Of a stretch of DNA of 64,000 bases, positions 1 to 64,000 are shown in pieces. Made by a program: the position numbers and the translations under genes. The notes under the pieces are model-generated. The model saw nothing but the letters and a program-made list of their open reading frames with translations, did not search any database and was not told the DNA's origin. The DNA is taken from contig JAMLID010000003.1 in assembly GCA_023954355.1 (NCBI GenBank), forward strand, positions 21,270 to 85,269, read 5' to 3'. Each line of letters begins with the position of its first letter. Positions within the stretch are counted from its first letter, which is position 1. This DNA comes from Oligoflexia bacterium. Lineage in GTDB: Bacteria; Bdellovibrionota; UBA1018; CAIPTA01.

Positions 1-1106
1 TGTAGAGCAACCGCTTGCGGGCCCTTACCTGAAGCCACTATCAATCCACGACCTCTATACCGAACAAGGTCTTTTGCTACCTCTGTAATAATCTCAGCAG
101 CAACGCCTGTTTTTTGCTGAATATTCGCAGGAGAATATTCTGATAAGCCTGGAGTACCTTGACCTATAATTCGTCCCACTTCAAACGCAATAGATAAAGC
201 AATCAATAGTTGGTCAGCAGGATGAATCGCAACTCTTCGGTCTGCATTCTGCCCAGTTAAACGCATCATGCTTTCAAAGACGACCAATTTCGACATTGAA
301 ACTCTATTGCCAGAAAGTCTTCTCTTTTCAGAGAATCCTTTTTCATACTCTACAGTAGATCCCCAATTATCTAAAAAATCAGCATCGATTGAAACAATAT
401 AATCTGCTCGATCAAAACGATAACGAGGCATCACGCGCTCACCATAGCTTTGCGCTTGTCCCTCTAAAACATCATCCATTGGCAAAGAGTCAATCATCAC
501 GTGACGATAACCCAAACGATCAATCACTGATTGTAAAGTTGGACTCAAAATAGAACTTGTTAAAATCCAAACCCCATCTTTAGTAGCAAGAGCTTGAGCC
601 GCAGCCTTATCAATATCTTCCCAGCTTGCATCTGCTCCCGCAATTTGCGGATTTCGCAAACGGTCTGGATCATACAAGTCATGAATAGAAGCTTGGTCTC
701 TAGCCGAAATCGCTCCACGATTTACTGGATGATCTGTATTCCCATCTACCTTAATAGGACGACCTTCTCTAGTGGTCACTAAAAGACCGTAACCAGTTAA
801 GGGATCAGCTGATGCATAGAAATTTGGTTTTCCAGGAATAATTTCTTCTGGATTATTCACGTAAGGAACAATTTTTTGCACTGGCCGTCTAGTACAACCC
901 GCAAGACTTGCCATTAAAGCCGAGGCACCCATGATTTTCATAAAATCACGACGGTCTAAACCAGAAGATTCTTCACCTTCTCGGATGGGAGTTGAAATAA
1001 ATTCGCCAGGAAGATTTTTTTCAAAAACCTCAGGAGCTCGAGACTCTTCTACACTCATCCAAAATCGTTTTGCTTGCGTGCTGGATTCTATTTGATCTTT
1101 TTTCAT
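1..1106 (-). CDS. actB: Alternative complex III subunit B (TAT-translocated molybdopterin oxidoreductase-like), 3' end outside window
   Basis: Manual translation from ATG 1106: MKKDQIESSTQAKRFWMSVEE...GLDRRDFMKIMGASALMASLAGCTRRPVQKIVPYVNNPEEIIPGKPNFYAS; twin-arginine motif and the typical ActB N-terminus; directly downstream of the multiheme cytochrome. Confidence 0.9.
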   Translation of the reverse strand, partial: MKKDQIESSTQAKRFWMSVEESRAPEVFEKNLPGEFISTPIREGEESSGLDRRDFMKIMGASALMASLAGCTRRPVQKIVPYVNNPEEIIPGKPNFYASADPLTGYGLLVTTREGRPIKVDGNTDHPVNRGAISARDQASIHDLYDPDRLRNPQIAGADASWEDIDKAAAQALATKDGVWILTSSILSPTLQSVIDRLGYRHVMIDSLPMDDVLEGQAQSYGERVMPRYRFDRADYIVSIDADFLDNWGSTVEYEKGFSEKRRLSGNRVSMSKLVVFESMMRLTGQNADRRVAIHPADQLLIALSIAFEVGRIIGQGTPGLSEYSPANIQQKTGVAAEIITEVAKDLVRYRGRGLIVASGKGPQAVAL

Positions 1107-1116
1107 TGCCTAACCT

Positions 1117-1663
1117 CTAACGATGACAAGTATTACAATTCAACGGCGCTTGGTTCTCTGGCTGTCTGTGACAGTTAATACACCAACCCATAGTAAAGGG
1201 GCTCACTTGCTCCACTTTTTCCATTGCGGCTACGTTGCCATGGCAAGTGTCACAACTAATACCTCTTTGAATATGTCGCTCATGATTAAAATACACAAAA
1301 TCGGGTAATACATGTACGTTCACCCACTGTATAGGCTGATTATTATTATAAGCTTCTGTTAACTTCTGAATCCAAGGCGAGTCTGTTTTCACTACACGGT
1401 GACAGTTCATGCATACAGCCGTACTTGGTACGTTCGCATGAGGACTCTTATCAACATTTGAGACAGATTGCTGATTGAATTTTCTAATCTTTATGCAAAG
1501 TGATGACTGAAGGGAATCGGCTGAGATACGCATACCCCACACCTCTTCCAGGCATCAAGAAAATACCGAAACCAACAATCGTTAGAATCGATACAATAAA
1601 ACTTATGATAATGATTTTCTTCTCATTGTGATGCGAATTCATTCCACCCGACATTACGCCCAT
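1117..1663 (-). pseudogene. actA: ACIII pentaheme cytochrome c (ActA-like), frameshifted/garbled at ~1462-1530, probably a sequencing error
   Basis: N-terminal TM (KKIIIISFIVSILTIVGFGIF..GVGYA) in one frame, SQPIPFSHH in a second, SNVDKSPHANVP..CMNCH..CDTCH..CINCH..CNTCH in a third; first CxxCH unreadable. Confidence 0.8.
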
Positions 1664-1780
1664 CCCAAAATAATTATTTAAGTGCCCTAGTACTATAACC
1701 AGGAATTTACAATTTTCCTATATCCGATTTTGTTTGTTTTCATTTGCTCACAAAAAAAAGCTCTGTTAGATCAAAAGCAA

Positions 1781-2074
1781 ATGATCGAAAACACAAAAAC
1801 CTATAAAGGAAAAACAGAAAGCGCGTCAAAACAATCTGCCTCCGCTTCTGAAATGCCTCAGCAAAAAACAACAGAAGGGATTGAAGCAGACTCTAACGCT
1901 ACTCATCTACCGAAGATGAGCCGCAGAGAATGGTTTAGCGCCCTTCGTCCTGCACTAGGAGATGGTCTCGTTAAATTAATACGCACGAGTAATAATTTGC
2001 AACGCGAAATCAACGAAGAGCTTCACGAACAAATTCGCGCAAGCACTCTACCCAAAAAACAAGATTCAAAATAG
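1781..2074 (+). CDS. Hypothetical protein
   Basis: Fills the gap between actA and ccsA; ATG 1781 preferred over TTG 1730; internal SRREWF motif. Confidence 0.55.
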   Translation: MIENTKTYKGKTESASKQSASASEMPQQKTTEGIEADSNATHLPKMSRREWFSALRPALGDGLVKLIRTSNNLQREINEELHEQIRASTLPKKQDSK

Positions 2075-2076
2075 CG

Positions 2077-3735
2077 TCAGCTTTTTGCCGATTTCTTTTT
2101 TTGATAAATAGCCCAAGCAATCACTAATAATTGTAAGCTGCAATATGTCGCCACATAACTTACTCCACCGGTTGAGAAGCCATAACTGTGTTTTCCTTGG
2201 CCCAAAACAAAGTTCACTCCATACCACGCCATAAGCACACCCATAAATGCTACAACGCATCCAGCAAGAAAACCAAAGTGCCCAACTAGACCTCGAAACC
2301 TTGCATGAATCAAAGCAAGATATCCCAATAAAGCAATTAATGCCCAAGTCTCTTTTGGATCCCAACCCCAAAATCTTCCCCAAGAATAATCTGCCCATAC
2401 TCCACCAAGAATCGTACCTGCGGCTAATAGAATGACGCCTACCTGCACCGCTCGATAAGAAAAAAAGGCTAAGTCACGAAATCCCATATGTTTAGATTCT
2501 TTTCCTGTAAATAGATAGGGGATCAACCCCATGTTTCCGTAAACTAAAGAAAGCGCAAAAGCGGCGTATCCAAGAGTGATTGTTAAAACATGCACAGTTA
2601 ACCACATATTACTACGCAACACTGACTCTAATGGATGAATCCCATCATCCATTACAGATCCCACATTGTCTGAAATGATCAACGAGATGACTGCAAAAAT
2701 TAGCGAGGCTAGTGCTATCAATTTCTTTTTATAGATAAGCTCAAAAATTAAACCAAACAACATACTTCCAAAAGCCACGAAGATGATAGACTCATACATA
2801 TTCGACACTGGCGGTCTGCCGGCGATCCAGCAACGTAGAAAAAAACCGTAGGTCTGTATAAAAAAACTAACGAGAAAAAAAGCCATTCCAAATTTATAAA
2901 AACTTGGACGGCCGTATATTGAAAAACCAATAAAAATAGAAGCTACAAGAGCTAATATCCATGCCACTCGAAACGGACGAAGAGCATTAAAGTGCACTTC
3001 TAATTTCATGTCAAAATCAGAAGGATAAAGATTAGGATTATTTTGCCGAGCTAGATCCTTAAACTTTGTAATATACTCTGCTAACTTTTCTCTCGTCTCT
3101 TGCTTGTCTGAGGTGAAACCAGCCGGTAAAAGAGCAAACCTAAGCTTTTGTTCATCAGTGAACTGCGAAAAACTTAGCCAAGTATCTGATTCCATCGCCT
3201 GAGAAGGGTTTGGTGGAATCACTCGAATCGCACCACCACTCACTAATTGTTGTAAAAAGGCCATTTGATTTGCCAAGCGCAATACTGCCTGAAAATAAGG
3301 GTCTAACTTTTCTTCTGCCCTTTGCTTTGCATCTAACTCTTGAAAGAGTGGCATCATTCTTGGAGCGTGCATAAGCTCTTTAGGTGAATACAACTGCCTT
3401 GTTTGGTCTAAGGCTAAATCTTTTCTAAGCTCTTGGTGTGAAATTTGTATAAATTGGATTTCTTGCCAAACTTGCGGTTCAAATAAAATAGAAAGCACAA
3501 GTTCATAACTTTCTTTTCCTCGAAATTTCTCTTTTCCTACAAATAGATCAAAAGCTTCTCTTGAAAACGTATCAAAGGGCTTTAAGCGACCAGCAGATTG
3601 AATCGGAAGCGCTTTAATTTCTGAAACCCAATCTGTTTTAGACCATGTACGCATGAATGGATCAGGCTGATTAGCAAATGCCCAAATAGGGATCATGAAA
3701 GTTACCGCCAAGAATCCCCAAATTAACTTATGCAT
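2077..3735 (-). CDS. ccsA: Cytochrome c biogenesis protein CcsA/ResC (system II)
   Basis: WGRFWGWDPKETWALI (WWD) motif, GRPPVSNMYES, multiple TM helices. Confidence 0.93.
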   Translation of the reverse strand: MHKLIWGFLAVTFMIPIWAFANQPDPFMRTWSKTDWVSEIKALPIQSAGRLKPFDTFSREAFDLFVGKEKFRGKESYELVLSILFEPQVWQEIQFIQISHQELRKDLALDQTRQLYSPKELMHAPRMMPLFQELDAKQRAEEKLDPYFQAVLRLANQMAFLQQLVSGGAIRVIPPNPSQAMESDTWLSFSQFTDEQKLRFALLPAGFTSDKQETREKLAEYITKFKDLARQNNPNLYPSDFDMKLEVHFNALRPFRVAWILALVASIFIGFSIYGRPSFYKFGMAFFLVSFFIQTYGFFLRCWIAGRPPVSNMYESIIFVAFGSMLFGLIFELIYKKKLIALASLIFAVISLIISDNVGSVMDDGIHPLESVLRSNMWLTVHVLTITLGYAAFALSLVYGNMGLIPYLFTGKESKHMGFRDLAFFSYRAVQVGVILLAAGTILGGVWADYSWGRFWGWDPKETWALIALLGYLALIHARFRGLVGHFGFLAGCVVAFMGVLMAWYGVNFVLGQGKHSYGFSTGGVSYVATYCSLQLLVIAWAIYQKKKSAKS

Positions 3736-5161
3736 GATTCTCTCCCTTATCTTTTTTCATGAAGATCTTAGATCTACCAGAATATACTGGCTTGAAATAA
3801 AACATAGATATGATTCCAAAAACAATCATTAGCGAGCCGAAGTATTTAATTACTCTACCAGGATCATAGTTCACAGATAAAACAGAAACGATTGGCTTAC
3901 CTTCTTCATCTGTCTCGTAACTTGCTTGATAAAAAGTAAACCCATTATAATGTAAAGGCTCATTCATAGAAATAAGGTGTGTTTTATCTAAAACACTCAC
4001 TTGGCTGGTATAGGTTTTCGCTTTATTGGTTCCTGGATAATAACCTATATCAAAACGATTAAGCTTAAGATCAAAACCTAAATCGACTCTCTTTTTTGTG
4101 AATTGAATATAGTAAAGTGAATCTCCACTAGACACTTGCGCCGAAGCTCCAAGCTCTAACCATACTTTCTCTTGACCCAACTCTAACTCTAAGGCTTCTA
4201 TCGGCTGTGCGCCGGGGGGGGCTTTTTCAACAGAATAATAGTCAGCCACGGGAATCGCCGATGGGCGATAATCTTCTACAACTAATCCAAAATCCATCCA
4301 ACCTAAGGGACGTAACTTTCCAAGCACAACTGTACCCATGTCTGTTTGTCTGCCATCTTTATTGGTGACTACGATTCCTAAATCTTTTTGATTTTTTGGA
4401 TAGATAAAAAGCGTTGGCTTATCCATCCCCTCTTCTTTAGTAGGTTTATTTTTTTGAAAGCGAATTCTTGCAGGCCCAATCTCACGATTCGTACCTTTTA
4501 ACTCTTGAAGAAACATCCAATCCGAAAAGTTAGCTCTGCTACCTTCAAGACGAAGCTTTATGGCTGATGCGCCCTTTCCTACAGCCACGTCTTCTGCACG
4601 AACCACGCGCTCGGCGATTGGGTAATAGCGTAAAATTTTTGCTTCAGGCAATGCTTCTTTTGTTGTCGGAGACTCTAAAGAAAGTTCCAGTGTTTTTTCA
4701 AATTTTGAGCGCAAATCAAAATGCAATGGCTTATCTAATACCAATTCATAATTCGATTGAGGTAACGCACGAAAAATATATAAAACATTTTCTTCAATGC
4801 GAACTTGCTTGGATGTTTCTCCAGGGGCTAGGGCAACGATTCCATCAATACCGTGACGTTGTTGAATCCAAGAACCCAGAAGCAAAACAATGATTCCTAA
4901 ATGTGTAATTAAAAAACCAATGTGATGTCTCTTCCAAGGCAGACGAGACATGGCAGAAGCAGACAAGTTTAAAATAAAAAGCCACAACAAAACTTGCATC
5001 CACCAAGAGCGGTATACAACTTGAGATGCAACGGCTGCTCCATACTTTGATTCGTAAATAGTTCCCGCTGCCAGTGCTATGGCTAAAATGATAATATTGA
5101 TTACAGCTAGCTCTAAAGAAGCTAGACCGTTAAATATTTTATTCGCAATTTTCCAAAACAA
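3728..5161 (-). CDS. Cytochrome c biogenesis protein ResB/CcsB-like
   Basis: N-terminal TMs with HLGIIVLLLG, ISMNEPLHYNGFTFYQASY and SVNYDPG motifs; overlaps ccsA start. Confidence 0.85.
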   Translation of the reverse strand: MFWKIANKIFNGLASLELAVINIIILAIALAAGTIYESKYGAAVASQVVYRSWWMQVLLWLFILNLSASAMSRLPWKRHHIGFLITHLGIIVLLLGSWIQQRHGIDGIVALAPGETSKQVRIEENVLYIFRALPQSNYELVLDKPLHFDLRSKFEKTLELSLESPTTKEALPEAKILRYYPIAERVVRAEDVAVGKGASAIKLRLEGSRANFSDWMFLQELKGTNREIGPARIRFQKNKPTKEEGMDKPTLFIYPKNQKDLGIVVTNKDGRQTDMGTVVLGKLRPLGWMDFGLVVEDYRPSAIPVADYYSVEKAPPGAQPIEALELELGQEKVWLELGASAQVSSGDSLYYIQFTKKRVDLGFDLKLNRFDIGYYPGTNKAKTYTSQVSVLDKTHLISMNEPLHYNGFTFYQASYETDEEGKPIVSVLSVNYDPGRVIKYFGSLMIVFGIISMFYFKPVYSGRSKIFMKKDKGENHA

Positions 5162-5235
5162 AGCAAATCCCTCGCACTCAAACTATTAGATAAGTGCTCG
5201 TTTGAAAAGAGATAAGTCTGAGCGCGACATTTTTC

Positions 5236-5595
5236 CTATTTGGTATCTGAAGACTCTTTTGCAGCTTCAGGTGTCGGATTCGCCGCAGCAGGCGCTGCTG
5301 AAGAATCGATAGGAGCAGAGTTTGTTGTTGTAGACTTATGATCATCGAAAATAGATGATTTAATCGACTTTGATTTCACCATGGTCAATCCAATTGAGGT
5401 AATCATGAAAACAATAGCTATACCCATAGTTAGTTGTGTGAAAAAATTGCTACCACCAGAGCTACCAAAAAGGGTATTCGCACCGCCACCGCCGAAGCCA
5501 GCACCTAATCCACCACCTTTACCAGACTGTAGAAGAACGACAACAACCATCATTACAGCTGCAATTACATGAACAATCATCAATAGTGTATACAT
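5236..5595 (-). CDS. secG: Preprotein translocase subunit SecG
   Basis: VLLQSGKGGGLGAGFGGGG..LFGS..FFT motif; follows tpiA. Confidence 0.95.
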   Translation of the reverse strand: MYTLLMIVHVIAAVMMVVVVLLQSGKGGGLGAGFGGGGANTLFGSSGGSNFFTQLTMGIAIVFMITSIGLTMVKSKSIKSSIFDDHKSTTTNSAPIDSSAAPAAANPTPEAAKESSDTK

Positions 5596-5626
5596 AAGCT
5601 AACCTCTCCTAAGAATGCGAAAGCTA

Positions 5627-6385
5627 TCATTGATTTGCAGCTGCGGCAATTGATAAAAACGAACCAACCTCTAAACTTGCACCACCAACTAATGCACCAT
5701 CTACATCGGGCTGAGAAAGAATTTCTTTGGCATTTTCAGGCTTTACGCTTCCACCGTAAAGAATTCGACATTTAGCAGCATTTTCTTTTCCCCAACTAGA
5801 TTCGATGCGCTTACGAATTTGCTGTTGAACCTCTTGTGCTTGTAATGCCGTTGCTGTTTTGCCTGTTCCTATTGCCCAAACTGGCTCATAAGCAATGCTA
5901 AAGCTTGAGCTAGGTTCTTTGACTAAAGAAAAAAGCGGGGCCAACTGCTGATCTATCACTTCCATAGTTCGATTGGCTTCTCGCTCTTCTAAGGTTTCTC
6001 CTACACAAAAAATGGGCTGTAACCCAAAAGTAATTGCCCCCAAAGCGCGCTCAGCAGCTGAGGTATTTGTTTCTCCAAAAAATTGCCTTCTTTCAGAGTG
6101 ACCAATGATAACCATTTCAGAGCCAAATTCTTTTGCCGCTAAGGGAGAGAGCTCACCAGTGAATGCTCCCATTTCTTTATAATGAATGTTTTGGGGGCCC
6201 CAAAAAAAATGATTTTGTTTCGTAGCGGTAAATATTGTCGAGAAAAGCGGAAGATGAACCGCTTGTGGAAAAATAGCTAAATCTACAGAAAGCTGCCCAA
6301 TCTTTTTTTGTATTTCTTCACAAAAAAACCTCACCTCTGAGGCCGATTTATACATTTTCCAATTTCCTGCTATTAGTGGCCGCAT
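5627..6385 (-). CDS. tpiA: Triosephosphate isomerase
   Basis: AGNWKM, GHSERR, AYEPVWAIGTG, YGGSVK. Confidence 0.98.
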   Translation of the reverse strand: MRPLIAGNWKMYKSASEVRFFCEEIQKKIGQLSVDLAIFPQAVHLPLFSTIFTATKQNHFFWGPQNIHYKEMGAFTGELSPLAAKEFGSEMVIIGHSERRQFFGETNTSAAERALGAITFGLQPIFCVGETLEEREANRTMEVIDQQLAPLFSLVKEPSSSFSIAYEPVWAIGTGKTATALQAQEVQQQIRKRIESSWGKENAAKCRILYGGSVKPENAKEILSQPDVDGALVGGASLEVGSFLSIAAAANQ

Positions 6386-7593
6386 TATTTTCCTTTTAAA
6401 ATATCGATTCCTGGAAGACCGCGACCCTCTAAATACTTTAGAGACGCTCCGCCCCCAGTGCTCAAAAGATCAAACCTAGACTCAAGAGAAAAAGAGTGAA
6501 CAGCAGAAAGAGTATCTCCCCCGCCAGCCACTTTGATTCCATCAATTGCACTAATTTCTCTCGCTATTGCCAATGTACCGGCAGAAAATTTTTCTTTTTC
6601 AAAAAAACCCATGGGGCCATTCCAAAAAATGGTTTTTGCCTCACGAATTTTTTCTGAGAAAAGAGCTACTGTCTGTGGTCCAATATCAAGAGCTGCTTGA
6701 TTAGCCGAAATCTCTTTTACTACTTTAGGGTTTGAAAAGTCCGGATCACTTTCAGGCTCTACTACTACATGGTCAATTGGTAAAAACACTTCTACCTTAT
6801 GGCTTTCAGCTTTTTTTAAAATCATTCCAGCGGCGGCTATACCCTCTTCTTCGCACTTAGATTTTCCGATTGTCTTACCTTGCGCAGCTAAAAATGCATA
6901 AGCCATGGCACCGCCGATTACTAGGCGATCTACGAAGTTAAGCATGTTTTCAAGTGCTTTGAGCTTATCTGTCACTTTAGAACCACCGGCAACCAAAACA
7001 TAGGGGTGGTTAGGAGACTCAATCAGTTTATTTAAAAACTTCAGCTCTTTTTGGATTAAAAAACCACAGGCTTTTTCTGTCATTACAGAGGGAACCCCAT
7101 AAGTTGAAGCATGTTTTCTATGAGCGGTACCAAAAGCATCGGTAATATAGATATCCGCTAAATGCGAAAGTTCTCTAGAAAAGTCCGGGTCATTTTTTTC
7201 TTCTTCTTCATGAAAGCGAATATTCTCTAAAAGAATCACTTGATGCTCTTTAGAATGATGAATCATTTGATGAACTCCATCACCAACACTGTCATCAGAT
7301 AATAAAACTTCTACGCCTAAAAGTTCTGCTAACTTTTGCCCAACTAACTCAAGCGAATATTTTTTATTTCTTTTTCCATCCGGGCGCCCAAGATGAGAGC
7401 AGAGAATTAGCTTTGCTCCTTTTTCCAAACAATACTTAATTGTAGGGAGCGCTTCTTGAATGCGAGTATCGTCATCGATTTTTCTTGCTGCCCCTTCACC
7501 AGAAATAGGCACGTTAAGGTCTAGGCGAATAAAAACTTTTTTTCCCTCTAGCTTTACGTCTTCTACCGAACGAATCGTTTTAGAAATACTCAC
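6385..7593 (-). CDS. pgk: Phosphoglycerate kinase
   Basis: RLDLNVP, SHLGRP, DAFGTAHR, WNGPMG, STGGGASL. Confidence 0.98.
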   Translation of the reverse strand: MSISKTIRSVEDVKLEGKKVFIRLDLNVPISGEGAARKIDDDTRIQEALPTIKYCLEKGAKLILCSHLGRPDGKRNKKYSLELVGQKLAELLGVEVLLSDDSVGDGVHQMIHHSKEHQVILLENIRFHEEEEKNDPDFSRELSHLADIYITDAFGTAHRKHASTYGVPSVMTEKACGFLIQKELKFLNKLIESPNHPYVLVAGGSKVTDKLKALENMLNFVDRLVIGGAMAYAFLAAQGKTIGKSKCEEEGIAAAGMILKKAESHKVEVFLPIDHVVVEPESDPDFSNPKVVKEISANQAALDIGPQTVALFSEKIREAKTIFWNGPMGFFEKEKFSAGTLAIAREISAIDGIKVAGGGDTLSAVHSFSLESRFDLLSTGGGASLKYLEGRGLPGIDILKGK

Positions 7594-8585
7594 AGTTTTT
7601 TTCCTATTAATACTGCTAAATCTAATAGTCTCGCAGAATATCCGCTCTCGTTATCGTACCAAGACATTACCTTAATTAAGTTGCCACCACTTACCATTGT
7701 GCTTGGCGCATCAAAACAAGAAGAATGTAAGTCTCCATTATAGTCGCTTGAAACTAATAGCTCTTCGGAATATTTAAGAATGCCTTTTAATGGTCCCTGA
7801 CTTGCTGATTTCATAACAGCATTGATCTCTTCTTTGGTTGTTGATTTTTTCAAACTTGCAGATAAATCTACTAAAGAAACATTAGGCGTAGGAACACGAA
7901 TAGAAACCCCATCTAACTTCCCTTTTAAACCCGGAAGTACTAGACCAATAGCCTTCGCTGCTCCTGTTGAGGTAGGAATCATATTTAAAGCCGCAGCTCT
8001 TGCTCTACGAAGATCTTTGTGAGGTAAATCTAATACTTTTTGGTCATTTGTATAAGAATGAATAGTAGTCATTAAACCTTTTTCAATGCCAAATGTTTCG
8101 TCCAATACTTTTGCAATAGGAGCTAATGCATTCGTTGTACAGCTCGCATTTGATACAATAATATCTTTCGAAGCATCAAATAGGTGATCGTTGATTCCCA
8201 TACAAATTGTAGCATCTGCATCTTTAGAAGGGGCTGAAATCACCACCCGTTTAGCTCCAGCAGAAAGGTGAAGAGCCGCCTTTTCTCTATCAGTAAATGC
8301 TCCAGTACACTCTAGAACCACATCGACACCTAAATCTTTCCATGGCAATGTAGCAGGATCACGACTCTCACAAATATGAATAGACTTACCCTTAATCACT
8401 AATTTGCCACCAGAAATAGAAACATCTTCTTTCCAGGGTCCATGAATTGAATCGTATTTCAATAAATGCGCGTCTGTTTCAACTTCAGATAGAGAGTTAA
8501 TTGCCACGACATCTAAGCCTCTTTCGATTGCTAAGCGCATTGCCTTTCTACCAATTCGACCAAAACCGTTGATTGCAATTTTCAT
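7590..8585 (-). CDS. gap: Glyceraldehyde-3-phosphate dehydrogenase type I
   Basis: INGFGRIGR, SNASCTTN, WYDNE; GGAGG RBS. Confidence 0.98.
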   Translation of the reverse strand: MKIAINGFGRIGRKAMRLAIERGLDVVAINSLSEVETDAHLLKYDSIHGPWKEDVSISGGKLVIKGKSIHICESRDPATLPWKDLGVDVVLECTGAFTDREKAALHLSAGAKRVVISAPSKDADATICMGINDHLFDASKDIIVSNASCTTNALAPIAKVLDETFGIEKGLMTTIHSYTNDQKVLDLPHKDLRRARAAALNMIPTSTGAAKAIGLVLPGLKGKLDGVSIRVPTPNVSLVDLSASLKKSTTKEEINAVMKSASQGPLKGILKYSEELLVSSDYNGDLHSSCFDAPSTMVSGGNLIKVMSWYDNESGYSARLLDLAVLIGKKL

Positions 8586-8774
8586 GAAGCCTCCCTAAGC
8601 ATTTTTTGTGGATAATGCTTTTTAGCTCAATATTTTCAAGCTAGTCAATGAATATGCGACACGTCAAAGCGCTTTCTATTCAAGCATGATCTGGTTCTGC
8701 TAGAATCGGTCGAAAAATTCGCTTTTCTTGCAATCATGCTTATCGATTCGACTTTTGCTTGATAAGGTGGGTCT

Positions 8775-9788
8775 ATGAGTACGACTATCTATTCTCCTTT
8801 TGTTAATGAGCTAAAAGAAAAGATGGAATTTGAAGGGATGTTTCTTGTGAAACTCATCAACCTTCATGCCGATAAAAATGGAAAAGCTTATTTAAACCTT
8901 ATTCTAAAAGACAAAACAGGAGAAGTAGAGTCTCGTGTTTGGGGAGACCAAGCCAACACCCTATATGAATCTATAAAAGCTCAAGATATAGTTAGAGTTG
9001 CTGGCAGAGTAAATTTATACCAAGGACGCAAGCAAGTAGTTGTAGATATCGCTTCAAAAGTGGCTGAAGGGACAATGTCACTAGATCGCTTCATTCCCTC
9101 TACGGCATACAATATCAATCTTTTGTATAAAGAATTGCTCGAACTATTTGAAACCCTTGAAAACCCCTATTTACGCTCATTGGCAACAAAAACACTTCAA
9201 GACGAAGAGGTAAAAGCGAAAATTATCCGCGTGCCCGCAGCAAAATCAGTACACCATGCATTTGCCGGCGGACTTTTAGAGCACACATTGAGTGTATGCC
9301 GCATCTTAGATTTACTGAGTCTGCACTATAAGCATTATTATAATTCCTCTATTAATAGAGACCTTTTGTTGGTTGGAGGATTATTCCACGACATCGGAAA
9401 AATTTTCGAACTCTCAACAGATACAAATACAGAATATACTTTAGAAGGCCAATTGATTGGTCACCATGTTTTAGGTTGTGAGCTAATTGATAGAATTACT
9501 CTCTCTATCGATGGGTTCCCTAAAGAACTCAAAATACAAACAAAACACCTTATTTTAGCTCACCACGGTAAATTAGAATTTGGTAGCCCTAAAGAGCCAC
9601 ATACAATTGAGTCTCTTATTGTGCATTATGTAGATGATTTAGATTCTAAGATTAACACTATACTAACTCACATAATGTCTGATGTTTCTTCTGGACCACT
9701 AACTACCATGTCTAAGCTTTTTGAACGACCTTTTGTGAAGACAAACCCACTGCCTTCTTATTCGGGTACTACCCCAGGCAGAGAATAA
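8775..9788 (+). CDS. yhaM: YhaM/Cbf1-family 3'-5' exoribonuclease (OB + HD domain)
   Basis: OB fold (LKDKTGEVESRVW), HHAFAGGLLEH, HDIGK, HHGKLEFGSP, DDLDSK. Confidence 0.9.
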   Translation: MSTTIYSPFVNELKEKMEFEGMFLVKLINLHADKNGKAYLNLILKDKTGEVESRVWGDQANTLYESIKAQDIVRVAGRVNLYQGRKQVVVDIASKVAEGTMSLDRFIPSTAYNINLLYKELLELFETLENPYLRSLATKTLQDEEVKAKIIRVPAAKSVHHAFAGGLLEHTLSVCRILDLLSLHYKHYYNSSINRDLLLVGGLFHDIGKIFELSTDTNTEYTLEGQLIGHHVLGCELIDRITLSIDGFPKELKIQTKHLILAHHGKLEFGSPKEPHTIESLIVHYVDDLDSKINTILTHIMSDVSSGPLTTMSKLFERPFVKTNPLPSYSGTTPGRE

Positions 9789-9790
9789 AA

Positions 9791-10303
9791 TTAGTTTTCA
9801 TCTTCTTCGTCTAGCTCATCTAAGTCGAAACCTTGTTTTACTAAAAAATCATCTGCGGCTTTTTCTAAAGCCATATTCGTTTTATCAAAACGAATATACA
9901 TCGTTTTCTTTTCCCAACTAAAGCTTTGCCAGCTAGAGCCCTGTGCTTGTATTTCTTTTAATAAAGCATCTAGTCCGCTACCCTTTTCAAATGTTTGTGA
10001 CATCCACGAGGCAACTACATCAACCATAGATTTTAAAATATCCGTTACCGTCTCAGGATTTTCAATATGCTCTTTTTCAATATCAGAAGATACATATATA
10101 GATGCGCCTGCCAAAGATTTTAAATTACAAATAGACAAACAAAACTGAATTTCTTCTGGATAAATTTGCCCGCCACCAATCACTTCAGACTGTTTTAGTT
10201 GTTGCTTAAATTGGTCTACGAATAGTTTTTCTATATTACGCAAAAATTCTTTAGGTAAATCGTTGCCTTTTTTACTAACTTTTTTTCTTGGAAGGTATTT
10301 CAT
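9791..10303 (-). CDS. Hypothetical protein
   Basis: 170-aa ORF with acidic C-terminal tail, convergent with yhaM. Confidence 0.75.
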   Translation of the reverse strand: MKYLPRKKVSKKGNDLPKEFLRNIEKLFVDQFKQQLKQSEVIGGGQIYPEEIQFCLSICNLKSLAGASIYVSSDIEKEHIENPETVTDILKSMVDVVASWMSQTFEKGSGLDALLKEIQAQGSSWQSFSWEKKTMYIRFDKTNMALEKAADDFLVKQGFDLDELDEEDEN

Positions 10304-10341
10304 GGAAACCTCTTAACTCAAAGGATATAATCAGTCAAAGA

Positions 10342-10701
10342 ATGAAATTTGCCGAAAAAAGAAAACACCAAAGAATTGAATTTGAACAATCTGATTTGCG
10401 ATTAAGCATTCAGTTACTTGATTACCCTGAGGATCATTCACCCTCTGGTATTTACCCAAGAAACATCTCTCGTGGAGGGTTAAAAATCCAGATCACAGAA
10501 AAAATTCCTATGGGCTGTAAAGTTGGTGTTGCGCTTTTTTCAATAAACAAAAGCGATTGGATTGCCAAAATAACAGGTAAGGTCGTAAGAACAGAAGAAA
10601 CGCAACAAAAAGACCTATCAAAAATTTATGGAATAGCTGTTCAATTTGATGAAATCCTTGATGATTCTATCATTTCTTCAAACCAAAACTCGCCAGAGTA
10701 A
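10342..10701 (+). CDS. Stand-alone PilZ domain protein
   Basis: RKHQR (RxxxR) and NISRGG (D/NxSxxG) c-di-GMP motifs; ATG 10342 lies 10 nt after TATAAT (10326-10331). Confidence 0.85.
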   Translation: MKFAEKRKHQRIEFEQSDLRLSIQLLDYPEDHSPSGIYPRNISRGGLKIQITEKIPMGCKVGVALFSINKSDWIAKITGKVVRTEETQQKDLSKIYGIAVQFDEILDDSIISSNQNSPE

Positions 10702-12059
10702 AAAAAGCTAGCCGCTCCCATAAGAGCAATTTTAGAAGCCTTATACTCAGATCGATAAAACTCAAAAATAAGAAAATAAATCTTATAAAAATATTGCTCC
10801 TTATCTTTAGATAGTTCGCTTTTATTCCTCAAGTATTGGTAAATTTTGACTGCCTCAATCGATAAAGAGTCTTGAAACAAAGATTTTAGCTCTAAGTCGG
10901 AATAAGCAAGAGTCTGTGTAGTTATTTTTTTTAACACACTCATAAACATACTCTCGGTAATTACAAGCTCGGGCAATTCAAACAAGCCGAACCTTAAGAA
11001 GGCAGACAATTGCAGTGCTTTTCTTAAACTGCTCAAATTTTTTCGCTTCTCTTTTGAGACACAATCACACTGATAAATAATTCGGCTGCAAATACATATC
11101 GGAAAAAAACCAAGAACCGAGTAACTCATTAAACGAAAAACCTCGCCTTGCTTTCCCAAAACACGAGCTCTAAGCGAAAAATCTTCTAAAAAATCTCTTT
11201 TTTTATCTTGAAAGACATCTAATGCTCTAAATGATAAATAAAAGTGCTTAGCGTGCGTTTGCTCTTCATTTAACCCTAAATAGATACCCGAATATGTTTT
11301 AGAGACACGAAACGAGCAATCTTCCATAAATAAGCTGAGACTTTCGTTGTAAATTTGCTGAATAAGCTCGTCTAAACGCTTTAAAAACTGCATAAAAGTA
11401 TGTTTTTTAACCTCTGATCGCTCAAAAAAGAGCATATGAGGCTTAAATAAACGCATAATCAAAGCAAGAAGAACTAAATTGGGATTAGTAAGATCTTCTT
11501 TTGGTATACAAATTGGCAGTTCTTCTGCTTTATTTTCTAAAAATCTAAGTTTCTTATCCATTAGAAGTTCTTGAACGCTTCTAATGGATGAGAAAAAGAC
11601 CTTATCTTGTCGAACTGATCTAAACTTTTGAGAAAAACTTCCAAAAATGACAATTTTTTGTCCATTTTTTCTTATTTTTAATAAATTATCTGTCTCATCA
11701 GTATTATTTTCTAAAATTTCGCCTATCAATGAGTGTTTTCCAACAACTATCGCTTGATGAAAGAAGCTTTGTATATGCTCATACTCTGCTGAGAGGATAG
11801 CAATAACAATCGGGAGACAAATTTCTGAGGCAGATATTATTTTGCTCTGACTCATCACTTTAATTGTGATTCTCCCTCTAGGTTTTGGAATCTTTTGCCA
11901 ATGAAATAGAGAAAAAATTTGCTCTTTAATTTCTTTTTCTAGCCCCGATGACAAGCCGATTAGCTGAAATTGAGGAAAGCGTTGAGCAATTAAACATTCA
12001 ATTTGAATCAACTCATACTGATCTAATGGATTTTTTGTCAAAATGGATGCGTATTTCAT
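10641..12059 (-). CDS. Divergent ComM/YifB (Mg-chelatase-like) homologue with degenerate ATPase motifs
   Basis: N-terminal IQIEC..FPQFQLIGL..KEIKEQI..PRGRITI..CLPIVIAILSA matches ComM; CICS..CDC retained; no GxxGxGKT. Confidence 0.7.
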   Translation of the reverse strand: MKYASILTKNPLDQYELIQIECLIAQRFPQFQLIGLSSGLEKEIKEQIFSLFHWQKIPKPRGRITIKVMSQSKIISASEICLPIVIAILSAEYEHIQSFFHQAIVVGKHSLIGEILENNTDETDNLLKIRKNGQKIVIFGSFSQKFRSVRQDKVFFSSIRSVQELLMDKKLRFLENKAEELPICIPKEDLTNPNLVLLALIMRLFKPHMLFFERSEVKKHTFMQFLKRLDELIQQIYNESLSLFMEDCSFRVSKTYSGIYLGLNEEQTHAKHFYLSFRALDVFQDKKRDFLEDFSLRARVLGKQGEVFRLMSYSVLGFFPICICSRIIYQCDCVSKEKRKNLSSLRKALQLSAFLRFGLFELPELVITESMFMSVLKKITTQTLAYSDLELKSLFQDSLSIEAVKIYQYLRNKSELSKDKEQYFYKIYFLIFEFYRSEYKASKIALMGAASFFYSGEFWFEEMIESSRISSN

Positions 12060-12204
12060 ATTTTTGAATGCGAATTGAAGTTTTGTTCCGTTTTTTTTTC
12101 AAAAAATGCATTCAAATGAGCTAATTTTTCGATTTTGATGTTCGGTTTTGATTTTTTCGAAAGATCGATAGTCAATTTTTTTTTAAAAAAAATGTTTTTT
12201 TTAT

Positions 12205-12232
12205 TTGCAGACCGAAGTGCTTTGCTTATACT
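12205..12232 (+). promoter_or_regulatory. Sigma70-type promoter for the lysine-rich mini-gene
   Basis: TTGCAG-16 nt-TATACT preceded by A/T tracts (UP-element-like). Confidence 0.6.
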
Positions 12233-12338
12233 TTTAGTTGAACAGTTAAATTGAGTTAATTAAAAACTCAATGCGAATGTGGTTGTGATGAACGCGGAAG
12301 TGACAGTTGGACTGTGATTAAAAAAGGAGAACCAAAGA

Positions 12339-12416
12339 ATGGCTGCTAAGAAAAAAGCAACAAAGAAGAAAGCTACTAAGAAAAAAGCAACAAAGAAAAA
12401 AGCTAAGAAGAAATAA
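12339..12416 (+). CDS. 25-aa lysine-rich histone-H1-like peptide MAAKKKATKKKATKKKATKKKAKKK
   Basis: AGGAG RBS at 12325-12329, ATG 12339, TAA ending 12416; synonymous codon variation among KKKAT repeats; upstream promoter and downstream stem-loop. Confidence 0.8.
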   Translation: MAAKKKATKKKATKKKATKKKAKKK

Positions 12417-12437
12417 GTAATCTTAGTTTCTTTGTTT

Positions 12438-12510
12438 GGCCCAAGGATCAGCCACCAGCGGAAAAGGATTTTCGTGGAATATGTGGGGGTCTTTGGGCCT
12501 TTGTGTTTCT
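12438..12510 (+). terminator. Long imperfect stem-loop with U-rich tail, terminator or structured 3' UTR
   Basis: GGCCCAAGGATC/GGTCTTTGGGCC outer stem, CCAC/GTGG, GCGGAAA/TTTTCGT inner stem, followed by TTTGTGTTTCT. Confidence 0.6.
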
Positions 12511-12571
12511 AAATGTCGTATGTAGTTAATAGCGAATCAAGTACAGAATCCAACATACAGAACCATCATTT

Positions 12572-12901
12572 CTACTTTTTCTTACAAAACTCTTTAGACT
12601 TTTCCTGATTACATAGCCACTCAAGATGAGCCGCCCACTCTTTACTCTTACTATTCTTAAAAAACTCGTAAGACGACTCTATCGACTGTTCTGCTAAGTC
12701 AGACTTCCCAACGAGACGATACAACGCGATAAGCGTCAATTTTTTGTCTAACCATAAGTCTTTGTCTTTAACCGGAGGTTTGCTGTTTTCTAAAAACTCA
12801 ATCTCTAGCTTCTTGATCAACTCCATAGATGTAATTCGTGAAGCCGACTTAGAGTAAGTAGACGTAAACAAAAAAAACAAAAAGAAGAGCTTTAGAGCCA
12901 A
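12572..12901 (-). CDS. Hypothetical exported protein
   Basis: 109 aa, N-terminal signal-peptide-like segment, directly downstream of sppA. Confidence 0.6.
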   Translation of the reverse strand: MALKLFFLFFLFTSTYSKSASRITSMELIKKLEIEFLENSKPPVKDKDLWLDKKLTLIALYRLVGKSDLAEQSIESSYEFFKNSKSKEWAAHLEWLCNQEKSKEFCKKK

Positions 12902-12914
12902 AATCTATTTCTTT

Positions 12915-13833
12915 CTAAAAAGAGATTTTGGGAACCCGACTACTCATAGACTCTTCTTGAATAAGATTTTTAATCTTGGAAAGCACTATATTCGTCATTC
13001 CATCAGCAGCGCCCTGACCTAGCACTTCAAGTAAAGATTTTCTCTTCGGTTCTGGATATACGAGCTTAACTTTTGTTTTTTCATCGATTTTAGCAAGTTC
13101 TTTTGCAATGTCGACGGCAACATCTATTCCACCCAATTTGTCTACCAAACCATACTCTAAAGCTTGAGCTCCAGACATAATTCTTCCATCGGCATAGGGC
13201 TTAACTCTTTCGACAGGCAACTTTCTTCCATCTGCTACTGCATTCAAAAACTGGTCATACACGTTATCAATAATTCCCTGTAAAAGTTCTTTCTCTTCGG
13301 CAGTCATGGGTCTTGTTTCATTGCCCGAATCTTTATATTTTCCACTTTTAATATTGTAACGATCTACTTTTGCCCACTTAAAGAGTTCCTGTAGGTTTGC
13401 AAAATCCATAATTACACCAATAGAACCAGTTAATGTTCCTGGATTCCAACAATTCGATCAGCCCTACTGCGATATAGTATCCACCTGATGCCGCAACAGA
13501 TTCAAAGCTAGCGATCACAGGCTTCACCTTTTTTACTCGCTTTAAAGCATCATGAATTTCTTGGCTTGGTCCAACAGCTCCCCCGGGACTATCAATACGT
13601 ACAATCACAGCTTTGACACTACTGTCTTCTTCAAGCTCTTTAAGATCTTTAAGAGCCTTTTGAGAATCCATAATTGCACCCTTAATTCGTACAACACCAA
13701 TATTGACTCCACTGCCAGCCAATATAGTTTTATTTTTTACAAGCTTGCCCATAGTTAAAAAGACAAAAGCTAAAAATAAAATAAAAAAAACAGAAGATAC
13801 GCCTAGTAATATAATAAATGGATTCTTTTTCAT
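12915..13833 (-). pseudogene. sppA: Signal peptide peptidase SppA (S49), two -1 indels at ~13447 and ~13463, probably sequencing errors
   Basis: RIDSPGG, AASGGYYIA then ADRIV and NPGTLTGSIGVIM in shifted frames, KSGKYKD, ADGRIMSGAQA. Confidence 0.88.
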
Positions 13834-13899
13834 GACATTAAGTGTACCGCCAGTCAGAGAAGATTTCCAAGCGAGATCACCTCACGGTAAGACTTAGGC

Positions 13900-13928
13900 A
13901 AAAAAAAAGCGGTCTTTTTCAAGACCGC
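13900..13928 (-). terminator. Rho-independent terminator of rpsA
   Basis: Minus strand GCGGTCTT-GAAA-AAGACCGC followed by T9. Confidence 0.9.
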
Positions 13929-13991
13929 CTCTTACTTAGGCTCTATGACGACTCGCATGAGATCTCTTCATAGATGCTTGTGTGAAAGATT

Positions 13992-15800
13992 TTACTCTTT
14001 ATCACCTTTCAGGTTTTTTAGCTTAGAACCTAAAATATCTCCAAGCGTATTTGAAGTGCTCTGATTACCAGAGTAAGCCTCAATATTTGCACGCTCTTCG
14101 CTCTTCGCTAATGCCTTCACAGAAAGACCAATTTTTCTTTCGCGAGGGTCAATAGAGATAATTTCTGTTCGAATCACATCACCTAATTTTGCAACATCTG
14201 TAGGTTTTTCACTAGAGTCGTTAGCAATTTCAGAAATATGAATCAAGCCTTCTAGACCTTCTTCGATTTCAATAAACACACCAAAGTCAGCAAGCTTATT
14301 TACTTTACCTTCAACAGCTTGGCCAATTTTGTATCGAGACTTGATGTTTTCCCAAGGATCTCGCTCTAATTGCTTAATACCTAGTGAGAATTTTTCTGTC
14401 TCTTTATCGATAGAAAGAACAATCGCTCTTACTTTGTCACCTTTATTAAAGGCTTCAGAAGGGTGAGTGATTTTCTTGGTCCAAGAAATATCAGAAACGT
14501 GGATCAACCCATCAATGCCTTCACCAATATCAATGAATACACCGAAGTCTGTTACGTTTTTCACTTCACCTTCAACAGTAGAGCCGATTGGGAATTTCTG
14601 CTCAAGAAGATCCCACGGATTAGACTCAAGCTGCTTTAAGCCTAAGCTAATTCTTCTGTTTTTGGTGTCGATATCTAATACTTGGCAATCTACAGAATCA
14701 CCTGGGTTTAATACTTTAGATGGATGTTTTACTTTATTGGTCCAGCTCATTTCAGAAACGTGGATCAATCCTTCTACACCATCTTCAAGTTCAACGAATG
14801 CTCCGTAATCTTTAATAGATACAACTTTACCACTCACTTTATCGCCTACATGGTAACGATCAGGAACTTTATCCCACGGATTGTCTTGAACTTGTTTTAA
14901 ACCAAGAGAAACTCTCTCTTTGTCTTTGTCGTACTTTAATACTTTTACGGTAACTTCATCACCAACTTGGAAAAGTTCAGAAGGATGCTTGATGCGTCCC
15001 CAGCTCATATCGGTAATGTGTAAAAGTCCATCCATACCACCTAGATCAATGAATGCTCCGTAGTCTGTGATATTTTTCACAACACCTTGAACCACCATAC
15101 CTTCGGCTAATTGCTCAAGTGTTTCTTCTCTTAGCTTCTCACGCTCTTTAAGAAGAAGTGCTTTACGAGATAGAACGATATTTCCACGCTTCTTATTGAA
15201 CTTAATCACTTTGAAGTTCAATTTTTTGCCTAAATATTTATCTAAATTGCGTACAGGACGAATGTCGATTTGTGATCCTGGTAAGAAAGCCTTCACACCA
15301 ATATCTACTTCTAATCCGCCTTTTACTTTTCTGGTTACAAATCCTGCGATGATTTCATCTCTTTCACAAGCCTCTGCAATAGAGTCCCATGCTTTGATAA
15401 TTTCTGCTTTATTACGAGAAAGAATCATTACACCATGTTCGTTTTCCATTTTTTCTAGATAAACAACCACATGGTCACCAGCTTTTACACTGAGGTTACC
15501 TTCTGCGTCTTTAAACTCTACGATAGGAACAAGACCTTCCATCTTGTATCCGATATCCACGGTTACGAAATCTCCAGAAACAGCAATCACTGCTCCGTTG
15601 ACGACCTCACCTTCGTGAACTTGACTTGCTGATTGAGATTTTTCGAAAATCTCTTCAAAAGAAACGCCGCTTTCACTGTCGACCTCTGTTTCTTTTGCGT
15701 CGAGTGTTACTAGATCATTTGCATCTACAGTAACATCAGCAAACTCGCTAAGCCATTTATTGGCCGCCTTTTGTCTTTCGTTTGTTTGGGTATTTGTCAT
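13992..15800 (-). CDS. rpsA: 30S ribosomal protein S1
   Basis: Six S1 repeats (DYGAFIDLGGMDGLLHITDMSW, GVEGLIHVSEMSW etc.). Confidence 0.98.
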   Translation of the reverse strand: MTNTQTNERQKAANKWLSEFADVTVDANDLVTLDAKETEVDSESGVSFEEIFEKSQSASQVHEGEVVNGAVIAVSGDFVTVDIGYKMEGLVPIVEFKDAEGNLSVKAGDHVVVYLEKMENEHGVMILSRNKAEIIKAWDSIAEACERDEIIAGFVTRKVKGGLEVDIGVKAFLPGSQIDIRPVRNLDKYLGKKLNFKVIKFNKKRGNIVLSRKALLLKEREKLREETLEQLAEGMVVQGVVKNITDYGAFIDLGGMDGLLHITDMSWGRIKHPSELFQVGDEVTVKVLKYDKDKERVSLGLKQVQDNPWDKVPDRYHVGDKVSGKVVSIKDYGAFVELEDGVEGLIHVSEMSWTNKVKHPSKVLNPGDSVDCQVLDIDTKNRRISLGLKQLESNPWDLLEQKFPIGSTVEGEVKNVTDFGVFIDIGEGIDGLIHVSDISWTKKITHPSEAFNKGDKVRAIVLSIDKETEKFSLGIKQLERDPWENIKSRYKIGQAVEGKVNKLADFGVFIEIEEGLEGLIHISEIANDSSEKPTDVAKLGDVIRTEIISIDPRERKIGLSVKALAKSEERANIEAYSGNQSTSNTLGDILGSKLKNLKGDKE

Positions 15801-15994
15801 TTGTTAAAAATTCCGCCTTTCGATTAATTTCTCCCTAAGCATTCAAAATAGTTAAGGTTTGAATAGTCTAGAGAGCCTTCGTTTTAATCACAGAGCGCTG
15901 CGGAAAGCAAAGAATTAGAGAGAATGAAAGAGGCTATTTATATTATTCGAGCAAAACAATCAGAATAGCCTTAAATTATAGGCCTATACTGGCC

Positions 15995-17644
15995 TCAAAA
16001 CCCTGTTTTTTCAGGGCTTATCCCAATCAAACTAGAGGGAAACTCATAGACCAACGCACCGGAGTCTAACCATATAGGTTTTTGGTCTTTTGTTAGCTCT
16101 TTCCATAAGCCTTTTGGCTTGGACCAAAAGATCCCTTTAAGACGTATTTTTTGACTCCCTATATTTCTTTTCCACTTTAAGTGTAGTGAATACCAAAGTA
16201 AGTCTTCAGGCTTACGGATTAAATAAATTTCTTTGCCAGCAATTGTCGCTCCAACAGGAATGAGCCGGTCTCCCTCTCTTGTAAGATCCCCGCTTTGTAA
16301 TAGCCTTATAGTTCCTATTTGAGGGGAAAAATAAAGATCATGCTTATCTGACTTTAAAGAAATTTCTTCCCAAAAACTTTTTTCTTCTTGCTCTAAAACA
16401 GGATTACTTTGAAATGCGTAAAAAACCTCTTTGTACTCTAAACACCATGAAAATAAAAACATGCCAAAATATGTAGTAAGCAATAAGCCCTTAGTTTTTT
16501 CTGTATACTCTCTTAAAACAGAAAGTAACCAAATAGGAAAAACCCCAATCAAGAAAATAGACAAAGGCAAAATGAATCTTAAAATATTAAAATTATGTTC
16601 GTAAAAATGCTGGTGAAACAATAAGAAATAAATAAAAACTGGTGCTGTAAGTAGTTGTAATAATACAAGTGTATCTCTTAACGAAGCATTCATTTGTGCT
16701 ACTTTTCTATAAAAAAGAATATGTACAAAAAGAACTAGGATTATTAGAAAAAATAAGCAAGTCGCCCAAAAACCTAAGCCGTAATTCATTTGTAAAATCC
16801 AATCGTAAAAACCGATCGACCAAATATGCTCTACACTTTGAATTCCACTTCTTTCCAAAATTTTCTGAATGATATGGTCAGAAACATTATTCCAGTAAAT
16901 TAGAAAAAAATGAAACCCACCATACGCAAGTGACGCTAAAGCGTACTCCCAACGAATCGATTTTCTCTCTGTTTTTCGAAACCCAACAAAGGCAAGCATC
17001 CATAAAAAAATATGTATACTCCAATCCATCGAAGCACATACCAGAGCAAATAAAAAAGAGATTACTCTATGAATTTTTCTTTCTGGATATAGCTCTCTTA
17101 GCAACAACAGACAGTAAAAGGGTATGTATACGACCTCTCCCCACCAAATATTCTGGAAGAATAAAACACTGCCTGGAGTCAGTAAAACGGCTAAACCCGA
17201 AAGCAATATAAAAAATGAAGATGCCTTAGTCTTTTCAAATTTCTCAGAAAACTTAGAAACAACGATCATTACAAGAATCGCAGATAATAACCACCAAGCC
17301 AGGCTCAGTACCATTATATCATTGAAAAAAACTACGCGATCACGGAAAAAAAATAATAGATACGGAACAAAAATGTATCCTATAGGGTAAGATAAATATT
17401 TTGTCGTTTCCGACCAACTTTCTATTGATAAATACTCGAAATTTCCTGCAAATTTAGATTGTATCAATCCATTGACTTGCCAATTACGAATAAAAGATAA
17501 CATATCCATTGTTAAGTTTCGCCACAACGGATCGCCAGGCATAGGCATTTTTCCAAAAGTTTCTTGCTTCAAAAAAACTAAACCAATAAATACCAAACAC
17601 AAAAAAAGCAGCTGAAGGAAAAATATTTTTTTAGTGTTCACCAT
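15995..17644 (-). CDS. Polytopic membrane protein, possibly a GT-C-fold glycosyltransferase
   Basis: 549 aa, about 10-12 hydrophobic segments, YLSYPIG loop motif; last gene of the LPS operon. Confidence 0.5.
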   Translation of the reverse strand: MVNTKKIFFLQLLFLCLVFIGLVFLKQETFGKMPMPGDPLWRNLTMDMLSFIRNWQVNGLIQSKFAGNFEYLSIESWSETTKYLSYPIGYIFVPYLLFFFRDRVVFFNDIMVLSLAWWLLSAILVMIVVSKFSEKFEKTKASSFFILLSGLAVLLTPGSVLFFQNIWWGEVVYIPFYCLLLLRELYPERKIHRVISFLFALVCASMDWSIHIFLWMLAFVGFRKTERKSIRWEYALASLAYGGFHFFLIYWNNVSDHIIQKILERSGIQSVEHIWSIGFYDWILQMNYGLGFWATCLFFLIILVLFVHILFYRKVAQMNASLRDTLVLLQLLTAPVFIYFLLFHQHFYEHNFNILRFILPLSIFLIGVFPIWLLSVLREYTEKTKGLLLTTYFGMFLFSWCLEYKEVFYAFQSNPVLEQEEKSFWEEISLKSDKHDLYFSPQIGTIRLLQSGDLTREGDRLIPVGATIAGKEIYLIRKPEDLLWYSLHLKWKRNIGSQKIRLKGIFWSKPKGLWKELTKDQKPIWLDSGALVYEFPSSLIGISPEKTGF

Positions 17645-18827
17645 AAATTCTTCTTCTGTAACAACGAGCGTAAATCTCTAATGTTTTTTGTAATCGATTT
17701 GCTCTTGAGTGATTTTCTAATACATAAGAGCGTCCAAGACGCTTCATTTCTGAACGAACATCAGGACTATTGCGTAAAAGCATAATCTTTCTAGCCAAAT
17801 CATAGGCATCTCTAGAGCGAACTAGCTCTGCCCCTGAACCTTTCGCTATTTCTTCTGCACTTCCTCCTCTTGCTAAAATGCAAGGGGCCTCTAAGGCCAT
17901 TGCCTCTAAAGCGACTAATCCAAAAGCCTCTGACCAAGAAGGCATCACGAAAAGATCTAAACCAGCCATAACTTTTTCAACATCCTTTTGCGCTGGACGA
18001 AGAAAAATAGCATTCTCTAAATGTAATTGCTTAATACCTAAATCCAATTCTTTTAAATATTTTCCCTCAAGCCCTGGGGTTTCATCTCCGACTATTACTC
18101 CATATACATCACTATAAGATTTTCTAACTTGAGCAAGGGCTTTTACCAAAAGATCTTGCCCTTTCATGGGATCAATGCGACCAACTAGCCCAACTAAAAA
18201 AGCTTCTTCAGGAATATTAAGTTCTTGTTTCAACCACTTCCTATCTACTAGGTTAGGATTAAATTTTTCTAAATTAATTGCTAAATTGACTTTTCTTAAT
18301 TTTTTTTCTGCTATAGGAAAAGTAGCTGCTAGGTTTTTCTTCATGGTCTCTGAAATGACCATCACATAATCTACTCTTCTATAAATAACCGCATGTAACG
18401 GGTCTTTTTTATTATGTGAATTTAAAATATGCCTAGAGACAACCAAAGCCACACCAGGTCTTCTAATCAAGGCAGGAACAATGGCACCCAATATTGATGT
18501 TTGGTGACAGTGAATTAGATTTACTCCAGTTTGGTCTATCAATTTTCTTAATTGCTTCCATAAATTATGGTCAAAATAGTTTCTCGTTTTTGAGTGAATA
18601 TACGCTCTTTGTATTTGTGGAGATTCGTCGCGAATCGTTTTATCTATTGGACTATTTTCACGAACAAGCATTGTGACTTTAAAACCACTTTGCACAAGCA
18701 AACGAACGTCGTTCAATGCAACTTGCTCTAAGCCCCCCCATGCATCTGAAAGCAGAACAACAAGAATGTGCAATTCGCTAACAAGCCAGTCACGTAATTC
18801 TTCTGGATTTTCACTTAGTATTGGCAA
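17631..18827 (-). CDS. Glycosyltransferase family 4
   Basis: WGGLEQ, VGRIDPMKGQD, PSWSEAFGLVALEAMA. Confidence 0.92.
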   Translation of the reverse strand: MPILSENPEELRDWLVSELHILVVLLSDAWGGLEQVALNDVRLLVQSGFKVTMLVRENSPIDKTIRDESPQIQRAYIHSKTRNYFDHNLWKQLRKLIDQTGVNLIHCHQTSILGAIVPALIRRPGVALVVSRHILNSHNKKDPLHAVIYRRVDYVMVISETMKKNLAATFPIAEKKLRKVNLAINLEKFNPNLVDRKWLKQELNIPEEAFLVGLVGRIDPMKGQDLLVKALAQVRKSYSDVYGVIVGDETPGLEGKYLKELDLGIKQLHLENAIFLRPAQKDVEKVMAGLDLFVMPSWSEAFGLVALEAMALEAPCILARGGSAEEIAKGSGAELVRSRDAYDLARKIMLLRNSPDVRSEMKRLGRSYVLENHSRANRLQKTLEIYARCYRRRIYGEH

Positions 18828-19857
18828 GATCGAGCTCCAAAAACTTTTTCCAAACCATATCCACTGTTAGATTTTTCATACACTGAAAATGGCCCAATGG
18901 GCAACGAGAATGACCGTGTGCTCCACATGGACGACAATTGAGCTGCTCAAGTTCGGCTACTTTTGCCAAGCTCGGGTTTGAATACGGAAAAAAGCCTAAT
19001 TCTTTCGTTGTTGGACCAAAAATCGCCAAAAGCTTTTTCTGAAAAGCAGTTGCTATGTGCAAGGGAGAACTGTCGTTTGAAATTACTGCCTCTGACTCTT
19101 TAATAAAATAAAGAAGCTCATGAAGAGACGTATTACCAATTTCATTTTTAAATTTGTCTTTGTAAATAGGCTCTATTTCTTTCTCTATCGTTTGCCCAAT
19201 AGCAAGTTCTTCTTCTGATTTTTGTCCTAACAAAAGTACTGATTTTCCTTTATCTAATAGTTTCTTAACAAATTGTAGATAGTATTCTTGCGGCCACATT
19301 TTTGTATACCATACAGATCCTGGACATACGACTATATAAGGCTCACGAAATGGACGTATCTGTTCTTGTACAGAAAGCGTTGGACCACTAGAGTTCGTAA
19401 GATGCTCATCATTCATTTTTAATAGTGAAAAGTTTTTTTCAACTTCGTGATCTCCATATTTACGTTTTATAGATTTGGTGAACAGAAAACTAAGAGCTGC
19501 CTCACGAAATCCATATGACTTTGCCCCTATCGTTGTAGCCAGTAATACTGATCTCACAGATCTATGCAGACAATAGACCTCACTAATATGAAGACTCTTT
19601 AAATAATTTCGCATTCTCCAAAATCCAAAAATCCCTTTATCACTTTTTCTTTTATCAAATGAAACAATACGAAGATTAAATAAGTTCTTCTCAAGTATTT
19701 GCTTACCTATTGGAGTAGTTAAAAAATAGATTTCTTCTTTTGGATGTTTTTTTCTGAGTTCCTGTAAAAATGCTGTTGCTAGTACTATGTCACCAAGAAA
19801 TGCCGTTTGAATAACGAGTATATTATTTTTTTTCAAGTGCTTTAGACCCTGCACCAT
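18811..19857 (-). CDS. Glycosyltransferase family 9 (LPS heptosyltransferase-like)
   Basis: IQTAFLGDIVL, PGSVWYTKMWP, SNDSSPLHIA, FGPT, CRPCG..C..GHFQCM. Confidence 0.9.
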   Translation of the reverse strand: MVQGLKHLKKNNILVIQTAFLGDIVLATAFLQELRKKHPKEEIYFLTTPIGKQILEKNLFNLRIVSFDKRKSDKGIFGFWRMRNYLKSLHISEVYCLHRSVRSVLLATTIGAKSYGFREAALSFLFTKSIKRKYGDHEVEKNFSLLKMNDEHLTNSSGPTLSVQEQIRPFREPYIVVCPGSVWYTKMWPQEYYLQFVKKLLDKGKSVLLLGQKSEEELAIGQTIEKEIEPIYKDKFKNEIGNTSLHELLYFIKESEAVISNDSSPLHIATAFQKKLLAIFGPTTKELGFFPYSNPSLAKVAELEQLNCRPCGAHGHSRCPLGHFQCMKNLTVDMVWKKFLELDLANTK

Positions 19858-20839
19858 AACTATGTTCTTTCAAGTAAGCAATCACACTACCTACTTTAAT
19901 TTTTGCATCTACTTTTAAAATTCTTCTTTCAAAATCATCGCTAAGCCAAACAAAGCTGTCTCCATAGGTTTTTAAGATTCCATCAAGCACAACTTCAGGC
20001 TTGATAATAATTGCCGGAATCTTACCAATTTTTGTAGGCAGATCTTCTTTACCAACAACTGTAACTCTCACATCTCTCATTTTTCCATTGGTCATTACAG
20101 GAAACTCATAGGTTTTACCAACTTCATACGGAAGCGTTCTCACGAAGTAAAAAGCCGAAAGTCCATCCTGTGTATAGGGAATAGACTCTAGCACTTTTTG
20201 TTCGTCTTTTTTTCCTTTTTTCTTATGGTCTAATTTACTGTAATAGTGAACTTTGTTATTAACTTGATCGTATAATTCTAAAACATCTCTCTGCTGTAAA
20301 CTCTCATCTAATTTTAAAGAAAATTTATGAGAAACCAAAGTCTCAGAATCTAAGTAGCTTTCGGCTACATCATTCATTCTATAAAACAAAGAAAAAACAG
20401 AGGTTGTTCTTGCTATGGCTCTGATATGATAAACCTTTCTATCTGCAATTTTTTTCTCTGGCAGTAAAATTAGTTCTAGTTCACCAGCGGTAGCTCCAAA
20501 GTAAGTGATATCAAAAACGTATCGCTCACCTTCTCGAAAAAACGGATCAATTTTCCAGCGATTTGGCCACGAAAACTTAGGCTCCTCTTTTACTGGTTCT
20601 TTTTGCTTACTCTTCTTTTTTTTGGTTACCTGGCTTTTTTTCGTTTTTTTTGTCGTTTTTTCTATAACAGGCTCAGGTTCAACACTAGCTATTTTTTTAT
20701 TGTCATTATCTACAACTGAGAATTGGTTTTTTAGTGAGTCTGAAATACCGAAGGCCTTTTCATCCGGTACGGTCTGTGGCTCGATTGCTGAGCATCCAAA
20801 ATAAAAAAATAGCAGACCTATCCAGACAAACTTAAACAT
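19823..20839 (-). CDS. DUF3108-like lipoprotein
   Basis: Lipobox (FFYFGC) after ATG 20839; PFFREGE..F.ITYFGATAG, VWLSDD.RR.LK..AKIKVGS. Confidence 0.75.
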   Translation of the reverse strand: MFKFVWIGLLFFYFGCSAIEPQTVPDEKAFGISDSLKNQFSVVDNDNKKIASVEPEPVIEKTTKKTKKSQVTKKKKSKQKEPVKEEPKFSWPNRWKIDPFFREGERYVFDITYFGATAGELELILLPEKKIADRKVYHIRAIARTTSVFSLFYRMNDVAESYLDSETLVSHKFSLKLDESLQQRDVLELYDQVNNKVHYYSKLDHKKKGKKDEQKVLESIPYTQDGLSAFYFVRTLPYEVGKTYEFPVMTNGKMRDVRVTVVGKEDLPTKIGKIPAIIIKPEVVLDGILKTYGDSFVWLSDDFERRILKVDAKIKVGSVIAYLKEHSYGAGSKALEKK

Positions 20840-20843
20840 ATAT

Positions 20844-21752
20844 TTAGTGTAGCATTTCTCCATAAGAATTTGGAGAAAGTGGAGAAAGATCTCCTTTCCA
20901 ACGGCGATGCATCCACAGCCATTGATTCGGATTCTCTCGAACCCACCTTTCCGTGTGACTTACGAACTGTGCTGTATTATAAATCACATCGTTTTCAAGC
21001 TCACCAGTGTTTCGAATTTCAATCTCTGGCTCAAAGCGAACAATAAATTTACCGTTTTTTTGACGAATCACTGTAGCAGGAACAACTGGCGCCTCTGTTC
21101 TTAATGCGATATTTGCCAAAGCCGTATGACTACCTGTTGGCTTGTCAAAAAAGTGAACTCTTGCTCCGACCGGAGCACCAGCGTACTGATCCATAACAAA
21201 ACCGACAATTTCTTTATTTTTTAATGCTTTTAGAACATCTTTCATCGTTCTTGGCTCTAAAGCCATTTTTATTCCCATAAGTTCTCTCGTCACAAAAACG
21301 ATTCTATGAAACCAGTCAGGCTTTAATCTTTTAGTTACCATAGTTACTTTTTTGTGCAGAACCTCTACACCCGTCATTGGTAAAATCTCCCAATTAGCCA
21401 TATGCGAAGTCATCACTAATACACCAAGGCCTTTTGCTTGAGCTTTATTTAAATATTCCACATTTTCTATAGTAACGATTTTACGAATAATTCTTTCGTA
21501 TTTATAAAAAGAAGATAAAAATTCTATTAGCAAAATTCCAAACTGCTCATAAAAAGCTTGTATATTTATATCATTAATTGGTTCTTTTGATTCGCTAACT
21601 ATTTTAAAATTATTTTCAACAACATCTCTTCTAAAGCCAAAGTACAACAGAGACCTTCCTAAAAAAGCACCTATCTTTAAAAAAATAAATCTAGGCAAGA
21701 GCTGCAAGAAAAGACTGATTAATTTTAAAACAATGATTCCTATATAATACAT
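20844..21752 (-). CDS. Lipid A late acyltransferase (LpxL/HtrB family)
   Basis: HMANWE, GFVMDQ, NPNQWLWMHRRWK. Confidence 0.9.
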   Translation of the reverse strand: MYYIGIIVLKLISLFLQLLPRFIFLKIGAFLGRSLLYFGFRRDVVENNFKIVSESKEPINDINIQAFYEQFGILLIEFLSSFYKYERIIRKIVTIENVEYLNKAQAKGLGVLVMTSHMANWEILPMTGVEVLHKKVTMVTKRLKPDWFHRIVFVTRELMGIKMALEPRTMKDVLKALKNKEIVGFVMDQYAGAPVGARVHFFDKPTGSHTALANIALRTEAPVVPATVIRQKNGKFIVRFEPEIEIRNTGELENDVIYNTAQFVSHTERWVRENPNQWLWMHRRWKGDLSPLSPNSYGEMLH

Positions 21753-22777
21753 TCTCTAACTGCCCTAAAAAAAAGCTCCAGCTTTGGCTTATCTTCAGTA
21801 AAAAAAACTAAATCTACACACATCACATAAATATTTATATCTGTTAATCTTTTAGACCATCTAGCCCAATCTTTTTCTGTGATAACTATAGGCATTTCAG
21901 GAAATTTCTTAGACATAGCTTTAATTTCTAAAATCATTTTCTCACTTAAACTCGCATGATCAGAATAGGTAATTTTCTCTTTAATAGAGTATCCCATTGA
22001 TGAAAGTGCGTAGTGAAAACTCTCTGGCTTGGCAATACCAGATACTGCTATAATATTTTTATCTTCAAGCTTCTCTACTCGCTGACAATTGCTTATAGAA
22101 AAAAAATGTGACGCATTATATTTTGCTTTTACAACATAAAGACTATTTTCGATTTTAGAGTTTTTCCATTTACTTTTTTTCTTACCAATTGAAGCTATTT
22201 CTTTGATTTTTTGTTCTAAGCTGCGCAAATCATCTTTTGAAACTTCGTCTGCTCTATTGATTACAATTAAATCTGCTCGTTCTAAGGCTTGCTTGTTTTC
22301 TCTAAAAAAACCAAACGGTATAGGAAGCCCCTCTATACCTTCTTTAGCATCGACCATAACGATGTCAAAATCTCTATACCCCTGCCAATGCTGAAATCCG
22401 TCGTCCAAAACCGCAAAGTTAACAAAAGAGAATTGGCTCCAATATTCTTTTGCCTTCGTCACGCGATTTGCATGTACTAAAAGAGGAAAATTCGGATATC
22501 TATTCTTGATCATCCAAGGCTCATCACCAAGATCTTCAACTGGTATTTTTTTGTTCTCTAGTGCGATCACCACTTCTTTAGATTTTCTTTTATAGCCTCT
22601 AGTTAGAACAAGCGGAATCAATCCCTCTTTTTTCGCCCACTCTAATAAATACATAGTCATGGGAGATTTTCCTGTTCCCCCCATGCTTATATTACCTATA
22701 CTAATCACGGGAACAGGCAATTGAGTGGATTTTTTTAACTCTAACTCGTATAAAAAACTACGAATTGAATTAAGCAC
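21740..22777 (-). CDS. lpxK: Tetraacyldisaccharide 4'-kinase
   Basis: ISIGNISMGGTGKSP, RGY, GDEP, LDDGFQH, ITEKD. Confidence 0.95.
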   Translation of the reverse strand: MLNSIRSFLYELELKKSTQLPVPVISIGNISMGGTGKSPMTMYLLEWAKKEGLIPLVLTRGYKRKSKEVVIALENKKIPVEDLGDEPWMIKNRYPNFPLLVHANRVTKAKEYWSQFSFVNFAVLDDGFQHWQGYRDFDIVMVDAKEGIEGLPIPFGFFRENKQALERADLIVINRADEVSKDDLRSLEQKIKEIASIGKKKSKWKNSKIENSLYVVKAKYNASHFFSISNCQRVEKLEDKNIIAVSGIAKPESFHYALSSMGYSIKEKITYSDHASLSEKMILEIKAMSKKFPEMPIVITEKDWARWSKRLTDINIYVMCVDLVFFTEDKPKLELFFRAVRECII

Positions 22778-23945
22778 TCGATCCTCTATCTTTCATAAAA
22801 TTTAATAGAGTGATTGCCGCATTCTCAACTGGATCCATTGGTCCGCTCAATATATCTCTTGTCTTTGCTAGTCGCTCTTGCAAAAGCGCCCATTGATCTA
22901 ACTGTAAAAGCTTATTGCTCTCTCGAATTACATTCGCTGGTGTCACTTGATCTTGTAATAATTCTGGTACTAATTTTTCTTTAGAGCCTAGGCCACAGTG
23001 AATGAGATTCACCATAGAAATTGCCCCTTGATAATTAATAAATCTTTTAAATAAAAAAGCAGTCATTGGAGATACTTTATAAACAACGACCATAGGAATG
23101 CCGACTATAGCTGCTTCTAACGTTGCTGTGCCTGAAGCCACCCATGCAAGTTTTGAATCTCTTAAAACTTCGTGAGCCGGCTTCTTTACTACCTCTATAG
23201 AATCTGCTAATTGCTTCCAAATTGTAGAGTGGGGGCCGTCTTTACTGATTAAATTAGAAACAAAATTAGAATTATATAAATTTTCAGCTAGTGGAATTAC
23301 AAAGTGAAATCTGGGCTCAATCTTACGCAATTCTATAGCTGATTGAAGAAGTGGCTCAAGTAAGCGATCCCACTCACTTTCTCTACTTCCCGGTAAAATT
23401 GCAATCTTATTAGGTAGAGGCGAATAGGGAAGGTCTGGAATTTCACTAATCACAGGATGGCCAACGTACTCTATCTTCAAAGATTGTAGTTTTTTTTCTT
23501 GATACCAATCTTTTTCGAACGGCAATATTACCATCAAAAGATCTAGTATCTTATCCATTTGAAAAACTCGATTAGATCTCCACGCCCATACCTGAGGAGA
23601 GATATAATATACAATTGGTATATCAAGTGCATCTTTGATTCTCTTAGCAAGCCTAAGATTAAAATCAGGTAAGTCTAAAAGTAAGATTAGGTCTGGCTTT
23701 TCTTTTTTAATTTCGAAAATTATTTTTTTAAACAAAGATAAGGTCTGAGGAATCTTCTTAAGCGCTTCAGTTAAGCCAACTACCGCCATTTCATGAATCG
23801 GAAATAAAGACCTAAGCCCTTCTCTTTCTAAATTTTCTCCTCCAATACCAATAACCTCAAGAGAACATTTTTTTTTTAAATTATGAATTAAATGTGCTGC
23901 ATGTATGTCAGCAGATGCCTCACCAGCAATCACTAAAATTTTCAT
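22770..23945 (-). CDS. lpxB: Lipid-A-disaccharide synthase
   Basis: AGEASAD, DLPDFN, YYISPQVWAWR, LPGSR, SGTATLE. Confidence 0.96.
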   Translation of the reverse strand: MKILVIAGEASADIHAAHLIHNLKKKCSLEVIGIGGENLEREGLRSLFPIHEMAVVGLTEALKKIPQTLSLFKKIIFEIKKEKPDLILLLDLPDFNLRLAKRIKDALDIPIVYYISPQVWAWRSNRVFQMDKILDLLMVILPFEKDWYQEKKLQSLKIEYVGHPVISEIPDLPYSPLPNKIAILPGSRESEWDRLLEPLLQSAIELRKIEPRFHFVIPLAENLYNSNFVSNLISKDGPHSTIWKQLADSIEVVKKPAHEVLRDSKLAWVASGTATLEAAIVGIPMVVVYKVSPMTAFLFKRFINYQGAISMVNLIHCGLGSKEKLVPELLQDQVTPANVIRESNKLLQLDQWALLQERLAKTRDILSGPMDPVENAAITLLNFMKDRGSSA

Positions 23946-24949
23946 ACTGAAAGACTCACATTAGGTACGCTCATAGAAGAAAGTCTTTTTTTAATATCAG
24001 CAACTACTTTTTCTGCAACCTCAATGGCGCGTAGTCCATCTTCACCAGAAACAAGCGGAGATTTTCTGCCTCTTACACCGTTACAAAAATCGCGTATTTC
24101 TTCTTGGAGAGCATCTTCAACTTGCAATACACCAGAGCTATGAGAAATCATTTTTTCTAAGTCTTTCTCTGCTGAATTTTTTAAGTACCACTCATAAGTA
24201 CCCATAGCTAAATCGAGCGATAAATAAGAGTCTCCGCAAAAAACACGAAATTTTCTTGTTCTAGCCATTGATATTCTCGATGCCGTTAAATTTGCTACAC
24301 AGCCATTCTCAAATTCAAATCTACAATTTGCTATATCAATTTGATTCGTTAAAACAGGAAATCCAGAGGCACGCACCTCTTTCAGCGGACTACTAACCAT
24401 GGCAAGCATCAGATCTATGTCATGTATCATTAAATCAAAAATAACATCAATGTCAGTACTTCGAGCAGGAAAAGGGCTCAAACGATGGCATTCGATAAAA
24501 TAGGGAGTGCCACGTAACTCTCTTAGAACTTCTAAGGCACGAAATCTTTCTACTTGCCCAACAGCTAAAAATAATTCTTTTTGGCGAGCATCTTTTACTA
24601 GTTCTTCTGCTTTTTTAGAATTTGCTGCTAAGGGCTTTTCTACAAGTATATGAACCCCTCTTTTCATCAACTCTAGCCCGCTAGTAACGTGCTGGTCTGT
24701 AGAGGTAGAAACACTAGCTAAATCTATTTTTGGAATCTCTTGTTTATCCACTGCCTGAAATAGCTCTTCTATGCTCGAAAATAGCTTTACAGACTTACCA
24801 AGCTTACGAGCTTTTGCTTCGAGTTCTGAAGCACGTGGGTCGACTAAAGCAACTAAATTTACACCTTCATTTTCTAGTGCAATATATTTTTGAGCATGAA
24901 AGTTACCTAAATGACCAAATCCTATGACAGCGGCATTTAATTTTTCCAT
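23942..24949 (-). CDS. Gfo/Idh/MocA oxidoreductase, likely UDP-GlcNAc 3-dehydrogenase (GnnA-like)
   Basis: IGFGHLG, VEKP, GQVERF, DLMIHDID, TASRIS; located between lpxA and lpxB. Confidence 0.8.
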   Translation of the reverse strand: MEKLNAAVIGFGHLGNFHAQKYIALENEGVNLVALVDPRASELEAKARKLGKSVKLFSSIEELFQAVDKQEIPKIDLASVSTSTDQHVTSGLELMKRGVHILVEKPLAANSKKAEELVKDARQKELFLAVGQVERFRALEVLRELRGTPYFIECHRLSPFPARSTDIDVIFDLMIHDIDLMLAMVSSPLKEVRASGFPVLTNQIDIANCRFEFENGCVANLTASRISMARTRKFRVFCGDSYLSLDLAMGTYEWYLKNSAEKDLEKMISHSSGVLQVEDALQEEIRDFCNGVRGRKSPLVSGEDGLRAIEVAEKVVADIKKRLSSMSVPNVSLSV

Positions 24950-24962
24950 CGTAATAACCTAT

Positions 24963-25736
24963 TTATCTACTGATTCCGTTTTTACTGTTTTTAATAAAAT
25001 CCACGAAATACCGAACATCATTTTGGTCTGCGTAACGAGACTCTATTTCTTGCAGTGCTTGTTCTTTTTCTAATCCACTTTCAAAATAAATTTTATATGT
25101 GTCCATTACTGCACGTAATCGATCACCATCAAAACCTCTTCGCTTTAAGCCAACTAAATTTAATCCTCTTACTTTTGATGGGTCTCCCACTAATGTTACG
25201 TAAGGAGCAACATCTTTTCGAATTCCCGTCATACCTCCAATGAAAGCATGCTTACCTACTCGTAAAAATTGAGTGATGCCACACATACCAGAAAGTATCG
25301 CCCAGTCCTCTAAGACCACGTGCCCTGAGAGCCCGGTATAGTTGGCCATAATCACATGGTTTCCGATTTCACAATCGTGAGCCACATGACAATACGCCAT
25401 CACTAAGCAATGATCGCCTATTTTAGTAACACCACCGCCAGTAACAGTGCCTAAGTTAACTGTCACACACTCACGAAATTTATTATTATTGCCAATCACA
25501 AGCTTTGTCGGCTCATTTTTATATTTCAAATCTTGCGGTTTTCCACCAATGCAAGAATACGAGCCAATTTCATTTGCTTCCCCAATAGTCGTATGCCCCT
25601 CTATACTTGCGTGATGCTCTACGATAGAGTTTTTTCCGATTCGTACATATTCACCGACATAGGCGAAAGGACCAACTTCAACACTTGAGTCTAGCTCTGC
25701 TTTAGGATGTACATAGGCCGATGGATGAATGCTCAT
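24963..25736 (-). CDS. lpxA: Acyl-ACP--UDP-N-acetylglucosamine acyltransferase
   Basis: Hexapeptide repeats, PQDLKY, HVAHDC, GLNLVGLKRRGF. Confidence 0.96.
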   Translation of the reverse strand: MSIHPSAYVHPKAELDSSVEVGPFAYVGEYVRIGKNSIVEHHASIEGHTTIGEANEIGSYSCIGGKPQDLKYKNEPTKLVIGNNNKFRECVTVNLGTVTGGGVTKIGDHCLVMAYCHVAHDCEIGNHVIMANYTGLSGHVVLEDWAILSGMCGITQFLRVGKHAFIGGMTGIRKDVAPYVTLVGDPSKVRGLNLVGLKRRGFDGDRLRAVMDTYKIYFESGLEKEQALQEIESRYADQNDVRYFVDFIKNSKNGISR

Positions 25737-26248
25737 ACTTTTTTCTCTCCTAAAACAACACTTGCCAATAAATCTGTTTCAGCAACCAAAGAACCTTCAA
25801 TTTCTCCTTTACACTTGAATCCCCATATAGGCCCCTTATGTCTAGTAACTTCACAAGTAATCATCATTGAGTCACCAGGAAAAAATGGTTTTCTAAAGCG
25901 TGCATTATCTACCCCAGCTAAGCGCAACTCAAAAGAGCTTTGCACCTTCATATCTTTATCTAAGTCAACCCACGGCAGTACAGCAAAGCTTGCCATTTGT
26001 GCCATAGTTTCTATTATCACAACACCAGGAGTAATTGGCATATTTGGAAAATGCCCAACAAAATAGGGTTCATTTATTGTAGCATTTTTGATTCCTTTAA
26101 CTATGGTTCCGACTTCTTTCATGCTGCCACCTTCTGTAACCGGAACCTTAATTTCTAAAATTTTATCTACGAATAAAAAGGGAAAACGATGAGGCAAATA
26201 ATTTCTCACCTGCCCTTGATCAAATGGCCCAAATACTTTTTCACTCAT
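25733..26248 (-). CDS. fabZ: 3-hydroxyacyl-ACP dehydratase
   Basis: [27 protein letters not shown]. Confidence 0.95.
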
Positions 26249-27284
26249 TTTTCATTTCCCTTTCTGCAAACATTTTTGGGAGTCTTCCTATAAAAATTTG
26301 ATTTCGTAAATATTCTCTCCAAGGCATTGCAGGAACCCCTCCCCACTTTGCTTTTGCTGGAATATGAGAAGACACTGCTGAAAAGGCCGCAACTTGAGCG
26401 CCCTCACCAATCACTATCTTATTAGCAACGCCTACCATCCCTGCTATTATTGCATTCTCTTTGACTGTTCCACTACCAGCCAAGCCAGTACAACCGCAAA
26501 TAATTACACCGTCGCCAATCTGGCAATTGTGCCCTATCTGCACCTGATTATCTATAATGCAGCGATCACCTATCTTCGTATCAGAAAAGGTTCCTCTATC
26601 AATAGTGGTAGATGCTCCGATTTCTACATCACTACCAATAATCACTCTACCTAGATGATGAATTTTTTCGTGAAACAATTTACCATTTCGAATATCTTGA
26701 ACGTATCCGAAACCATCAGCACCAATAACTGAATTTGAGTGAATGCGAACTCGATCAGCAATTTTTGTATTTGCGTAAATCACCACTCCATCAAACATAC
26801 GACAATCGCTGCCCAATTCGACTCCTGCAGAGATCGAAACCCTAGAGCCAAGTACCGTTCTCTCACCAATCACGGCATTTTCTCCAACAACACAAAAAGC
26901 CCCTATGCTGACTGACTTTGCTATTTTTGCCGTTGGGTGAATTTGGGCTGTAAGATCAATTTCTCCAGAAGTTTTCTCTGGACTAAAAAACACACTTGCC
27001 TTGGCCATAGACAAAAGCGCTTTCTTCGATCTTACTTTAGGAGCTGAGAGATTTTGTGCTTTATCCCAAAATCGTTGATCTACAACAAAAAGCGCCGGTT
27101 GAATTTTCTGATCTAAAGCCGCACGCAAGTGTGCTTCAGAGCCTATGAAAAACAAGTCTGAATTGGAACACTGTTCTTCGTGCCCGATACCATCAATAGA
27201 CAAATCAGAATATTCTGTCCAAGAATCTAATAGGTCCATCAGCGGGGCTAACTGCCCAAAGCTGAGACTATTTTTTCTTGCCAT
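26241..27284 (-). CDS. lpxD: UDP-3-O-acyl-glucosamine N-acyltransferase
   Basis: [23 protein letters not shown], hexapeptide repeats. Confidence 0.95.
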
Positions 27285-27789
27285 ACTGTTTTACAACTTC
27301 GTCCGTAATGTCGTCTTGCGCTTGAGCAAAAATCACATTATTTGCACTACCATCGATTACGAGGGTATACCCTTTTTCTTTTGAAATCTTACCAACAATA
27401 TCTCTAATTTTTTGAATAATTGGTTCTGAAATTTCCATATCTCGCTTCTGAAATTCAGCGGTATTTTTTGCTTCAGACTCTCTCAGTTTTAAAATTTGCC
27501 CTTGAATCTCTTCTTCTTTTTTTCTTCTTGTTGCCTCATCCATCACCATGGCTTGCTTACGTAGATCTTCCATAGCGTCTTGAATTTTTTTACCTTCAGC
27601 TTGAAGCTTTTGTGTTCTTTGCTCCCACTCTTTACGTAAGGTTTCTTCAGCTTTTTTACCTTCTGGTACAGATTTAATCGCCTCTTGCATATTTATAATC
27701 GCAACTCGAGATGGTGGATTCTCAGCGGCAAACACAACGATTGACGCAAAGAATAATGAAGCAATACTTAAAATAATGATCTTTTTCAT
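27268..27789 (-). CDS. skp: OmpH/Skp periplasmic chaperone
   Basis: AGGAG RBS before ATG 27789, signal peptide, coiled coil, [14 protein letters not shown]. Confidence 0.92.
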
Positions 27790-27864
27790 AATGAAACTCC
27801 TATATTTTGCATGAATATAGTGGAGAGACTTGCAGCTGAAAAGTCTTTCTTTCATTCTAAAGAG

Positions 27865-28755
27865 ATGAAATTTAAAAATTTTTTCTTTCTTTCTTGTTTA
27901 CTCCCTCTATTCACCTATGCCGCACAGGACTATCCCGAAAATGGAAGCTCTGCGCCAGAAGTTAGCTTAGAAGACTATGTTTCTCCTTTTCCTCTGGGAT
28001 ATTCGATTCCACCAACTCAGCCAGATGGGTGGATTGCGCTACCTCAGGGTCGACCGTTTCCCACACTTGCTCCTGACCCCAGAGATTTAAAAATTGCTCT
28101 TCGAAAAAATAATAAAGGTGAACTTGAAGCTGATATAGGCGGATACCGCTCACTTGCTGGATGGAAGGGATCTATCAAAAACAAAACTACCATCTTACAC
28201 ACGGGTATCGAAGGAACAGCGTACTTCTTATTACGGCAAGAGGGATCAAAATTTCCCCTTCATAGCTCTGATGGAGTAATTGGTTTGTATGGAGAAGCTA
28301 TTCGAGGTTTATGGATGTACCAGCTGCGCTTTACCCATTTATCCGCGCACCTAAGTGACGGAATAACAGCTATTAGACAAAGATTTTCTTATACTAGAGA
28401 AACTCTTTCTCTTAGATTTGCTAGACAATTAGATAGTTTTCGTGTCTACACAGGCTTACATTATCTGGTTCATACAAAACCTGTTCTTCCAAGAGCCTCT
28501 TTGCAGTTAGGATTTTTCTATGTCTCAAAATTTTCTTGGAAAAAAATTCACCCCTACGCCGGTGCTGATCTAAAAATTCGCTCTTCTCAAGAAGGTACAA
28601 ACCTACACGCCATAGCCGGACTTGCGATACACTCTGATGTAGGAGCTCCACTCGTACGCTTTGGACTAAACTATACCAAGGGCCATGATCTTAGAGGTCA
28701 ATTTTACTTTGAGAAAACAGAAAAGTGGTCTTTAGGCTTAGACATGGATCTCTAA
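27865..28755 (+). CDS. DUF1207-like exported/outer-membrane protein
   Basis: Signal peptide from ATG 27865; F.TLAPDPR, RFTHLSAHLSDG motifs; amphipathic beta strands, C-terminal WSLGLDMDL. Confidence 0.7.
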   Translation: MKFKNFFFLSCLLPLFTYAAQDYPENGSSAPEVSLEDYVSPFPLGYSIPPTQPDGWIALPQGRPFPTLAPDPRDLKIALRKNNKGELEADIGGYRSLAGWKGSIKNKTTILHTGIEGTAYFLLRQEGSKFPLHSSDGVIGLYGEAIRGLWMYQLRFTHLSAHLSDGITAIRQRFSYTRETLSLRFARQLDSFRVYTGLHYLVHTKPVLPRASLQLGFFYVSKFSWKKIHPYAGADLKIRSSQEGTNLHAIAGLAIHSDVGAPLVRFGLNYTKGHDLRGQFYFEKTEKWSLGLDMDL

Positions 28756-28801
28756 AGAGTAGATATCTTAAGCAGTCATAATAAATAACCGATAATAAGG
28801 C

Positions 28802-30043
28802 ATGAGTGCAGCTCGATTTTTTCGTCTTTTTTTTCTCTTAATATATGCGCTCACACCCTCTCTAACATACACGGAAAATAGTTACGCTAATCCTACCTCA
28901 TGCCAAGAAGAGTACGCAAATCTCAAAATTGCTCAACAAATAGTAGATACCCTTACCTTTGGTTCAAGAGAGTTCTCCATAGATCGACTAATAGGAAATG
29001 AAAAATTTGCGAAATTTCTTCAAGAGAAAAAAATTGTGGAACTCGATGCTCTTTCTATCAATGAGCAAAAAAAAATATTAGAAGAATATGCTGCGTCTGC
29101 ATTTAGCTCGTATCGCAGCAAAGAGAGCCTAACTAAAATGAGAGCGCTTTCACTTCAAAAGCAATCACGCCTAAGAGGCTCTACTCAAATAAAAGATTTC
29201 GCTAGTGCAAGTCGTATAAATACCAAACGAATTTTAGAAAATCTCAAAGTGCCTGATACGCCAGAAATGATCGAACTAAAAAAAATATTTGAAGAAATAG
29301 AAACTTTTTTCGTTCATCATACTAATTTCGATATCAATGGCCGAAACTTAGAGGCACCTCTTCTTTCTTCTAGGCAATTAGAAGAAATCGGTCTAGGTCG
29401 TGGACTAAATTCACAAAACCACTTTAATAGAGATATCATTCAATCCGACGACAATGTCTTTTTTTTCGTTTCTTTTAAGAAAAAAAGCGTGAATGCATTG
29501 GATATGAACTCTAATGATTGGAAATACGGCACAGAGCGAATTTATCTAGATAAGTCTTTTGCTAGAGAAAACGGCTGGATCTCTTATTTTATGATGTACC
29601 CAGATCAATTCTTATCTTATTTAAGAAAATATCATCCAGAGTTAATTCCAAAATTAGAAAACGCCATAGAAACCAAACTTTCTATTAAACTTTATGATAT
29701 TAATCTTAAAACTGCTTTTGCCAATCTTCGAGCAGACCAATGGAATACACTAAACGAAGCAGAGCCCGAACTAGTTAGCAAGCTTCTTGGAAGCCTACAT
29801 ACCATGGACTTTACCGTAGATGATTTTGAGAAAGTATGGAAAGCACAAGCCCTACACAAGCTTTATGAAATTTTGCAATCTGACCCGAAAGAATTTCAAA
29901 GAATCTTAAGTGAATTTAAATCTAGCGACCCAGAAATCTCTGTACGCCCACTCGAAAAAGACCACCTCATAGACAGCTTTGAAATGAAAATTCCTGTAGC
30001 AATAGAACCGACGAATGTCACATATAAGTCATCTGAAACTTAG
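28802..30043 (+). CDS. Secreted protein with putative OspC/Lart1-like ADP-ribosyltransferase fold
   Basis: Signal peptide; ordered motifs FVHHTN, LLSS..L, N..DNVFFFV, KYG, GWIS, FTVDDF, FEMKIP; fold call from recalled OspC motifs only. Confidence 0.55.
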   Translation: MSAARFFRLFFLLIYALTPSLTYTENSYANPTSCQEEYANLKIAQQIVDTLTFGSREFSIDRLIGNEKFAKFLQEKKIVELDALSINEQKKILEEYAASAFSSYRSKESLTKMRALSLQKQSRLRGSTQIKDFASASRINTKRILENLKVPDTPEMIELKKIFEEIETFFVHHTNFDINGRNLEAPLLSSRQLEEIGLGRGLNSQNHFNRDIIQSDDNVFFFVSFKKKSVNALDMNSNDWKYGTERIYLDKSFARENGWISYFMMYPDQFLSYLRKYHPELIPKLENAIETKLSIKLYDINLKTAFANLRADQWNTLNEAEPELVSKLLGSLHTMDFTVDDFEKVWKAQALHKLYEILQSDPKEFQRILSEFKSSDPEISVRPLEKDHLIDSFEMKIPVAIEPTNVTYKSSET

Positions 30044-30186
30044 TCTAAGTTCTGTAAAGCATGAGCGATGGTATTTTGTCTCTTCACTTGCATCTCATTT
30101 ACCATGTTTTTTGTGCTGGTTCCTAGTTTCCAGCCTACGACCATAATTAGAATTAAATAAAATAGATAAGCTCTTGTTGTTGTCAT
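30040..30186 (-). CDS. Unannotated 48-aa single-TM small protein
   Basis: MTTTRAYLFYLILIMVVGWKLGTSTKNMVNEMQVKRQNTIAHALQNLD; AGGAGG RBS 5 nt upstream; sigma54 motif upstream. Confidence 0.7.
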   Translation of the reverse strand: MTTTRAYLFYLILIMVVGWKLGTSTKNMVNEMQVKRQNTIAHALQNLD

Positions 30187-30209
30187 AACTGCCTCCTACC
30201 TAGAGATAT

Positions 30210-30225
30210 TGCAGTGACAATTCCA
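30210..30225 (-). promoter_or_regulatory. Sigma54 (-24/-12) promoter of the 48-aa gene
   Basis: Minus strand TGGAATTGTCACTGCA has canonical GG-N10-GC spacing; predicted TSS just 5' of the RBS. Confidence 0.6.
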
Positions 30226-30406
30226 TAAGTTTATCTTCCTGATTTTTCTAGCCTTCTTATTTTGAGGTACAAAAGCCTATAAAAAAGACCAAGCATTTCA
30301 ATAGGTAAAAAAAGAGATTGTCTCTAAAGAGAGACGGTATAAGAAGAGTCATTTGCCGCATCACTTAGCTACATATTTAGTTAGCTGTAACCTTTGTTTG
30401 GTATTT

Positions 30407-32668
30407 TTAAAATGGTGGGCCAATCATGAATTGAAACTGGCTTCCCTTGCTCTTATCTTCTTCACGACCAATAGGATAACCCCATTCAAAGCGCAATGGA
30501 CCAAGAGGAGAAAACCAACGGAATCCCCATCCCCAATCTTGCCGAACTTTCACTCTATTGAATTTATTGAAAGCGTCTCCAAGATCATAAAAGAGTACAA
30601 ACTTTAAACCCACATCTTTAACTAAAGGATACTCTAACTCAGCCATATAAAAGAATTGGTGAAGACCACCTGTAAGTATCGAGCTGCCTTGAAAGATTGT
30701 TGTTGGTCCAACACTGAAAGATGAATAACCTCTCAAATTATTCGGGCCACCAAGATAAAATCTCTCTGCACTCTGAACATCAACTTTTTTATAATCCCAA
30801 AGAGTGCCCCCCTCTAGCTTTGTTCTAAAAGTAAGATCACCCCAAATTTTTCGATAAAACCTCATATCTAAAACAGTACGAAGAAACTTTCTGTTTCCAC
30901 CCAGACCAGCAAACTCTTCTGAAAGTGCTAGGTAGTGACCATCGGTGGTTTCCATTCTATTATTACGCTTATCTTCTGCTGCCGTAACTGTGATGGCAGA
31001 CTTAGTGCCTTCTTCAAAACTTTTTCTTGATCTAACATAAGGGTCTTCTAGGTCTGGCAATCGCAAACTCTCTAATTGGTAGCCAACCCACAGGCGAGAA
31101 TAATCCCCAATTGGATGACCTAAGTTAATACCAAAGCCTCTTCTAAACTCAACATATCTCCCTGGGTAATCTGTTTTACTATGGGTAAAAGATCCCCCCA
31201 TACTCCATAAAGTATCGAAAGCGTAAGGATCAGTAAAAGAGGTAGAGTATGCTCTATTCTTTTTATCCGCAGAGATTTGCGTTTGAAAACGTAAATCTTG
31301 ACCGCGCCCCATAAAATTCGATTCCGAAACTTGTGCGGTAAAAAAGAATTTCGTTGTAGTTGCATAGCCTGCACCCAACTGAAATTGACCGGTTGGTCTT
31401 TCTTTAACATTAATGATCACATCTAATAAATCAGGTCGCCCCATTGGTGACTTAGTTTGAAACTCTACAGATTCAGGTTCAAAGAAACCGAGCCTCTCTA
31501 CGTTCTCTTTAGAAATTCTCATCCCAGAACCCGAATAAAGCTCTCCTTCACGAATTTTTAATTCTCGACGAATCACCTTATCTCTAGTCTTTGAATTTCC
31601 TTTAATGGTAATTCTTCCGAAATTTACCAAAGAACCTTTTTCAAATTCATAATTTGTAGTTACCAATAACTTTTTATCATCTAACTGAATGTCAGGAACA
31701 ACGTTAACGTTTGCATACCCAAGATCTTGGTATTTTTCTGTTAGCGAAATAATATCCGCATTACGTTTAGAAATAGAAAATACTTCTCCGGTTTTTAACG
31801 TTAATGCGTCGTGAAGCTCTTCTTTGGGAAACAGTAAGTCTCCTCCAAAATCAATTTCACCCATTTTATACTGAGGTCCTTCATCGACCTTAATCGTAAT
31901 AAATACCCATTTTTTATCTTCACTAACAGTAACAATTGGTGGCTCATACCTAAACTTCACATATCCTTCGTTTAGGTACCAATACTGCAAGTACTGAAGA
32001 TCTGTTTTAAAATCTAATTCTTTGAAATTACCACTGCCGGTTGCCCAAGAGAAAAATCCACCCTCAGAGGTATTGCGTAAAATCCTCTTTAGCTGGTCAT
32101 CAGAAAAAGCCTGGTTTCCTAAAAAAGTAACTTTTCTAATTTTTACTTTGTCGTATTCGCGAACTCGAAACAATACTTCTACCATTTCGCCGTCTTTGGC
32201 AGGTCTAGTAGAGTACGTAACCTTTGCTAGATAGAAACCCTTATCTTCATAGTGTTTAGAAAGTTTACGAACAGACTCTCGAGCCAGGTTCTCGTCAAAG
32301 ATATCGTAAGTCTTGATTGCTAAAACATTTTTTAAATCATCCGTAGAAATTTCTTCGTTTCCAAAAAAAACGATTCGATAAATTGCTGGTCGCTCTTTTA
32401 CCGTAAAGCTCAAAGTACCGTTTTGAAAGTTAGCATCGATACCATTAAAGTATCCCATCTTCTGAATGGCTCGAATATCTGCTGCCACTTTTCGCTCATC
32501 TAATTCTGTACCTGACTTTGATTGAATCTTCTCTAGAATTGCTTCTTTTTCGATCTTCTTATTACCAACTATATTAACAGCTTGAATTTTTTCAGCAGCA
32601 TAGAGGTTGGTAGAAAGACCAAGCAATAGAGAAAGAGATAAGTATAGAATAGAATTCGGTAATTTCAT
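30407..32668 (-). CDS. bamA: Outer membrane protein assembly factor BamA
   Basis: POTRA repeats (GNSKTRDKVIRRE), NLRGY, RWFSPLGPLRFEWGYP, terminal F. Confidence 0.97.
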   Translation of the reverse strand: MKLPNSILYLSLSLLLGLSTNLYAAEKIQAVNIVGNKKIEKEAILEKIQSKSGTELDERKVAADIRAIQKMGYFNGIDANFQNGTLSFTVKERPAIYRIVFFGNEEISTDDLKNVLAIKTYDIFDENLARESVRKLSKHYEDKGFYLAKVTYSTRPAKDGEMVEVLFRVREYDKVKIRKVTFLGNQAFSDDQLKRILRNTSEGGFFSWATGSGNFKELDFKTDLQYLQYWYLNEGYVKFRYEPPIVTVSEDKKWVFITIKVDEGPQYKMGEIDFGGDLLFPKEELHDALTLKTGEVFSISKRNADIISLTEKYQDLGYANVNVVPDIQLDDKKLLVTTNYEFEKGSLVNFGRITIKGNSKTRDKVIRRELKIREGELYSGSGMRISKENVERLGFFEPESVEFQTKSPMGRPDLLDVIINVKERPTGQFQLGAGYATTTKFFFTAQVSESNFMGRGQDLRFQTQISADKKNRAYSTSFTDPYAFDTLWSMGGSFTHSKTDYPGRYVEFRRGFGINLGHPIGDYSRLWVGYQLESLRLPDLEDPYVRSRKSFEEGTKSAITVTAAEDKRNNRMETTDGHYLALSEEFAGLGGNRKFLRTVLDMRFYRKIWGDLTFRTKLEGGTLWDYKKVDVQSAERFYLGGPNNLRGYSSFSVGPTTIFQGSSILTGGLHQFFYMAELEYPLVKDVGLKFVLFYDLGDAFNKFNRVKVRQDWGWGFRWFSPLGPLRFEWGYPIGREEDKSKGSQFQFMIGPPF

Positions 32669-32794
32669 CGTCGTTATAGAAGCTCTCCGCTCTTACTTAT
32701 CTCGAAACTGGAACATGCGCACTAATTGATTCGTACCTAGTAGCGACTGAGCTTGTCAATTGAAACAAATAACGCGAGGTATTTATTTTGTTAT

Positions 32795-33484
32795 TCATAA
32801 CGCACTATCCAAAACAATCTGCCCATCCTTCATCACCACTTTGCGCGTCATATCTTTAGCCATCTCTTCATCATGAGTAACAAAAAGCACGCTCACGCCC
32901 TTGTGCGCACTTAAATGCAAAAATAAATCTTTCACCATATGAGCATTTGCACTGTCTAAGTTTCCCGTAGGTTCATCTGCCAATAAAAGCCTAGGATTCA
33001 TAACCATAGCCCTAGCCAAAGCCACTCTCTGCTGCTCTCCACCCGATAATTCTGCGGGGCGATGATGCAAGCGATCTTTTAATCCCACTTCTACCAAAAG
33101 CTGTTCTGCTCTTTTTCTAAACTCATCTTTGGACGCACCTGCAATTAGCGCGGGCATGAGCACATTTTCTAAAGCAGTAAATTCTTGTAGTAGATAATGA
33201 AACTGAAACACAAAGCCAATTTCACGATTTCTGAAATTAGCCAGCTTCTCTCCTCGAAACTGAGAAAGATTTTTTCCCATAAAGTGAATCGATCCACTCG
33301 TGGGTGGCTCTAAAGTACCCAAAACATGAAGTAAAGTAGATTTACCAGCACCTGATGATCCAAGAAGCGCAACGGTTTCGCCAACACCTACAGAAAAATT
33401 TACTCCTTTAAGCACATCAACGGTTACGCCATTTTTTTCAAAACTTTTAGAAAGCTCTTTACACTCAAGCAAAGCACTACTCAT
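32795..33484 (-). CDS. lolD: Lipoprotein-releasing ABC transporter ATP-binding protein
   Basis: GSSGAGKST, FVFQFHYLL, LSGGEQQRVA, LADEPTGNLD; ATG 33484. Confidence 0.92.
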   Translation of the reverse strand: MSSALLECKELSKSFEKNGVTVDVLKGVNFSVGVGETVALLGSSGAGKSTLLHVLGTLEPPTSGSIHFMGKNLSQFRGEKLANFRNREIGFVFQFHYLLQEFTALENVLMPALIAGASKDEFRKRAEQLLVEVGLKDRLHHRPAELSGGEQQRVALARAMVMNPRLLLADEPTGNLDSANAHMVKDLFLHLSAHKGVSVLFVTHDEEMAKDMTRKVVMKDGQIVLDSAL

Positions 33485-34703
33485 ATCGTAACCCTTCGAC
33501 CGGCGACTCAGATGCAATTGAGTATGCTGGGTATAAGGTTGCTAAAAACGCAACAACTAAGGCACATACTCCAATCAAACCTAAAGTTGATAATTCAACA
33601 CTTACAGGTAGAAAGGAAATAAAGTACACATCTGCAGGAAGCTTAATGAGTTGCGTATTTGCAAGAAAAAAACAGATTCCTAAACCTAAACAAATCCCTG
33701 CTACAACGCCTGCTAACCCAATCAATAAGCCCACAGAGATAAATACATATGAGCTTTTTTTACTCGATAAGCCCATCGCCTTCAAGATAGACATTTCTCT
33801 TTTTTTCTCGCTCATCATCATCATTAACGTACTCATAATATTAAAAGCAGCAACTAAAACAATCGCTGTTAGTATGACAAAAATCACCGTTTTTTGTAAC
33901 TGAATCGCATAGAAAAGATTGCGATTTAGCTCAGTCCAGTCTCTTGCTCTATAGGGATACCCTAGCTCTTTTTGCAACTCTAAAACTAACTGTTTCGATT
34001 TAGATGGATCATTCGTCTTAATCTTCACAGCAGATGCCGCTGTTTTAGGAAACTGAAAAAACTCCCGAAGAGTATCAATATGCACCATGGAGTATTTAGA
34101 GTCATACTCATACATGCCCGTACTCAAAAGGCCGCTTACAAAAAACTTTTTCGCACGTGGTTGTAATGAGTTTTTTTCAAAATAGGGAGAAATGACTGTA
34201 ACTGTGTCACCAATTTTAGCACTGAGAGATTCTGCCAAATTCACTCCAAGAATAATCGTAGGCAATTCTGCATTTTCTTCTGTTCTGGGCAATTTTCCTT
34301 GAATTAAGTGTTTTTCAATCTCTGTTACTTTCACCACAGTTGCTGGGTCTACTCCTTCAAGCATAGACCCCACTACTCTTGCCTTGTTCGCAAGCATAAT
34401 TTCACTAAAAACATATGGGCTAATCGACTCTACTCTGCCCTTTGCCACTGTTTCTATACGTTCTTTCAAATCGTTTTCATCTCGTATCAATTGCTTAGAC
34501 GAATAAAGAACTATATGCGAATGCGCTCCTGTAATGATTTGGCGCAAACTAGATTCGAAGCCTTCCATTACTCCCATAACAGTTGTCAAAGCAGCAACGC
34601 CGACACCGACACCAAATAAAGAAATCAAAGCGATAAAAGAAAGAAAATTATTTTTCTTTTTTCCCAATAAAAATCTTTTCGCCAAATGCGGCACTATCGA
34701 CAT
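33477..34703 (-). CDS. Lipoprotein-releasing ABC transporter permease LolC/E
   Basis: GVGVAALTTVMGVMEGFE, TGMYEYD, VAAFNIMSTL, ATLYPA..P.EGLRYE. Confidence 0.92.
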   Translation of the reverse strand: MSIVPHLAKRFLLGKKKNNFLSFIALISLFGVGVGVAALTTVMGVMEGFESSLRQIITGAHSHIVLYSSKQLIRDENDLKERIETVAKGRVESISPYVFSEIMLANKARVVGSMLEGVDPATVVKVTEIEKHLIQGKLPRTEENAELPTIILGVNLAESLSAKIGDTVTVISPYFEKNSLQPRAKKFFVSGLLSTGMYEYDSKYSMVHIDTLREFFQFPKTAASAVKIKTNDPSKSKQLVLELQKELGYPYRARDWTELNRNLFYAIQLQKTVIFVILTAIVLVAAFNIMSTLMMMMSEKKREMSILKAMGLSSKKSSYVFISVGLLIGLAGVVAGICLGLGICFFLANTQLIKLPADVYFISFLPVSVELSTLGLIGVCALVVAFLATLYPAYSIASESPVEGLRYE

Positions 34704-34712
34704 AATGAACGA

Positions 34713-36218
34713 CTAACTTTCGGGCCGTAATTGAGGAAACAAAATCACATCTCGAATTGACGCTTGGTCTGTTAGAAACATCACCAAGCGATCAATTCCG
34801 ATCCCTTGTCCCGCGGCAGGAGGCATTCCATACTCTAATGCTTTGAGAAAATCTTCATCAACTTCACAAGCCTCGTCATCTCCCTGCGCTTTATTTTTCG
34901 CCTGCGATTCGAAACGTTCACGCTGGTCAATAGGATCATTAAGTTCTGAAAATGCATTAGCTAGTTCACGTCCAAAAACGAAGAGCTCGAAGCGGTCAGT
35001 GACTTCTGGATTTTTCTCATTTCTTCTCGCTAAAAAAGAAACTTCTGCTGGATAATCAGTAATAAAGGTAGGTTGAATTAGCTTCTTCTCAACCGCCGTT
35101 TCAAATAAATGCGTAAGGTATGCTCCATGACCCCAATGAGGTTTCCAATTCTTTTTATAGTCTCCTGCTTTTAGCAAAGCCGCCTGAACGCCCTCTATTG
35201 TAGATAAAGCCTTATCCGTAATTAAATCTGCATCTAGGCCTGATAGCTTTTGAATGCTTTCTTTTACTGAATATCGCTTCCACGGCTTAGCAAAAGAAAT
35301 CTTTTCTCCTTGATAGGTAATCTCATTCGAGCCAGTTACCTCTTTCGCTAAACCTTCAATCATATCTTCTGTTAACGCGATCAAATCTTCAAAAGTCGCA
35401 TACGCCCAGTAGAACTCTAACATGGTGAACTCTGGATTGTGTCGAATGGAAATCCCTTCGTTACGAAAGTTTCTGTTAATTTCAAAAACTTTTTCCATTC
35501 CACCAACAAGAAGCCTTTTTAAATAAAGCTCTGGAGCAATTCTCAAGAATAGCTGCATATCTAAAGTATTATGATGAGTAGTAAATGGACGAGCTGCCGC
35601 GCCCCCAGCAATCGGGTGCATCATAGGAGTCTCAACTTCGAAGAAATCTCTCTTACTTAAATATTCTCGAATATATTGGATAACCTTACTGCGCACTTTA
35701 AACACATCACGAACTTCATCGTTCATAATCAAATCAACATAGCGCATACGATACTTCTGCTCTACATCTGTCAATCCGTGAAACTTTTCAGGTAGCGGTC
35801 GCAATGATTTTGTTAAAAGAGAAATTTTATCTGCATGAACAGATAGTTCATTTGTTTTTGTGCGAAACAAATGTCCTTCGACAAAAACAATATCTCCCAC
35901 ATCGAATGTTTTAAAAATAGCAAAAGAATCTGCCCCAATTGCGTCTATGGCGACATAGGACTGTAGCTTACCTTCTCGATCCTTAATTTGTACAAAGGCT
36001 GCCTTACCAAAGTGACGAAATGCCATAATTCGCCCTGCATAAGTCACAGAAATTTTTTCAGCCTCTAATTGCTCTTTTGTGTATTCACCCCATTTTTCTC
36101 TGATCTCGCGAATGGAGTTCTTTGGCATCAAACCATTACGATAGGGATTAACAGACTGCTCTCGATAAAAATTAAGTTTTTCTCGTCTAGTTTTTTCTTC
36201 TTCAGATAGGTGATTCAT
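34713..36218 (-). CDS. lysS: Lysine--tRNA ligase (class II)
   Basis: PLPEKFHGL, GGAAARPFTTHHN, FRNEGI..HNPEF, YGMPP..G.GIGIDRL. Confidence 0.98.
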   Translation of the reverse strand: MNHLSEEEKTRREKLNFYREQSVNPYRNGLMPKNSIREIREKWGEYTKEQLEAEKISVTYAGRIMAFRHFGKAAFVQIKDREGKLQSYVAIDAIGADSFAIFKTFDVGDIVFVEGHLFRTKTNELSVHADKISLLTKSLRPLPEKFHGLTDVEQKYRMRYVDLIMNDEVRDVFKVRSKVIQYIREYLSKRDFFEVETPMMHPIAGGAAARPFTTHHNTLDMQLFLRIAPELYLKRLLVGGMEKVFEINRNFRNEGISIRHNPEFTMLEFYWAYATFEDLIALTEDMIEGLAKEVTGSNEITYQGEKISFAKPWKRYSVKESIQKLSGLDADLITDKALSTIEGVQAALLKAGDYKKNWKPHWGHGAYLTHLFETAVEKKLIQPTFITDYPAEVSFLARRNEKNPEVTDRFELFVFGRELANAFSELNDPIDQRERFESQAKNKAQGDDEACEVDEDFLKALEYGMPPAAGQGIGIDRLVMFLTDQASIRDVILFPQLRPES

Positions 36219-36314
36219 AATTTGATCATAGTAGCGAAATCAAACCAACGATTCCATAAAATTTCGAGCTTTCCCAAAAAATCGTTCTACAAAAGCCTAA
36301 AACTAGGCTGTGTT

Positions 36315-37757
36315 TTAAGATCGTGCCTGACTAAGTCTTGCAGATTCTTCTGGTGGATTCGGTCTCTCTTGCACCTTCTCTGCATCTAACTCTCTGAGAT
36401 ACTTATATGTATAAATTCCTGTGGTATGTTTATCTGTCCAAACCAAGTTCACTCCATAACGACCAACCGGCAGCGCTTTTTCTAAAGAAACATCTTGAGC
36501 TATAGAGTCAGGAGTAATTCTTCTTTTTCCAGAAAATTCATCAACACAAACCGCACAAGGACAATAAAAACGCAAATCTTTGGCATTATAAGTATACTTA
36601 AATCCGTCGCTCCAAAAAATAGCTAGTCGATGCGAAGACCCCTCTACTGCTGGCAGACTTTCTACCGCTAGAGGAACAACGTCTTGCTCAGAACCAACAC
36701 CCTGGGCTTCAACCTGAGAAATAATACTTGCAGCTGCCTGCAAATATGCCTTAGACGAAGCTGATTGTGGATCTTTTAATACGATGGGATACCCTTCATC
36801 ACAAGAGCGAACAAGAGCAGCATCAATAGGAACCTGCCCCAAAAGTGGAACATTATCTTCCTTAGATAAAGCTTTTGCTCCACCCTCTCCAAAGATAGCA
36901 CTCATAGAACCACAGTCACCACAAGCAAAACCACTCATAGTTTCTAAAACTCCTAAAATAGGAACACCGACATGCTTAAACATAAGCAGACCTTTTCGCG
37001 CAATTTCTACTGCAACTTTTTGTGGTGTTGTTACAACAATCGCTCCCGATATATTAGATTGCTGCGAAAGCGTTAACTGAATATCGCCAGTGCCTGGAGG
37101 CAGATCGATGATTAAAAAATCAAGCTCTCCCCACTCTACACCTAAAAGAAACTGTTGAATCATTTTCGTCGCCATAGGAGCACGCCATACTGTTGGCTGA
37201 TCTCTTTCGATCATAAAACCCATAGAAATCGTTTTTACTCCCTCAACATCTAAAGGAATTAATAAATTTTCTTTTACTTCAGGCTTTGCGTCTAAAGAAA
37301 GAAATTTACTCAACATCGTTGCTTGCGATGGTCCGTAAATATCTGCATCTAAAAGACCAACAGAGTATCCTAATTTTTTTAAAGCAAAAGCTAAGTTCAC
37401 AGACGAGGTGCTTTTTCCTACTCCACCTTTACCCGAACCAACAACAATCACATGGTTCACGCCAGGAACCGCCTGTTGTCCATGAACAACTCGTGGACGA
37501 GGCTTAAGTGTTGCGTTTACAAAAACCGCCAAAACACCCTCTATATTTTTCACTGCGTCCACGGCTTTTCTTTTAATCTCATCTTTGTGGTCTTGCGCAT
37601 GTGATGGAATATAGAGATCAAAACTCACTTTTCCCGCTTGCACTTTGATATTTGCAACCAGCCCTAATGAGACAAAGTCTTTCCCACTTCCAGGGTCTGT
37701 AATAACGCGAAGAGCGTCTAGAATTTGTGCAGTTCCAAGCGATTTTGATGTGGCCAT
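36315..37757 (-). CDS. Mrp/ApbC Fe-S carrier ATPase with DUF59 and C-terminal DUF971 (HCF101-like)
   Basis: SGKGGVGKST, DADIYGPS, DLPPGTGD, CGDCG; C-terminal LR..CPCAVC..VGRYG..WTDKHTTGIY. Confidence 0.9.
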   Translation of the reverse strand: MATSKSLGTAQILDALRVITDPGSGKDFVSLGLVANIKVQAGKVSFDLYIPSHAQDHKDEIKRKAVDAVKNIEGVLAVFVNATLKPRPRVVHGQQAVPGVNHVIVVGSGKGGVGKSTSSVNLAFALKKLGYSVGLLDADIYGPSQATMLSKFLSLDAKPEVKENLLIPLDVEGVKTISMGFMIERDQPTVWRAPMATKMIQQFLLGVEWGELDFLIIDLPPGTGDIQLTLSQQSNISGAIVVTTPQKVAVEIARKGLLMFKHVGVPILGVLETMSGFACGDCGSMSAIFGEGGAKALSKEDNVPLLGQVPIDAALVRSCDEGYPIVLKDPQSASSKAYLQAAASIISQVEAQGVGSEQDVVPLAVESLPAVEGSSHRLAIFWSDGFKYTYNAKDLRFYCPCAVCVDEFSGKRRITPDSIAQDVSLEKALPVGRYGVNLVWTDKHTTGIYTYKYLRELDAEKVQERPNPPEESARLSQARS

Positions 37758-37923
37758 TTTATGTGCTCCTTAGGGTTTCACTACCAAAAAAGAACACTTT
37801 CTGCGAAGAAATTATAGTTAACCTCTAGTTTTTATACGCCGCAGTAATTTCAAGTTCTTTTCTTGATTAGATTCGAGATTACGGCATAAATTAGTAACTC
37901 ATTGGCACTTAACAGGGAGTCAA

Positions 37924-38637
37924 TTGACTCATATGAATAAAACGAGAAAAAACAAAACCCTCTCGAAATCCAATACGAAACCTTTATCTGAGTGGATTCT
38001 TTTAGCGAATAATGGAGAGAAAAAAATCTCCTCATCTCTAGTAAGAAAATTGCGAGGCAAAAAAATCTTAGCGCTTGATGGATCTGCGAACTTACTTAAA
38101 AAAGTAAAAATTACTCCCGCTCTTCTGTTAGGTGATTTTGACTCAATAGAAAAAATAACATTAGATCACTTCAAAAAGAAAAAGACTCTTATTCATAAGA
38201 GAACAGACCAAAATAAAACAGATTTTGAAAAAGCTATTTTAGAACTTATTAAACTGAACGTTAAAAAGGCCACAGTTTTCATGGCAAGTGGGGGACGAAT
38301 CGACCACCAATGGCATCATTATATATTGGCTAAAAAATATCTCCATAAGCTTTTTCTTCAATTTGACTCTGAGATAGAAACCAGCTTTCTCATTAAAAAT
38401 AAAAAACTAATCTTGTCCGGAAAAAAGGGGCAAAGATGTAGCTTTCTTCCATTTTCTAAATGCCTAATCTCTTCTACAGGACTAAAATATGATATGAAAA
38501 AGCAAAGCTATAGTCTCTCTACCGACTCTAGCATTAGTAATCAAATACAGAGAGCAAGGGCGTATATCCACGTTAAGGGCCACGTACTTTGTGTGCTTGA
38601 AAAAGAATTGCCTTATTTTATAGAACCCCTAAAATAA
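37924..38637 (+). CDS. thiN: Thiamine diphosphokinase
   Basis: ALDGSAN, GDFDSI, DQNKTDFEKA, GGRIDH, GLKY, SISN. Confidence 0.88.
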   Translation: MTHMNKTRKNKTLSKSNTKPLSEWILLANNGEKKISSSLVRKLRGKKILALDGSANLLKKVKITPALLLGDFDSIEKITLDHFKKKKTLIHKRTDQNKTDFEKAILELIKLNVKKATVFMASGGRIDHQWHHYILAKKYLHKLFLQFDSEIETSFLIKNKKLILSGKKGQRCSFLPFSKCLISSTGLKYDMKKQSYSLSTDSSISNQIQRARAYIHVKGHVLCVLEKELPYFIEPLK

Positions 38638-38641
38638 ATAG

Positions 38642-39808
38642 ATGCGAAATAAAAAAACCTTCGCCCTAGGGCTTATGAGTGGAACAAGTGTTGATTCTAT
38701 TGATGCTAGCCTTATTCGAATCGGCGATAAACAAGACACATTCGTACTGCATACTGATTTTGCTTATCCAAAACTACTGAAGAGAGAATTACTAGACTTA
38801 ATCCACGCTCAAGAAGGTGATTTTTATTCGCTGGCAAAAGCACATTATGAAGTAGGAAAAACATTTGCTTTGGCTGCACAAAAAGCACTTAAGCGAGCAA
38901 GAGATAAAAAAATTCTTACAAAAAATGATCTCGTCATAATAGGCTCACATGGCCAGACGATTTTTCATGACCCAATAGAGAAAAGAACAACGCAAATCGG
39001 AGAACCTAGCTTTTTAACTCAGGATACTGGCTATACCACAGTAAGCGACTTTCGAACTGCAGACACTGTGGCCGGTGGTGACGGAGCTCCTCTATTGCCT
39101 CTCTATCATAGACGATTATTTTCTAAGCCGGGGCATGCAGTACATAATTTAGGAGGCATCTCAAATTTTACTTATATTGGTAATAAAGAAATATTTGCCT
39201 TAGATACAGGCCCAGCAAATTGCTTAATGGATCTTGCTCTTCAAGAATTACATGCTCACTCTAAGGCTTTTGATCGTGATGGAAAAATCGCTCGATCAGG
39301 TAGTATTCATCCACGTCTTTTAAACGAACTTATGAATGACCAAGAAATTCTTGCCTTTCGCAGAAAAAAAGCTCCCAAAAGCACTGGTAGAGAACTTTTC
39401 AGTAAAGACTTTTTAGTTCGTTCATTAAAACGCGTAGTTCAAGTAGACTTCGCCGACCTAATTAGAACGCTTGCTGAGTTTACTGTAGTTTTAGCAGTAG
39501 AGTCGTACCAAAAAGAAGTTTTGAAAAAAAATCGACCTCTAAAAGAAATTATTTTTACTGGTGGTGGATCAAAAAACTCTTTCCTGCTTGAGCTTTTTTC
39601 ACAAAAAATAAATGCTCGCATAAAAACAATGGAAGACTACGACCTAAACTCACAATCTATTGAATCACAAGCCTTCGCTTATTTTGCTTGGTGTTGCCTA
39701 AACTCAAAGCCGATTAGCCTTGCCTCAACAACTGGGGTAAAAAAAGAAATTGTTTGTGGGAAAATTTCTCCTGGAAAAAACTGGGAGCTCCTTCTGAAAT
39801 CGCTTTAA
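38642..39808 (+). CDS. anmK: Anhydro-N-acetylmuramic acid kinase
   Basis: GLMSGTSVD, GSHGQT, DFR..D..AGGDGAPL, NLGGISN, DTGPAN, KSTGRELF. Confidence 0.95.
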   Translation: MRNKKTFALGLMSGTSVDSIDASLIRIGDKQDTFVLHTDFAYPKLLKRELLDLIHAQEGDFYSLAKAHYEVGKTFALAAQKALKRARDKKILTKNDLVIIGSHGQTIFHDPIEKRTTQIGEPSFLTQDTGYTTVSDFRTADTVAGGDGAPLLPLYHRRLFSKPGHAVHNLGGISNFTYIGNKEIFALDTGPANCLMDLALQELHAHSKAFDRDGKIARSGSIHPRLLNELMNDQEILAFRRKKAPKSTGRELFSKDFLVRSLKRVVQVDFADLIRTLAEFTVVLAVESYQKEVLKKNRPLKEIIFTGGGSKNSFLLELFSQKINARIKTMEDYDLNSQSIESQAFAYFAWCCLNSKPISLASTTGVKKEIVCGKISPGKNWELLLKSL

Positions 39809-39999
39809 TGCCTACTCGATATTCTAGAACGTGCTTTCACTTACTGTATCTAAAACAACACACTGTGCATGTGCGCTATAGCATAGTAGACACGTCAAGA
39901 GAGGCTTTTCTCAACTTACTTTTATGAAGAAAAATCGTAAACCATTGAATTTATTTTATTTTTTTCATTTTTTGCCTTAAGTTAATTAATCAAGTATTA

Positions 40000-40015
40000 T
40001 GGTACATCAATTGCT
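40000..40015 (+). promoter_or_regulatory. Sigma54 promoter of lpxC
   Basis: TGGTACATCAATTGCT vs consensus TGGCAC-N5-TTGCW; AT-rich upstream region. Confidence 0.75.
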
Positions 40016-40026
40016 TCCATATAGGC

Positions 40027-40935
40027 GTGAACATGAAGTTTCAAAAAACGATCAAAAGCTCCGTATCTATAAGCGGAATTGGGCTGCATAGCGGAAAGCG
40101 TGTATCACTCACCCTTTCACCCGCTCGCTCTAATAGTGGGATCCGTTTTCAAAGACTAGACTCTAACCCTTCTGTATCTATAGAAGCCTTAGTGAAAAAC
40201 GTTCACTCTACAAACTTAGCAACCACGATAGCAAAAGACGGTGTCTCTGTATCAACCATTGAACATCTTATGAGCGCTCTTTGGTCTATGGGTATAGATA
40301 ATATCCTTTGCCAAGTAGACGGCAGTGAGCTTCCTATCTTAGACGGTAGTGCCCTTCCCTTTGTTCAGTTAATAAAAAAAGCTGGGATTAAAACACAAAG
40401 AAGCTTAAAAAAAGTTTTAGTTGTTAAAAAAGAAATCGAAGTAAAGCATGGTGATAAGTGGGCGGTACTAAAGCCCGCAAACGACTTTAAAATTCGCTAC
40501 ACTATCGACTTTCCTCACCCTGTAATTGGAAAACAAACATTTGAATATTCTCAAGCTACAGATTTTGTAAAAGAAATCGCACCCTGCCGCACTTTTGGCT
40601 TTTTAAAAGATGTTGAAAAAATGCAAGCCATGGGTCTAGCCTTAGGTGGGTCCCTTCAAAATGCTGTTGTTCTTGATGATGTAAAGGCCCTAAATGAAGA
40701 AGGGTTACGCTTCTCTAACGAATTCGTTCGGCATAAAATACTAGATGCTATAGGCGACTTTTCTTTAGTTGGCTATTCAATCTTAGGCTCTGTAGAGTTA
40801 AACCGTGCGGGGCACGAACTACAAACAAAGCTCATACATGAGCTTCTTTCTCAAAAAGGCGCGTATGTGATTGTTGCCCCTGAAGAGTCAGAGCAAGAGC
40901 AAAGTATCGAACTTACAGAAGCGGCATACGCTTAA
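40027..40935 (+). CDS. lpxC: UDP-3-O-acyl-N-acetylglucosamine deacetylase
   Basis: GIGLHSG, TIEHLMSAL, PILDGSA, RTFGF, HKILDAIGD; start GTG 40027 or ATG 40033. Confidence 0.97.
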   Translation: MNMKFQKTIKSSVSISGIGLHSGKRVSLTLSPARSNSGIRFQRLDSNPSVSIEALVKNVHSTNLATTIAKDGVSVSTIEHLMSALWSMGIDNILCQVDGSELPILDGSALPFVQLIKKAGIKTQRSLKKVLVVKKEIEVKHGDKWAVLKPANDFKIRYTIDFPHPVIGKQTFEYSQATDFVKEIAPCRTFGFLKDVEKMQAMGLALGGSLQNAVVLDDVKALNEEGLRFSNEFVRHKILDAIGDFSLVGYSILGSVELNRAGHELQTKLIHELLSQKGAYVIVAPEESEQEQSIELTEAAYA

Positions 40936-40943
40936 CCTTATTT

Positions 40944-41885
40944 TCAGATTTTATTATTGTGAAATTCCCTAGCAAGCAAAAGATCTTTTTTAATTTGCTC
41001 TAATAGATCATTCACCGAAGCAAATTTCTTTTCTTCGCGGTGAAATTTATAAAATTTAACCGTAATCTCATCCCCATAAATCTGCTCTTTAAAGTCAAAA
41101 ATATGTGTCTCTACTTTTAGGGGTGCGGCTCGATCTTCAGAAAGAAAGGTCGGATTTATACCGACATTCGTAATACTCGGTAGCTCTTTTCCGTCCCACA
41201 AAACTTTGGTGAAATATACACCCAGCGCAGGATACTTTCTTTCTTCAATCAGCAAGTTCGCCGTGGGAATTCCTATCCCGGTTCCCCTACCCTCACCTCG
41301 CCAAACAAACCCTTTTAAAGACATTTCTCTTCCAAGTAAACGATTCACAGACTGCATGCTGCCTTCGCTCAAATACTTTCGAATAAGAGAACTCGATACA
41401 ATTTCTCCCTCTATTTTTAACGGTGGAACAACCTCTAGATCGAGCCCTCTTGTATCAGCTAGCTTCTTCATCACATCAAGAGAACCAGAGCGTTCTTTTC
41501 CAAACGCAAAATCATATCCAAGAATTAACGATTTAGCCCCCAAGCCCGCGATTAAGTACTTATCGATAAAGTCTTCTGGGCTAATATTGCTAAACTCGCG
41601 GCTAAATGGCTCTTCTACTACAGTTTGAATTCCCGCAGCTTGAATCAACTCAATCTTCTCATCGTAAGTAGTTAGCAAAAAAGGCTCAGCCGATGGCCGC
41701 AAAACAAAATTTGGATGTGGTCGAAATGTAACCGCAACTGACCCTGCAGATGTTCTTTGTGCTTTTTGAACAATTTTAGAGAAAACCTCTTGATGCCCTA
41801 AGTGCACGCCATCGAAATTTCCAATGGTAACAACTGAATTTTTAGGTCGATTTTCTAGTTTTCCTATACCCTTGTAAACCTTCAT
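40944..41885 (-). CDS. ribF: Bifunctional riboflavin kinase/FAD synthetase
   Basis: GNFDGVHLGHQ, GYDFAFG, VSSSLIR, GIPTAN, ETHIFDF. Confidence 0.96.
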   Translation of the reverse strand: MKVYKGIGKLENRPKNSVVTIGNFDGVHLGHQEVFSKIVQKAQRTSAGSVAVTFRPHPNFVLRPSAEPFLLTTYDEKIELIQAAGIQTVVEEPFSREFSNISPEDFIDKYLIAGLGAKSLILGYDFAFGKERSGSLDVMKKLADTRGLDLEVVPPLKIEGEIVSSSLIRKYLSEGSMQSVNRLLGREMSLKGFVWRGEGRGTGIGIPTANLLIEERKYPALGVYFTKVLWDGKELPSITNVGINPTFLSEDRAAPLKVETHIFDFKEQIYGDEITVKFYKFHREEKKFASVNDLLEQIKKDLLLAREFHNNKI

Positions 41886-41907
41886 CTAACGTGGGATACC
41901 ACAAATA

Positions 41908-43743
41908 ATGCTAACTAGAAAAGTAGTTCTACGAGCCATTTTGTGTACTGTACTAGGTTTGTTGCCACTTCCTGATTTAGAGACCTCGTTTTACGACTGG
42001 AAGCTGCGCTTTACCTCTTCGTTTTTCACAAAACCGGTCTCTGATTTAGTAATTTTAGAAGTATCTAGAGATGACTTTGATTTACTTAAATCCCAAGCGA
42101 TTCAAAACCAAGCTTTACCAAGCGAAAACTCTATTTGGAGAGCCAAATACGAGAATTTGAGAGCACAGTTTTTATGGGATGATGGAGCCTATAAGTATCT
42201 TTTAGAAAAGCTTTTATCTTTTCAACCTAATCGCATTCTTATCACCTTCTTTTTTGGTGAAAACCTAGTCGTACTTAAAGACAATCCGCATTTACAGAAA
42301 TTAGTACGAGACAAACGAATCATTTGGTCCAGCCAATTTGATATAGATCAAAAACTACTAAAACCTGCACCAGAGCTCACAGGAACAGAGAATTATGGAT
42401 TTTCAAATTTTCATCCTGACCCAGATGGCATTATCCGTTCTGCCTACTTAGTCTATAGAAATCATATTTCAATAGCCTATCGTAGTTTATTTGATAATCC
42501 GCAAGTTACTGATTGGCGTGTTCCGCTTGGGAGTAAAACCTCTATTTTTTTTAATGGCCCTGCAGGAACCTATCGATCTTGCAGTCTAAGAGAACTACTC
42601 ATAGATCAATGTGGAGACTTAAATAAAAAAACAATTATTGTTTCTCCCACTAGTAAAATTGTTGCGGGTGCTAGCCTATACCAAAGTCCTTTGGGCTATT
42701 TAAGTCGAGGTGAAATTTTAGCGAATATTATCGATACTGTTCGCTACAATGCTAATTTAGTGACAATTGCTCGCCCTTATTTTGTGCCTCTCATATTTTT
42801 CTATGCACTTTTTTTGTCGATTTTATTTTCTTCACGAAAATTTTCTAGAAAGATGATAGGTGCCGTAGCCAGTCTTTTGCTGATTACTGTCAGCTCTATT
42901 CTTCTCTTTGCATACAGTAAACTTCAACTTCCTCTTGTGCCTATTTACTTAACTTTTATTTCAAGTGTTGTTCTCTATTTTTGGGTTTATTATAACCTTG
43001 AAGAATCCAAACGATGGAAAGCTGAAAAACAGACTCAATATTTGCAAGAAATTGACGAATTAAAATCAAACTTCATGTCACTCATGAGTCATGATCTCAA
43101 AACACCAATAGCGAAAGTTCAGGCTCTCACTGAAAGATTAAAACGTTATCCAGAGCTGAGGTCAGAGCAAAGAGAAATCGTTGAATCAATTGAAAAAAGT
43201 AATAATGAACTTAGCGAATACATTTTAAGTATTTTAAATTTTCAACGCATCGAGAACCAAGAGCTACGCCTTCATAAAAAAAGCCACGACATAAATGTTC
43301 TTATCGAAGAAGTAGTTAAGAGGCTACAACCTTTAGCAGAAGAAAAGTCGATTTCTATTGAACTTGATCTTGAGCCCATGTTTTCACTAGAATTCGATGA
43401 ACAATTGATTCGTCAGGTACTTAACAATCTTATAGACAACTCTATTAAATATAATGAAAAAGGTATTTCCGTTATTATTCGCTCTAGAGACTTAGAATCT
43501 AAAATTCAAGTTTCCATAGAAGACAATGGTGTAGGAATTGAGCCTGAGCAACTGCCTCATCTTTTTCAAAAATTTTCTCGCAAAGAAAAAACAACTTCTG
43601 AACGAGTAAAGGGAACAGGTCTAGGTCTTTATTTAGCGAAATACTTTATCGAACTACATGGGGGCGAAATTTCTGCCCAATCTACACCTGGTGAGAAAAC
43701 TCTCTTTTCGTTTACGATTCCTATATCAGAAGAGCAAAGCTAG
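41908..43743 (+). CDS. Sensor histidine kinase with CHASE2-like periplasmic domain
   Basis: DPDGIIR, three TMs, SHDLKTP H-box, NLIDNSIKY, DNGVGI, GTGLGL. Confidence 0.9.
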   Translation: MLTRKVVLRAILCTVLGLLPLPDLETSFYDWKLRFTSSFFTKPVSDLVILEVSRDDFDLLKSQAIQNQALPSENSIWRAKYENLRAQFLWDDGAYKYLLEKLLSFQPNRILITFFFGENLVVLKDNPHLQKLVRDKRIIWSSQFDIDQKLLKPAPELTGTENYGFSNFHPDPDGIIRSAYLVYRNHISIAYRSLFDNPQVTDWRVPLGSKTSIFFNGPAGTYRSCSLRELLIDQCGDLNKKTIIVSPTSKIVAGASLYQSPLGYLSRGEILANIIDTVRYNANLVTIARPYFVPLIFFYALFLSILFSSRKFSRKMIGAVASLLLITVSSILLFAYSKLQLPLVPIYLTFISSVVLYFWVYYNLEESKRWKAEKQTQYLQEIDELKSNFMSLMSHDLKTPIAKVQALTERLKRYPELRSEQREIVESIEKSNNELSEYILSILNFQRIENQELRLHKKSHDINVLIEEVVKRLQPLAEEKSISIELDLEPMFSLEFDEQLIRQVLNNLIDNSIKYNEKGISVIIRSRDLESKIQVSIEDNGVGIEPEQLPHLFQKFSRKEKTTSERVKGTGLGLYLAKYFIELHGGEISAQSTPGEKTLFSFTIPISEEQS

Positions 43744-43827
43744 GCTTTAGAACCAAACCGTAGTTTAAATAATTGATAACTACCTAAATTTATGGATATT
43801 TTCAAATAATGCGATGCAATATATAAA

Positions 43828-43856
43828 TTGACTTTTTCTACTTAGTTTTCTATAAG
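43828..43856 (+). promoter_or_regulatory. Sigma70-type promoter of the response regulator
   Basis: TTGACT-17 nt-TATAAG ending 11 nt before ATG 43868. Confidence 0.65.
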
Positions 43857-43867
43857 ATAGCTCTACT

Positions 43868-45349
43868 ATGGAAAAAACTGAGCCAAAGATCTTAATTGCC
43901 GATGACGAAAAAGATTTAAGAGAAAGTATTTCTGCGGCCCTTGAACATATGGGCTTTTCAACTGCTATTGCAGCCGATGGCCAAGAGGCTATTGATAAAG
44001 TTAAAGAAGGTGATTTCTCTATCGCAATTCTAGATGTGAATATGCCTCGCGTGGATGGATTAAATGCGCTTAAGGCAATTAAAGAAATCGACCCGTCTAT
44101 TCTGGTTCTCATGATTACAGCACATGGAAATGTAAGCGATGCTGTGAACGCACTTAAAGAAGGTGCCTACAACTATATTGAAAAGCCTGTTAAGGAATCT
44201 CACTTAAAAGAACTCGTTCAGAGAGCAAGTCAGACTCACCAAGCAGTTGTTGACGTTTCGTTTTCTTCTCCTACATTGACATTAGAAAATGGGAAAGAAT
44301 TTGTTGGCAACTCTCGACAAATGAAAAGCGTTTTCTTATTGATTCAACGCCTAGCAAACGTAGCTACCTCTGTATTAATTCGTGGAGAAAATGGAACTGG
44401 TAAAGAACTAGTAGCCTCTGCCATTCACCATTATGGGCCACGTAAAGATAAACGATTTGTAGCTGTAAATTGTGGCGCTATTCCTGAAAATCTTATGGAG
44501 AGTGAGCTCTTTGGTCATGAAAAAGGAGCCTTTACGGGTGCGCAATCTAGGCATATTGGAAAGTTTCAATATGCCGAAGGCGGAACTCTTTTTTTAGATG
44601 AAGTTGGCGAGCTTTCACAGAGCATGCAAGTGAAGTTACTTCGTGTATTGCAAGAAAGAACATTTAGTCCCATAGGCTCTAATAGAGAAATCAAATGTGA
44701 TGTAAGAATTATCGCAGCCACGAATAGAGACTTAGAGGCTATGATTGCAAAAGGAACTTTTCGTCAAGATCTTTATTATCGCTTAAATGTAATGCCCATC
44801 TTCTTGCCTCCTCTAAGAGATCGAAAAGAAGATATTGCTATTTTAGCTACGAACTTTATTCGCAAATTTAACAAATTACATAATCGTTCTATTCAAGGCA
44901 TTTCAGATTCAGCCTTAAGCCGCTTACGCTCTTATGAATGGCCAGGCAATATTCGAGAATTAGAAAATGCTATTGAAAGCTCTTTTGTATTAGAGCTAGG
45001 TGATAAGATTCAACTTCAATCACTGCCTTCTTCGGTCAGTGGTATTGAGTACGATTCCCCTCTTGGCGCTATGGACTCAACAGAAGAAAATCTGACGTCA
45101 GACGAGCTTGGAAGCGATTTAAATGTGGCGGGAATCGACTTTCAGATTGAGAAAGAAGAGTTCGAAAGACAGTTTATTATAAATGCGCTTAAGCGTTTTA
45201 ATGGAAAAATCAATCAAACCGTTGCTCATGCAAATATTCCAAAAAACACCCTTTTAAGAAAAATTAAAAAATATGATATTAAGCCCTCTGAGTATGGTCG
45301 ATCTGATGCTGATCAGGACGATGAAATGATTCCCGACGAGACTCTTTAA
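43868..45349 (+). CDS. NtrC-family sigma54-dependent response regulator
   Basis: Receiver (ADDE, LDVNMP), GENGTGKE, GAFTGA, FLDEVGE, WPGNIRELEN, Fis-type HTH. Confidence 0.95.
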   Translation: MEKTEPKILIADDEKDLRESISAALEHMGFSTAIAADGQEAIDKVKEGDFSIAILDVNMPRVDGLNALKAIKEIDPSILVLMITAHGNVSDAVNALKEGAYNYIEKPVKESHLKELVQRASQTHQAVVDVSFSSPTLTLENGKEFVGNSRQMKSVFLLIQRLANVATSVLIRGENGTGKELVASAIHHYGPRKDKRFVAVNCGAIPENLMESELFGHEKGAFTGAQSRHIGKFQYAEGGTLFLDEVGELSQSMQVKLLRVLQERTFSPIGSNREIKCDVRIIAATNRDLEAMIAKGTFRQDLYYRLNVMPIFLPPLRDRKEDIAILATNFIRKFNKLHNRSIQGISDSALSRLRSYEWPGNIRELENAIESSFVLELGDKIQLQSLPSSVSGIEYDSPLGAMDSTEENLTSDELGSDLNVAGIDFQIEKEEFERQFIINALKRFNGKINQTVAHANIPKNTLLRKIKKYDIKPSEYGRSDADQDDEMIPDETL

Positions 45350-45356
45350 TACCCAT

Positions 45357-45882
45357 ATTTTATCAATGCCGACTTTACCTTGAGAAAACAAGAAATGCTC
45401 CAAAAGAGTAAGGCGACTAGTGAAGCGTGCATCTAGCACGCTGGAACGAGCGACGAGAAGTGAACGCAGCTATTTGTTTCGATTATAAACATGGAGGGTT
45501 TGTAAAATTGCTCTAGATCGCGGCGACGAACTAATCTTTACCGTGAGCCGTCCTAGTGGACGGCGGAACGGAAAGTTAGTTCGCCAACAAAGAGCTAGAC
45601 AATTTTACGAAGCCGACTTTAAGTCTGGAGGCATTGAGAAATTAGGCTATAGCAAGGAAGTTATCGATGGACAAACGTGAAGCGCCCTAGTGGGCGCTGG
45701 AACGGAGTCCGAGATAACTAACGAAGAAAGAGTCAATTTATCGATGCAGACTGTATAGGGAGAAGGTAAGAAATGGCTCAAGAGCAAGGCGACGAACGAG
45801 GAGAGTCGTGAAGCGTGCATCTAGCACGCTGGAACGAGCGACGAGAAGTGAACGCAGCTATTGAACATTTATTGCCTTCTCT
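45357..45882. repeat. Array of four long palindromic repeat units (~130-bp period) plus a remnant arm
   Basis: Exact 55-bp direct repeat at 45420-45474 and 45808-45862; shared GT-GA-[7-bp hairpin]-GGA-ACG core in all four units. Confidence 0.85.
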
Positions 45883-48094
45883 AAAAGCAGAAGAGCATTT
45901 CGCGGTATTTGGGTAGAGGCCAATACCCATTACCCACCATCACTTCGATTTTATCGCAAGCATCTCGTAGTTCTAACATTGCTGGTAAAACTTTTTTAGC
46001 CTGTGCTTCTGCTTTTTTGTATTCGCTATCTAAGGTATTTGCGGCAACTTGTAATTCTTCGAAGGATTTTCTCTTTTTTGCGATATCACTATAAGCATCG
46101 AGAATTTTTTTAATTAATTGCTCTGTCGGACTTTTTTCAAACCCTGCTTCTCTCTGGCGAATCAATGCTTCTGATAAATCAGAAATATATGAATTTACTG
46201 CTGGCGTAATATAGGTATCTACAAGAGTTTTCATTACTTCTGTCTCAATATCTACTTTTTTCACATATCGCTCTAACTGAACATGGTGACGGCTAGCCAA
46301 TTCTTCTTCTGTTAGGATTTTTAACTTAGTAAACAAATTTTTTGTAGACGCTAAAGTAAAAGCATCTAACGCTTCAGGAGTATCGCGATAGTGGGTAAGA
46401 CCTCTTCTTTCAGCTTCAACAATCCATTCTGCACTATAACCATTACCCTCAAAGCGAATTTGAGAATGTTTTTGCACAACTTCACGAATCACTTCCATAG
46501 CAGCAAGAGACATTTCTTTACCAGATTTCATTTTCTGAGAAATCTCTGCTGTAATTTCTGCCATCGACTCAGCAACTGCTGCATTCAAGCAAGTAATAGG
46601 CAATGAACAGCTTGCTGACGAACCTACTGCTCGGAATTCAAATTTATTTCCGGTAAATGCAAATGGAGATGTTCTATTTCTATCAGTATTATCTTTGGTA
46701 AGTAAAGGAAGCTTTGAAACACCTAAATTAATCATAGCTCTTTCTGCGTTCTCAATCGCTTCACCACTCTTAATTTTATCCATAATCATATTGAGCTGAT
46801 CACCTAAGAAAATACTCATAATAGCTGGGGGGGCTTCATTTGCCCCTAATCGGTGATCATTACCTACGCTAGCAATTGAAGCCCTTAATAAACCGTTGTG
46901 ACTATGCACTCCTTTTAAAATAGAAGCCAAGATCACCAAGAAGCGTAAATTTTCATGTGGCGTTGCTCCTGGCTCTAAGAGGTTTTCTCCTGAATCAGTA
47001 CTCATAGACCAGTTGTTGTGTTTTCCTGAACCGTTGATTCCTGCAAAAGGTTTTTCGTGAAGCACAAGCACAAACTCATGTCTTCTTGCTACTTTTGTTA
47101 GCATTTCCATAATCAAATGGTTGTGATCAACAGATACGTTAGCGTCTTCGAAAATAGGAGCAATTTCAAATTGCGCTGGTGCCACTTCATTATGTCGAGT
47201 TTTTGCTGGCACTCCCAATCGATATAACTCAAATTCTACTTCTTGCATGAAAGCCGTTACACGTGAAGGAATCGAGCCAAAGTAGTGATCCTCTAATTCT
47301 TGACCCTTTGGTGGCCTTGCGCCTTGCAAAGTTCTACCCGCCAAAATTAAATCAGGACGTAACCCAAAATACGTTCTATCAATTAAAAAGTATTCTTGTT
47401 CAACACCAAGAGTAGCTGTCACTCTTTTTACATCTTTAGAACCTAAAAGCTTTAATAATTCGCAAGCATTTGTTGAAAGTGCTTCGATAGATCGCAAAAG
47501 CGGTGTTTTCTCATCTAGTGCATGACCATGATAACTTACAAAGGCTGAGGGAATACATAATGTACGGCCATTCGTTGATGTCATCATAAACATGGGGCTT
47601 GTAGGATCCCAAGCGGTATATCCTCTTGCTTCGAAAGTTGTACGAATTCCACCTGATGGAAAACTAGATGCGTCTGGCTCAGATTGAATTAACTGAGAAC
47701 CAGAAAATTTTTCTATGGTGCTACCATCGTCATTAAAAGAAATAAAAGCATCATGTTTTTCTGCAGTCGTACCCGTCATAGGTTGAAACCAATGGCAAAA
47801 ATGCGTGATTCCCATTTCCATTGCCCAGTTACGAACGGCCTTTGCAATTTTATCTGCTAAATCTTTTTCTAAGGGTTTTCCTAAAGAAGTAAGTTCGATA
47901 AATTTTTCATAATCCGCCTTTGAAATCGCTGATTTAATCTCTTTTACACCAAACGTATACTGTCCAAAATAATCAGACACAGAAAGTGATCGACCTAAAT
48001 CATCTTTCGGTACATCGAACTTTCTTGGTTGGCGGCTAATGGCTTTTTCTATGGCGGCGAATCTTGCTTGGGTCTCGACTGTTTGATTAGGCAT
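45881..48094 (-). CDS. Glutamine synthetase type III
   Basis: HWFQPMTGTTAEKHD, EPDASSFPSGG, RHNEVAPAQ, HEKPFAGINGSGKHNNWS, DRNRTSPFAFTGNKFEFR; 737 aa. Confidence 0.96.
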   Translation of the reverse strand: MPNQTVETQARFAAIEKAISRQPRKFDVPKDDLGRSLSVSDYFGQYTFGVKEIKSAISKADYEKFIELTSLGKPLEKDLADKIAKAVRNWAMEMGITHFCHWFQPMTGTTAEKHDAFISFNDDGSTIEKFSGSQLIQSEPDASSFPSGGIRTTFEARGYTAWDPTSPMFMMTSTNGRTLCIPSAFVSYHGHALDEKTPLLRSIEALSTNACELLKLLGSKDVKRVTATLGVEQEYFLIDRTYFGLRPDLILAGRTLQGARPPKGQELEDHYFGSIPSRVTAFMQEVEFELYRLGVPAKTRHNEVAPAQFEIAPIFEDANVSVDHNHLIMEMLTKVARRHEFVLVLHEKPFAGINGSGKHNNWSMSTDSGENLLEPGATPHENLRFLVILASILKGVHSHNGLLRASIASVGNDHRLGANEAPPAIMSIFLGDQLNMIMDKIKSGEAIENAERAMINLGVSKLPLLTKDNTDRNRTSPFAFTGNKFEFRAVGSSASCSLPITCLNAAVAESMAEITAEISQKMKSGKEMSLAAMEVIREVVQKHSQIRFEGNGYSAEWIVEAERRGLTHYRDTPEALDAFTLASTKNLFTKLKILTEEELASRHHVQLERYVKKVDIETEVMKTLVDTYITPAVNSYISDLSEALIRQREAGFEKSPTEQLIKKILDAYSDIAKKRKSFEELQVAANTLDSEYKKAEAQAKKVLPAMLELRDACDKIEVMVGNGYWPLPKYREMLFCF

Positions 48095-48164
48095 GGCATC
48101 TCCTTTTTTACTTCCCTGCTGAAGATACCATTTATTTTTAAAAGGTGTTAGCCGGCAAACCTAT

Positions 48165-48503
48165 CTAAGGAAATTTTTTATGCGGAAGTCCCGCAGCTAC
48201 CCACTCAGAAAAACCGCCTACATTTTCTGTATCGTAGCCTTCCATTTTTAAGAACTCAGCCACACGGCCTGAGCGATTACCTGACCTACAGTAAAGAAAA
48301 ATTCGAATGTTTTTAGGATGCGCTGCTTTGAACTTCTCCCAACAACTATTCGACTCACAAAGTTGAGACATGGGTAAAAATTGAGCCCCTTCCACAATTC
48401 CCGACTCGATCACTTCTTCTTCTTCTCGGACATCAATTAAAACAGCATTTTTTGCTAAAACTTCTTTATAGGCTTCTTTTAGATCCAAGACACGTCCTCC
48501 CAT
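48165..48503 (-). CDS. Rhodanese-like domain protein
   Basis: LIDVRE, YCRSGNRS, GGFSEW..AGLP. Confidence 0.9.
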   Translation of the reverse strand: MGGRVLDLKEAYKEVLAKNAVLIDVREEEEVIESGIVEGAQFLPMSQLCESNSCWEKFKAAHPKNIRIFLYCRSGNRSGRVAEFLKMEGYDTENVGGFSEWVAAGLPHKKFP

Positions 48504-48565
48504 AGCAGATATTACATATCTTATATAAGATTCAGCGAATCAAAAAACTTAAAAGAATATGATCG

Positions 48566-48591
48566 AAGGCCTTCTCTCTAGAAAAGGCCCT
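48566..48591 (-). terminator. Hairpin immediately after the gltG stop
   Basis: GGCCTTTTCT/AGAGAAGGCC inverted repeat; weak U-tract. Confidence 0.45.
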
Positions 48592-48595
48592 ATTT

Positions 48596-50653
48596 TTAGT
48601 TTCCAGCAACTGATGGAGTAAAGCTAAACGGATAAGAGACTTCTACTATTCCCCCACCTACAGGCTCAGGAAAAACAATCTTTTTCAAGATTCCTGTTAA
48701 ACATCTCTCTACATTAGCGTTTCCAATATCAGAAGATTTAACACCAGCAACACTAACTCTACCCGAGCCTGAGATCACAAACTGGGTGAGAATTCTACCC
48801 TTTAGATTTGGAGATGAATTGAGCTCTTTTACATAGCAATATCGAATTTGCGGCATATGTCTTCTAATAATTTCATCAATGAGTCCCTTATCTAGGCCTC
48901 CCATGATGATTGTCTCAGACGCATTACCTACTTCTACGTTAGGTCTGCCTCCTCCGACACCAGTTCCGGCTAGGTTTCCTCCACTGCCAATGGCTCCTAC
49001 TCCACTACCTTTTTCACCATCACCAATGCCTTTGGTTCCCAGACCTTCAACCGTTGCAGAGGTACCACCCCCACCAGTTCCTGATCCTAGATTACCTAAA
49101 CCACCATTTCCTTCGGTAGTGAAAGCACCATATCCCCTCAGTCTTTGCCCTGCAGAACTTGCACCCTTACCTGCAGCCGCAAGATTTTTATTGATGTTTC
49201 CACCAATATCACTGAATAGAGCTTCTACGTTTCCACTTCCTTGAACCGCACTTTTCGCATTTGTAGGTGCGCTTGGGCTTCCCTTAGAGGCATACATCCC
49301 ACGAGCAGCTTTGGGTTTATTCGGCTCTCCCTTACGGCCTTCCGTTCCTTTGGCTCTTGCACCTTCGCCTTCATCCCCACCAGCTGCTTTTGCAGGTTTT
49401 CCTTTTACTTGGTTAACTGCTTGCACTGGCTTTTCTGTTGGCTTTGTCTTCACTGGCTGAGGCTTAACTGCCGGCTTTACTTCTTTTGGAAGCTCCTTAG
49501 GAGGAGGCGGCAGCTTCTTAGGTGGAGGCGGAGGAGGAGGCGGCTTCTTCTCAGGCTCTACCTTCGGCTCAGGTGGCTTCGGCTGCGGCGGCTGTTTCAC
49601 CGGCGGAGGCGGAGTCACAGGTTTAAAAATAATATTTGCTACCCTTGGCGGCAGCTCTTCAGTTTCTAATTCTTCTGCTGGCTGCACTACTGAAAGCAAA
49701 GAAACAATGGCTGCAGTCATAAGAAGTGAAGTAATCCAAATTTTAAAATAAAAAGGATCTCTTTCTAAAATTCTTTGTGGCTTTAAATGTGGAGGAACAG
49801 GAGTAAAACTTACAAAAAAAGTAATCCCCCTAAAGGTAATTTTAGCTAAGTCATTCTGCTGAAGCGCAATCGTATTGCTTCCGTAATCTTCAATAGGAAT
49901 CACTCTTTTTCCTGTACGAATGACTCCCGTCATATCGCCAGTGCAGTGAAGAGTTACGCCGTTAGAGAAACTGACAAAAGAAAAGTCAGAATGCATTCCG
50001 GGAACTAAAAATGTAGCTTTTTGTCCCTCGCCTAAAGTTACATCTTCTTTATCAACAAAGTGTTTTACATCAAGGATTACGTCGCCCCAATGCATGACAA
50101 CTTGAAGCGCTTGCTCGCCTGCAGAAGGATAATCGAAAATTTGAATAACGTTTCTCTCGTCTTCTAAAATGAGTGGCTTAAAATCTTCTTGCGCATCAAA
50201 AAATAGTTTTCTGCCACTAGAGCTTGTTTTAACAATCTCTTTAGGAATCTGCTTTTGCGCTTCTTGCATCGGTACTTTTTTGAACGTGATAGTAGCAAAA
50301 CCGACTTTTAACTCATCTCCGTCTTTTAGCTCTGAAACAAGAGTTTTTCGATCATTTAAAAATACTCCAGTTTCACTGGCCATATCGTAAACCTGAACAA
50401 GACCGGTCTCATCCATCTCTACGACCGCATGGACGTTAGAAACCGCATTTTGCTGAATCCGAATATCGCTTGATAGCGCACTACCAATCACGACCCTCTT
50501 CTTATTTACTTTATATGTTTTCTTGGACTCTTCTTTTCCTACGCCAACAATGACATTAAAAACGAGTACCCAATCAGAAACACCTACTTCGATTGACTGC
50601 TCTTGGCTCTTCTGACCTATTTGTTTATCGTCCATGGTTTCCTCCAAATTCAC
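48596..50653 (-). CDS. gltG: Gliding motility protein GltG/PglI-like (FHA, TM, Pro-rich, Gly-rich, TonB-C-like)
   Basis: FHA-like N-terminus, TM helix, PPP-rich linker, GGLD..I..IIRRH..QIRYCY..FPEP.GG..V.VSYPF C-terminal domain. Confidence 0.85.
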   Translation of the reverse strand: MNLEETMDDKQIGQKSQEQSIEVGVSDWVLVFNVIVGVGKEESKKTYKVNKKRVVIGSALSSDIRIQQNAVSNVHAVVEMDETGLVQVYDMASETGVFLNDRKTLVSELKDGDELKVGFATITFKKVPMQEAQKQIPKEIVKTSSSGRKLFFDAQEDFKPLILEDERNVIQIFDYPSAGEQALQVVMHWGDVILDVKHFVDKEDVTLGEGQKATFLVPGMHSDFSFVSFSNGVTLHCTGDMTGVIRTGKRVIPIEDYGSNTIALQQNDLAKITFRGITFFVSFTPVPPHLKPQRILERDPFYFKIWITSLLMTAAIVSLLSVVQPAEELETEELPPRVANIIFKPVTPPPPVKQPPQPKPPEPKVEPEKKPPPPPPPPKKLPPPPKELPKEVKPAVKPQPVKTKPTEKPVQAVNQVKGKPAKAAGGDEGEGARAKGTEGRKGEPNKPKAARGMYASKGSPSAPTNAKSAVQGSGNVEALFSDIGGNINKNLAAAGKGASSAGQRLRGYGAFTTEGNGGLGNLGSGTGGGGTSATVEGLGTKGIGDGEKGSGVGAIGSGGNLAGTGVGGGRPNVEVGNASETIIMGGLDKGLIDEIIRRHMPQIRYCYVKELNSSPNLKGRILTQFVISGSGRVSVAGVKSSDIGNANVERCLTGILKKIVFPEPVGGGIVEVSYPFSFTPSVAGN

Positions 50654-50961
50654 TCAATTAAGAGTGAATCTCGTATCAATTCCTTATGAAAATTCGGTCT
50701 TAACTTTAATAGACTTCCAAACTGCTTATCTGGAGGGCTTACTACGTACACCCCTTCAGGATTATTTCCAGAACCTTCAACCACAGCATCATCAAAAGAG
50801 ACCGTGGTTTTTTTACGGTAAATAATTGTAGGTTTTCCGTTAGCACTAGATTTAGTGGTAATGGTATCTTCAATTACCTGGTCTAAGTCATCGTCTGAAA
50901 TATCCATAGCGAAACAAGGTAAGACGATAAAATAAAACAATACTACTAAAATGATTTTCAT
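50650..50961 (-). CDS. gltF: Gliding motility protein GltF/CglF-like
   Basis: Signal peptide, YRKKTTVSFDDAVVEG..PEG..FGSLLKLRPNF. Confidence 0.8.
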   Translation of the reverse strand: MKIILVVLFYFIVLPCFAMDISDDDLDQVIEDTITTKSSANGKPTIIYRKKTTVSFDDAVVEGSGNNPEGVYVVSPPDKQFGSLLKLRPNFHKELIRDSLLIE

Positions 50962-53900
50962 TTTTCCCCCTTGCCGGCCCAGTGATCCAAAACAATTTTA
51001 GCGTATGGATTCGAAGAAATTGAATCTAACTGAGACTTCGCAGCCGATTTATCACCTTTAGCTAAAGCAAGAGTTGCTTTGGCAAATTTTCCGTCATCTC
51101 CAGGAATATCATCAATAATTCCTGCATTTACCTGAGAGACCCTACCCATAGCTAAGTTAGAAAGAGAAAGACCTCTCTTAATTTCCTGGTCATTAGGTGC
51201 ACGTACTTCTAATTGACGATACGCCAAATTAGCATGCCTCCATAAACCACTAGCCATCTGAATTCTTGCAGAATTTTTCTTAGACGGTAAAAAGAACTCA
51301 TCCACAGCAAGTGCTGATTTAAATCCAGCATAAGCACTTACTATGTCACCCGATCGACCTTTTAAATAAGCAAGATTGTTAATTGCAGGAGCAAACTTCT
51401 TATTTTTCTGTATAGCATACAAATAAAAAATCTCTGCCAATTCAGCTTCACCTCTAGCTAAGTGCCAATTACCTATACTAAGCCATGCATTTAAGTCTGT
51501 TTGGTTTGCACGAAGAGCATTGCGTTTTGAATCCAACTCATCTTGCGATCTAGGAATCGCACCAGCAATCCAGTCTGTAGGATTTTTCCAATCCAAAGAC
51601 TGAACCAAAGGTAAACGATCTGGCTTTGCCGACTCAAGAGTATAAAGTAAATACGTATTAGCCATCACTGAACCTACAACTTGTAACTGCTCACCTTTTT
51701 GTAAGGCTGTCTCTAATGTTTCACTCACCTTTACATAAACAGGTTTAGCTACATTCACTAATTGAGCTTTAAATTTTGCTTTGTCCTCTGGGCTAAAGTC
51801 AGAAGGTATAGGTGCTGACTCTAGGCTTTGAGCAAAAGTCTTATAAGCCAATGCCATTCTCTTAAATGCTTCTACCCCCCAAGTACCATCACCGAAATCC
51901 ATGACCTCTATATAGCCTTTATTTAATCTTTCAAGAGCTGCAAGTTTCGCATTGATATCATCCTTTAATCTTTTTTCTGGGAGACGAAGAGGTGAGTTTT
52001 CAAACGCTTCTTCTAAAGGTCTTAATAACTCTAATCTTGCTCTTGCACCATAACCAAGCTCTTCTGCTGAAGCTTGTTTACCTTGAGCTTTCACTTTTGA
52101 AATAGCAGTTCGATAGTAGGATTGAGCTTTTTCTTCTTCTTTTAATGTTAAGTATAGGGCAGCAGATTCCATGGTTGCTCCCACTGTATGATCACCCTTA
52201 GGAAATACCGCAATATACTTCTGATATGCTTTAATAGCTTCAGTAGGATTATCTTCTTGAAGCTTTTTAGCAGTATCAAATAAAAATTCACCTGCAATAC
52301 TCAAAGCCGCTACAATACCTTGGTTGGCCGCATCTACAATTAATTTATAATCGTTTGCGGCTTCTTCAGAATCTTTAATTGCTGTACGTAAAAGGGCAGC
52401 CGAGCGAATTGCTTCTAAAGCTTCTTCTTGTGATGACTTGGATAGTTTTTTTAGATTTTTTTGATAGTTATTATAAAATTGCTCGTATACCCCAGCCGCT
52501 TGCGCATATTTTCCTGATAAAAATAATTCATTTCCATAGCCGATAATATTTTTCTCGATCGATTTATTTCCCGGCTTAGAAGCAAGCATTTGAAAATAAA
52601 CTCTTAGCTCATTCTCACGATCGCCTGCTTTTTCATAGCTTACAGCTGCATTGTTTAATGCTTTTTCTCTAACCTCTGCGTCACGTGAATCTTTTGCTAA
52701 TTTTTCATATGCAGATGCTGCTGAAGCAAAGTCTTGATTTTGCTCCACCCCTTTAACTTTTTGAAATTGAGCTCTTGATACAATTGACTCTAACTTTTTC
52801 TTAAACTCTCCGTTCTTATCTCTTGAGAGAAGTGGTTTATTTTGTAAAAAATTAGAAGCTAAAGATTCTGCTTCGGCATAGTTTTTCTTTTCCTCTGCTT
52901 CTTTTAATAAAGTGCTTGCTGCATCCCATGCCTGAGTAGTTCTTGGATACTTTTCAATAATTTTATGCAATCTAGGCTTGGCCTCAGCATCGCGACCAGA
53001 TGTTACTAAAATACCGGCAGCTCTTGCTTCGTACTGAGGAGCGTTTTTGTCATCTGGATATTGAGAAACATAAGTGTCAATTGCAGCGATGACTTGATCA
53101 CCATCTTCTTGAGATAGCTTTTTGTTCTTACCTTTTTGATTAAAATAAGAGTCAATCGAATAAACCATCGCAGCGGCAGAATCTTTTCCGTATTTTGCGT
53201 ACGATTTTTCAGATTTTGACAGCTCCATAATTTCTTTATGAATAGCAGCTGCCTGTTTGTGCTGACCCAGCTGAGAATATACATCTGCTAAATAGTAACG
53301 AATCTCAGCACTATCTTCTGCGTCTATCTTTGCAGCAAAGGCACTCAAATAGAGAGAATACAATTGCTCTGCTCTTTGAAAGGCAGCTTTAGGGTTCTTT
53401 GATTGGTTGCCCTCTTTATGCGCTAGAGTTGCAGCTTTACGAACCTGTGTCTTTAAAATTTCTACTTTTTCTGCATCTGGAGATTCAGCGTTGGTAACAA
53501 ACTCAGCTGTCATAGATCTTAAAAGTGCTGCTTGCCTTGTTCTATCACCTTTTGTTGTTGCTACGTTTAAACTGTTGACCATAATTTCAAAACGCTGCTC
53601 TTGTCCCTGTTTTGCAGCTTCGCCACCCATATCAAGTAATTGCTTATTAATAGAAAGGGCATCGCTATAACGACCCTGCTTTTGATAGTTTTCAGCAAGC
53701 TTTCTTAAATGAAGTACTCCTTCTTCTTCTCCAAATAGACCAACAAAAAATTCTCCAGCTTGTTTTGAGTTTCCGCCTTCGGTGTAAAACATAGCCAAAG
53801 ACTCGCCTGCATCTCTTTGAAGAGCAAGACCAGCTCTTGCTGCTTCTGCATTGTCTTTACCTGTCTCTATCGCTTCTTGCATTGAGCTAACCGCACCTTT

Positions 53901-54602
53901 GTACTCTCTTAACTTAAACTTACTCCAAGCTAACCCGTACAATATTCTAGGTCGTGCAGGTGTCTCACCTCTAGACAAGGCTCTTTCGTAATAGCTTTTG
54001 CTCAAACGAAAATCTCTTTTTGAAAAAGTATAATCTCCCATATAGCGATAGGCTTCTGAAGCAAACTTGCTATTTGGTTTTTCTTTCACTAAATTTTGGA
54101 AATTTTTAACGGCTTCGTTTTTATTACCTAACTCCCACTGATTAAAAGCAAGGTAATAATAAACCTCATCAATACGTTCATATTTGCCTTTTTGTTGAGG
54201 AATTTTTCCCAAAACATCTACGGCTTTTTTTAACCAAGTTTTAGAAACAGAGCTATCTAACACAGGCTTCTTCGTATATTTTTGTTTATTCAATGGAAGC
54301 TGAAGATAGCCATCCATTTTTTTAGACCAAATTTCATTTTCCTTAAAGAAAAAGAGTCTATATTTTTCTGTATACAATTCAGCCAAACGAAGCATTAAAT
54401 CTGGTTTTTGTTCTCTTGGGGCAGCTCTAGACAAAACCAATTGAAGTTGTTTAATTTCAGCATCTCTATACTGATCGATTCTTGCATCTTGCGGACTAAA
54501 TACTTTTGCAAACTCCTGTGAAGAATAAGCATAGACCACAGCGGGTGATCCAACCGCTAATAGTGCAAAAACGAAAAATGTCTGTTTAGGAAGTTTTCGC
54601 AT
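50958..54602 (-). CDS. Large TPR gliding protein GltD/AgmU-like with GltE-like C-terminal TPR block
   Basis: Signal peptide, LRLAELY.EK, many TPRs, AQSLESAPIP..F...L...A.P segment; position upstream of gltF. Confidence 0.75.
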   Translation of the reverse strand: MRKLPKQTFFVFALLAVGSPAVVYAYSSQEFAKVFSPQDARIDQYRDAEIKQLQLVLSRAAPREQKPDLMLRLAELYTEKYRLFFFKENEIWSKKMDGYLQLPLNKQKYTKKPVLDSSVSKTWLKKAVDVLGKIPQQKGKYERIDEVYYYLAFNQWELGNKNEAVKNFQNLVKEKPNSKFASEAYRYMGDYTFSKRDFRLSKSYYERALSRGETPARPRILYGLAWSKFKLREYKGAVSSMQEAIETGKDNAEAARAGLALQRDAGESLAMFYTEGGNSKQAGEFFVGLFGEEEGVLHLRKLAENYQKQGRYSDALSINKQLLDMGGEAAKQGQEQRFEIMVNSLNVATTKGDRTRQAALLRSMTAEFVTNAESPDAEKVEILKTQVRKAATLAHKEGNQSKNPKAAFQRAEQLYSLYLSAFAAKIDAEDSAEIRYYLADVYSQLGQHKQAAAIHKEIMELSKSEKSYAKYGKDSAAAMVYSIDSYFNQKGKNKKLSQEDGDQVIAAIDTYVSQYPDDKNAPQYEARAAGILVTSGRDAEAKPRLHKIIEKYPRTTQAWDAASTLLKEAEEKKNYAEAESLASNFLQNKPLLSRDKNGEFKKKLESIVSRAQFQKVKGVEQNQDFASAASAYEKLAKDSRDAEVREKALNNAAVSYEKAGDRENELRVYFQMLASKPGNKSIEKNIIGYGNELFLSGKYAQAAGVYEQFYNNYQKNLKKLSKSSQEEALEAIRSAALLRTAIKDSEEAANDYKLIVDAANQGIVAALSIAGEFLFDTAKKLQEDNPTEAIKAYQKYIAVFPKGDHTVGATMESAALYLTLKEEEKAQSYYRTAISKVKAQGKQASAEELGYGARARLELLRPLEEAFENSPLRLPEKRLKDDINAKLAALERLNKGYIEVMDFGDGTWGVEAFKRMALAYKTFAQSLESAPIPSDFSPEDKAKFKAQLVNVAKPVYVKVSETLETALQKGEQLQVVGSVMANTYLLYTLESAKPDRLPLVQSLDWKNPTDWIAGAIPRSQDELDSKRNALRANQTDLNAWLSIGNWHLARGEAELAEIFYLYAIQKNKKFAPAINNLAYLKGRSGDIVSAYAGFKSALAVDEFFLPSKKNSARIQMASGLWRHANLAYRQLEVRAPNDQEIKRGLSLSNLAMGRVSQVNAGIIDDIPGDDGKFAKATLALAKGDKSAAKSQLDSISSNPYAKIVLDHWAGKGEK

Positions 54603-54616
54603 CTCTTAGTTCCCCT

Positions 54617-56161
54617 TTAATAACACTCTGGTCTCAACGCAAACACATAATCTCCTAGCTCATCTGCCCAGAACTCGCCGTTAAATTGCCAAAAATATTG
54701 ATCATTTCTAGTGTAGGGCTTACCTAAAGAGCCCCTCTTCTTATTACCCCAGACATCTTCACCAACGTTCACATTTACAGCGAGTCTTTCTACTTGTGAT
54801 CTTGCACGACGAAGCATTTCTAATTTAACAATATCAATAGTACTCACATTCGCAATTAAGCTTTTATATTCAGTTGCCAATCGATCGCGGATAAAAATAC
54901 CACCAAGCTCTTGTGATGTCTGCCAGCGCCAATTTAAAACCTCTCGTAAAAACCCACCAAGACCTCTGCGTCCAGCGTTACCTAAACTAGAAAGGTACTC
55001 TAATTCTTTACGAATTTTGTTTCCTGACTGCGCTAAATCTACAAAATATGGTGAACGAACAAATCTACTCATCACCTGGTGCATAGGATTCTCACTATAT
55101 ACAGAGCGATTCATCGCCTCTACTCCTCTTTGAAAGAGTCTAACAAGGCCTCGGAGTGAGCCTCCAGCCGCTTCATCAAGCATCGCTTTCATTTGCTGCC
55201 CAACAGCTCCATACTTTTTCATAAAAGCATCTGATTCTTTTTCTACATCATCATAAAGACACATCTGCAGATAACTAATCGCTCTAAGCATTTCGATTTC
55301 AGAGTCGTGAAACCAAGACAATCCAGGTGCCTTATAAGAAACTAATCTACCTAATGCTCTATTGTAATCACCTCTAGCGATAGAATTCCACGCTCTCTCG
55401 TACTGAATTTGTGGCCAAACAAACGATTTGATTTCTACTCTTTCATACCAGTTTTCTGCTTCGTTGTAATTTTTGCCCTGATAATAGCCTCTAGCGATTC
55501 CAGCCAAGCATCGATTTTTTAGCTCATAAGCTTCTTGCTTGGTTTGGCTACCTCGATAAGAACCAGATTCTGCGTTGTTTGCACATGCTTTAAAGTCATT
55601 AATACCAGACTCTACTGCACCAACCATTAAATATGCAGTTCCTCTTAAAAAAAGTGCGGCAGGATATTTCACAAATGTAGAGTTCATATCAGTTACTGCA
55701 CGTATAACGTCATGAGGTCTTTGCTGGTGTAAATGATCTTGAGCAATGAAATATAGAAAATAGTCTCTTCCTTCTCTGGGATACTGATCTTCTTTTGTAT
55801 ATTTAAGAGCGTATTTTTTAAAAAGAACCCCACCCACATTATCTACAAGCTGCCTTGTACCTCTTAGAGCCATGCGAATCGTTCCATCATCACCATCACT
55901 AATAGCTTTTAAGAAAAAATACGCTGCTGATTGATACATTTTTTGACCAATTAAGGCATTACTAATATAAGCATAAGCCATTCCTCTATTACCTGGAGTC
56001 TCGGCTCTTTGAAGTGCCTGAAAGTAATATCTGGCTGCTTGAAAGTATTGAGCGCGTCTTTCAAATTTCATACCTTCTCTTAAATAATCTTGAGAAGTGT
56101 ACGCAGCAAAAGCACTGCTACTTAGACTAAGTAGTAAAAATAAAGATAATATTCCCTTCAT
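54617..56161 (-). CDS. TPR gliding protein, GltC-like
   Basis: Signal peptide, TPRs, YERAW..ALG.L, C-terminal YFWQFNGEFWADELGDY..RPEC. Confidence 0.75.
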   Translation of the reverse strand: MKGILSLFLLLSLSSSAFAAYTSQDYLREGMKFERRAQYFQAARYYFQALQRAETPGNRGMAYAYISNALIGQKMYQSAAYFFLKAISDGDDGTIRMALRGTRQLVDNVGGVLFKKYALKYTKEDQYPREGRDYFLYFIAQDHLHQQRPHDVIRAVTDMNSTFVKYPAALFLRGTAYLMVGAVESGINDFKACANNAESGSYRGSQTKQEAYELKNRCLAGIARGYYQGKNYNEAENWYERVEIKSFVWPQIQYERAWNSIARGDYNRALGRLVSYKAPGLSWFHDSEIEMLRAISYLQMCLYDDVEKESDAFMKKYGAVGQQMKAMLDEAAGGSLRGLVRLFQRGVEAMNRSVYSENPMHQVMSRFVRSPYFVDLAQSGNKIRKELEYLSSLGNAGRRGLGGFLREVLNWRWQTSQELGGIFIRDRLATEYKSLIANVSTIDIVKLEMLRRARSQVERLAVNVNVGEDVWGNKKRGSLGKPYTRNDQYFWQFNGEFWADELGDYVFALRPECY

Positions 56162-56175
56162 CTGCCCTCCGTGGC

Positions 56176-56910
56176 CTAAAAGGTGTAACTGAGTCCCAGT
56201 GTTACATAATGGTTATCGTATGTTTCTTCTGTAGCACCCAAGGCTGTGGTAAAATTACCATTTAGCCCAGTAGGTGCTTTATAAAACATCGCTAGATAAT
56301 CTAATCTAGCCGCAAAATTTCTCGTAATAAAAAACTTCTGCCCAGTTCCCCAATGAAAAGAGAAATGAGAAGACTCTTGAATTCTAGGATTACCTGTACT
56401 GCTAGTATTTAAATCAATTTCAGTCGATGCTTGACCAACCCCTAGCTCAAAGTGCCAATCAATATATAAGATTTGATTGAAGATATTAATTTTTCCATAA
56501 AACGGTAACCAAACAATCGAGCCTCCGTAAAAACTCTGCACGTCTCTAACCGCTGGAACTACTGAGCTCACTGTTTTAAGTGCAACGAAATTATCGTTTT
56601 CACTATTTGAATTAAATCCCGCTAAGGCCGACACTGCCCATGTTTCATTAATATAGAAAAATGCGCGAGGAAGAAAAATTCTTCTCTTTCTATAGGGCTC
56701 ACCGATTCCCACACCGCCACTCAGCGCAAGCTCTAGGCGACCCTTTTTTAAATACTTTCTATTTTGTACAACGTAAATTTTCTTATCTGGATCTAACCAA
56801 GAAAAGTCATATTCATCAGGTGTTCCTGTCGAATAATCATCATCGGCCGCATGCGCAGCAGACATAAAGTTAGCTATAACTAAAAAAAAGGTTACGACTT
56901 TCCACAACAT
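56176..56910 (-). CDS. Outer-membrane beta-barrel, GltA/B-like
   Basis: ATG 56910 after GGGGG; signal peptide; VVQNRKY.K.GRLE, W.PFYGK, terminal LGLSYTF. Confidence 0.78.
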   Translation of the reverse strand: MLWKVVTFFLVIANFMSAAHAADDDYSTGTPDEYDFSWLDPDKKIYVVQNRKYLKKGRLELALSGGVGIGEPYRKRRIFLPRAFFYINETWAVSALAGFNSNSENDNFVALKTVSSVVPAVRDVQSFYGGSIVWLPFYGKINIFNQILYIDWHFELGVGQASTEIDLNTSSTGNPRIQESSHFSFHWGTGQKFFITRNFAARLDYLAMFYKAPTGLNGNFTTALGATEETYDNHYVTLGLSYTF

Positions 56911-56943
56911 ATTTTCCCCCATCCATGGTGGTTGCAGCATCAG

Positions 56944-59900
56944 CTAAGAAAATCGTAACACAAAATTTCTTCCAACATTACAACGGTCTACATACGGACA
57001 AGAAAAACATGCATTTTGTCCTTCCACAGATAGGCGCAACGCAGCATTACTACCATTTAGTAGCGTGTAATTTTCATCCATTTTCTTCAAAAGATCTCGT
57101 AAATCGTCCTCAAATTGAGGATTTTCATTTGATAGAGTGTAAAAATCCATATTGTCTAAATCTATGAGCAAACCACTCACGTTTTCGTCTTTATATCCGG
57201 AAGACTGTAGGTATCTCTTCCACGCTAATAAATAAATTAGCAACTGATTCTCATATTTTGCTAAATTTTCTTCTGTTATTTTCGATTTATAATCTACAAC
57301 GATCCACTGATTTTTTGCGATTTTCACTACCCTATCGATAGCACCAGATAAATAAAAATCATTTATTTTAAATTGGAAAGGGAATTCTGAATGAACTTCA
57401 CTCGCTTCAAAGAAAATCTGCCTACCCTCTCTAGAGGAAAATAATTTCTGAAGAGTCTTAACTCCATCATCAACCAATTCATCTAAATCGCTATTCTCTA
57501 CCGAGACAAAACTGCCATACTCGTCTCTCAGCCAAGTACGAATAGTTTCTTCCGTTGGCTCTTTTTGAGACACGCGCTCTAAAACCCTATGTAGAATGAT
57601 TCCTCGATCTTTTCTCTCTAAGCCTAATGATTGTAATTTTTTTTGAATTTCTCCAGGGCGAGCTCTGCGCTTTCTAATAACTTTTTCTAAATCGTCGTGT
57701 TTTTTATATTTTTGAACAATTAAGTCTTCCCATTTCTTAATAAATTTTAATTTATGAAATTCTGCACAACTCATATAACCAACTACTTCGGATGTAGTTA
57801 GTTTTCTTTCTTTCTTTACTTTGACTTTGGCATGCTCTACTAATCTAGATGTAATTCGTGATGAATGCGCACTTTCTAATACCACAAACGTTTCTGATTT
57901 TTCATTTTCCACTACAGAACTCTTAGAAAAAATTTCTGTCAACCAATCTAACCAAGAGTTCTTTTTATTTTTATACTTATCACCATATGGTGCCAACATA
58001 TAAATTTCTTTTTCTGCTCTAGTGATTGCTACGTAAAGCTGTCTTTTCGATTCTGCTAAATCTCTTAATTTTATTTGCTCAGAAATTTCAGTGACAACTT
58101 TCTCGTCTTTCTCTTCTGGATCTCTAAGACAAATACCTACACGTGGCAAAATACGTAAATTTTCTTTTATAGAAGAGGGTGCCGCACCCAAATCAGGCAA
58201 AATAACAACAGGAAACTCAAGTCCCTTAGAGGCATGTACTGTCATAATTTTGAGCATTCCACCCCCTGAAGGCACGGGCATTATTGCTTCATCACTTTTT
58301 TCTGAGTCACTCGCCCAACCAGACCATTCACTAAACCTCTCTATAATCTCTGTGCGAGTTTTTTCACTTTCTTCTAGGGCACTTAGGTAAGCAGTGATTT
58401 TTTCAATCTGAAGACGGTCAGATAAGCCTAAAGGATACTTTTCAAATCCTTTATTCATTATGACAGAAATACTTTCAAACTGACTGATAGATCTTAAATA
58501 GGTAAGAAACGGAAGCTTCTCTTTCGTTACAAAAGCACTCAAGCCCTGCTTTTCAGAAATTGCTTTTCTTAATACTAAAATCTCTTCTTCTGTTTTTCTC
58601 TCCCAGGGCGATCTCAAATAGGCAACTAATGCAAGCTCGCTCTCAGGCAAATACACTGCTCTTAATAAGGTTACACTATCGATGGTGATTTGCTGTCCAA
58701 AAAGCCCTTTGCTAGAGGTAATAGAATACGGAATATTCGCCTGACTTAATGCTTTAAAAAAAGTGTCGTTTCCCGATATCTTTTTAAAAAGAACCGCTAT
58801 TTGATCTAAAGCTCGTCCTTCTTTTTGAAGTTTTTGAATTAAGCGAACTAAAACAATTGATTCTTGATCTAGCGTTTTTTCTCTTGTTGTTTCGTCTACA
58901 GAGTAACTTACTTGTACAACTCTGCCTTCATCTTCTTTTTTACCCTTAACCTCTACTGCACTAGCTTCGAAAGAAGCCTTTTCTTCACTCTCTTTAGGAA
59001 ACAAAAATGAGGTCGCGTCATTAACAAACTGAATAATTTTTCTATTAGATCTGTAATTTACATCAAGCTCGATCAAATCACCTTTATTGTTTTTTACATC
59101 TTTTTTTGTACTTTCAAAAACTTCAATATCTGCATTTCTAAATCGGTAGATTGATTGCTTACCATCACCTACACAAACAAACTGACACCCTTCTCCCGAT
59201 GACAGGCTACCAACTATTTGTTTTTGTATAGAGTTTGTATCTTGAAACTCGTCTATTAAGACTAGCTTTAATTCCTTTTTAACTTGTTCTAGGCAGTGAC
59301 TTTTCTGCAAAATATGTATGGCATTTTTTTCAAGATCATTAAAGTCTATAACATTAAGTTCAGATTTTTTTTCTTCAACATAAATTTGAAAATCTTTATA
59401 GAGTGAAAATAAGCTTTTTAATAAATTTCCGCTCGCTTCTGAAGAAAGTAAATAATCATTCTGATTTTTAGAACCTTGGAAAGTATCCATATAAAAAGAA
59501 ATTTCTTCATTTAAGATCAATTTCTCTTTATATAAAGTAACGAGATAAGAGGCGATTTTTTTCCTGTCGTAAACTCTCATCAAATCACTGAGATGATCAT
59601 ATAGATGCTCTGGACATTGATTAAAGAAATTTTCTGTAACCTCTTCTAAAAGAAGTCGGCTCATTTTCTCATCTAAAAGCTCAAAGTGAGGATTAACAGG
59701 TGATTCACCAGGAAAATCCGCAATTATTTTTGCACATAACCCATGCACCGTACTAACTCTTGACGTAACTCTAGCAATAAAAGAAGTAGAAAACTCTTTC
59801 TCGCCACTGAGAGCTCGAAAAAGCCTCTTACGTAACTCTTCTGCAGATTTTTCAGTAAAAGAAATCGCATAGAAGCTATCCGATGCATCTTCTTGCATTT

Positions 59901-62900
59901 GCAAAAATTGTTCTTTTAAAAAAACTTTGATTTTTTCTACCATTACGGTTGTTTTACCTGTACCTGCAGAGGCCTCGATAAAAACTAACGAATTTTTACT
60001 TTCAATGGCTTTTTGCTGTGCTTCTGTAAAGTCTCTACTTTGCTTTAATGAGGCCTCGGTGACAACAAAAGCAGAATGTAAACTATTTAAACTTTCTGGT
60101 GATGCCCAAGAAACTAGCTTCTCTTCTTCTCGGATTCTACAAACCGATTTATATGAGCAATAACTGCATGGCTTGCCTTGCTCTTTAGGTTCTATTGAAA
60201 ACAATCCTTCTTCACTTTTCTTTATAATAGACTCTGCCTTATCAACATAGGCATGAATGATTGAATCAAAATCATCTGCTATTTTAAGAGAGGCATTTGT
60301 TGGATGCACTTTATAATATGCATCTTCTTCTTGGCCCTTTTTAAAATTGTATTCTTTTTTAAAAAGCCCCTTATTACGCAATCGTTTTCCTCGTAAACCC
60401 AAGTATCTACCAGCAATACCTTCATATTCAGGCCAATCTTTACTCAAGCCATATAGGTATAGGGGCAATTGAAATTTTTCTATATTTGTAACAATGTCTG
60501 CATTTTCAGGGGGATTACCACTTTTATAGTCGTTAATTATAAATTTTTTCTTTTCGTGATCGATATCAACTCTATCTATTTTACCTTTCCATTTTTTTCC
60601 TGAAGGCAATTCTACTGTAAGTGGCTGCTCAACTTTAACTTCCGATATTTTTGCAAACGCAAGGTAATCATTTAAATCTTCCTCTAAAAAGTCTTTCAGA
60701 TCTTGCTCTATTCGCATTTTATATAAATGTAGAAGTTGATCGCTGCCACGGAAATAGTGAAAAGAAAATTCTTCAAAAACTTCATTACTTATTTTTTTAA
60801 GTAAATTTTTCCACTCTACTTCTTTAGACTTGATTTGCTGATATTGCAGGTAAAATTTTTCTAAAATACTATGATAGATTTTACCTTTATCTAGAGGTGA
60901 TAAATCAATACTTGCCTCTGATTCTTCATCATCTAAAAATAAAAACTTATGAACAAATGCCTTAAACGGACACTGCTCATAGTTTTCAAAAAATGTTGGC
61001 GAAAAAGAAGTGGGGGCATTATTTTTTAAAATAACTTCACGATTATTTTTAAACTCACCTACTACAGGTAAATTTGGTGACAAAAGATTCCATTTCGCCT
61101 TCTTTGTTATTTTAAATATCTCAAAAACATCTGCTAACTCTTTGGAATCACCGTTAGAATCAAATTCTGAATATGAGAAAAAGCATCTATCTTTTATGTT
61201 TATTGTTCGAATATAAGCGATTGCTTCTAATTCAAAAGCTTCAGCTGGTATAAAACCAAATTCTCGTAAGAGTTTTTTCCTATAATTCGTCAAAATTACA
61301 TTAGCAGTATTTACACTTATAGACTCTTGCGTTGCCTGAAGGCATAAAAAAGAGGATCCCTCAGCTGGAGGCAGCCATTCGCCCCAGTAAGAGAGAAAAA
61401 AATCTTTTGGCCAAATAGATTCACTCGATATAGATGCCGAAGAAACTAACGCTTCTAATTCACTCAGCCATTCATCTATAGTAAAAACGCGATTCGTAGA
61501 CGCTGCCAATAAATTTGTAGACCTTATAAAAATACCAAGAATAAAATGACTCTCGGTTTGATATTGACTATAGAGATCATCAAAACATAAAAATTCAAAA
61601 TCAAATCTTTTAAAAAAGTCTTCTAAGGCATTAGCAAAGTCTGTTGCTTTTCCTTTTTGAGGAAACTCATCTCTCATATACTGAAGTGCAGATACCACAT
61701 CTTTACCTTTTGGATGGGCCTCAGCAAGCTGTATCCAATGATCAAACCCATCGGATACACCTGCTCTTGCTGCCTCAACTCCGAGACTAGAAATTCCAGA
61801 GTCAAATAATTCTAAAAAACGTATAAGCTCGATGGCTCTAAAAAATGTACAGTTGTCTACTTTTAAACGAAGTGTATTGCTAAGGCTTTTCCAGAGTCCG
61901 GATTCTGAGGCCTTTATCTTTTTTAAAAACCCATCTTCAGAAAACTCATAAGACAACTCTGCTAAAAAAGTGTCTTCTATTTTTTTATTTTTAGGCAAAA
62001 CTACAAAGACATTTTCTAAGCTTTCGACCTTCGCTTTAATAAATCGAGCAGCAGACCGTGCTTCAAAAGTTGGAGTATGTGCGGACAAAAGAGTGACTTC
62101 ATTTACTTCACTATCTACTTGTTCTTTAAAAGAAATCTCACCAGAAAAACCTTCTATTAAACTTTGAAGTAGAAGTGCTGAGCAAGAGTGACTAATACTT
62201 TTTTTCGATTTTAGCGTATCTCTGATTTCTAAATTACTTAACTGTAAGGGTATAATTACCTCTCTTGATTTTGCTACAGTTTGCAAGAAATCAATCTCTA
62301 CTTTATGTAAAAAATCGAACCCTAATAGATATAAAGGTGAAGTATTTGTTTCTTCAAAAGGTAAATTAAGTGCAAGAGCTCTGTCATAGGTTTGGTTTGC
62401 CTCTAGCGCAGACTGAAAAGCCAAAGTGATTAACCAAAATTCTTCCATAAAATTTTGTTCTACATTGTTTTGCTTAGGAGTTACTAAGTCTTTCGCTCTA
62501 TCAATAAGATCTTCTCGAATTAATCCAGCCATTCTAGTTTCACGAATGGCTGCTAATAAATCGTCTATAAATTTTGGATTAAGTTTATAGTTTGTTATTT
62601 TTTCGATTAGTTTTTTTTCTGATAAAATATCAATTACTTGAAAAAGAATATCTTTTTCTCTAAGCGCACTTAAAATTTGAAAGCGTTTAGACTGTTCTAC
62701 TTGATAAGAACGAATTTTATTAATAGACCAATCATTCCAAGTATTTATTTTTTTGCCAGATAAGCTTTCTTTTTTCTTATAATACGACTGTAAGAGCCAT
62801 GTTTCCCCGGTAGCACCTATTCTTGGTCCAAGAACAATTTCTCCGCCACTGCTAAAAAGAAGCTCTAGTGCTCGAGTATAAGCACTTTTCCAATTCGAAT

Positions 62901-62931
62901 CTGCAGAGAAAAATGTAAAACCAGACTTCAC
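56944..62931 (-). CDS. Fused AddB-AddA helicase-nuclease
   Basis: AddB-type nuclease (QCPF..GKIDRVD..DYKSG..CSYC.YKSVC) followed in frame by UvrD-type helicase (ASAGTGKT, DEFQDTN, GDGKQSIYRFR, TVHASKGLEF, YVAITRA) and a second nuclease (GAIDR..VDYKS..QLLIY). Confidence 0.9.
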   Translation of the reverse strand: MKSGFTFFSADSNWKSAYTRALELLFSSGGEIVLGPRIGATGETWLLQSYYKKKESLSGKKINTWNDWSINKIRSYQVEQSKRFQILSALREKDILFQVIDILSEKKLIEKITNYKLNPKFIDDLLAAIRETRMAGLIREDLIDRAKDLVTPKQNNVEQNFMEEFWLITLAFQSALEANQTYDRALALNLPFEETNTSPLYLLGFDFLHKVEIDFLQTVAKSREVIIPLQLSNLEIRDTLKSKKSISHSCSALLLQSLIEGFSGEISFKEQVDSEVNEVTLLSAHTPTFEARSAARFIKAKVESLENVFVVLPKNKKIEDTFLAELSYEFSEDGFLKKIKASESGLWKSLSNTLRLKVDNCTFFRAIELIRFLELFDSGISSLGVEAARAGVSDGFDHWIQLAEAHPKGKDVVSALQYMRDEFPQKGKATDFANALEDFFKRFDFEFLCFDDLYSQYQTESHFILGIFIRSTNLLAASTNRVFTIDEWLSELEALVSSASISSESIWPKDFFLSYWGEWLPPAEGSSFLCLQATQESISVNTANVILTNYRKKLLREFGFIPAEAFELEAIAYIRTINIKDRCFFSYSEFDSNGDSKELADVFEIFKITKKAKWNLLSPNLPVVGEFKNNREVILKNNAPTSFSPTFFENYEQCPFKAFVHKFLFLDDEESEASIDLSPLDKGKIYHSILEKFYLQYQQIKSKEVEWKNLLKKISNEVFEEFSFHYFRGSDQLLHLYKMRIEQDLKDFLEEDLNDYLAFAKISEVKVEQPLTVELPSGKKWKGKIDRVDIDHEKKKFIINDYKSGNPPENADIVTNIEKFQLPLYLYGLSKDWPEYEGIAGRYLGLRGKRLRNKGLFKKEYNFKKGQEEDAYYKVHPTNASLKIADDFDSIIHAYVDKAESIIKKSEEGLFSIEPKEQGKPCSYCSYKSVCRIREEEKLVSWASPESLNSLHSAFVVTEASLKQSRDFTEAQQKAIESKNSLVFIEASAGTGKTTVMVEKIKVFLKEQFLQMQEDASDSFYAISFTEKSAEELRKRLFRALSGEKEFSTSFIARVTSRVSTVHGLCAKIIADFPGESPVNPHFELLDEKMSRLLLEEVTENFFNQCPEHLYDHLSDLMRVYDRKKIASYLVTLYKEKLILNEEISFYMDTFQGSKNQNDYLLSSEASGNLLKSLFSLYKDFQIYVEEKKSELNVIDFNDLEKNAIHILQKSHCLEQVKKELKLVLIDEFQDTNSIQKQIVGSLSSGEGCQFVCVGDGKQSIYRFRNADIEVFESTKKDVKNNKGDLIELDVNYRSNRKIIQFVNDATSFLFPKESEEKASFEASAVEVKGKKEDEGRVVQVSYSVDETTREKTLDQESIVLVRLIQKLQKEGRALDQIAVLFKKISGNDTFFKALSQANIPYSITSSKGLFGQQITIDSVTLLRAVYLPESELALVAYLRSPWERKTEEEILVLRKAISEKQGLSAFVTKEKLPFLTYLRSISQFESISVIMNKGFEKYPLGLSDRLQIEKITAYLSALEESEKTRTEIIERFSEWSGWASDSEKSDEAIMPVPSGGGMLKIMTVHASKGLEFPVVILPDLGAAPSSIKENLRILPRVGICLRDPEEKDEKVVTEISEQIKLRDLAESKRQLYVAITRAEKEIYMLAPYGDKYKNKKNSWLDWLTEIFSKSSVVENEKSETFVVLESAHSSRITSRLVEHAKVKVKKERKLTTSEVVGYMSCAEFHKLKFIKKWEDLIVQKYKKHDDLEKVIRKRRARPGEIQKKLQSLGLERKDRGIILHRVLERVSQKEPTEETIRTWLRDEYGSFVSVENSDLDELVDDGVKTLQKLFSSREGRQIFFEASEVHSEFPFQFKINDFYLSGAIDRVVKIAKNQWIVVDYKSKITEENLAKYENQLLIYLLAWKRYLQSSGYKDENVSGLLIDLDNMDFYTLSNENPQFEDDLRDLLKKMDENYTLLNGSNAALRLSVEGQNACFSCPYVDRCNVGRNFVLRFS

Positions 62932-63935
62932 TAAGATAGCTCAAGCATTTGTTGATCCGTATAGAGCTTTACGATTCCTTTACCCTTCTTTACATGCCCC
63001 AAAGGAAAAGCATTAACTTTCTTTTTTCTTAGATCTTTTAAAATCTTTTTCGCTGACTCAGGTGAGCAGCAAATTACAAAGCCAACACCCATATTGAAAG
63101 TAGCATACATTTCTTTTAAGTCTAAACCTGAGCGCTCATGTAGAGTTGAAAAAATTAGCGATTTTTCTAATTCATAACAAACATGATAATCAAATTTAGC
63201 ATTCATTCGCGGTATATTTAAAAAACCAGAACCAGTAATATGCGCTAGCCCTTTAATATGTTTTTTATATCGATGGGTCATTTCTAAAATAGCATCAACA
63301 TATATCGCTGTGGGCGCTAATGCCCTACGGAGTAATGATTTTTCATGTTTTTTAATTAATTTACGTACTAGAGAAAAACCATTAGAGTGCAAACCCGAAG
63401 ACGCAAGCCCTATAAGAATGTCGCCTTCTTTCATGTTTTTTCCATCTACTAAGTTTTTCTTATCTACATAACCAACACAAAAGCCTGCAAGATCATATTC
63501 TCCTGTATCATACATGCCCGGCATCTCAGCTGTTTCTCCACCTACGAGTGCTACTCGCGACTCTCTACAACCCTCTACTATGCCTTTTAAAATATTCTGT
63601 GAAGTTTTTAAATTAAGCTTTCCACAGGCAATATAGTCTAGAAAAAATTCTGGCTTTGCTCCTGTGCAAATAACGTCATTCACACACATGGCCACTAAAT
63701 CAATACCGATGGTGTCGTGAATATTTAAATCTTGAGCTATTTTTAATTTGGTACCAACTCCATCAGTACCGGCAGCTAAGAAACGATTTTTTTCTATTTC
63801 ATAAAGCGAAGCATAACCACCAACACCACTTTTTACTTTTTTATTATAGGTACTTTTCACCAGCTTAGAGATATTACTAACAAATTTATCCCCTAAATCT
63901 CTATCTACACCTGAATCCTTATAACTAATGGGCAT
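62931..63935 (-). CDS. purM: Phosphoribosylformylglycinamidine cyclo-ligase
   Basis: TDGVGTK, DLVAMCVND, GGETAEMPG, SSGLHSNGFSL, HITG, TFNMGVG. Confidence 0.97.
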   Translation of the reverse strand: MPISYKDSGVDRDLGDKFVSNISKLVKSTYNKKVKSGVGGYASLYEIEKNRFLAAGTDGVGTKLKIAQDLNIHDTIGIDLVAMCVNDVICTGAKPEFFLDYIACGKLNLKTSQNILKGIVEGCRESRVALVGGETAEMPGMYDTGEYDLAGFCVGYVDKKNLVDGKNMKEGDILIGLASSGLHSNGFSLVRKLIKKHEKSLLRRALAPTAIYVDAILEMTHRYKKHIKGLAHITGSGFLNIPRMNAKFDYHVCYELEKSLIFSTLHERSGLDLKEMYATFNMGVGFVICCSPESAKKILKDLRKKKVNAFPLGHVKKGKGIVKLYTDQQMLELS

Positions 63936-64000
63936 ATATTCTCCTTACGTTATGCTAGTGCCTAAAATGACGAGTTCCTGTAAAGGCCATAGCAATTTTT

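Follow-up and report, generated by a model that had tools for sequence, protein, structure and literature searches.

A probable exported protein from a Bdellovibrionota bacterium with a predicted OspC/CopC-like ADP-ribosyltransferase fold and a replaced set of riboxanase residues

Does a protein that a member of the Bdellovibrionota appears to export belong with the OspC effectors of Shigella, and if it does, could it share their chemistry? The question is raised by the open reading frame P0001 in the 64,000-nucleotide stretch of DNA analysed here (the window). P0001 runs from an ATG over positions 28802..30043 of the forward (+) strand and comprises codons for 413 aa plus a stop codon, in agreement with the coordinates and length given by a sequence-only reading of the same DNA, which had proposed an exported ADP-ribosyltransferase (ART) of OspC- and Lart1-like type. 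The seven motifs named in that reading, FFVHHTN (which holds His172), LLSSRQL, NS..DNVFFFV, KYG, GWIS, DFTVDDF and FEMKIP, were all found in the claimed order, and key codon positions were verified against the letters of the window. The motifs it gave for OspC (FRHQSN, IKS, NT..DFVFFGVE, DFG, GYMTLTDH, FNTKDM and LEYHIP) are likewise all present in OspC2 from Shigella flexneri plasmid pCP301.

P0001 had no match in Pfam, NCBIfam or PADLOC and a single match in PHROGs (E 0.15), and a phmmer search against PDB sequences returned noise only (E>0.2). Word-index searches for homologues retrieved one relative from P0001 alone and only three with the family profile. When 1.84 billion cluster representatives were searched exhaustively with HMMER, a family of 145 proteins emerged at E<=1e-3, of which 113 also passed E<=1e-10 and 3 passed E<=1e-30; the closest relative is 38% identical to P0001, and one of the 145 (P0134) was rejected as a low-complexity false positive. 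We aligned 65 members (A1, which served as both profile and alignment, and to which the conservation counts given here refer), none of which has a meaningful Pfam match. Where the source gives names for family members, these read 'hypothetical protein', and P0001 probably represents an unstudied family of NAD-using enzymes.

Searching all PDB sequences with the A1 profile placed Chromobacterium violaceum CopC in the top two positions (7wzs_A, E 1.4e-4; 7xn4_B, E 1.8e-4), the next match lying at E 0.11. An OspC family was gathered with OspC2 residues 60-345, giving 80 proteins, all of which carry PF06128, and 32 of the 80, picked for diversity, were aligned (A2). When A1 was compared with A2 by HHalign, family positions 125-264 aligned with OspC positions 83-231 at a probability of 95.2% (E 2.7e-8). 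In local searches at E<=1e-3, the A1 profile matched 54 of 81 OspC-family proteins (best 39.7 bits) and the A2 profile 28 of 144 P0001-family members (best 27.0 bits). Among decoys of the OspC-family set, A1 matched 0/81 reversed and 0/81 shuffled sequences at this cut-off, and over the four reversed or shuffled searches with both profiles nothing reached E<=1e-3, with best scores <=4.4 bits. The resemblance of the P0001 family to OspC and CopC is well above chance. With OspC2 as a single sequence in place of A2, HHalign returned a probability of only 8.3% for A1, the OspC-family profile A2 being needed, and the C-terminal halves aligned alone were not significant (P 0.048 and 0.014). P0001 itself scored only 14.9 bits against A2, and the OspC profile found nothing at E<=10 in the P0001 genome. 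PF06128 matched neither P0001 nor its six-frame translated genome at E<=10, and none of the 65 family members at E<=0.01; an atlas look-up offered, as a lead only, one Planctomycetota-labelled cluster in which 33% of the members carry PF06128 (score 0.91). Because the profile matches are significant while the single-sequence, C-terminal and genome searches are weak or null, we conclude that the P0001 and OspC families are related yet far apart, and that P0001 is not a PF06128 member.

AlphaFold2, run on the 65-sequence alignment, produced a confident model of P0001 (mean pLDDT 88.4, pTM 0.84) with no domain beyond the catalytic one. A Foldseek comparison with OspC3 and CopC had been suggested alongside the original proposal, and the outcome was clear: exactly six PDB matches were obtained at E<=0.001 (2.9e-6 to 5.6e-5), every one an OspC3 or CopC chain, with the seventh at E 0.8. 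When the model was compared with 48,161 representative chains by VIA-align, the best non-helical matches after OspC3 and CopC were SopF, four DarT entries, scabin and pierisin. The model thus predicts an OspC-type catalytic domain, and it contains the split beta-sheet core shared with solved ARTs, the feature on which the OspC-like interpretation had been staked. Because Foldseek and VIA-align both place OspC3 and CopC first, the modelling confirms an ART fold for P0001, with OspC/CopC as the nearest solved structures by a wide margin. A viral structure library held no match to the model at E<=0.001.

The predicted ART-fold catalytic domain spans residues 106-413 (29117..30040, +) and superposes on CopC 56-344 and OspC3 60-345. 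Ahead of it lies a family-specific N-terminal helical region (residues 32-105; 28895..29116, +) that has no counterpart in the aligned range of OspC3 and CopC. The ankyrin domain had been reported missing, and rightly so, as there is no ankyrin Pfam match and the protein ends 19 residues past Glu394. Residues 1-29 (28802..28888, +) form a predicted Sec signal peptide: the N-terminus, MSAARFFR, with its two Arg, is followed by a hydrophobic run and by SYA, after which cleavage would leave Asn30 as the first residue. This arrangement resembles a Sec leader, as had been claimed, and the call was made from sequence features and a crude family-wide hydrophobicity proxy. The proxy was applied to 89 full-length members, that is, those starting with Met and having at least about 100 residues ahead of the His motif. 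A strongly hydrophobic 10-mer lies within the first 25-35 residues in 64 of the 89, and in 60 of these 64 a small-x-small motif comes right after the hydrophobic run. The 25 members that fail the proxy may have mis-called start codons or may genuinely be without a leader. Cys34 (28901..28903, +), the sole cysteine of P0001, stands a few residues past the leader at a position conserved across the family; a Cys <=30 residues past the hydrophobic run is found in 58 of the 64 leader-bearing members, with a median of one Cys per protein. Lipobox-like leaders occur in only 4 of the 64. The conserved single Cys might form an intermolecular disulfide or serve for attachment.

In order to relate the catalytic domain to known active sites, residues were paired with OspC2/OspC3 by HMMER and HHalign. 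Upstream, Ser137 pairs with Ser109, Val171 with Arg142 and Ser189 with Ser158; further on, Asp217 pairs with Asp185, Ser224 with Glu192 and Gly258-Trp-Ile with Gly225-Tyr-Met. His172 in strand 1 (29315..29317, +) corresponds to OspC His143 and to CopC His137 of the H-F-E triad, and this position is His in 60/65 members and Arg in 4/65. Phe220-Phe221 (29459..29464, +) corresponds to OspC Phe188-Phe189 and CopC Phe183-Phe184, which supplies the Phe of the triad; position 220 is Phe in 40/65 and Tyr in 23/65, and Phe221 is kept in 64/65. The second aromatic over the nicotinamide is Tyr242, followed by Gly243 (29525..29530, +; OspC Phe211-Gly212, CopC Phe207-Gly208), with Tyr in 59/65 members (Phe in 6/65) and Gly in all 65. 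Glu394-Met-Lys396-Ile-Pro398 (29981..29995, +), on a beta strand, is paired with OspC Glu326-x-His328-x-Pro330, and the change from ExH to ExK that had been claimed is borne out: Glu394 is found in 63/65 and Pro398 in 61/65, and position 396 is Lys in 52/65 and Arg in 6/65, with no His listed. The best local profile path pairs FEMKIPV with LEYHIPR and DFTVDDF with FNTKDM. Several points agree with the pairing of Glu394 and Glu326: a strand is predicted at 393-398, the Glu-Pro spacing is four residues in both families, and both structural alignments stop exactly 19 residues past the catalytic Glu, in model and target alike. The H-F-E triad and the second aromatic thus have counterparts in His172, Phe220/221, Tyr242 and Glu394, the Glu pairing being sub-significant by sequence, and these residues would line one pocket that corresponds to the NAD pocket of OspC and CopC. 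In the published CopC data, as excerpted, the triad is His137-Phe183-Glu325, assisted by Phe207, and E325A is inactive, whereas H137A and F183A/F207A affect activity little (PMC9239266); because these latter mutants retain activity, the conserved His and Phe are weak evidence that NAD is bound.

The two aspartates on which catalysis by OspC3 (Asp177, Asp231) and CopC (Asp172, Asp230) depends are absent from the P0001 family. Asn209 (29426..29428, +) takes the place of OspC3 Asp177 and CopC Asp172, and this position is Asn in 59/65 members and never Asp or Glu. The second aspartate falls in Ser261-Met265 (SYFMM, after GWI; 29582..29596, +), which corresponds to OspC TLTDH by ungapped extrapolation: the HHalign alignment ends at Ile260 and Met227, and extending it pairs Ser261 with Thr228, Met264 with Asp231 and Met265 with His232. 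Ser261 is conserved in 64/65 and Met265 in 65/65, and position 264 is Val, Ile, Met or Leu in 61/65 and never acidic. Both OspC3 base positions therefore hold residues incapable of acting as a base (Asn209; Val, Ile or Met264), and the loss of acids after VFF and in TDH, as originally described, is seen in Ser224 against Glu192 and Met264 against Asp231. The available part of the CopC study reports that D172A and D230A are inactive and abolish caspase modification (PMC9239266), and a review, in the portion at hand, attributes to OspC3 Asp231 the activation of the arginine substrate for ADP-ribosylation at N-delta, and to Asp177 the driving of N-omega deamination (PMC11598138). Two further features of the OspC/CopC family, Glu-x-His and C-terminal ankyrin repeats, are also lacking in P0001. 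The DFTVDD motif (29807..29824, +) contains Asp341, paired with OspC Asp280 by the best local path, which alone is not significant, and Asp336, which is family-specific; these are conserved in 63/65 and 60/65 members, respectively, and Asp216 in 54/65. Asp216 and Asp336 could be alternative bases. Taken together, these alignments suggest that the family has retained the elements of the NAD pocket along with the essential Glu, and has replaced every residue tied to arginine riboxanation.

The genome carries one copy of the P0001 gene, located on the + strand and flanked by a DUF1207 gene (27811..28755, +; Pfam E 2.7e-10; with an N-terminal leader) and by bamA (30407..32668, -), whose 3' end faces it; the surrounding bamA / skp-lpxD-fabZ-lpxA block is otherwise on the - strand. 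These gene names, read off translations, are our presumption; blastp against the loci of relatives covered lpxD, skp, DUF1207 and bamA. All nine DUF1207-carrying loci of relatives (from 8/8 same-family genomes and 1/2 same-order genomes) have bamA after DUF1207, with no ART gene between, and lpxD and skp precede DUF1207, as they do at the P0001 locus, in the eight loci long enough to show it. A search of the same relatives' genomes with P0001 gave no match. Because these relatives keep the DUF1207-bamA order without an ART gene, the P0001 gene is a lineage-specific single-gene insertion, for which DUF1207 is a mere landing site. DUF1207 was accordingly rejected as a functional partner, since it stands between skp and bamA in 9/9 relatives that have no ART gene and beside no other family locus. 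In its own right, this divergent gene between skp and bamA looks like a conserved uncharacterised envelope gene of the lineage's bamA-skp-lpxD cluster. Across 20 family loci, neighbours recurred only through synteny within a genus, apart from a histidine-kinase-like ORF present at three loci, and there was no sign of a toxin-immunity pair or a dedicated operon partner. Converging with the ART gene is a 48-codon ORF (MTTTRAYLFYLILIMVVGWKLG...; 30040..30186, -) that overlaps the ART stop codon by 4 bases; it encodes one hydrophobic helix, and AGGAGG stands shortly before its ATG. In the nine DUF1207 loci of relatives and at the other family loci, tblastn detected nothing comparable, so this could be a chance ORF or else a small membrane protein peculiar to the strain and acquired together with the insertion.

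We then examined how the family is distributed, using genome samples from three phyla. The family profile matched 23 of 401 genomes in the phylum of P0001, the Bdellovibrionota, representing 20 of 204 genera with the P0001 genome counted, and no genome in the two outside samples (0/752 in total), that is, 0/351 in the phylum of a Myxococcota-titled MAG and 0/401 in the phylum of a Nitrosomonas genome. The two family members that carry organism names come from Bdellovibrionota or Bdellovibrionales MAGs. LysS of the P0001 genome is closest to sequences from MAGs titled Bdellovibrionales and Oligoflexia (80% and 76% identity), with the third match down at 57%. Secretin-family genes are present in the P0001 genome (94.8% complete), none reaching the cut-off for the type III secretin YscC, and TssC was not found in it; a match to T2SSK is uninformative, as the same model also matches 10 of 14 control genomes. 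Some members of the family are unusual. P0018, a metagenome-derived protein of 613 aa, has a GNAT domain (PF13302, E 7.8e-23, residues 64-202) ahead of its OspC-like domain (354-607), a fusion seen in this single case that could be a gene-calling artefact. Two divergent members, L025 (G110:C26) and L027 (G266:C61), match the family profile at E 2.2e-9 and 9.5e-22 and have three flanking ORFs in common that are absent from the other family loci, and these two may represent a sub-family that conserves a neighbourhood of its own; a second, typical copy (L013) is present in G266.

What, then, might P0001 do? From the homology, fold and residue pattern described above we infer NAD use and transfer, and on balance we lean towards P0001 being a secreted NAD-dependent transferase with non-riboxanase chemistry, distantly homologous to the OspC/CopC catalytic domain. 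Such an enzyme would bind NAD+ in an OspC-like pocket made up of His172, Phe220/Phe221, Tyr242-Gly243 and Glu394; Glu394 would break the nicotinamide-ribose bond, and the ADP-ribose would then pass to an acceptor that is not a riboxanated arginine. Because the aspartate bases of OspC3 are replaced and the ankyrin docking domain is missing, both chemistry and acceptor are expected to differ from the arginine ADP-riboxanation of caspases. NAD+ is located inside cells and P0001 would act outside the cytoplasm of its producer, so the likely site of action is in or on another cell; the target might, speculatively, be prey, a competitor or a host. We know of no NAD+ supply in the producer's periplasm, which counts against this transferase reading. 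A more detailed version is doubtful as a whole: P0001 would represent a calmodulin-independent, free-standing branch of the OspC fold that Bdellovibrionota export via Sec and release into other cells, for example prey, where it would use NAD+ for a modification distinct from both classical arginine ADP-ribosylation and riboxanation, its N-terminal helical module and conserved Cys having assumed the activating or docking roles of calmodulin and ankyrin repeats. If this were true, the OspC fold, previously known only from Proteobacterial type III effectors, would extend beyond them.

The features that set the family apart from OspC also bear on other explanations. Retention of the catalytic Glu and aromatic pocket, with loss of the substrate-handling residues and ankyrin docking domain, is what might be expected of an NAD+ glycohydrolase that works without a macromolecular acceptor, either destroying the NAD+ of a target cell or scavenging extracellular NAD+; CopC-calmodulin itself hydrolyses NAD+, according to passages of the CopC study (PMC9239266). 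However, the roughly 100 conserved residues N-terminal of the core, together with the surface acids Asp336 and Asp341, suggest a partner or substrate, and we consider a pure glycohydrolase unlikely. Less likely again is a non-catalytic exported pseudoenzyme, or a nucleotide- or ADP-ribose-binding protein, that retains the ART scaffold. Five catalytic-site residues that are invariant or near-invariant in OspC have been replaced, as this would predict, and an exported location without NAD+ makes NAD chemistry less plausible in the periplasm of the producer. On the other side, the Glu that is essential in CopC is kept (Glu394) and is accompanied by the invariant Gly243 and Met265 and by the near-invariant His172, Phe221, Tyr242 and Ser261, a pattern typical of a selected active site.

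A true arginine ADP-riboxanase of the OspC3/CopC type, its bases supplied by other acids of the family such as Asp216, Asp336 or Asp341, ranks below both of these and seems improbable to us. It would account for a fold and NAD-pocket residues that appear from the alignments to be the same as in OspC3 and CopC, and the family does conserve these three acids of its own; but the positions of Asp177 and Asp231 are occupied by Asn and by Val, Ile, Met or Leu with no conserved acid within two residues, and the OspC-invariant Arg142, Glu192, His232 and His328 are replaced too. Nor is Asp341 an extra base, because it already pairs with an OspC counterpart, Asp280. The remaining proposal, a Lart1-type arginine mono-ADP-ribosyltransferase of the R-S-ExE clade, we regard as next to impossible. 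Legionella Lart1 (Lpg0181), a type IV secreted protein that acts on glutamate dehydrogenase, has Arg37, 86-SxS and 135-ExE and is an R-S-ExE clade member related to pierisin and to pertussis-toxin-like proteins (parts of PMC7949102). P0001 has His in strand 1, where Arg is the exception in the family, and ExK in place of ExE, and its OspC3 and CopC matches are four times stronger by VIA-align. Assignment to the Lart1 family was ruled out by a motif test in which the combination of Arg, Ser-x-Ser and Glu-x-Glu was sought in vain. The sequence-only reading therefore stands in its OspC/CopC-like ART fold, its residue changes and its missing ankyrin domain, and falls in the kinship it had drawn with Lart1.

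Set against known systems, P0001 and Lart1 share only their ART superfamily, and the word OspC occurs in neither the Lart1 paper (PMC7949102) nor a survey of Legionella ARTs (PMC12522546). A full-text literature search found no paper pairing ADP-riboxanase with Bdellovibrio, and among papers retrieved for Bdellovibrio, ADP-ribosyltransferase and prey, none was on this subject as judged by title and the start of the abstract. The DarT DNA ADP-ribosyltransferases (7omu, 7yk3, 8baq and 7omv) are cytoplasmic toxins of toxin-antitoxin systems with DarG encoded next to them, whereas P0001 has no PADLOC match and no conserved neighbour gene. Salmonella SopF (7dn9), an ARF-activated ADP-ribosyltransferase, fits the model far less well (rmsd 6.3 A; Foldseek E 1.5, not significant). 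Closer comparison is offered by CopC (7wzs, 7xn4), whose Asp172 and Asp230 have no acidic counterpart in P0001. CopC is activated by calmodulin and docks caspases via its ankyrin domain, and neither property is evident in P0001; OspC3, like CopC, requires host calmodulin. Shigella OspC1, OspC2 and OspC3 (PF06128; 7wr3, 7wr4 and 7wr5) are type III secreted arginine ADP-riboxanases, and in relation to them the P0001 family has Asn for Asp177, Met, Val or Ile for Asp231, Met for His232 and Lys for His328, with variable residues at Arg142 and Glu192. P0001 also differs from OspC in having neither a PF06128 match nor ankyrin repeats, and in that its N-terminus holds a Sec leader and an additional helical region instead of a type III secretion signal. 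In a BLASTp survey, OspC homologues were spread across Proteobacteria, all in type III-bearing strains, although its supplementary tables may hold more taxa (PMC9596379, main portions). With its family residing in the Bdellovibrionota and OspC homologues reported from Proteobacteria, P0001 would, on its residue pattern, represent a new branch of the OspC-like ART fold, one that is separate, exported by Sec and at odds with several of the features by which the OspC family is defined.

Follow-up and report, generated by a model that had tools for sequence, protein, structure and literature searches.

The 530-bp gap that separates the gene of a sigma-54-dependent response regulator (+ strand) from that of a type III glutamine synthetase (GSIII, − strand), two convergent genes in the 64,000-nucleotide stretch of DNA analysed here (the window), is occupied by an array of folded repeats that belong to an apparently undescribed family of units of about 125 bases. 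The two most informative features of this family, the docking of the units on the 3' end of a gene and their fixed orientation with respect to replication, had gone unseen in a first, sequence-only reading of the region. Our preferred explanation, which is put forward as tentative, is a non-autonomous repeat, REP/BIME-like yet distinct, that would be handled as single-stranded DNA, added unit by unit and then maintained by selection.

The array between the regulator and GSIII genes

The gap (45357–45882) contains three full hairpin units of about 122 nt, preceded by a unit with an internal deletion and, before that, by a remnant of a right arm (Table 1). The regulator gene is context only and lies outside the element. 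The GSIII gene, on the G-rich (leading) strand according to the local GC skew, is the one on which the array is docked, and the last bases of unit 4 overlap its stop codon (complement of 45881–45883). The C-terminus of the GSIII protein and the position of its stop are the same as in eight relatives; therefore, the array begins right at the native stop codon.

Table 1. Coordinates of the array and of the two genes that border it (positions in the window).
Feature	Position	Strand	Basis and remarks
Gene of the sigma-54-dependent response regulator, converging on the array from its distal side	43868–45349	+	Pfam Response_reg, Sigma54_activat, HTH_8
Lone right-arm remnant (5'-truncated unit), ~20 nt	45357–45377	+	Begins 8 nt past the regulator stop codon; direct-repeat comparison
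Unit 1, internally deleted	45403–45475	+	Model R1 match, 33.7 bits, model positions 19–104 only
Unit 2, full ~122-nt hairpin	45495–45617	+	R1, 103.8 bits; long interrupted stem fold
Unit 3, full hairpin	45629–45751	+	R1, 93.3 bits; directly abuts the GSIII stop codon in a related strain
Unit 4 with 8-nt 5' spacer	45753–45882 (hairpin 45761–45882)	+	R1, 105.8 bits; 130-nt segment absent from the related strain
GSIII gene, on which the array is docked	45881–48094	−	Pfam GSIII_N, Gln-synt_C, Gln-synt_C-ter

The core GTGA-(7 bp)-loop-(7 bp)-GGAACG is found at 45420–45448, 45543–45570, 45677–45704 and 45808–45836, with apices spaced by about 123, 134 and 131 nt. The apical stems differ and still pair (AGCGTGC/GCACGCT twice, GCCGTCC/GGACGGC and AGCGCCC/GGGCGCT once each), and the core coordinates and stem sequences thereby bear out the earlier description of four units with differing yet pairing stems at a spacing of ~122–134 nt. 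Also visible in the sequence, as described at the outset, are the TGGAGG starts of units 2 and 3 and their GC(C/A)GACT ends, which read GCCGACT and GCAGACT, respectively. A sigma-54 promoter in the TGGAGG starts was discarded, as its spacing, examined by eye, does not fit, and so was a sigma-70 promoter belonging to each unit (−35 in the previous right arm, −10 in the spacer): although it seemed plausible by eye in some units, a consensus scan detected no such site on the + strand of the gap, and the spacing was inconsistent.

The fold of the whole gap has an energy of −195.9 kcal/mol on the + strand (z = −9.0 with respect to 100 shuffles) and −170.4 kcal/mol on the − strand (z = −7.6 with respect to shuffles). 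Units 2–4 form the ~120-nt interrupted hairpins originally proposed for them. This fold is restricted to these full units, and unit 1 keeps the core only. A comparison of unit 1 with unit 4 showed 95% identity over 64 nt (0.94 on the model columns). Since the match of unit 1 is limited to model positions 19–104, this unit is internally deleted, in line with its first interpretation as an internally deleted relative of unit 4. The lone right arm noticed upstream of unit 1 was likewise recovered, with 79–84% identity to its counterparts in units 2 and 3 in the direct repeats (aligned part 45359–45377). The claim that each apex contains CTAG holds for the four units of the window (4/4) and fails outside it: the 13 other copies of the genome with the same core all lack this tetranucleotide, and their apical loops, read by eye, are TTATG, TACT, TCTT, TCACA and others. 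CTAG is thus not a trait of the family.

Fold, covariation and extent of the family

Within the 3.15-Mb genome, a search for the core with a stem able to pair gave 17 occurrences, a profile search gave 26 hits at E < 1e-3, and a covariance model built from 21 units (R1) gave 26 matches. With these and the matches in relatives described below, the covariance-model search suggested as a check did yield further copies. Pairing was assessed in a set of 70 units from nine genomes, where 93.6% of the cells were paired compared with 67.4% after shuffling; none of 500 shuffles reached the observed value, and sliding of the pairing partners lowered it to 31–43%. Changes on both sides were present in 565 cells, and covariation was seen in 28 of the 32 pairs. 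This strong covariation of the stems across the 70 units confirms the proposal that structure is kept over sequence.

The unit is a single, rod-like hairpin of ~122–127 nt in which freely covarying stems separate conserved internal loops. These loops are purine-rich and three in number, and their motifs are CAAGaTCrAGGCG opposite GCAACGnAGAGATTGG and CGTGA opposite GGAACG. Variability is highest in the outermost 8–9 pairs, where a position may show up to 4–6 pair types. The paralogues are old: their mean identity is 0.55 within genomes and 0.53 between them, that of the nearest neighbour within a genome being usually 0.65–0.75. Most loci hold one unit; tandem arrays were found in the window and at three other loci (L011, L072 and L050). 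In 15 of the 70 units a near-identical copy of the unit's own 3' part, 17–52 nt in length, lies ~8–10 nt upstream, and these copies look like older units truncated at their 5' ends.

At gathering scores, Rfam 15 gave no match in the 64-kb window or in three 20-kb loci of a second subfamily (see below), so that the Rfam scan suggested as a check matched no family. With E values up to 10, a 1.6-kb stretch returned only two matches, both at chance level: osmY (18 nt, 45652–45669, E 3), within unit 3, and idnO (46076–46220, E 4.8), outside the units. No description of the family was found in the literature searched on REP/REPIN elements and on the repeats, small RNAs and transcriptome of Bdellovibrio; in the passages covered of the Bdellovibrio transcriptome paper (PMC3627812), the words 'repeat' and 'hairpin' are absent.

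Matches were obtained in 11 of 41 relatives, the genome of the window being counted in, and in seven of the eight other genomes of the same taxonomic family, with copy numbers from 0 to 30. In the phylum Bdellovibrionota, bacteria of the predatory type, 23 of the 151 sampled genomes gave matches. These include complete genomes that carry a second, more homogeneous subfamily with the same loop motifs, described by its own covariance model (R2, 26 copies aligned); each has about 22–29 copies, counted as matches to one unit. Within one genus other than that of the window, the copy number goes from a few to about 29. A strict sequence pattern, searched in one genome per prokaryotic species, retrieved 28 loci, 11 of them in two records of metagenome-assembled genomes (Oligoflexia bacterium and uncultured Bdellovibrionales bacterium). 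The remaining 17 belong to other phyla and are not recognised by the covariance model, the best E being 0.074, and there is therefore no evidence for the family outside Bdellovibrionota.

Docking on the 3' ends of genes

An inspection of the flanking genes showed that the 3' end of the unit abuts the 3' end of an opposite-strand gene (a stop codon, a tRNA or the tmRNA) in 44 of the 70 units. The stop codon of a converging ORF is placed within −15 to +8 nt of the unit 3' end in 34 of them, against two converging ORFs in the same range at the 5' end, and ten further units lie within about 4 nt of the 3' end of an opposite-strand tRNA or tmRNA. The docked tRNAs are those for Val, Leu and Arg (twice each), Ala, Phe and Pro, and it is the CCA end of the tRNA or tmRNA that adjoins the unit. 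The first paired base is mostly located −4 to +5 nt from the stop codon. At least six of the remaining, undocked units are inner members of tandem arrays. When both neighbours were called, 37 of 66 units were located between convergent ORFs. In the second subfamily, two counts gave 17 of 21 and 21 of 26 docked units.

Among the docked genes of the first subfamily, those for GDH, GSIII, an aminotransferase, RelA/SpoT and a DksA-like protein pointed to a nitrogen or stringent-response theme. This theme was rejected, because the docked genes of the second subfamily (Fur, PGK, TGT, ABC ATPases, dUTPase) are unrelated to it; the docked genes have no common function.

The comparison of filled and empty orthologous sites showed that the unit lies past the stop codon but ahead of the terminator (GC hairpin and T-run) that belongs to the gene itself. 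The terminator stays distal to the unit at L042, L056 and L076, as compared with the empty sites in the genome of the window. In a simple scan, a distal canonical terminator accompanied 14 of 69 units, rarely so in the window's genome, and no terminator-like site was detected on either strand at 45000–46200. The idea that the units are themselves canonical Rho-independent terminators was rejected, given this lack of terminator-like sites around the array and the distal position of the canonical ones elsewhere.

Orientation and the folding strand

In the window's genome, the forward strand (the one that is + in the window) coincides with the C-rich strand in 25 of 26 copies and 21 of 22 loci, and only 55% of the long ORFs are on the G-rich strand. 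If the orientation were that of a random gene, 21 of 22 would be expected with a probability of about 4e-5 (binomial estimate). The local 5-kb GC skew was too noisy in other genomes (30/47) and was replaced by a gene-balanced 20-kb skew, with which 16 of the 21 copies of G003 show this orientation. In the complete genomes, assembled with dnaA at the start, first-replichore copies are on the − strand and second-replichore copies on the + strand, without exception in G149 (22/22) and G157 (26/26) and with a single exception in G127 (28/29; the counts of the last two genomes being matches to parts of the element). The copies are spread along both replichores. As the strand depends on the replichore and dnaA marks the start, the docked gene is a leading-strand gene, and the folding strand, antisense to it, has the sequence of the lagging strand and is contained in the leading-strand template.

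The forward strand is the more stable one in 66 of 67 units (mean −58.3 vs −48.0 kcal/mol). The modelled pairs on this strand include 83 G-U against 25 A-C, and those of the 26 aligned copies of the second subfamily 53 against 4. Alignments fitted to a model lean towards pairs, and a symmetric fold of both strands gives the same asymmetry, the minimum-energy folds of the second subfamily containing 98 G-U pairs on the forward and 39 on the reverse strand. The usual mutation bias of the leading strand would enrich the opposite kind of mismatch, and for this reason the asymmetry is read as selection on the single-stranded forward strand. It is compatible with RNA as well as with DNA as the selected single strand.

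Gain, loss and conservation of units

None of eight relatives has a unit in the regulator/GSIII gap, and several of them have ordinary terminators (GC hairpin and T-run) behind GSIII, in the place where the window's genome has the array. A contig from run X1, derived from a strain about 97–98% identical over the aligned contig pieces, joins position 45750 directly to 45881. The 130 nt skipped correspond to unit 4 and its 8-nt spacer; the junction is seen in one contig at a depth of 5, with 48 nt on the shorter side. The borders of this indel are CT..CT, with an ambiguity of 2 nt, CT being a common dinucleotide, which weakens the weight of these borders. Dissimilar units are joined by the indel, with only 2 nt of microhomology. 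In the other filled/empty pairs the distal side is too diverged for a base-precise junction. Unit 4 is absent from the X1 strain and is a near-twin of the decayed unit 1; from this we infer, on one contig at depth 5, that it arose recently as a local copy, which was joined to the array at the end nearest the gene.

The comparison of filled and empty sites, another of the checks suggested, thus showed that units come and go between relatives. A single multi-unit RNA, the alternative first offered for the array, does not agree with loci that mostly hold one unit, with a strain difference of exactly one unit or with a gap that is free of units in all eight relatives.

Few sites are shared: only four of the 52 flanking proteins of other genomes map beside an element in the window's genome, and they define three shared sites. 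At one site G149 carries the element, while its congeners G157, G127 and G104 have none there. Five orthologous interspecies pairs are identical at 125/125, 124/125, 104/104, 103/104 and 126/126 positions, with flanks at 0.87–0.99, and one more pair at 118/124. At a further orthologous site (two comparisons, with G157 and G127) the identity is 105/124, with compensatory changes in the stems and untouched loops. Old divergent paralogues, near-identical orthologues and occasionally gained or lost units therefore give a picture of units retained for long under constraint and now and then replaced or added.

Possible origin and role of the units

In the explanation that we tentatively prefer, a structure-specific enzyme acting in trans would copy the units and insert them in single-stranded form behind leading-strand genes, in step with the direction of replication, and the copies would afterwards be kept for long under selection on the fold. 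The best precedent for such an enzyme is the Y1/HUH protein TnpA-REP, with its proposed unit-by-unit addition of BIMEs and its need for no more than a CT dinucleotide, as described below. The likeliest role in the host would be that of a barrier or a 3'-end structure at the end of leading-strand genes. Some observations go against this explanation. The mean identity of 0.55 within a genome is unlike that of recently expanding REPINs or MITEs. Orthologues that are 99–100% identical between flanks of lower identity argue for a function at the level of the host, while a simple selfish spread predicts otherwise. Docking is also hard to explain for a DNA enzyme, because there is no obvious way for it to recognise stop codons and tRNA ends.

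A second explanation, which we consider unlikely, is a family of small structured RNA genes, transcribed from the forward strand, convergent with the docked gene and ending exactly at it. The product would be a folded RNA of ~125 nt, for example a protein-binding or a cis-antisense RNA, in which the stem sequence of each copy is conserved. The excess of G-U over A-C pairs on the forward strand of both subfamilies is in its favour, and so is a pattern that resembles that of tRNA-like gene families, in which paralogues diverge with compensation and five orthologous pairs remain 99–100% identical between flanks at about 90%; the orthologous pair that differs by compensatory stem changes with unchanged loops fits equally well. 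However, the forward strand of the gap gave no promoter-like site in a consensus scan, and a convergent transcript could not be the source where the 5' neighbour points away from the unit, as it does in 15 of 66 cases and, in the second subfamily, in 10 of 21. There is no U-tract after the forward hairpin either, a strict location on the lagging strand would be odd for RNA genes, and units are gained and lost between strains.

Read as its reverse complement, the unit could instead be a 3'-UTR structure of the docked gene, namely a terminator, a stabiliser against 3' exonucleases or an RNase target, that replaces or supplements the ordinary terminator. A start at −4 to +5 nt from the stop in most docked cases implies that the unit must be co-transcribed with the gene, and the ordinary terminators that relatives have behind GSIII instead of the array, the few element loci of the window's genome that keep a canonical one and the U-rich tail that follows several second-subfamily copies on that strand (by eye) all point in this direction. 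We nevertheless regard this role as quite unlikely. The wobble asymmetry favours the opposite strand, since the 83 (or 53) G-U pairs turn into C-A mismatches in the sense RNA, and the element is confined to leading-strand genes although the other strand has 45% of the ORFs, which a plain 3'-UTR function would not predict. In the cases open to inspection, the docked gene has kept its own terminator distal to the unit (the 14 of 69 units and three loci mentioned above). The docked genes are without a common theme, and the maturation of a tRNA would hardly be helped by a hairpin in contact with its CCA end.

Very unlikely, finally, is a host cis-acting DNA site for replication or topology, polar and read by a protein at the ends of leading-strand transcription units, with a role like that of gyrase- or IHF-binding BIMEs and with copy turnover as a side effect of hairpin-driven slippage: it would agree with the almost perfect dependence of the orientation on the replichore in complete genomes, with the stronger conservation of orthologous copies relative to the flanking genes and with the spread of copies along both replichores, but copy numbers from 0 to about 30 within the family and none in many genomes of the phylum make the element dispensable, and a one-unit indel with 2 nt of microhomology between dissimilar units is not predicted by repeat slippage.

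The units may also represent, although this is doubtful, a general class that has not been described: a folded single-stranded element installed with precision where leading-strand genes (for mRNA, tRNA and tmRNA) have their 3' boundary, the strand that folds being always the one with the lagging-strand sequence. Behind it would be a new kind of replication-coupled insertion, able to read the end of the functional part of the transcript, or else a cis-element of the host by which encounters of replication with transcription are managed at gene ends. If our reading is right, cultivable genomes of the Bdellovibrio type would offer a tractable example with a base-precise position and a near-perfect polarity, neither of which, gene-end docking or replication polarity, is explained by the REP/RAYT and IS200/IS605 mechanisms; the folded strand is opposite to the IS608 rule, and a sequence target is not evident. 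A recogniser of these elements, if found, could reveal either a new enzyme activity handling single-stranded DNA or something that the host does where leading-strand genes end. The covariance models R1 and R2 already allow the annotation of the units, which avoids their confusion with terminators or small RNA genes.

Relation to known repeats and candidate enzymes

The element works like REP, BIME and REPIN sequences, from whose defining features it departs. The earlier proposal of a REP/BIME-like element stood in that the units are noncoding, multi-copy, clustered and gained or lost between relatives. They also share with REP, BIME and REPIN an extragenic location between convergent genes or near stops, the formation of hairpins, tandem clustering and variation between strains, and REPs are often close to stop codons. 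In other traits the element differs from them. In place of a palindrome or doublet of 20–40 nt there is one hairpin of ~122 nt with asymmetric conserved loops; the consensus of the 70 units has no GTAG or CGTC column, unlike that of REPs; and the low copy number (2 to about 30), the divergent paralogues (0.55) and the lack of a repeat-flanked RAYT gene are unlike the situation in REPIN/RAYT systems, with their many near-identical copies around a master sequence. Neither the fixed orientation to replication and to the docked gene nor the docking on tRNA and tmRNA ends is a known property of REPs or BIMEs. With respect to MITEs, the difference lies in terminal inverted repeats without sequence conservation, the outermost 8–9 pairs being the most variable ones; as to a target-site duplication, the single base-precise indel offers no more than its 2-nt CT ambiguity.

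In size, the units are comparable to the ERIC/IRU sequences of enterobacteria and to the bcr1-type repeats of the Bacillus cereus group, imperfect palindromes of ~120–155 nt in transcribed intergenic DNA. Like the present family, these repeats show compensatory changes between copies and a strain-variable presence, and effects at the RNA level have been proposed for them. They are found in either orientation and are not known to be docked on stop codons or tRNA ends, and bcr1 is accompanied by a target duplication. The Rfam and literature searches gave no sequence shared between them and our family.

The attC sites of integrons also conserve structure over sequence; their start coincides with the stop codon that ends the preceding ORF or falls within it, and their folded, recombinogenic strand is antisense to this ORF. 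In chromosomal integrons this strand is on the leading-strand template. The present units resemble attC sites in all four respects: the fold kept over sequence, the start at the stop codon, the antisense folding strand and its location in the leading-strand template. By eye, the core sites RYYYAAC/GTTRRRY of attC are absent from the unit consensus in both subfamilies, and unlike attC the units form no cassette arrays, being dispersed and located also behind tRNA genes.

A strand-specific fold of single-stranded DNA, the absence of sequence-recognised terminal inverted repeats and an orientation coupled to the direction of replication are shared with the IS200/IS605 elements (IS608, ISDra2; PMC3333891 and PMC6006769), which make no evident target duplication. 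According to the same papers, the active folded strand of IS200/IS605 is on the lagging-strand template. The folded strand of the present units is the complementary one, so the known mechanism is not directly transferable; besides, no transposase gene is carried, and there is no fixed target of 4–5 nt, the target appearing to be the end of a gene. For TnpA-REP, the corresponding sections of PMC3333891 describe an action on single-stranded DNA in which a CT dinucleotide suffices for cleavage, and propose a unit-by-unit amplification of BIMEs. The single-strand handling proposed here, the addition of one unit and the CT at the borders of the unit-4 indel would match these properties as described there.

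A linked HUH/RAYT gene, which the sequence-only reading had suggested looking for, was not borne out. The 3.4-kb locus of the only strong Y1 gene (PF01797) in the window's genome (G000) has no copy of the element, its best model match having an E value no better than 2.3, and the presence of Y1 genes is independent of the element: G004 and G068, with seven and six copies, have no PF01797 match, G002 has three matches and no copies, and Y1 genes occur in 102 of the 151 genomes of the phylum, with or without the element. RAYT linkage is not supported, given this lack of adjacency and of co-occurrence. Target-primed or rolling-circle reverse transcription, which the 5'-truncated remnants had suggested, was dropped as well, as no match to the reverse transcriptase family RVT_1 (PF00078) was found in any of five genomes (G000, G003, G004, G002 and G001). 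The genus with complete genomes also has a separate family of classical palindromes of 36 nt, arranged around a Y1 gene.

Transposase genes and palindromic repeats

A single strong Y1_Tnp match was found in the window's own genome, and no copies of the hairpin family are present near this IS200-like gene within its 3.4-kb locus. In genome G157, a Y1_Tnp-like ORF is bordered on both sides by palindromes of ~36 nt (GCAAAAGTAAGCAGGTACCTTTTGC type) placed in inverted orientation. Palindromes of this type recur many times in both G157 and G127, in places 10–40 nt distal to the 125-nt element, and together with the ORF they make up a classical-looking REP system, separate from that element.

Coordinates of the features described (G, genome, G000 being the window's own; C, contig; L, extracted locus)
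Feature	Location	Remarks
Y1_Tnp gene	G000:C79:77903-78262 (L082:1474-1926)	IS200-like, 150 aa; 124.6 bits
Y1_Tnp-like ORF with palindromes	G157:C1:1866161-1866971	ORF at G157:C1:1866563-1866823
Further palindrome sites	L138:9884-9919; 5' flanks of L174 and L178
Element loci in G004	L072 (G004:C10:21689-21940), L073, L074
Degenerate-pattern matches	L107, L109, L116, L117, L122, L133	Acidobacteriota/Terriglobia MAGs
CHASE2-domain histidine kinase, then sigma-54-dependent response regulator	window 41908-45349	convergent with GSIII
FHA-domain protein	window 48596-50653	YscD-like cytoplasmic domain

Variation among copies and distant matches

Several copies of the more homogeneous second subfamily (L148, L145, L170 and L141) have in common a CCCC-A(5-8)-CCGGGAAYCA motif immediately 5' of the hairpin; the unit of this subfamily may extend further on that side than the hairpin itself. 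The G004 loci contain a tandem pair of units and long upstream partial copies (identity up to 52/52 nt), which suggests recent local duplication in this genome.

The degenerate sequence pattern, with a chance expectation of ~3 matches in total, gave six in Acidobacteriota alone, near-constant in length (49–51 nt). None of them is matched by the covariance model, and these loci probably share another conserved sequence.

Genes surrounding the array

In three or more relatives (L035, L038, L041) the regulator gene is likewise paired with the gene for type III glutamine synthetase (GSIII), suggesting that kinase and regulator constitute a nitrogen-sensing pair. The FHA-domain protein, encoded just past the rhodanese gene downstream of GSIII, is unrelated to the hairpin finding.
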